Shown piece by piece: positions 1-20,341 of a stretch of DNA of 20,341 bases; position 1 is the first letter of the stretch, and every line of letters starts with the position of its first letter. The stretch lies in assembly GCA_965369655.1 (NCBI GenBank), contig CBDUQR010000047.1, positions 1-20,341 of the forward strand, in the 5' to 3' direction. The notes below the pieces were generated by a model. It was given only the letters and a program-made list of their open reading frames with translations, did no database searches and was not told where the DNA came from. The translations under genes and the position numbers were made by a program. Source of the stretch: an uncultured bacterium (GTDB taxonomy: Bacteria > Zixibacteria > MSB-5A5 > JAABVY01 > JAHJOQ01).

Positions 1-93
1 GTAGAATTCAACCGGGATGACAGGATCGATATGCGGCGCTTCCGGTGGTCTCCGGGATGAGTCAAATGCACCAATTACGACAGGCTTACATGC

Positions 94-1407
94 TCAATGA
101 TAGACCACGTTGCCATCCGTCCTGGCAAGTGGTGGCATCAGTATGGCTTCATTTCTCGCAGGACCGGTGGAGATCAGAGCGATCTTCACCCCCGTGAACT
201 CCTCGATGAAATCGATATACTCGCGCGCCCTTGCAGGCAGCTCCTGAATGTTGGTCATACCGGAAGTTGGCTGCATCCACCCTTTGAAACTCATGTAGAC
301 AGGCTTGACGTTGCTGAGATCATAGAAGGTCAGCCTCTCGTTGTCCTCGATCCCGCTTTCGACCTTGTACTCGGTGCATACTTTGATTTCGGGAAATTCA
401 TCGAGCACATCGAGCTTGGTCAGGGCGAGGAAATCTATACCGTTTATGTCGACGGAACGTTTCAACAATTTCAGGTCGAGCCAGCCGCATCGTCTCGGCC
501 TGCCGGTCGTAGCGCCGAACTCATTGCCGCGCTCCGCCATCATCCTGCCGGCGTCGTCGGTCAGTTCGGTCGGGAACGGACCTGAGCCGACACGGGTTGT
601 GTATGCTTTCACGATTCCGTAAGTCTCATCGATATATCCGGGGGGCACGCCGAGCCCTGTCATAATTCCGCCGATCGTCGTGTTCGACGATGTGACATAC
701 GGGAAGGTACCGAAATCGATGTCGAGGAGAGTCCCCTGCGCGCCCTCGAAGAGCATAGATTTGCCGTCGCGGTATGCATCATGCATGAGTTGGCTCGCGT
801 CGACCGCCATGCCGAACAGGCGCTCTCCATACTGTAGAAGCTGTTCGTGAAGCGCCGAGATGTCGGATAGTTCCTCAGATGAAAACTCGCTGATAACGCT
901 GGCCTTGATCCTGAAATTGACTTCCAGTTTCTCTTTGAGTCTCTCTGGGAAAAACAGATCGAACACGCGGATGCCGAACCGCGAGTATTTATCTGTGTAC
1001 GCCGGCCCGATGCCTCTGAGAGTCGTGCCGATCTTCGAGGCACCGCGTCCTCTTTCGTTGAGTTGCTCGGTCCATTTGTGATACGGCAGAACGAGATGAG
1101 CCAGCCCCGAGACGAACAGTCTGCCGTCTGTAACTATACCCTCGCTATTGAGCTGGTCGATCTCTGAGAAGAATTGCTCTATATCGAGGACAACGCCGTT
1201 GCCGATCAGGCAAGTGCATTCCGGGTGGAGTATCCCCGACGGGATCAGATGGAGCACAGATTTCTTGTCACCGATGATGACCGTGTGTCCCGCGTTCGCG
1301 CCTCCCTGACATCGTGCTACTATGTCCGAGGTCTCCGACAGAATGTCTACGACCTTGCCTTTGCCCTCATCTCCCCATTGCGTTCCAATGACTACTCGAT
1401 TCGGCAT
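94..1407 (-). CDS. purA: Adenylosuccinate synthetase
   Basis: 437 aa ORF with N-terminal GTQWGDEGKGK, QGGANAGHT, GIGPAY, EGAQG, TFPYVTSS and GATTGRPRRCGW motifs; GGAGG RBS just upstream. Confidence 0.98.
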   Translation of the reverse strand: MPNRVVIGTQWGDEGKGKVVDILSETSDIVARCQGGANAGHTVIIGDKKSVLHLIPSGILHPECTCLIGNGVVLDIEQFFSEIDQLNSEGIVTDGRLFVSGLAHLVLPYHKWTEQLNERGRGASKIGTTLRGIGPAYTDKYSRFGIRVFDLFFPERLKEKLEVNFRIKASVISEFSSEELSDISALHEQLLQYGERLFGMAVDASQLMHDAYRDGKSMLFEGAQGTLLDIDFGTFPYVTSSNTTIGGIMTGLGVPPGYIDETYGIVKAYTTRVGSGPFPTELTDDAGRMMAERGNEFGATTGRPRRCGWLDLKLLKRSVDINGIDFLALTKLDVLDEFPEIKVCTEYKVESGIEDNERLTFYDLSNVKPVYMSFKGWMQPTSGMTNIQELPARAREYIDFIEEFTGVKIALISTGPARNEAILMPPLARTDGNVVYH

Positions 1408-1422
1408 TGTTCCTCCCGAATA

Positions 1423-2007
1423 CTATTGAATCTGAGAATCTATCCAGTGCAACAACTCTTTTTTTCCAAGTCCGGTTCTGGCTGAAAACATGAGCGGTTC
1501 GGTGCCTGTTGTCAGCACAAGCTCTTTCTTTGCTGTCGAAATGCTCTTCGCGATATCATTCCTCGAAAGCTTATCGGCCTTGGTGAGCACGACCAAATAC
1601 TCGATACTGCTCTCGTTGAGCCAGTCATTCAGTTCCTGATCAAGAGGCGTAGGCGGATGACGACTGTCGACCAGATGCACCACGCCCCTGAGCATGTCGT
1701 TATCAGTCAGATACGATTCGATCAGTTGACCCCACTGTTCCCTTATCGATTTCGACACCTTCGCGTAGCCGAATCCGGGGAGATCCACGAGCATCAGATT
1801 CACGTTGGTCATGAAGAAATTGACAGCCCTGGTTTTTCCCGGCGTCTGCGAGACTTTAGCTACATTTTTCATACCGACCAACTGGTTGAGCAGCGATGAT
1901 TTTCCTACGTTTGATCGACCGGCAAACGCTATCTGTGGGTATTGTTCATCTCTGAAATCGTTTGAATTGACAACGGAATAGAGGTACTTGCAGCTATTTA
2001 TTCGCAT
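1423..2007 (-). CDS. engB: Ribosome biogenesis GTP-binding protein EngB/YihA/YsxC
   Basis: G1 GRSNVGKSS, G2 TPGKT, G3 DLPGFG, G4 TKAD; usual position downstream of lon. Start placed at ATG 2007 (MRINSC), overlapping the lon stop; the ORF track extends to 2019. Confidence 0.95.
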   Translation of the reverse strand: MRINSCKYLYSVVNSNDFRDEQYPQIAFAGRSNVGKSSLLNQLVGMKNVAKVSQTPGKTRAVNFFMTNVNLMLVDLPGFGYAKVSKSIREQWGQLIESYLTDNDMLRGVVHLVDSRHPPTPLDQELNDWLNESSIEYLVVLTKADKLSRNDIAKSISTAKKELVLTTGTEPLMFSARTGLGKKELLHWIDSQIQ

Positions 2008-4360
2008 CACGACGGCCATTCTTGCCGAATACGATCCTGAGAACTTCCGATGCAGTTCGCACCTTGTGCAAAGTCAGTCCCTTGAGAAGCTTCTCCGGAA
2101 GTTCCTTGATATCTTTCTCATTCTTCCTCGGGCAGATTATTTCATAGATACCGGCTCTCTTTGCGGCGATGAATTTCTCGTTGAGACCTCCCACGGGAAG
2201 GACGTCTCCCTTGAGAGTAATCTCGCCGCTCATTGCGATATCTGTCCTGACCGGCTTTCCAGAGAATGCAGACACGAGCGCGGTTAGAAGCGCGATGCCA
2301 CCCGATGGTCCATCCTTCGGCACGGCGCCCTCGGGAATATGCACATGCACATCGGTATCTTTATAGAAATCGCTCTTCAGGTTGAGCATTTTCGCATTGC
2401 TTCTGATGTATGAGAGGGCGGCTTTGGCCGATTCCTTCATCACATCGCCGAGTTTTCCCGTCAGGATCAGCTTGGATGATCCATCCATGAGCGAGACTTC
2501 AATCGGAAGTATCTCGCCCCCGAACGAGGTCCAGGCCAGCCCGATCGACCTGCCGACGATCGGCTTCTTGCCGACTTCGAGACCGCTGTATTTCGGCATG
2601 CCGAGCATTCTTGTCAGTTCACGTTTGTTCACGACATATTTTTTCTTCCTGCGCGACTGGATATGGTGTTGGGCGATCTTGCGGAGTATCGAGGCCAACT
2701 GCCGCTCCAGTTCGCGAACGCCTGACTCCCGCGTGTAGTCCCGGACGATCGTGGCGATGATGGCCCTGTCGATAGTTATCTCGATTGCCACCATGCCCAT
2801 CTCGAACTTCAGCTTGGGAATCAAATAGCGTCGGGCAATCTCGACCTTCTCGAATTCGAGGTATCCCGGAAGATGGATCACTTCCATCCTGTCGAGCAGA
2901 GCAGGAGGTATTCCGTCCAGAGTATTTGCCGTAGTCAGGAAAAGCACACTCGAGAGATCGTACTCGACTTCGAGAAAATGATCTACAAATGTGCTGTTCT
3001 GCTCAGGATCGAGCACTTCGAGCAGAGCTGCCGCCGGATCACCCCTGAAATCCATTCCGATCTTGTCGACCTCGTCGAGAAGAAACACCGAGTTGGAGGA
3101 ACCGGCTTTTTTGATAGACTGAATGATACGCCCCGGAATAGATCCTATGTACGTTCTGCGATGTCCTCGGATCTCGGCTTCGTCGCGGACGCCACCGAGC
3201 GACATCCGAACGAACTTGCGATCGAGCGCATTGGCTATCGATCTGCCGACCGACGTCTTTCCCACGCCCGGCGGTCCGACTAAACAAAGGATCGGACCCT
3301 TTGCCTTCGCGGTCAGTTGCAGCACCGCAAGCTGTTCAACAATCCGTTTTTTTGGTTTTTCCAGACCGTAGTGATCGCTATCGAGAATCTTCTGTACTTT
3401 CTTGAAATCCTTTCTGTCCTTCGTCATAACACCCCATGGCATTCCGAGCAGCCAGTCGAGATATGTCCGGACTACGGTCGCCTCTGCGGAAAAGGGGTGC
3501 ATTTTTCTAAGCCGCTCGATTTCCTCGGTAGCTTTTTCTGATGCCTGCTCCGAGAGTTTGATCTTCTTCAGCTTCTTCTCGTACTCGTTTGCTTCCGCCT
3601 GATTGTCATCCGCCTGACCGAGTTCCTCTTTGATCGCTCGCAGTTGGTGCTGCAGGTAGAATTCGCGCTGGCTTTTCGAAAGAGATTCCCTGACCGTTCC
3701 GTCAATCCTCTCTTCAATCTTCAATATCTCGATTTCCGCCTTAAGCAAATCTGCTAAAAGACTCACATGAGTCCTCAGGGTGCTGACTTCAAGAAGCTTC
3801 TGCTTGATGCTCACTTTCAGAAGAGCATGCGCACTGATGGTATCAGCCAGCCTCTGATGATCCTCGATATTCGACAGATACAGCAGGACTTCATCGGGTA
3901 TCCTGCGGTTGAGCTTAACATACTCCTCGAATCGGGACAGCATCAACCTCGACATCGCCTCGACTTGAGTCTCTTCCTTGCTGAACGACGGCTTGTACGG
4001 TTCGTTTTTTACCGAGGCGAAACCATCCGACTCAACATACTTCAGCAGTTTCGACCGGATCAACCCCTCGACCAGCACCTTCAGCATTCCATTCGGGAGT
4101 TTCATAACCTGAAGGATCCGCGCTACGGTCCCGACCCGATAAAGATCCTTCTCTTGCGGCTCTTCCACAGACGGACGTTTCTGAGTGGCGAGGAAAACAA
4201 TCTTTTCCTTAACCATCGCCTCCTGAAGCGCGTCGATTGAAAACTCCCTGCCGAGAAGCAGCGGGTAAACCATGTATGGAAATATGACCACGTCCCGCAG
4301 CGGCAGGAGCGGCAGGAGTTTGGGAATCTCGATGTATTCCGAGTTATGTCTAATACGCAT
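1994..4360 (-). CDS. lon: ATP-dependent Lon protease (LonA type)
   Basis: 788 aa; N-domain LPLLPLRDVVIFP, Walker A GPPGVGKTS, RGHRRTYIG, Walker B LLDEVDK, catalytic Ser in PKDGPSGG and Lys in VGGLNEK. Confidence 0.98.
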   Translation of the reverse strand: MRIRHNSEYIEIPKLLPLLPLRDVVIFPYMVYPLLLGREFSIDALQEAMVKEKIVFLATQKRPSVEEPQEKDLYRVGTVARILQVMKLPNGMLKVLVEGLIRSKLLKYVESDGFASVKNEPYKPSFSKEETQVEAMSRLMLSRFEEYVKLNRRIPDEVLLYLSNIEDHQRLADTISAHALLKVSIKQKLLEVSTLRTHVSLLADLLKAEIEILKIEERIDGTVRESLSKSQREFYLQHQLRAIKEELGQADDNQAEANEYEKKLKKIKLSEQASEKATEEIERLRKMHPFSAEATVVRTYLDWLLGMPWGVMTKDRKDFKKVQKILDSDHYGLEKPKKRIVEQLAVLQLTAKAKGPILCLVGPPGVGKTSVGRSIANALDRKFVRMSLGGVRDEAEIRGHRRTYIGSIPGRIIQSIKKAGSSNSVFLLDEVDKIGMDFRGDPAAALLEVLDPEQNSTFVDHFLEVEYDLSSVLFLTTANTLDGIPPALLDRMEVIHLPGYLEFEKVEIARRYLIPKLKFEMGMVAIEITIDRAIIATIVRDYTRESGVRELERQLASILRKIAQHHIQSRRKKKYVVNKRELTRMLGMPKYSGLEVGKKPIVGRSIGLAWTSFGGEILPIEVSLMDGSSKLILTGKLGDVMKESAKAALSYIRSNAKMLNLKSDFYKDTDVHVHIPEGAVPKDGPSGGIALLTALVSAFSGKPVRTDIAMSGEITLKGDVLPVGGLNEKFIAAKRAGIYEIICPRKNEKDIKELPEKLLKGLTLHKVRTASEVLRIVFGKNGRRDANK

Positions 4361-4367
4361 GCTTTTT

Positions 4368-5612
4368 CTATGCGCTCTTGCGGCGCTGCTTCCTGGTTTC
4401 GATGATGGGAGGCTTATTCTCGGTCACTACTTCGGTGGTAATTATGCACTTCACAACCCCCTTGCGCGACGGGATATCGTACATCATGTCCAGCATCGCC
4501 TCTTCAAGGATCGAGCGCAGAGCACGCGCGCCGGTCTTTCGTTTCTCGGCCAGTTTAACAATCTCGTCCAGAGCTTCCGGAGTGAATTCGAGTTCGATTT
4601 TCTCCATATCAAACAGCTTCATATACTGCCGAGTCAATGCGTTCTTCGGCTCGGTCAAAATCCTGAGCAGCGCATCGGCAGACAACTCGTGAAGCGCTGT
4701 TACCACCGGCAGGCGTCCGACAAGTTCCGGTATGAGACCGTATTGAAGGAGATCGTCCGGCTCGGTCATATCCAGTATTTCACCTATGCTCTTGCCTGAA
4801 AGATTAGTCGATGACGCGTTGAATCCAAGTTGCTGTTTTCCAGCCCTGCGAGCTACTATTTTTTCCAGTCCATCGAATGCGCCGCCGCAGATGAAAAGTA
4901 TATTGCCGGTATCCATCTGTATGTACGACTGCTCCGGGTGCTTTCGCCCACCCTTTGGGGGAACCGAAGCTATGGTCCCTTCGAGAATTTTCAGCAGCGC
5001 CTGTTGCACGCCCTCGCCAGAGACGTCGCGGGTAATCGACGGATTCGCATCCCTGCGGGAAATCTTGTCGATCTCATCTATGTATATGATTCCCTGTTCA
5101 GCCTGCTGTAGATTGTAGTCCGCAGCCTGCAAGAGACGGACGAGTATATTTTCGACGTCTTCTCCGACATACCCAGCTTCGGTCAACACCGTGGCATCGG
5201 CGATAGTAAACGGCACCGAGAGCATCCTGGCGAGCGTGCGCGCCATCAGCGTCTTGCCGGTACCCGTCGGTCCAACGAGCAGAATGTTACTCTTCTCGAT
5301 CTCGACATGTTCTGCATCGGACGGGTTGAGAACGCGCTTGTAATGGTTGTAGACGGCGACCGATATCGTCTTCTTGGCGTGCTCTTGTCCGATGACATAC
5401 TGATCTAAAAATTCCTTGATCTCGACCGGTTTCGGAAGCTTGAACGATTTGCCTCTGGTCAGCTTGCGCTGTTCTGCATCGAGGACGTCGGTGCATAGCT
5501 TGATGCACTCATCACAGACAAATGCATTGTAACCCGAGAAAAGCCTCTGAACACTCTTCGCAGGCTTCCCGCAGAAATTACAGCGTTTCTCTTCGTTGTT
5601 TGTTTGAGTCAT
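4368..5612 (-). CDS. clpX: ATP-dependent Clp protease ATP-binding subunit ClpX
   Basis: C4 zinc-binding domain (CNFC...CDEC), Walker [13 protein letters not shown] pore loop, [19 protein letters not shown] loop. Start placed at ATG 5612 (MTQTNN); the ORF track extends to 5666. Confidence 0.97.
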
Positions 5613-5690
5613 TGTTTCACTCACAAAAAACTGGGCAGACCGTCCATCGGTCAGCCCAGTAGTCATAAATATGCGTTCAGAATGCCGGAA

Positions 5691-6275
5691 TCAAGCCTTT
5701 TTTTCGAAAACTTCGTCGATCAGACCATAAGCTTTGGACTCTTCCGGAGACATCCAGAAGTTTCGATCGGTATCGGCCTCGATTTTCTCGATAGGCTGCC
5801 CGGTATGTTTTGACAGAATCTTATTTAGTGCGTCCTTAAGTTTTCTCATCTCCTTCGTCTGTATTTCGATGTCGGAGACCTGTCCCTGCGTGCCCCCAAG
5901 CGGTTGATGCATCATGATCCTGGCATGCGGGAGAGCTGAACGCTTCCCTTTGGCCCCTGCTGCCAGGAGAAGTGCGCCCATGCTGGCGGCAAGTCCCATG
6001 CATGTAGTGGCGACATCCGCCTTGATAAACTGCATCGTGTCATAGATCGCCATTCCAGAGGTCACATGGCCGCCGGGAGTGTTGATGTAGACGTTTATGT
6101 CCTTCTCAGGATCTTCCGCTTCGAGAAACAGCATTTGCGCAATAACAAGATTGGCGATAGTGTCGTCGATAGGGGTTCCTATGAAAATAATCCTGTCCTT
6201 CAGGAGACGGGAATAGATATCATACGCCCGCTCGCCTCTGCCTGACTGCTCGACAACAATTGGTACTAACGTCAT
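5691..6275 (-). CDS. clpP: ATP-dependent Clp protease proteolytic subunit ClpP
   Basis: 194 aa; [27 protein letters not shown] (catalytic Ser), MMHQP (His), DRN (Asp). Confidence 0.98.
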
Positions 6276-6299
6276 CGGAATCCTTTCCCTTCTAACTGC

Positions 6300-7568
6300 C
6301 TATTCTTCAACGATTTCAGAGCCGTCAAGGATATGGCTCATCACCTTGGCTTCCAGCACAGTCTCCCTGACTTCCCGCACCTTGCCGCTCTTTTCGAGAG
6401 CTGCCTTAGCTTCCTCCATATTCATATTGTAGCTATCGGCAAAACCCTCAATCCACTTATCCACATCTTGCGTTTCGGCCTTGATTCCCTCCTGCTTTGC
6501 GATTTCATGCATCAGCAGGTCCCAGCGTATCATCCTGATAGCCAGCGCGCGATAGTTATCTCTCACCTCGGCTTCATCGAAATCGTCTTCCTTATGCCTC
6601 TCGTGAAAATCGGCCACGATGTCGTCAAGATAGTTTTCGATAAGCGACTGAGGTAACTCGAACTGATTGTGCGTAATTGTCGACTTGATAGCCTGATCGC
6701 GAAGCCCCTCCTGTATCTCCCTCCTGCGTCGTGTTTCAAGATCCAGACGTATCTTCGCCTTGAGTTCATCGACCGACTTGACATCCTCTCCAAACTTCTC
6801 GAAGAACTCATCGTTGAATTCCGGCGCAACCTTTGTCTTTACGGCGGTCACTTTGATCGAGTAACCGAGCTTCGCGTTGGAGAGGGATTTTTCCGGATAA
6901 TCGGCAGGATACTCTACGGTGATATCCTTCTCGTCACCCGCCCGTACACCGACGAGGTTATCGACAAATGCCGGCAATGCGGCATCTCTGGAAAGCTCTA
7001 TCACGAAATCCTTGAACTCGTCTTTCTTCAGACGATTCTCCGGATCAGATATCTTTTTCATATCCACGGTGACGAAATCGCCTTCCTTCGCCGGGTCCTC
7101 GGAGACCTCGATAGATGACTGCATATAGAGGATCGCCTTGTAAGCCTCTTCCACATTGTCATCAGTAATCACTTCCGATTTTTTCGTGAACGTGAAACCG
7201 CTCGTCTTCTCCAGCTTGATTTCCGGAGCGACCTCGATGGAGGCAGTGAATTTGATCGGTTCATCGTCTCTGTAATCTACCTCGGACAATACCGGCAGAG
7301 ATATCGGGTCAATTTTTGCATCCTTTATCACTTCCTGGAATGCATCCTGAATCAACTGTTCACCCACATCCGCTCGAGCCTCTTTGCCGAATCGGGACTT
7401 GATGACCGACATCGGCACCTTGCCGGGACGAAACCCCGGAACCTTTGCCTCTTTCTTGAGCATCCGGAAGACTTCGTCGAACTTCGCGGCGACTTTCTCC
7501 TTAGGAATCTCGATATTAAATACGCGCTTGCAGTTCGCCTCTTTATTCATCGCATAGGTGTAATCCAA
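6300..7568 (-). CDS. tig: Trigger factor
   Basis: 422 aa; ribosome-binding signature VPGFRPGKVP, FKBP-like middle domain; TTG start with GGGAGG RBS; canonical position upstream of clpP-clpX. Confidence 0.95.
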   Translation of the reverse strand: MDYTYAMNKEANCKRVFNIEIPKEKVAAKFDEVFRMLKKEAKVPGFRPGKVPMSVIKSRFGKEARADVGEQLIQDAFQEVIKDAKIDPISLPVLSEVDYRDDEPIKFTASIEVAPEIKLEKTSGFTFTKKSEVITDDNVEEAYKAILYMQSSIEVSEDPAKEGDFVTVDMKKISDPENRLKKDEFKDFVIELSRDAALPAFVDNLVGVRAGDEKDITVEYPADYPEKSLSNAKLGYSIKVTAVKTKVAPEFNDEFFEKFGEDVKSVDELKAKIRLDLETRRRREIQEGLRDQAIKSTITHNQFELPQSLIENYLDDIVADFHERHKEDDFDEAEVRDNYRALAIRMIRWDLLMHEIAKQEGIKAETQDVDKWIEGFADSYNMNMEEAKAALEKSGKVREVRETVLEAKVMSHILDGSEIVEE

Positions 7569-7584
7569 AACGCCTCCCGTATTA

Positions 7585-7669
7585 TGGTGCGAAAGAGGGG
7601 ACTCGAACCCCTATGGCCAAGGCCACTGGATCCTAAATCCAGCGCGTATACCAGTTCCGCCACTTTCGC
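7585..7669 (-). tRNA. tRNA-Leu (anticodon TAG)
   Basis: Reverse complement GCGAAAGTGGCGGAACTGGTATACGCGCTGGATTTAGGATCCAGTGGCCTTGGCCATAGGGGTTCGAGTCCCCTCTTTCGCACCA: acceptor stem GCGAAAG/CTTTCGC, anticodon arm CTGGA-TTTAGGA-TCCAG, long variable arm, GGTTCGAGTCC T-arm, encoded CCA. Confidence 0.97.
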
Positions 7670-7837
7670 ACTGAAGTATTCCGCCTGCAATTCAACCAGC
7701 CATTCGGCTGATGGTTCCTCCAGTACATCAAGCCGCTTGAGTCAGCATCTCTCGCGGCGCATCCTTTACGGCTACTCATCTGTCAGTGCTGTCATCTGAA
7801 AAAAACAGTCACCGAGGCGAGTCCCCGCGAATCGGAG

Positions 7838-7867
7838 ATAATATCGCCAATTTAACCTTCAAGTCAA
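7838..7867 (-). promoter_or_regulatory. Putative sigma70-type promoter for the tRNA-Leu-tig-clpPX-lon run
   Basis: Minus strand TTGACT (7867-7862), 18 nt spacer, TATTAT (7843-7838). Confidence 0.5.
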
Positions 7868-7871
7868 GTCC

Positions 7872-8276
7872 CTACGTCGTTCGCAGTGAGACTCGGAACG
7901 TAAAAGGTCCCCCCCCCTTCTTCTTGTCTGAGGGACGAGGGGATCCTGAGGGACCGGACATCTCACGCCTCCATGTTCGCCAACGATAAAGATGATGTGA
8001 ATATAACCCTTCCCGGCGCAACAGTAACGCTATTTCACTGCTGTCACTGCAGAGAGCAGCCTCCTGTCCCTCAGGATCGGGATCAGCGACCGAGAGTATG
8101 CGCAGCTTGTAATCGATCGAAAAACTCCGTCGCCTTGCTACCGGGGCAACCTCCGCATCCACGGCACGACCTGCCAGCGAGCTATCGGTATTGAGCCTGA
8201 GGTCCGCTCCACTACGTTCGCTACGCTCTCTTCGTTCCGCTGACCTCTCACTTGGTTCGGCTACCTGCTCAAACAT
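7872..8276 (-). pseudogene. IS3-family transposase OrfA (HTH) remnant with a 27-nt in-frame insertion
   Basis: RRRSFSIDYKLRIL...EIALLLRREGLYSHHLYRWR matches the OrfA HTH pattern (RRxFxxEYKxRIL...LLRREGLYSSxLxxWR); C-terminal coiled coil and orfB absent. Confidence 0.75.
8067..8093. repeat. 27-nt micro-insertion unit, family 1, copy A (in-frame in orfA)
   Basis: TCCCTCAGGATCGGGATCAGCGACCGA; near-identical copy TCCCTCGGGGATCGGGATCAGCGACCGA at 16517-16544; encodes SVADPDPEG on the minus strand. Confidence 0.85.
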
Positions 8277-8347
8277 CTAATTATCTCTTCTCCGCCCTCC
8301 TCATTCATTACCAACTTCATGTCTCATTCATATTGGCACGGAGGGCA

Positions 8348-8527
8348 CATAGCTATGTTATCAACGCAGCCGAAGCGGCTGATCTGGGCATGAAAATAGG
8401 CCGCCCAAGTGACTATGAACACTGGGAGCTTGCGTGCGATGTCTGTGAAGCCGTACAGCACGCGCAGCAGACGAAGCTGAGTGTTGTGAAAGAGAGTGAG
8501 ATTGACGAGCTTAATCCATATAAATAG
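8348..8527 (+). pseudogene. 3' fragment of a probable Clp-fold (SDH_sah/ClpP-class) serine protease gene, cut off at the IS end
   Basis: Frame reads HSYVINAAEAADLGMKI...HWEL directly after the IS left end, resembling the C-terminal HxYxIxxxEAxxLGL motif of that family; no start codon outside the IS for this segment. Confidence 0.4.
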
Positions 8528-8537
8528 GGTTACGGAT

Positions 8538-8714
8538 ATGAACGATAATAAAACTCATCCATATAGCATAGATTCTAAACGTGCTGCAGAATCTTGCGAT
8601 CAGAAAAAGATACCCAACGCGAGAGAATATATACGGGGATTGGTGACTCTCGATTCCCGATCAGATGAGACGCGGACCGCAATGCTGTCTAAGGCATGGG
8701 CTGAGGGCAAATAA
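8538..8714 (+). CDS. Small hypothetical protein (58 aa)
   Basis: ATG 10 nt after the preceding stop, same strand as neighbours; weak RBS, no recognisable motif. Confidence 0.3.
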   Translation: MNDNKTHPYSIDSKRAAESCDQKKIPNAREYIRGLVTLDSRSDETRTAMLSKAWAEGK

Positions 8715-8744
8715 ACAGACTTGCGAAATGAATGTGTTTTCCTC

Positions 8745-8773
8745 TTGACAAGTGATAACCTATCACCTGTTTT
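8745..8773 (+). promoter_or_regulatory. Putative promoter with palindromic operator GTGATA-N3-TATCAC
   Basis: Perfect TTGACA at 8745-8750; perfect inverted repeat at 8752-8766 in the spacer; weak -10 (TGTTTT) at 17 nt spacing, 5 nt before the GTG start. Confidence 0.55.
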
Positions 8774-8778
8774 TCCTC

Positions 8779-8976
8779 GTGAGCAAGATCGAGCGACTAG
8801 ATAAAGTAGATGCTGACCGTTATTTGACGGTCGATGAAGCATCCCAAGAGCTTGGGGTCAAAACTACTGCCTTGCGCAATTACCTGTATCAGGAGAAACT
8901 AACCACATTCAAATTCAAGACTCTGACGCTTCTCAGCAAGCGAGAAGTCGAAGACTGGAAAGATCGCACGAGATAA
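8779..8976 (+). CDS. Excisionase-like helix-turn-helix DNA-binding protein (HTH_17-like), 65 aa
   Basis: YLTVDEASQELGVKTTALRNYLYQEKL...LSKREVEDW is the typical Xis/MerR-like wHTH pattern; GTG start at 8779, no RBS (possibly leaderless). Confidence 0.8.
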   Translation: MSKIERLDKVDADRYLTVDEASQELGVKTTALRNYLYQEKLTTFKFKTLTLLSKREVEDWKDRTR

Positions 8977-9003
8977 GCTTCCCTCTCGAACTACCTGACC
9001 GCT

Positions 9004-11442
9004 CTACACTCCACCCGGATACTCTTTCATGATACTCGCGAATTCTGTAAGGTGGTCGTCTACCATACGGTTGATCGTGCCTTCCGGATACGTGCCGTCA
9101 TCCTGTCTCTCTCCCGCAGGCACACCCGTGAGAAGCTCGATACCCTGATCGATTGTCTCAATCGGATAGATATGGAATGTACCGTTCTCCACAGCGTCGA
9201 CAACCTCCGGTTTCAGCATCAGGTCGGACACATTCTGATGCGGTATCATCACTCCCTGGTTCCCGGTCAGCCCCCTGCTTTCACAGACATCGAAGAACCC
9301 CTCGATCTTCTCGTTGGCGCCACCAATCGGCTGAATCTCACCCCTCTGATTGACCGACCCGGTCACCGCAGTATCCTGGCGGATCGGTTGATTGGAGAGC
9401 GAAGAAAGCAGAGCATAAACCTCGGTCGATGATGCCGAATCGCCATCCACGCCGCCATACGATTGCTCGAAACAGATCGACGCAGACACTGCTAACGGTT
9501 TGTTTCGAGCATACCTGCTGCGGAGCAGTCCGGAGAGAATCAGCACGCCCTTGTTGTGTATGGGACCGGAAAGTTCAGCCTCTCTCTCGATATTGATGAC
9601 TCCGCCCTTGCCGACAGCCACCGTCGTCGTCAGTCGCGTCGGTTTTCCGAATGCGTACTGCCCGAGGTCATACACGGAGAGACCGTTGATCTGGCCGACA
9701 ACGGATTCATCAGTATCGATCATTATCGAACCTTCCTCGATCATCTCGCTGAGTTTGTCCTCGGGAAGGTTCATCCGTTTCTTCCAGTTCTCGATCGCTG
9801 TCCTGACATGTTCGTATGTGACAACATCGGCGCCGCTCTTGCCCGCCCAGTAGTCGGCTTCCCTGAGAAGATCGGAGATGAGATTGAACCGCGTTGTCAG
9901 CTTGTTGCGACGACCCGCCTTGCGAACGCCGTACTCCAGCACCCCGGCGATCCCCGTTCCATCGAACTCGCGAAGCCCGTCGCGGTTGCATATCTTCGAG
10001 ATGAATCTCACATACTCATCCGTAGCAGTATCGGACCGATTCATCTCGTGATCGAACTGAGCCAGAATCTTGAATATCTTCTTGAAATCCTCATCCGCGA
10101 AGAACAGCAGATTGTACATCTGGTGATCGCCGATCATCAGGACTTTTACATCGATCTCTACCGGCTGAGGCTTGAGAGCTGACGATGTGAGCATGTAGAA
10201 CGGATCGTAGTTCTGGATTTCGACCTTCCTGTTCCGAAGAGCGCGCTTGAGCGCAGGCCAAACACCCGGCTCGATCAGCGCGTCCATCGCATTGATCACG
10301 AGAAACCCGCCGGATGCCTTCAGGAGCGAACCCGCCTTTATCTTCGTGAAATCAGCCCGGTACGACCGCAGACCCTCCTGCTCACGTTCGATAGTCCCGA
10401 ACAGGTTGCGATATGAAGGATTGATTTCGATCACGATCGGCGGCTTCCTGGTTTTCGAATTGTCCACAAGGACATTGACTCGATACTTGAGGAACGGGTC
10501 GGCTTCGCGCTTGCCATGTGAGGGTGATTCGTCGGACCCCTTGTTGCCCGATTTCTCCTTCGTGAACAGAGAGATATTCTTCAGAACATCATCTGCGACC
10601 TCATCCAGATAGATGTGCAGATCCTCTGAGTCGAACTCCGACTTCACATACGCGACGAGTCCGTTCACAATCGGCTCGGTTCTCTTCTTTTCGAGCACCT
10701 GCAGCGTTTCCTCGAGCTTGGCTACGACATCGCGATTCTCCTTGAATACCTCGTGCAGACGGCTCTCCAGTTCTGCGTACTTCGCCTCGAACTGCTTGAG
10801 CTTCTCCTCGGGGACCTTCCCCTCACGAACGAGAACCTCGAGCTCATCGAACGACATTGGCTTGTCGTCAACCACTGGATGAAGATCCGGTTTCACGTAC
10901 GGGCCGATCTGTACCTGCACCAGCGCAAAGCTGTGCTCAGCGATTTCCGCCTCGAATGCCTGCAGTATTTCCTTCTGCTCTGTCTGGAAACTTCGGACTA
11001 TGTTCTTCCTGTGTTCCTGGTACTTGTCAGACTCGAAGAGATTGGTCAGATTCTGCACCAGGTCATTGACGAGGCGATCCATACTTTTTTTGAATTTGCA
11101 GCCATTGCCCGCAAGAAGAGCAAGCGAGCGAGGCTGATCCTCATCCCTGAAATTGTGGAGGTAGACAATGTCGGGCGGCGGGCTGTCGCCGCTTACGATT
11201 TCTTCGAGCAGGTGCTTGACAGTAGTCGTTCTCCCCGTTCCGGCCATGCCGGAGATGAAAATATTGTAGCCTTCACGCTTTACCTCGAGGCCGAGCCTGA
11301 TGGCCTCGACAGCTCTATCCTGGCCGATGATGACATCCGCAGGTTCCACGTCCCTGCTGGATTTCCATTTTAGCGAACTCGGATCGCATCTCCAGCGCAA
11401 CTGTTCTGCTGTGAGTTCTTTCACCTTATTTGAAGCTGACAT
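9004..11442 (-). CDS. Lon-like protease, LonC/LonB-type (AAA-like domain plus Lon_C), 812 aa
   Basis: IIGQDRAVEA, Walker A-like GMAGTGRTT, NLFGTIE, GSLLKASGGFL, protease domain FEQSYGGVDGDSAS (Ser) and IGGANEKIEGF (Lys); ATG 11442 with GGGAGG RBS. Confidence 0.93.
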   Translation of the reverse strand: MSASNKVKELTAEQLRWRCDPSSLKWKSSRDVEPADVIIGQDRAVEAIRLGLEVKREGYNIFISGMAGTGRTTTVKHLLEEIVSGDSPPPDIVYLHNFRDEDQPRSLALLAGNGCKFKKSMDRLVNDLVQNLTNLFESDKYQEHRKNIVRSFQTEQKEILQAFEAEIAEHSFALVQVQIGPYVKPDLHPVVDDKPMSFDELEVLVREGKVPEEKLKQFEAKYAELESRLHEVFKENRDVVAKLEETLQVLEKKRTEPIVNGLVAYVKSEFDSEDLHIYLDEVADDVLKNISLFTKEKSGNKGSDESPSHGKREADPFLKYRVNVLVDNSKTRKPPIVIEINPSYRNLFGTIEREQEGLRSYRADFTKIKAGSLLKASGGFLVINAMDALIEPGVWPALKRALRNRKVEIQNYDPFYMLTSSALKPQPVEIDVKVLMIGDHQMYNLLFFADEDFKKIFKILAQFDHEMNRSDTATDEYVRFISKICNRDGLREFDGTGIAGVLEYGVRKAGRRNKLTTRFNLISDLLREADYWAGKSGADVVTYEHVRTAIENWKKRMNLPEDKLSEMIEEGSIMIDTDESVVGQINGLSVYDLGQYAFGKPTRLTTTVAVGKGGVINIEREAELSGPIHNKGVLILSGLLRSRYARNKPLAVSASICFEQSYGGVDGDSASSTEVYALLSSLSNQPIRQDTAVTGSVNQRGEIQPIGGANEKIEGFFDVCESRGLTGNQGVMIPHQNVSDLMLKPEVVDAVENGTFHIYPIETIDQGIELLTGVPAGERQDDGTYPEGTINRMVDDHLTEFASIMKEYPGGV

Positions 11443-11530
11443 ATTTTCCTCCCATGGAATGACCCAGATTCTCCGGTAAATAAGTCGTTCTTCTACAATA
11501 TGCAAACCTTTTGTACAATGCAGAGGTCCG

Positions 11531-11713
11531 ATGAACACGGAAAGGCGCGGGGGAGATGGGTCTTCGTAGGACAGAACCCCCTTCAGCGGTTCTGCCGGAG
11601 CATTCTGGAAAGAGATGACCGAGGGATTCCTCAATAAGCAGCGCGAGATGATGGCGAAGGTTGTCGGCGAGAGTGATCAGGTCTCGGTGGCAGCGCAGCG
11701 GGGACAGGACTGA
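11531..11713 (+). pseudogene. Disrupted 5' fragment of an unidentified gene fused to the aspA remnant
   Basis: AGAGG RBS + ATG 11531, candidate TTCTAC-N17-TACAAT promoter at 11491-11519; in-frame TAG at 11567; frame continues protein-like (FWKEMTEGFLNKQREMMAKVVG) and runs out of frame into the lyase remnant. Confidence 0.35.
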
Positions 11714-12408
11714 ATGCTCATCCGGAGTATCGTCAGCGTGTCGCCGATGCTCTCGCTGAGATCACCGGTTTTCCGATATGACCGGTTAACGACTATTTCT
11801 GGGCGATGCGGTCGCTTGCGCCGTTTGTCGATTTCAGCGCGGCGTTGAGGAATTTGGCGATAGAGCTGTCGCGAATCATAAACAACCTCAGATTGCTTGC
11901 GTCCGGTCCAACCACCGGACTGGCGGAGATCGCTCTTCTGCCTGTGCAGCCGGGTTCATCGATTATGCCGGGCAAGGTCAACCCTGTGATGGCTGAGATG
12001 ATGAACATGGTTTGCTTCAGCGTAATCGGATTCTACGAGTCGGTAGCGTCGGCGGCTGCTGCCGGGTAACTCGAACTGAATGTCATGATGCCGCTGGTTG
12101 GTTATGCTGTTGGTGAACAGATGAAAATCATGACCGGTGGGCTCAGAACTTTTCTCGAAAAATGTCTCAGCGACATCAAACCAAACGAGGACTCATGCCG
12201 TAGATTTTTAGAGAAGAGTCTCGGACTGGTCACCGCCCTGAATCCGATCATCGGATACGCCAGGGCGGCGGAAGTCGCGAAAGAGGCGCAGGTGAGCGGC
12301 AGGTCGATCAAAGAGATCATTCTTGAAAAAGGCTATCTGACCGAGGATCAGATGGCTGAAATACTGGATCCCGGACCGTTGACCGAACCGGGCATCCCGA
12401 AAAAATAA
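11680..12408 (+). pseudogene. aspA: Aspartate ammonia-lyase / class II fumarase pseudogene (C-terminal half only)
   Basis: Single frame GLGGSAAGTGLNAHPEY...GSSIMPGKVNPV...AG*LELNVMMP...TALNPIIGY; in-frame stops TGA 11779-11781 and TAA 12067-12069; N-terminal half missing; fumC cannot be excluded. Confidence 0.88.
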
Positions 12409-12439
12409 AAATTCTTTCTTCCTCCCTTTTCTGTTGGTT

Positions 12440-12473
12440 GGTCCCCGTCGTAATGGCGGGGACCTTTGTATTT
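12440..12473 (+). terminator. Rho-independent terminator after the aspA remnant
   Basis: GGTCCCCGTC-GTAAT-GGCGGGGACC hairpin followed by TTTGTATTT. Confidence 0.7.
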
Positions 12474-12484
12474 CGAAATCTTGC

Positions 12485-12628
12485 GTAGGTCGAAACCTTT
12501 ACGGTTTCGACATCTTGAGAAAAGCCAAGAATGGAGAAATCAACTCTCGGGATTCGCAGAATGATCGAAGGGACTTTTCCCTTTTCGCGCTTTGCGCGAT
12601 TGTCGAAACCACAAGGGTTTCGACCTAC
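12485..12628. repeat. Inverted doublet of 27-nt GTAG-type REP hairpins (REPIN-like)
   Basis: GTAGGTCGAAACCTTTACGGTTTCGAC at 12485-12511 (+) and GTAGGTCGAAACCCTTGTGGTTTCGAC at 12628-12602 (-), 90 nt apart. Confidence 0.85.
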
Positions 12629-12805
12629 TCGACTTAACCGGCCACAAAGAGAATATGTCAATGACATTGACATCAACTTAAGAAAGTGTTATCCATGTGG
12701 TGAATCTATAATCTATGTGATGGTACATACATTTGAAACGAAAAGCCTACCCAATAGTGTTATGAAGAAACCATATAACCATTATTAGACTTATAAGGAA
12801 AAGAA

Positions 12806-13699
12806 ATGAATATTGCTCTTACATTGCTTGGTATAGCCATAGGTATTACAGTAACAGTTTTTGTTGGCCGACATTATTTCCGTCGTACCATAGAAAGAAA
12901 ATTAACGCCGTTCATACATTTACATTCAGAAGTGTTTGCTGGCATCGATCCAGAAGTGCGTAAAGACATTCAAATATTCTATAAAAATGAGGAAGTTAAC
13001 GACCTAACTCATTATCAAGTTTTGATAGCAAACACTGGCGATAGAGCTATTCGGGACTTTATTAAACCATTAACTGTCATATTTCCAGAAAACGTCAAAA
13101 TACTAGATGTCTCAATACTTCATAAATCACCTAAAGAGCTTGAACTTAGACATAAAATTGAAGCAAATAAAAATAGTGATATCTGTACATTTGAAATCCC
13201 ACTATTGAACAAAGAAGATTTTTTCCTAGTCAAATTCCTGCTCAAAGGTGAGGTCTCACCTTCTGCTCCAGAATACAGGATAACAGTCGATGACATTCCT
13301 CCTAAGATATTACCGGAATGGCTCTCCAATAGCGCTACTACAGAAGAGAAAAGTAAAATTGAGTGGGAAGCTTTTGGGTTTGGCATAGGTATTATTGTTG
13401 GAGCAGTGAGCCTTACTTATCTGGGATATTTACTATGGAAATCCACCCCCTCTCTTTTCCCATACCCTTGGAGTACTTTTCAATTTAACATTATTAGCAG
13501 TATCGCGCTAATTTTTGCAGTACTATTCATTCTTGCAGTATTTTTGATCGGTCTTTTTCTTGCAGCTGGAATTGGATTTGAAGAAGTGTTCTCCCAAAGT
13601 AAATACAAATTCCCACTTCCAAGAGAGCTAAGGCGTGGAAGTAGATTCCTCATTAAGCAAGATGCAATAACTAAAGAAATAGAAGAAAATCCGACATAA
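12806..13699 (+). CDS. Hypothetical membrane protein (297 aa), AT-rich, probably horizontally acquired
   Basis: TAAGGA RBS; N-terminal hydrophobic helix, beta-rich soluble middle, two C-terminal hydrophobic helices; markedly more AT-rich than flanking genes. Confidence 0.85.
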   Translation: MNIALTLLGIAIGITVTVFVGRHYFRRTIERKLTPFIHLHSEVFAGIDPEVRKDIQIFYKNEEVNDLTHYQVLIANTGDRAIRDFIKPLTVIFPENVKILDVSILHKSPKELELRHKIEANKNSDICTFEIPLLNKEDFFLVKFLLKGEVSPSAPEYRITVDDIPPKILPEWLSNSATTEEKSKIEWEAFGFGIGIIVGAVSLTYLGYLLWKSTPSLFPYPWSTFQFNIISSIALIFAVLFILAVFLIGLFLAAGIGFEEVFSQSKYKFPLPRELRRGSRFLIKQDAITKEIEENPT

Positions 13700-13770
13700 T
13701 TTAAAGAACTAAGAGTGAGGATGTTTAACAATAGACTGGACGAGATGCAGGGTGGTCCACCCTTCAAGAT

Positions 13771-13818
13771 GTCGAAACCGCCCTTCGAAGCTCAGGACAT
13801 GCAGGGATTTCGACCTAC
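13771..13818 (-). repeat. Third GTAGGTCGAAA REP copy interrupted by a 21-nt insertion (family 2, copy A)
   Basis: GTCGAAACCGC[CCTTCGAAGCTCAGGACATGC]AGGGATTTCGACCTAC; removing 13782-13802 leaves a 27-nt REP colinear with 12602-12628. Confidence 0.85.
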
Positions 13819-13831
13819 TCGATTTCTGACT

Positions 13832-14470
13832 TCACAACCCCAGCTGTATCGACACGCCACATAGGAGTATCACGAATCCGGCGAGAGCGTGTGAGTACTG
13901 TTCAAGACGGCCGAGTGAGATGAACCTCACTCCGTACGAGAGCACCAGGACCATCGTGATCATAGTCGAGACAGTCACCAAACCGAAAACCGTTGCGACT
14001 GCGACCATGCCGGATGTACTATGCTGCGCTGCGGGATACATCAGGATCGGTATCAGCGGCTCGCATGGTCCCAGAACGAAGACTGTAAACAGCACCCACG
14101 GCGTGATGCTTTTCTTGTCAGCGTGAACGTGTGAATGCGAGTGCCGTTTTGCGGCTCGTCTCAGCCCCCACACCAGATAGACAAGCCCGAATGCGATCAA
14201 TGCCCACGCCGCAAGGTCACCTCGGACAGATTCGATAATTTCAAGGCTAGTAACAGCGGTGCCAATTGCCGCACCAATAAGTCCGAGTACGACAGAGCTC
14301 AGCACATGACCGATGCCACAGAACGCAGTAATCACCACTGTCTTCGATCTCGACCAGTTGCGAGCCGACGCCATCGCCACGAACGGCAGATAATGATCCG
14401 GTCCGAGGACTGTATGGATCAGCCCTATCGACGCTGCTGTGATCAGTAATGCTGTCAGTTCAGCGCTCAT
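13832..14470 (-). CDS. Nickel/cobalt transporter-like membrane protein (NiCoT/UreH/DsbD_2-like)
   Basis: About 6 hydrophobic helices, HTVLGPDH motif in TM1, His-rich loop HSHSHVH, PCEP motif; start at ATG 14470 with GAAAGG RBS (212 aa). Confidence 0.8.
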   Translation of the reverse strand: MSAELTALLITAASIGLIHTVLGPDHYLPFVAMASARNWSRSKTVVITAFCGIGHVLSSVVLGLIGAAIGTAVTSLEIIESVRGDLAAWALIAFGLVYLVWGLRRAAKRHSHSHVHADKKSITPWVLFTVFVLGPCEPLIPILMYPAAQHSTSGMVAVATVFGLVTVSTMITMVLVLSYGVRFISLGRLEQYSHALAGFVILLCGVSIQLGL

Positions 14471-14626
14471 ATCTATGTGCCTTTCTTGCTCGCCGTGCGC
14501 AGTCGGAATAAAGCGATCGGACGTCATCGACGCAAGATCAATTACTTTCACCTCTTTCCGCTTGATTTCCCAGCGATATTTCGTTTATTCAGCGATCTGG
14601 ATGTGACCACATACCGAAAGGCGATC

Positions 14627-16453
14627 ATGACGACTGCAACGACCACAAAAAGTAAATCAATTCCGCAGAGATCGGATGTCGAAGAAAAAGATCGATGGAA
14701 TCTCGGCGATATCTACCCAACCGATAACGACTGGGAAAATGACTACAAGAAAGCCGAAGGACTGATCGAGAAAGCTGACGGCTTCAAAGGCAAACTTGGT
14801 GAATCGGCCTCGACTCTCTACGACTGCCTCGAAACACGAAGCAGCCTTTCGCTGATCTGCGACAACCTGCATCAATACGCCAAAATGAGCCAAGACCTCG
14901 ACAGCCGTATGTCGAAATATCAGGCGATGACCGACCGTGCAGCGATGTTAGCATCGAAAGCTACAGCGGCATTTTCGTTCGTGGAGCCGGAACTTCTGCA
15001 GATCGACGATGAAACACTTCGGAAGATGGCGGATCAGTTCCCGAAGACCGACATCTACGATTTCTATATTAAAGAATTGATCCGATCGCGAGTACATATC
15101 AGGTCCGCCGATGTCGAGGAGGTTCTCGCGCAGGCTGACATGATCGCGCGTGCTCCCGACAACATTTTCGGAATGCTGGACAACGCTGATATCAGCTATC
15201 CGACAATCAAAGATGAGAATGGCGAAGACCTGAAGCTGACCAAACAGCGGTATCAGAAGATCGTCATGGAGTGCCCGGTTCAGAGTGTCCGTCGCGATGC
15301 CAACGATGCGTTCCTGTCGTCATACAAGGATTTGCTGAACACAATCGGATCGACACTCGCCACAGCGATCAACAAAGATGTCTTCTACGCGAAAGCGCGC
15401 AAATACGACAGTTCGCTGCATCATTCCCTTGATGCCGGGAACATTCCGGTCGAAGTCTACCGCTCTTTGCTCGATACAACAGAATCACACCTCGAACCGC
15501 TTCACAAGTGGATGGCAGTCCGCAAGAAACTTCTCGGTCTTGAAAAACTGTTCTCGTACGACGTCTACTGCCCGCTCTTCCCGGATATGACATATTCGAT
15601 ACCATACGACGAGGCTGTCAGGCAGGTGCTCGAAGCTGTCGCTCCGCTTGGCGATGAGTACTGTCGCGATCTTAAATCCGGCTTCGACAAGCGTTGGGTC
15701 GATGTTTACGAAACAGAAGGCAAACGAGGCGGCGCATATAGCTGGGGAAGCTACTCGTCTCATCCGTTCGTCCTGATGAACTATAACGATACGATCAACA
15801 ACATGTTTACGCTGGCGCACGAGATGGGTCATGCGATGCATAGTTTCTTGTCTAACAGGAAGCAGCCATATCAAAAAGCATCGTACAGCATTTTCGTCGC
15901 GGAGGTAGCGTCAACATTGAATGAGGGACTGCTGCTCGATTATTTGCTCAGGAAAGCGGATGATGACAAGCAGAAGCTGTTCCTGTTGAATCGCCAGATA
16001 GACAACACTCTCGGCACGTTCCTCAACCAGGTCATGTTCGCGCGATTCGAGTTGATGATCCATGAGACCATCGAGAAAGGCGACGCGCTTTCGCCTGACT
16101 CGATGAGCGAGATGTGGAAAGAGTTGACGCGGAAGTATTATGGTTCAGCAATGGAGCCAGATGACTCCACGAAATACAAATGGGCGAGAATCCCGCATTT
16201 TTACTGGAATTTCTACGTCTACCAATATGCTACATCGTACGCAGCCTCTCAGGCTATTCTGAAGAGATTCCTCGGTGGGGAGGATGGCCTGATCGAGAAA
16301 TATCTCGGGCTGATTTCATCAGGTGGAAACGATTATCCGATTGAGCAACTCAGGAAATGCGGTGTCGATATGACCACATCCGATCCGGTTGAGGCAACCA
16401 TCCAGCTCTTCTCGCAACAGGTCGATGAACTGGAGAAGATAGCAGCCGAATAG
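14627..16453 (+). CDS. pepF: Oligoendopeptidase F (M3B metallopeptidase)
   Basis: N-terminal RSDV..KDRWNL.DIY, GKRGGAYS, zinc motif HEMGH, FVAEVAST, WARIPHFY..FYVYQYA; ATG 14627 with GAAAGG RBS. Confidence 0.96.
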   Translation: MTTATTTKSKSIPQRSDVEEKDRWNLGDIYPTDNDWENDYKKAEGLIEKADGFKGKLGESASTLYDCLETRSSLSLICDNLHQYAKMSQDLDSRMSKYQAMTDRAAMLASKATAAFSFVEPELLQIDDETLRKMADQFPKTDIYDFYIKELIRSRVHIRSADVEEVLAQADMIARAPDNIFGMLDNADISYPTIKDENGEDLKLTKQRYQKIVMECPVQSVRRDANDAFLSSYKDLLNTIGSTLATAINKDVFYAKARKYDSSLHHSLDAGNIPVEVYRSLLDTTESHLEPLHKWMAVRKKLLGLEKLFSYDVYCPLFPDMTYSIPYDEAVRQVLEAVAPLGDEYCRDLKSGFDKRWVDVYETEGKRGGAYSWGSYSSHPFVLMNYNDTINNMFTLAHEMGHAMHSFLSNRKQPYQKASYSIFVAEVASTLNEGLLLDYLLRKADDDKQKLFLLNRQIDNTLGTFLNQVMFARFELMIHETIEKGDALSPDSMSEMWKELTRKYYGSAMEPDDSTKYKWARIPHFYWNFYVYQYATSYAASQAILKRFLGGEDGLIEKYLGLISSGGNDYPIEQLRKCGVDMTTSDPVEATIQLFSQQVDELEKIAAE

Positions 16454-16454
16454 G

Positions 16455-16633
16455 GGCAGTCTCAAAAGCCCTATTCTCCAGTAGGTCGGAGTTCCGCAGC
16501 AAGCGAAGCTTGCAAGTCCCTCGGGGATCGGGATCAGCGACCGAAAACCCGACTCCTGTGCAACAAGATAAAGGTGTCACGTTTCTTACCCTCGTACCTC
16601 GGGTTCGGAACACGACCTACTTTTGGGACAGCC
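16455..16633. repeat. MITE-like unit: 14-bp terminal inverted repeats enclosing an inverted REP doublet
   Basis: GGCAGTCTCAAAAG (16455-16468) and CTTTTGGGACAGCC (16620-16633), 12/14 complementary; inside are GTAGGTCG hairpins at 16481-16553 (+, containing the family-1 insertion 16517-16544) and 16620-16576 (-). Confidence 0.7.
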
Positions 16634-16673
16634 TTTCCCGGTCTGCCCCATTTTGAGCTTGTGTAACGGAAAT

Positions 16674-16700
16674 CGGCAGATGTGGACATCTGCCGCGCAC
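16674..16700 (-). repeat. 27-nt REP-like hairpin, GGCAGA family (uninterrupted copy)
   Basis: Minus strand GTGCGCGGCAGATGTCCACATCTGCCG; homologous to the interrupted hairpin at 19819-19866. Confidence 0.75.
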
Positions 16701-16885
16701 AGTATATTCACGAATAACATACGCCCAGAATACGTTTGACAATGTACATAGCAGACCTGTCGAAACTACCTTTTCGGACAGCCGCAATAGTCTTATAACG
16801 CCTGAATTTCACGAATCTGGCATCGGTGGCCGCTCACTCTGTCTGTGAGCATTGCAAAAAGTGATACTCGAAACCCGAAATTTGC

Positions 16886-16914
16886 TTGAACCGCGTTGCG
16901 GTTTGGAGTATCTT
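16886..16914 (+). promoter_or_regulatory. Putative uvrA promoter with overlapping palindrome AACCGC-N3-GCGGTT
   Basis: TTGAAC (16886-16891), 17 nt spacer, TATCTT (16909-16914); perfect inverted repeat at 16889-16903. Confidence 0.5.
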
Positions 16915-16944
16915 TCCGGGTTCACGTATTCGATGGAGACAGAT

Positions 16945-19779
16945 GTGACAGGCGACGGCGAAATTATCATCAAGGGTGCGCGCGAGCACAATCTCAAGAA
17001 CATCGATGTAGCCATTCCCCGGAACAAGTTGGTGGTAATCACCGGACTGTCCGGCTCAGGCAAATCCTCGCTGGCGTTCGATACGATCTATGCCGAGGGG
17101 CAGAGGAGATATGTAGAATCGCTCTCGGCATACGCGAGACAATTCCTCGGCCTGATGGAGAAGCCGGATGTCGATTTTATCGACGGACTTTCCCCAGCCA
17201 TATCGATAGAACAGCGCAGTTCAGCAAAGAATCCTCGCTCGACCGTCGGAACTGTGACGGAGATATACGACTATCTCCGGCTGCTTTTCGCTCGTATCGG
17301 CATTCCGCACTGTTTCAACTGCGGTGATCGCATCACGCAGCAGACATCATCGCAGATCGTGGATGCCGTGATGGCGCTTCCATTGAAGACAAGAATCCAG
17401 GTGCTTGCTCCGCTCGTTCGAGGCAGGAAAGGCGAGCACAGGGATGTACTCGATGAAGTGGTCAAAGAAGGGTTCGTTCGCGTGAGGATCGACGGCGAGG
17501 TCTACAGCACCGACGATATTCCTCCGCTCGAAAAGAAAAAGAAGCACTCGATCGAAATTGTGGTCGATCGGCTCATACGGACTGAGAAGGTTGCCAAACG
17601 GCTCGCCGACTCGATAGAGACCGCGCTGAAGCTATCGTCCGGAGTGGTTGCCATCGCCGCGACCGGTCAGAAAGAGATGATATTCTCCGAGAAGTATGCG
17701 TGTGTCAAGTGCGGCATTTCGTTCGAGGAGATGTCTCCGCGGATGTTTTCGTTCAATTCGCCGTTCGGCGCCTGTGCGGTGTGCGGTGGGCTTGGAAACA
17801 AGATGGAAATCGATCCGACGCTTGTGATACCGAATGAAAGCTTGAGCATCAGCGATGGCGCCATTCACCCGTGGGGTTCGGATATTTCCAACTGGAACAG
17901 GTTCCAGCTTCGGGGGCTTGCTGATCATTTCGGATTCAAGTTCGGCACCAAATGGAAGCTGCTTCCCGAGAAAATACGCAAGATAGTGCTGTACGGGTCC
18001 GGCAGGACAGAAATCAACTTCAAGTACGAACATACCAGCGGCAGGGGCAAAGGGGAATATGTCGGTCGATTCGAGGGGGTGATACCGAATCTCGAACGCC
18101 GCTACAAGCAGACCGAATCGCCCGGGATCAGATCATGGATAGAGCAATACATGTCGATCAAACCGTGCCCTCTGTGCGAAGGCGCAAGATTGCGGCGCGA
18201 GTCGCTGGCGGTCGTGGTTCACAGGAAGGGCATACATGACGTGACACGGATGTCGATCAAAGAAGCGAAGCAGTTCTTCGAAGAGTTGAAACCTACCAGG
18301 CGTGAGGCATTGATTGCCAGTCAGATTCTGAAAGAACTGCGGGAGAGGCTCGGCTTTCTGTCGAATGTTGGCCTCGATTACCTTACGCTCGACAGGGCGG
18401 CATCGACTCTCTCCGGCGGCGAAGCTCAGCGAATCAGACTTGCTACGCAGATCGGTTCGAGGCTCGTCGGCGTGCTCTACATCCTCGACGAACCATCGAT
18501 CGGACTGCATCAGAGAGACAACAAGATGCTTCTGGCGACTCTGACTGAATTGCGCGACCTCGGCAACACTGTGATAGTGGTCGAGCATGACAGGGAGACT
18601 ATCGAGAGCGCCGATTATGTCATCGATCTCGGCCCTGCGGCGGGCAAGAATGGCGGGGAGATAGTTGCGCAGGGAACGCCTGAACAGATCAAGCGTTCGG
18701 ATAAGTCGCTGACCGGCAAGTATCTGTCGTTGAAGATGTCGATCCCGGTACCGAGCGGCAGGATGAAAGGCAACGGGATGAAGCTCAGGCTGATCGGCGC
18801 ATCCGGGAACAACCTCAAGAATATCGATGTGTCGATTCCCCTCGGGACGTTCACGTGTGTCACCGGCGTATCGGGTTCTGGTAAATCGACCCTGATAAAT
18901 GAGACGCTGTATCCAGCTCTCGCCCGGCTTTTTTTCGGGTCGCGCCGTCCGCCTCTGCCGTACAAGAAGCTCGGTGGTGTTGAATACATCGATAAGGTGA
19001 TCGACATCGATCAATCACCCATCGGCAGGACTCCCAGATCGAATCCGGCGACCTATACCGGAACATTCACTCATATCCGTGATCTATTTGCGCAGCTTCC
19101 CGAGTCGAGAATTCGGGGTTACAAGCCCGGCAGGTTTTCGTTTAATGTTAAGGGTGGCAGATGCGAGGCTTGCCAGGGTGACGGCATAATCAAGATAGAG
19201 ATGCATTTTCTTCCCGATGTCTATGTGCCGTGCGAGGTCTGTAAGGGCAAAAGGTACAACCGCGAGACACTGGACATCACATATAAGGGCAAGAACATCG
19301 CTGACGTGCTCGACATGACGATCGACGAAGCGCTCGAATTCTTCAGCAGAATCCCCCGGCTGCAACGCAAGCTCATGACGCTGAAGCGCGTCGGACTCGG
19401 CTACATACATCTCGGACAGCAGGCGACAACTCTGTCCGGCGGCGAAGCCCAGCGCGTCAAGCTCTCATCCGAGCTTTCCAAAACCTCGACAGGCTCAACC
19501 CTGTACATTCTTGATGAACCGACGACCGGCCTGCACTTTGCGGACATCAAGATGCTCCTGACTGTGCTCAACGATCTGGTCAATCTCGGGAACACGGTAG
19601 TCGTGATCGAGCATAACCTCGATGTGATCAAAACGGCTGATTATATAATCGATCTCGGGCCGGAAGGGGGCGATGAAGGTGGTCGTGTTGTGGCAGTGGG
19701 TACGCCGGAAGAGGTAGCGAAAGACAAGTCATCCTATACCGGTCATTTCCTGAAGAAAGAGCTGGCGAAATCAACATAG
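16945..19779 (+). CDS. uvrA: Excinuclease ABC subunit A
   Basis: GAREHNLKN, two Walker A motifs ([18 protein letters not shown]), two LSGGEAQR signatures, CxxC zinc modules. GTG 16945 has a GGAG RBS; ATG 16933 is an alternative start. Confidence 0.98.
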
Positions 19780-19818
19780 GAGCTTCACTTAGGCAGTACA
19801 GCGATGACCTTGCGTGAT

Positions 19819-19866
19819 GTGGGCGGCAGACGTCCTCGCAAGTCCTGAGCATCGAAGGGTCTGCCC
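19819..19866 (+). repeat. GGCAGA-family REP-like hairpin interrupted by a 21-nt insertion (family 2, copy B)
   Basis: GTGGGCGGCAGACGTCCTC[GCAAGTCCTGAGCATCGAAGG]GTCTGCCC; removing 19838-19858 restores the perfect stem GGCAGACG-TCCT-CGTCTGCC. Confidence 0.85.
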
Positions 19867-19896
19867 CATCGTTGGGATATTGTCTCTGATCGATTC

Positions 19897-20073
19897 TCAG
19901 TCTGCTTCTTTATTCTGATGTAGTCGTCCAATCAGCAGCTTCAGCTTCCCGCTGAGAATCTTGTTAACAGTTGCCGCAAACCGTTCCGGTGACAGGTGCT
20001 GCAGCAGGAGTGGGTGGAAGTACCGTTGAATGATCGGGTGACGCTCCGCATCATGTGCTTTGTCGGCCTTCAT
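19897..20073 (-). CDS. Small hypothetical protein (58 aa)
   Basis: Strong RBS GGAGGG 6 nt before ATG 20073 (MKADKAHD...); convergent with uvrA; no recognisable family. Confidence 0.55.
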   Translation of the reverse strand: MKADKAHDAERHPIIQRYFHPLLLQHLSPERFAATVNKILSGKLKLLIGRLHQNKEAD

Positions 20074-20341
20074 AACTGTCCCTCCGACAGGGTGGCGTCG
20101 CAAATCACAGGTGTCGTTGCTGCCTTCGCGCGCGCTGTCAAACGCAGCCCGAGTGCAGCGGGTCAGTCAACCCAGGTCAGGGCAAGTCGACCCAAGCGGT
20201 AAACGGGTCTCTACTTTGTATAACCGTTCAGACAAGTAGATGTTTCTGGAGACTGTGCGTGAATTGATGGAATATGTTATCCGGCGTCAGCAATGTGAAC
20301 AGCGGCTGTCGAGTATGATGCAGGCAATTCGTCCCACGATT

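Follow-up and report, generated by a model that had tools for sequence, protein, structure and literature searches.

To our knowledge, few records exist of mobile DNA shorter than about 50 nt, and from 2008 onwards the small dispersed repeats (SDRs) of cyanobacteria have been almost the only case. Around their core lie short inverted repeats or hairpins. In the papers that deal with them, the SDRs of the Nostocaceae (Elhai et al., 2008) are described as very small and possibly mobile (PMC3116915, PMC2884548, PMC5861425, PMC4390886), SDR5 as inserting between the third and the fourth base of HIP1 (PMC4390886, PMC5861425), and no SDR is reported outside the Nostocaceae (PMC5861425). REPs of 20-40 bp are also known inside genes, often genes of replication or repair, where they add residues (PMC3733652), and the RPEs, of about 100-150 bp, are palindromic and inserted in frame (PMC10969869). 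Elements of the IS200/IS605 family are described as having a target tetranucleotide next to their left end and, at their right end, a defined last tetranucleotide that is part of the element; insertion is strictly oriented and leaves no duplication, the ends are not inverted, and each end has a subterminal hairpin of 20-25 nt to which the Y1 enzyme binds (PMC6006769).

The locus considered here lies in a stretch of 20,341 nt (hereafter the window), which is contig C47 of a metagenome-assembled genome of 100 contigs (2.99 Mb, 51.8% G+C, 99.5% complete). The best-matching named homologs of its adenylosuccinate synthase, at 55-71% identity, carry the label Zixibacteria, and the organism is taken here to be an uncultured, Zixibacteria-like bacterium. 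A 27-nt unit in the window, TCCCTCAGGATCGGGATCAGCGACCGA (8067-8093, plus strand), recurs as a 28-nt variant with one G more (16517-16544, plus strand) between flanks that are unrelated to those of the first. This recurrence, the starting point of an earlier note on this DNA, is borne out by direct comparison of the sequences: a 20-mer common to both units occurs twice in the window, against 0.01 expected, a count that 100 shuffles never produced. Within a lineage-specific family of insertion elements that are ultra-small, non-coding and non-autonomous, the 27/28-nt unit is the form met most often, and it ranks among the smallest mobile DNA elements known. The sequencing runs with DNA of the window are labelled marine sediment metagenomes, with no RNA run among them, and the stretch itself is present on contigs from three runs, all belonging to a single study; one of the three may be its source. 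As a separate observation, a contig of run X2 spans window positions 7000-8164 with 12 differing letters and 27 missing ones; if the missing letters were 8067-8093, a strain of about 99% identity would carry the empty allele.

The size and composition of the family follow from a search with its 3' module, GGGATCNGCGACCGA, which at no more than one mismatch has 83 matches in the whole genome. Two of these matches (C18:33762 and C3:69012) stand alone, with no other part of the element, and are unrelated to the family; in every other case a 5' module, TCCCTC(A/G)G(1-3)ATC, is present upstream. The family thus comprises about 80 copies in the 2.99-Mb genome, so the objection, named in the earlier note, that the unit might exist only in the two copies of the window falls away. 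When adjacent modules are grouped, 76 elements with 57 distinct flank pairs are obtained. Most copies (51) are of the short form, in which the 5' module directly abuts the 3' module to give 27 or 28 nt, and this form has no more secondary structure than shuffled controls (z 0.09). The longer forms, 39-105 nt overall, keep the same two ends and carry further conserved modules between them: the 39-nt form has four GGGATC units, other modular forms measure 51-55 nt, the first 39 nt of the 72/73-nt form make a hairpin, and the composites of 46 to 105 nt contain repeated 5' modules or repeated 33-nt 3' units (88-105 nt for the latter).

The 27-nt copy of the window resides in an open reading frame for 134 aa (P0001; 7872-8276, minus strand), which adjoins a tRNA-Leu gene (7585-7669, minus strand), the tRNA being all that Rfam found in the window. 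This reading frame has 337 homologs, most of them with PF01527, the helix-turn-helix domain of IS3-type OrfA; Pfam gives no match to the reading frame itself even at an E value of 10, so that its family is assigned through the homologs. The gene, named an IS3 OrfA in the earlier note, is a truncated remnant, which diverges from its homologs after WRREMS and stops early, and a tblastn search of the genome found no second copy that could have served as an internal empty allele. The element, read antisense in the OrfA frame, supplies the nine residues SVADPDPEG. Among 17 homologs chosen from the top of the list of 337 and aligned, all lack exactly these nine residues and all keep the junction YKLRIL|(Q/E/K/S)E..., the closest of them (79% identical) reading RILQEAD, so the in-frame insertion proposed in the earlier note holds, and the opposite case named there, in which the close homologs would all have the segment, did not arise in this alignment. 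Directly 5' of the element stands the host tetranucleotide CCTG (8063-8066, plus strand), whose complement encodes the Q of the QEA conserved in the OrfA homologs. The same remnant hosts a second, partial unit of 24 nt (7930-7953, minus strand; boundary set by reading the sequence), which consists of the 5' module, CCCTCG and TCCCTC and lacks a 3' module, the only such copy in the genome besides one at a contig end; it is inserted after CCGG, in the sense orientation relative to OrfA, and adds about eight residues following WRREMS.

The 28-nt copy lies in the 3' arm region of a REP (16481-16553, plus strand) that starts with GTAG and has an inner hairpin; CAAG (16513-16516, plus strand) is the host REP sequence immediately 5' of the insertion. 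The partner REP (16576-16620, minus strand) is free of the insert, and the stretch 16480-16625 folds as a doublet (z -4.2), none of 200 shuffles folding equally well. In the genome at large, 31 of the 41 copies of this host site are empty and read ...GCAAG^AAACCCGAC with nothing between, which confirms that the unit interrupts a REP arm. Including this one, seven REP-type host positions can be compared with paralogous copies, and the empty copies number 31/41, 17/23, 10/16, 25/39, 8/15, 20/22 and 50/54. One and the same REP site can hold forms of 27, 28, 46, 52, 73 or 90 nt, which implies that some copies may have spread with the host REP or been altered by conversion instead of arising by new insertions. 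At one REP site, two copies retain just the last 7 nt of the element, which, like the chimeric flanks described below, hints at recent or ongoing change.

Precise empty sites are likewise seen in orthologs. Alignment with the same-genus genome G001 leaves base-exact gaps of 27 nt at the copy in a gene for a DinG-like helicase (C10:7872-7898), at that in the C-terminal tail of DnaK (C9:38766-38792) and at that located five codons into a small reading frame (C19:6181-6207), that is, at 3/3 of the unique-site copies that are alignable across the site in G001. Left out of this count are three sites where no alignment crosses the insertion: at C9:972 the G001 match stops at the site, where the locus ends, and at C17:52096 and C46:18516 the matches of the relatives stop short of it. 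Exact empty sites in orthologs are what had been named beforehand as support for mobility. Together with those in most paralogous REP copies, the roughly 80 copies and the homologs that lack the peptide, they uphold the view of a mobile unit far smaller than a MITE that is able to add peptides to proteins.

What the insertion sites have in common is a short motif on one side. To discount host paralogs, the 73 elements with both flanks were reduced to 35 left-flank classes, in which the base four positions before the element is C in 34 classes (binomial p 3e-19); at the positions -3, -2 and -1 the commonest bases are C (28 classes), T (23) and G (22). CCTG is both the consensus and the commonest 5' tetranucleotide (11/35 classes), the 3' flank holds almost no information, and no target duplication or terminal inverted repeats were detected at any junction seen. 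Insertion is thus one-sided, in a single orientation and directly 3' of a CCTG-like tetranucleotide in which the C at -4 is near-invariant. The earlier remark that both copies follow a G and show no target duplication was correct as far as it went; the conserved feature is the entire tetranucleotide. This motif belongs to the host and not to the element, since it is present in the empty paralogs, related forms such as CCAG and CTTC stand at empty sites in G001 and the Q codon is conserved in the OrfA homologs. By reading, many host sites are in hairpin loops or 0-3 nt 3' of a stem. Taken together, these observations describe what is very probably a genuinely mobile micro-element with a CCTG-like target rule.

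The last four bases of the element, CCGA, also fit the C-C-N-N pattern, and several composites look as if a second unit had been set directly after CCGA or CTCG; nested insertion could accordingly build the modular forms. We also considered pairing between a guide and the target, given that the element contains CAGGA, to which the flank TCCTG is complementary. This idea was dropped, as no covariation of the target with the A/G variants of the element was seen by eye, a point that also tells against the HUH explanation proposed below.

A distinct line of evidence comes from the copies inside genes, counted in reading frames that are supported by Pfam, homologs or orthologs, with three copies near the 5' ends of reading frames kept out of the frame count as uncertain. 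The length of the copies, tabulated modulo three as had been suggested, is a multiple of three in 13/13 copies within such reading frames and in 22/59 elsewhere (Fisher p 2e-5). The copy at C2:39226 among these 13 is situated in a REP that follows a truncated transposase and probably does not code for protein, so that 12/12 secure copies remain. The coding copies are 27, 72, 78 or 81 nt long, whereas elsewhere 28 and 73 nt dominate. Selection, then, keeps within genes only those copies whose length is a multiple of three. About half of the coding copies lie in IS genes, of the IS3, IS5/IS1182-like, IS256 and IS630 types, and most of these genes are visibly degenerate.

The coding copies are, moreover, read almost always in the same direction: 11 of 12 are antisense, the exception being a 72-nt copy in the sense orientation in an IS630-type gene. 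The antisense peptide is acidic and proline-rich and occurs as SVADPDPEG with the variants SVADPDLEG and PVADPDPKG, and in the 72-nt form as the 24-residue version SVADPVIDPDLLPPGSRGRGDPEG. Template strands are little richer in the target than coding strands, with an availability of 0.58 there against the 11/12 antisense copies seen (p 0.014), so that supply falls short of explaining the bias; nor does tolerance alone offer an obvious explanation, because by reading the 27-nt sense frames are also open. In the genome as a whole, the top strand of the element is on the strand with C>G, by local GC skew, in 52 cases against 29, a lean that is no more than suggestive of a preference for one replication strand, since the genome is a draft and its copies are not independent.

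The distribution of the family is as narrow as its copy number is high. At no more than one mismatch, a 19-mer of the element has 52 matches in this genome and its reversed control none; there are likewise none in the same-genus G001 (94% complete) and none in four genomes of the same family, and a single 1-mismatch match in each of two genomes is all that the other 35 relatives yield. An exact scan of 185,579 species, with one genome per species, detected no multi-copy carrier; the 76 loci that it did return are single matches in unrelated taxa, mostly of high G+C, and are read as chance. A scan of metagenomes gave 18 single-match loci, none of the 18 with a 5' module beside the match, and the 13 single matches of a 17-mer in viral contigs look like chance. 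Entries from the genome to which the window belongs may be missing from the species and metagenome scans. Within the data covered, the family occurs in this one lineage only. The host REP families are shared with G001 (36 and 45 matches), and the element family has spread to at least 35 distinct site classes after the split from this congener.

So what could move a unit of this size? From what is known of such enzymes, a 27-nt duplex cannot circularise, form a synapse or hold two transposase-binding ends, and these limits leave single-strand cut-and-join or templated synthesis. Combined with an anatomy like that of IS200/IS605, they lead us to infer movement as single-stranded DNA. We propose that the unit moves in this form and that an HUH tyrosine enzyme would cut and rejoin it in trans, the last tetranucleotide, CCGA, belonging to the right end. 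Insertion itself is in one orientation 3' of a CCTG-like site, often in loops or just 3' of REP stems, and selection then retains in genes the multiple-of-three copies, which are mostly read antisense. A family of mobile micro-elements with HUH-type single-strand movement seems to us the best explanation as a whole, and one that we would judge about as likely to be right as wrong.

An HUH or RAYT enzyme had already been suspected in the earlier note, and the profile search that it recommended yields five matches of Y1_Tnp (PF01797) in the genome, four of them proteins of 161-187 aa that score above the cut-off of the NCBIfam RAYT equivalog and below that of the IS200-type TnpA model. These four RAYT genes, on C31, C76, C37 and C9, are the only candidates found: TnpB, IS110, RVT_1 and Cas1 domains were not detected in this genome, a 100-contig assembly in which a mover on an unassembled repeat or a plasmid would be missed. 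The suspicion has thus gained candidate genes, and the insertion pattern fits Y1 chemistry; on the other hand, the short form is hairpin-less and the element is absent from the 300-nt flanks of all four RAYT genes, each of which is flanked by its own, different REP hairpins, so that the case for these enzymes is circumstantial. RAYTs also occur in relatives without the element, with 2 to 8 matches in each of G001-G005, and of the four RAYTs only that on C9 closely resembles either of the two G001 matches (82% identity), which weighs little because G001 is fragmented. Mobilisation in trans by an HUH/RAYT enzyme is accordingly put forward as a tentative identification of the mover, which we consider somewhat doubtful. 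The most specific version, in which a hairpin-less 27-nt single strand is the complete transposable unit, moved by a domesticated RAYT with a CCTG target and a CCGA end, we regard as unlikely. If it were true, no smaller transposon with a defined target rule would be known, the action of RAYTs on DNA beyond their own REPs would become directly accessible for the first time, and nested insertion at the CC-type sites brought by each copy would explain the longer modular forms.

Among the other possible sources of new copies, templated patch synthesis deserves the closest attention. Under this scenario, there is no excision and pasting of the unit; a small template is copied into nicks that follow CCTG-like ends, either by template switching of a polymerase or by target-primed synthesis of a primase- or reverse-transcriptase-like kind, and the modular forms result from slippage and template jumps. 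These forms (27/28, 39, 46, 51-55, 72/73 and 88-105 nt) do look like alternative joins of a few modules, and the target CCTG/CCTC resembles the 5' end of the element, TCCCTC, as would be expected of a primer annealing to a template. However, the search of this genome, which is 99.5% complete, detected no RVT_1 domain, no candidate template locus or RNA was found (the single Rfam hit of the window being the tRNA), and the constant, exact 3' end CCGA together with the strict orientation is explained at least equally well by cleavage. We consider such synthesis rather improbable.

The more conservative possibility, that the unit is a passenger that entered a few REP families, on one or a few occasions, and multiplied with them, reaching the genes through recombination or gene conversion, draws on the fact that over half of the copies are in REP-type hosts, at the same position in each host family. 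Furthermore, there are chimeric flanks, which indicate that recombination does occur at the elements: the copy at C17:52395 has the left half of one host before it and the right half of a different host after it, and that at C2:39226 joins site 1 of one host family (hostB) to site 2. Conversion, however, needs flanking homology, and none is present: at least 12 copies interrupt unique coding sequence, flanked on neither side by a host repeat and with boundaries that are base-exact against the orthologs, and the 35 left-flank classes have only the tetranucleotide in common. As an account of the whole family, this possibility appears improbable.

Little can be said for a conventional MITE moved by the DDE transposase of one of the IS families of this genome, which is very improbable despite the presence of several such families and of many copies inside IS3, IS1182/IS5-like, IS256 and IS630 genes, given that the junctions seen have neither terminal inverted repeats nor target duplication, that 27 nt are by general knowledge too short for two transposase-binding ends, and that the element goes in with one orientation, at a target motif found on one side only. 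That the family arose as an artefact when the metagenome was assembled or binned, or as a chance match of low complexity, might be suggested by the 100 contigs of the assembly and the many copies near contig ends, and has a negligible probability in view of the copies inside long contigs with unique flanks, the recovery of the window stretch from three runs, the chance expectation of 0.01 per window and the multiple-of-three filter and the target rule, which are biological signatures; the finding is real. For the mover, the probability that is left over after HUH mobilisation, templated synthesis and the passenger account goes to something not yet thought of.

With so few candidate enzymes, the mechanism can be put to the test using oligonucleotides and purified RAYTs. 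The family also illustrates how bacteria can cheaply add a small surface loop or tail to proteins, DnaK and the DinG-like helicase being examples, and it carries a warning for annotators: nine-residue 'indels' common to unrelated proteins of one genome can be mobile DNA. Beyond what the earlier note contained, the present analysis adds the size of the family and its modular forms, the restriction to one lineage, the CCTG-type target, the frame filter, the antisense bias and the list of enzymes. No earlier description of the element, nor any study of repeats in Zixibacteria, turned up in the literature searched, which included few subscription journals and no supplements.

How, then, does the family compare with the systems already described? 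Like REPs and REPINs, the elements are short non-coding repeats in tens to hundreds of copies, some of them intragenic (PMC3733652, PMC3116915), and RAYT genes are present in the genome, as in REP/REPIN-RAYT systems. Unlike REPs, the element has no GTAG or CGTC tag, its short form contains no palindrome, a hairpin being limited to the first 39 nt of the 73-nt form, and it flanks no RAYT gene; it inserts into bona fide GTAG REPs and is not one itself. RPEs likewise insert in frame and give unrelated proteins a peptide that is conserved between them (PMC10969869), but the unit is about five times shorter and not palindromic. As for MITEs, the terminal inverted repeats and the target-site duplication by which they are recognised are both missing from the element.

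The mode of insertion resembles that of the IS200/IS605 family (IS608, ISDra2), which transposes as a single strand ('peel and paste'): there too duplication and inverted ends are lacking and insertion is oriented, 3' of a tetranucleotide (PMC6006769), and a Y1 HUH enzyme is encoded in the genome. The difference lies in scale and structure, for members of this family, as described there, are about 0.7-2 kb long, encode TnpA and have hairpins at both ends, whereas the element has 27 nt and no gene, the short form is hairpin-less and the long form has a hairpin at the 5' end only. The closest resemblance, to the extent that it can be drawn from published descriptions, is to SDR1-8 of the Nostocaceae, which are likewise of about 20-27 nt, high-copy, lineage-restricted and precisely inserted into repeats or short sites, and whose mobility, like that of the present family, is deduced from comparisons. 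At 27/28 nt and 51 short copies, the element is within the size and copy number of SDRs, and it displays the same precise presence or absence at otherwise identical sites. In a comparison by description only, it departs from SDRs in its home in a Zixibacteria-like phylum, its short form without significant folding, its one-sided CCTG-type target and its longer modular relatives. Thus, the family behaves like an SDR, bears an insertion signature like that of IS200/IS605 and differs in kind from REPs, MITEs and RPEs; it adds to the cyanobacterial case a family from an unrelated, uncultured phylum, with base-exact empty sites, a one-sided target tetranucleotide and a selection filter in genes.

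The copy of the 27/28-nt unit at window positions 8067-8093 lies within a truncated remnant of an IS3-type OrfA (7872-8276, minus strand); the remnant is some 200 nt from a tRNA-Leu gene (7585-7669, minus strand), and the frame of this remnant diverges from those of its homologs at a run of nine C residues (approximately 7909-7917). A partial unit of 24 nt is located at 7930-7953 on the minus strand, in the sense orientation relative to OrfA and preceded by CCGG; it consists of the 5' module and additional nucleotides without the 3' module and, apart from one copy truncated by a contig end, is the sole copy in the genome (G000, the 100-contig Zixibacteria assembly) that lacks this module. A contig from the metagenome sequencing run X2, which shows approximately 99% identity to window 7000-8164, lacks 27 letters somewhere within this stretch, and the missing letters may represent the empty allele of 8067-8093.

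The other genes of the window include an ordinary housekeeping cluster at 94-7568, in which every gene is on the minus strand (purA, a 198-aa ORF, lon, clpX, a 194-aa ORF and trigger factor), a second, LonB/LonC-like protease (9004-11634) and uvrA (16852-19779).

Elsewhere in the genome, two copies of a REP site that in other places holds the 27/28-nt unit retain only the last 7 nt of the unit (CGACCGA at C3:65511 and CGACCAA at C41:15205); these remnants may have been left behind when the unit was partially excised or lost an internal segment. In composite elements (C17:52395-52483, C2:39226 and C9:73018-73115), either the left and right flanks come from different families of host repeats or two sites of one REP doublet are bridged, with the intervening stretch gone; in these composites, the micro-elements appear to have served as recombination points. 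A pair of 28-nt copies on C33 (11173-11201 and 12256-12284), 1083 nt apart and nearly identical in their flanks, suggests that a segment including the element was duplicated locally.

As for the RAYT transposases, the candidate movers of the unit, a RAYT-like Y1 domain is encoded on C23 (approximately 20496-20732, minus strand; locus L031), in frame within an open frame of 1072 aa. The peptide MGFQPMNHG.D..ATS recurs on both sides of this domain and resembles the translation of REP hairpins; the locus would represent the in-frame insertion of a transposase gene, together with its flanking REPs, into a large gene. The RAYT genes at C31:20707-21234 and C76:5227-5787 are 81% identical to one another and share a common type of flanking REP, GTAG+CCCACCC; RAYTs are usually described as single-copy (PMC5581495).

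Follow-up and report, generated by a model that had tools for sequence, protein, structure and literature searches.

A 21-23 nt module in the loops of several REP-type hairpin families of a Zixibacteria genome

Introduction

Two tagged hairpins in a 20,341-nt stretch of Zixibacteria DNA (the window, contig C47) are interrupted by almost the same 21 nt. Is this 21-nt unit a discrete element that enters hairpins, or a part of the hairpins themselves, and how did it come to sit in more than one hairpin family? REPs are usually treated as indivisible units that are copied by RAYTs. An earlier interpretation from the letters alone (the sequence-only reading) took the unit for a tiny parasite of such repeats. 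Here we follow the unit through the whole assembly (G000; 2,986,768 bases in 100 contigs, 51.8% G+C) and through 121 sampled genomes of the phylum. C numbers denote contigs, of G000 unless another genome (G number) is given.

Results

Two near-identical units interrupt two REP-type hairpins

The unit is present as GCATGTCCTGAGCTTCGAAGG on the minus strand (13802-13782, copy 1) and as GCAAGTCCTGAGCATCGAAGG on the plus strand (19838-19858, copy 2). The sequence read at both sites confirms that the copies are 19/21 identical. The units and the related hairpins of the window are:

12489..12511, plus strand: second empty REP1 of the window, GTCGAAA-cctttacgg-TTTCGAC, with GTAG ahead
12602..12628, minus strand: empty REP1 sibling, GTAG-GTCGAAACC-CTTGT-GGTTTCGAC
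13771..13818, minus strand: filled REP1 host; GTAG tag (13818-13815), 5' arm GTCGAAATCC, loop, unit, 3' arm GGTTTCGAC
13782..13802, minus strand: unit copy 1, GCAT + GTCCTGAGCTTCGAAGG; 21-nt 'CTT' variant of the proposed mini-hairpin module
16674..16700, plus strand: empty hairpin, inverted-partner type of the main REP, CGGCAGAT-GTGGAC-ATCTGCCG-CGCAC; loop GTGGAC closed by T..A
19819..19869, plus strand: filled main REP; GTGGGC tag, 5' arm GGCAGAC (19825-19831), host loop GTCCTC (19832-19837), unit, 3' arm GTCTGCC (19859-19865), then CCAT
19838..19858, plus strand: unit copy 2, GCAA + GTCCTGAGCATCGAAGG; 'CAT' variant

Copy 1 splits GTCGAAACC..GGGATTTCGAC-CTAC at 13771-13818. The filled host measures 48 nt and the empty sibling at 12602-12628 measures 27 nt, so taking out 21 nt gives back the host length, as had been proposed. 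The predicted empty site of this copy is found verbatim in another genome (G110:C219). Copy 2 splits GGCAGAC-GTCCTC-..-GTCTGCC at 19825-19865. An empty sibling in the window had been assigned to each host; this holds for copy 1, but the hairpin at 16674-16700, assigned to copy 2, is the inverted-partner type of the same repeat, a different subtype. This type is filled with the unit elsewhere (C15:32997, C33 and C19), and the exact empty form of the copy 2 host, GGCAGAC-GTCCTC-GTCTGCC, is present 19 times elsewhere in the genome. The boundaries of the unit slide by 1-2 nt owing to G/GC, as described before. The two hosts had been considered unrelated, whereas both are tagged REP-type hairpins, with GTAG for copy 1 and GTGG for copy 2. 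Copy 1 is atypical, combining a REP1 host with a unit variant typical of the main host. The 'CAT' variant of copy 2 appears only twice in the genome-wide core listing.

Both copies are intergenic. The gap that holds copy 1 is a convergent one, bounded by ORF 12806-13699 (+) and a DsbD_2-domain ORF, 13832-14551 (-). Copy 2 follows uvrA at a distance of 40-60 nt; the filled main REP begins 40 nt downstream of the uvrA stop (19779). Aspartate ammonia-lyase is matched by two other ORFs of the window, which are short and adjacent: 11806-12069 corresponds to its residues 273-356 and 12085-12408 to its residues 358-467. The pair resembles a truncated or broken aspA beside a repeat cluster.

The unit belongs to a larger motif family

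With W at its variable base, the 17-nt core of the unit has two matches in the window, while none is expected from 100 dinucleotide-preserving shuffles. The genome-wide search that the sequence-only reading had recommended returned 93 copies of the core with up to 2 mismatches, against 0 for a reversed-pattern control. Allowing up to 3 mismatches gives 108 matches at 87 sites, of which 71 are single, 13 double, 1 triple and 2 quadruple. An indel-tolerant scan yielded 335 loose matches versus 73 in the control, and the exact motif TCCTGAG-N3-5-CGAAGG has 203 copies in the genome versus 0. The 21-nt unit thus belongs to a larger family, [G/A]TCCTGA-G..C-GAAGG, of which it is the shortest variant. 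The family consensus reads [G/A]TCCT-GA-G(N)-3-nt loop-(N')C-GA-AGG-[G/A]; members measure 21-23 nt with a 3-5 nt linker included. Variants are mostly host-specific: REP1 carries mainly ..GAGCCTGCGAAGG and the GTAG-GTCATGCCC host ..GAGTTTGACGAAGG. The exact 21-mer is absent from species representatives beyond its own genome, which is uninformative since variants exist.

The unit can be drawn as a TCCT/AGGR stem with tandem G.A pairs, an inner stem of 1-2 bp and a 3-nt loop. The inner pair is C-G, T-A or T-G in 112/120 copies, yet in 25/29 distinct sequences, and base composition alone predicts ~83%. Nearest-neighbour folding of the isolated 21-mer as DNA gives an MFE of 0 kcal/mol, and as RNA its z-scores are non-significant. 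We offer the fold as a proposal, since the support for the inner stem is weak and the energy models leave the isolated 21-mer unfolded. At the gathering threshold of Rfam 15 there is no match to the unit, only a tRNA at 7588-7669. With E up to 5 over 12500-20341 the units are likewise unmatched, the sole hit being a weak NsiR1 at 18879-18935, away from them. Hammerhead and K-turn readings of CUGA..GAA were dropped by eye, as the core positions do not fit.

The unit sits at the 3' edge of hairpin loops

A 7-nt stem brackets 63/87 sites, compared with 3269/20000 random positions (16%). In 51 of these 63 bracketed sites the core (..CGAAGG) runs straight into the 3' arm, at a distance of 0 nt, and in 45 the 5' arm ends 10-11 nt ahead of the core. 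This spacing defines the layout as 5' arm, host loop, 3-5 nt linker, unit or units, 3' arm.

In the main host, loops fall into discrete length classes. Exact GGCAGAY..RTCTGCC stems enclose loops of 6 nt (63 sites), 27/28 nt (32 sites) and 48/49 nt (9 sites), followed by ~70 and ~91 nt, which corresponds to 6 + n x 21/22; the counts were halved, as both strands had been scanned. Tandem arrays (e.g. C4:10515-10573) hold up to four copies, which follow one another directly every 21 or 22 nt. In the REP1 host, GTCGAAA..TTTCGAC, 9-nt loops (10 sites) are found beside loops of 30-32 nt (14 sites), and sub-lineages of REP1, including a GC/GC stem variant, hold empty beside filled forms. The host ATCACGAGGAGCGA..GTGGTGAT has 7-nt loops in 16 copies and 28-nt loops in 2. 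It is filled at 2 of ~19 scanned copies and the ATTGCGAGCGA.. host at ~2/32, and neither resembles REP1. Hairpins of the types GTCAGGAC..GTCCTGAC, ATTGCGAGCGA..GTGGCAAT and TCAATCGG..CCGATTGA also exist empty and filled, so that, together with the main REP and REP1, at least six differently stemmed families are found in both states. Further carriers are another REP variant with a GTAG tag, two hairpin types beginning ATCACGAGG.. and ATTGCGAG.., and hairpins in G003, G005, G113 and G062. Units in rare hosts are located at C5:52816, C13:16457, C8:26588, C31:13602, C57:4810 and C62:4154.

An identical 17-mer forms the stem-proximal copy at 20/32 captured main-host sites and is present in 10/12 loop subtypes, which differ at up to 4/6 bases. 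The unit can occupy either strand of the main host and is opposite to the host tag at ~17/87 sites, as read from the site listing. One hairpin, C2:129-176, contains two inverted units. The bases ahead of the insertion vary with the host (..CCTCG, ..GGACA, ..ACAGC, ..ACCGA and ..CCCTG); at the junctions read we found neither a target consensus nor a consistent target duplication, the overlap being 0-2 nt and host-dependent. Quantised loops, the range of hosts, the shared 17-mer and the nesting described below bear out the view of the unit as a discrete module, present or absent, in hairpin loops.

Other modules occupy loops as well. A second nested module of ~28 nt, TCGGTCGC[C/T]GATCCC..GATCCYGAGGGA, has 76 matches genome-wide with up to 1 mismatch in the first 15 nt. 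In the window it is located at ~8079-8093 (-) and 16530-16544 (-), and it is probably the micro-insertion family that had been listed first in the sequence-only reading. It takes the same loop positions in the ATCAC.. and ATTGCGAG.. hairpins, often with an extra insert of 40-60 nt, and is found twice within the unit itself (C18:28845 and C53:8645). Contigs of the runs X1 and X3 join 16545 to 16595 or 16602 beside this module, omitting 49 or 56 nt. These skips may represent paralogous repeats rather than alleles, as their sides measure only 22-30 nt. In G002, which belongs to another genus of the family, the same GGCAGAT..ATCTGCC stem encloses, at 10 sites (e.g. C5:54272-54313), a different loop module, CCTGATCCCGATGAGAATCGGGATTGTG, which is self-complementary and 27-28 nt long.

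It is conceivable that the 19-23 nt module is itself mobile, excised or copied into single-stranded hairpin loops by a trans-acting enzyme. The insertions are precise to 21-23 nt and share one structural position across at least six host types, and the identical 17-mer spans divergent loop subtypes. The two inverted units in one hairpin point the same way, as do recursive nesting, with the 28-nt module inside the unit (C18:28832, C53:8632) and the unit inside a unit-like hairpin (G062), and the use of the same position by other modules, namely one of 23 nt in the REP1 loop (C19 and C55) and that of G002. However, the searches reported here found no empty/filled allele pair, target motif or associated gene, and the host-specific variants and the cross-genus composites described below show that most copies arose through copying of the host. 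We consider an active micro-transposon rather unlikely.

The hosts are REP-type elements

The hosts are high-copy extragenic palindromes, with 63 empty and ~45 filled sites for the main stem and 24 tagged copies for REP1. They carry a GTAG-type tag: REP1 follows GTAG or a close variant, and the main host is preceded by GTGGGC at 18/32 captured sites. The tetranucleotide GTGG is given as a GTAG variant in the survey excerpts of PMC3733652. The main host is also found as inverted doublets, for example at C15:32938 and 32997. In these features the hosts are REP elements. In two relatives a Y1 transposase gene of 141-179 aa lies between inverted REP1 copies and forms a REPtron (G004:C142, 5150-6100; G003:C163, 1000-2850), and a RAYT gene at G003:C139:2000-3300 is flanked by GTAG-GGCAGGTCTC.. 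hairpins. One RAYT-flanking REP1 in G003 holds another loop module, of 27 nt.

Five Y1_Tnp matches are the only transposase-like genes found in the genome, and four of them are RAYT-like and flanked by other REPs. None of these four, when examined, has a unit-bearing REP beside it. Y1 proteins of the genome are encoded at C31:20755, C76:5452, C37:15142 and C9:68523. A local tblastn search of the genome returned no close ortholog of the REP1-flanked RAYTs of the relatives, the best match being 29-34% identical, and genome-wide searches for RVT_1, the TnpB domain, IS110 and rve gave 0 matches each. The sequence-only reading had suggested looking for a transposase gene flanked by the unit; none was identified among these four transposase/RT families and four RAYT-like genes, and 30 unit pairs enclose 49 crude ORFs. 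Addition of the unit by reverse transcription is disfavoured, as no RVT_1 domain was found. The fifth Y1_Tnp match (IS200-like) covers residues 802-877 of a 1072-aa frame with N6_Mtase and Type_ISP_C (G000:C23:19917-23132), either a fusion with, or an in-frame insertion into, a Type ISP restriction-modification gene. Beyond the five matches, a truncated C37 RAYT, of which the C-terminal part only is present (G000:C5:13500-13830), has the same two flanking REP variants as the intact gene.

Host and unit are copied together

About half of the 87 sites, as read from the site listing, lie within one longer repeat with the constant flanks gtgggcGGCAGACgtcctcgcaa..GTCTGCCccat. The objection that the sequence-only reading had raised against its own proposal, that the 21-mer is a constant part of a longer repeat, therefore applies in part. 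Among the sites of the main host, most have constant flanks. Composites of host and unit are 89-96% identical in another genus (g5), and the filled REP1 of distant genomes have a common ..TGC-CT-GTCC junction, which is equally compatible with one old subfamily and with repeated insertion. Since about half of the sites belong to one constant-flank repeat, the unit has probably spread for the most part by riding along when REPs are copied (hitch-hiking) and by slippage.

Flanks are also exchanged between hosts. The chimeric site C25(-)32568 has its left flank from the ATCACGAGG.. hairpin and its right flank from the main REP, and the four-unit arrays C71:159-241 and C77:7217-7276 have a common right flank and different left flanks. 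These chimeras suggest recombination at the units, which shuffles the hosts too. The GTAG-GTC.. host stems form graded series whose members are 1-2 pairs apart (GTCAGGAGC/GTCAGGACC/GTCAGGATC, GTCAAGCGG/GTCAAGCGC and GTCATGCCC/GTCACGCCT).

The family is widespread and single copies turn over fast

The motif is present in 80/121 sampled genomes of the phylum, usually in 1-40 copies, with controls at 0-2. Hosts and unit alike are old. Copy number among relatives spans 0-1 to 203: G000 has 203 copies and G001, of the same genus, a single one. The unit is found inside REP1 in other families (G120, G113, G093 and G026), inside GTCATTGCGAG..GCAATCTC hairpins (G113), inside GGCAGA-type hairpins (G062, G005 and G003) and inside a unit-like hairpin (G062). 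In G009 it is free-standing, as GTCA-TCCTGAGCGAAGCGAAGG-ATCT.

The short REP1 occurs in 62/121 genomes, with up to 44 sites, and filled REP1 with exact stems in 4/121. These proportions suggest that the short form is the older one. The opposite polarity would require no insertion at all: the long loop would be an old REP architecture, short forms would arise by hairpin-mediated deletion, and the hosts would have diversified by compensatory stem change (quasi-palindrome correction) and recombination. The graded stem series, the composites in distant families and the chimeric sites and arrays are all in line with this, and excerpts of PMC3733652 describe short and long self-complementary loops side by side in REPs of E. 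coli and Bradyrhizobium. Against it, the short form is far commoner, hosts unlike REP1 (ATCACGAGGAGCGA.. and ATTGCGAGCGA..) carry the unit in a few copies each, one host type has it in both orientations, and several unrelated modules use the same loop position. We regard such an insertion-free origin as unlikely.

In a second 20-kb region, the repeats in orthologous intergenic gaps of G000 and G001 are wholly different, indicating that single copies turn over fast while families persist. A filled/empty polymorphism, for which the sequence-only reading had advised looking, was not seen at one locus in either the Logan contigs or G001, which is too diverged. At the window loci, there is no synteny with G001 upstream of pepF, and a contig end lies beside the uvrA site. 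The Logan contigs list no event in which the 21 nt are left out; being contigs only, they cannot show the absence of variants. One contig of X1, the possible source sample, spans 13782 in the filled form, and none does among the listed X2 and X3 pieces. At copy 2, run contigs end at 19847, inside the unit.

The unit is intergenic and shows no orientation bias

A length divisible by 3 had been thought to suit coding regions. This argument carries no meaning, as copies lie outside coding regions and the length varies from 21 to 23 nt. Only 7/192 unit sites lie inside crude ORFs of at least 200 aa, and 22/87 sites are in open frames of at least 150 codons, compared with 4443/5000 random positions. 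A coding location was rejected for these: 16 were inspected and are near frame ends, with translations that are not protein-like. Convergent gaps are over-represented, with 38/152 classified unit sites against 226/1624 gaps genome-wide. We found no orientation bias relative to the flanking genes in tandem gaps (46 same, 45 opposite) and no GC-skew bias (65 vs 73).

Alternatively, the motif could be a functional cis-element, selected as a site for a protein (a nucleoid protein or RAYT) or as an RNA structure, with its spread being secondary. The phylum-wide conservation of the motif could come from selection of this kind. The blocks TCCTGAG and CGAAGG are conserved, while the middle varies in sequence and length and its pair changes between C-G, T-A and T-G; the motif is present in 80/121 sampled genomes, with controls near 0. 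When copy 1 is folded as RNA, a GUCCU/AGGGC helix is predicted to stack onto the host stem. Set against this are the even orientation and skew counts, the absence of an Rfam match at either threshold, the uneven copy number among relatives, and tandem arrays and nested insertions, which are typical of selfish or neutral DNA. Intergenic placement, together with the lack of bias and of an Rfam match, speaks more for selfish or neutral DNA than for a sense-specific RNA element, and we consider a selected cis-element very unlikely.

Discussion

The unit is best read as a non-autonomous mini-hairpin module of REP loops that owes its spread chiefly to hitch-hiking and slippage and only rarely to structure-directed transfer. 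We give this reading a probability of about 0.5. The idea of a parasite of REP repeats survives in part: the unit is modular in the REP loops of several families, but no target consensus, empty allele or linked gene was found.

According to this reading, the module would be non-coding and non-autonomous, placed on the 3' side of the apical loop, at its very edge, in hairpins of the RAYT-associated REP type. Host and unit would be copied as a single block with each round of REP/REPIN copying, a step that the pattern of sites displays. The same is true of local duplication into 21/22-nt tandem arrays, for which slippage is the presumed cause. Occasionally the unit may enter a new hairpin in a structure-directed manner, at the junction of loop and 3' arm, in single-stranded extruded hairpin DNA. 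A Y1/HUH (RAYT-type) strand transfer or a template switch during replication could perform this step, and transfer to new hairpins looks rare. Insertions on the 3' side may persist as they spare the tag, the stem and the 5' loop bases, the parts that are read by RAYTs of some groups. Corneloup et al. 2021 (PMC8266576) describe the loop as dispensable for the E. coli RAYT and the first loop base as essential in two group 3 systems, and the latter could act as a filter in favour of 3'-side loop insertions. Such a filter leaves the opposite-strand sites unexplained.

A bolder generalisation, which we think improbable, would make these modules the smallest mobile DNA: mini-hairpins of 19-28 nt without terminal repeats or a target sequence, pasted at the loop/3'-arm junction of any extruded hairpin, REPs and each other included, by a single-stranded-DNA Y1/HUH protein or another activity.

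The preferred reading of a hitch-hiking loop module has consequences for how REPs are viewed. REP loops here act like docking sites for a second layer of smaller modules, and one module is common to several REP families and many genera of a phylum. If transfer is enzymatic, the unit would set a lower size limit for mobile DNA with purely structural target choice, and it would be a tractable test case for the handling of hairpin DNA by HUH enzymes or replication, for which short oligonucleotides are enough. If only hitch-hiking and slippage are at work, it is still a clear example of mosaic-repeat building. The break of run contigs within copy 2 is also a warning for annotation and assembly.

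Several known systems resemble the unit in part. Elements of the IS200/IS605 type use a Y1 HUH enzyme on folded single-stranded DNA hairpins; they need a subterminal hairpin at either end and a fixed target of 4-5 nt. The likeness is that Y1 is the only transposase class found in the genome; the bases before the insertion are, however, host-dependent, TnpB matches number 0 and no Y1 gene was seen beside a unit. The unit does not look like a MITE or IS derivative either, as its ends, GTCCTG.. and ..GAAGG, are not inverted repeats and the junction overlap is 0-2 nt. Its arrays differ from CRISPR-like ones in being contiguous, with a 21-22 nt period and no spacers. The d(GCGAAGC)-type DNA mini-hairpin with a GNA loop is very stable. 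Longer unit variants hold ..GCGAAGG.., but the sequence is not the same and the 21-mer is not predicted to fold. E. coli BIMEs and pneumococcal BOX are mosaic repeats built from interchangeable short modules of 40-60 nt. Their sequences are unrelated, and their modules lie between hairpins or arms and not at a fixed loop edge. Mitochondrial palindromes (PMC4524435) were set aside as not relevant.

The closest parallel is found in REPs with long loops. Short loops occur beside long self-complementary loops of up to 27 bp in E. coli GTAG-3 and Bradyrhizobium GTAG-14 (Di Nocera et al. 2013, PMC3733652), and the excerpted text of that survey states that repeats with unusual loops were thrown out. 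These long loops are family-specific, whereas the module is common to families and genera; tandem arrays and recursive nesting are not mentioned in the same excerpts. In the literature, supplementary REP catalogues aside, we found no description of a loop module that is common to several REP families, tandem-amplified and recursively nested.

The hosts themselves are like the REP/REPIN repeats mobilised by RAYTs (Y1/HUH): they are short, high-copy, extragenic tagged palindromes, and REP1 flanks RAYTs in G004 and G003. The unit is no REP in the sense of a tag with a stable stem-loop of 20-40 nt, as it has no tag and the isolated DNA is predicted to remain open. Unlike a REP or REPIN, it is 21-23 nt long, lies inside the REP loop and not beside it, and is common to several REP families.
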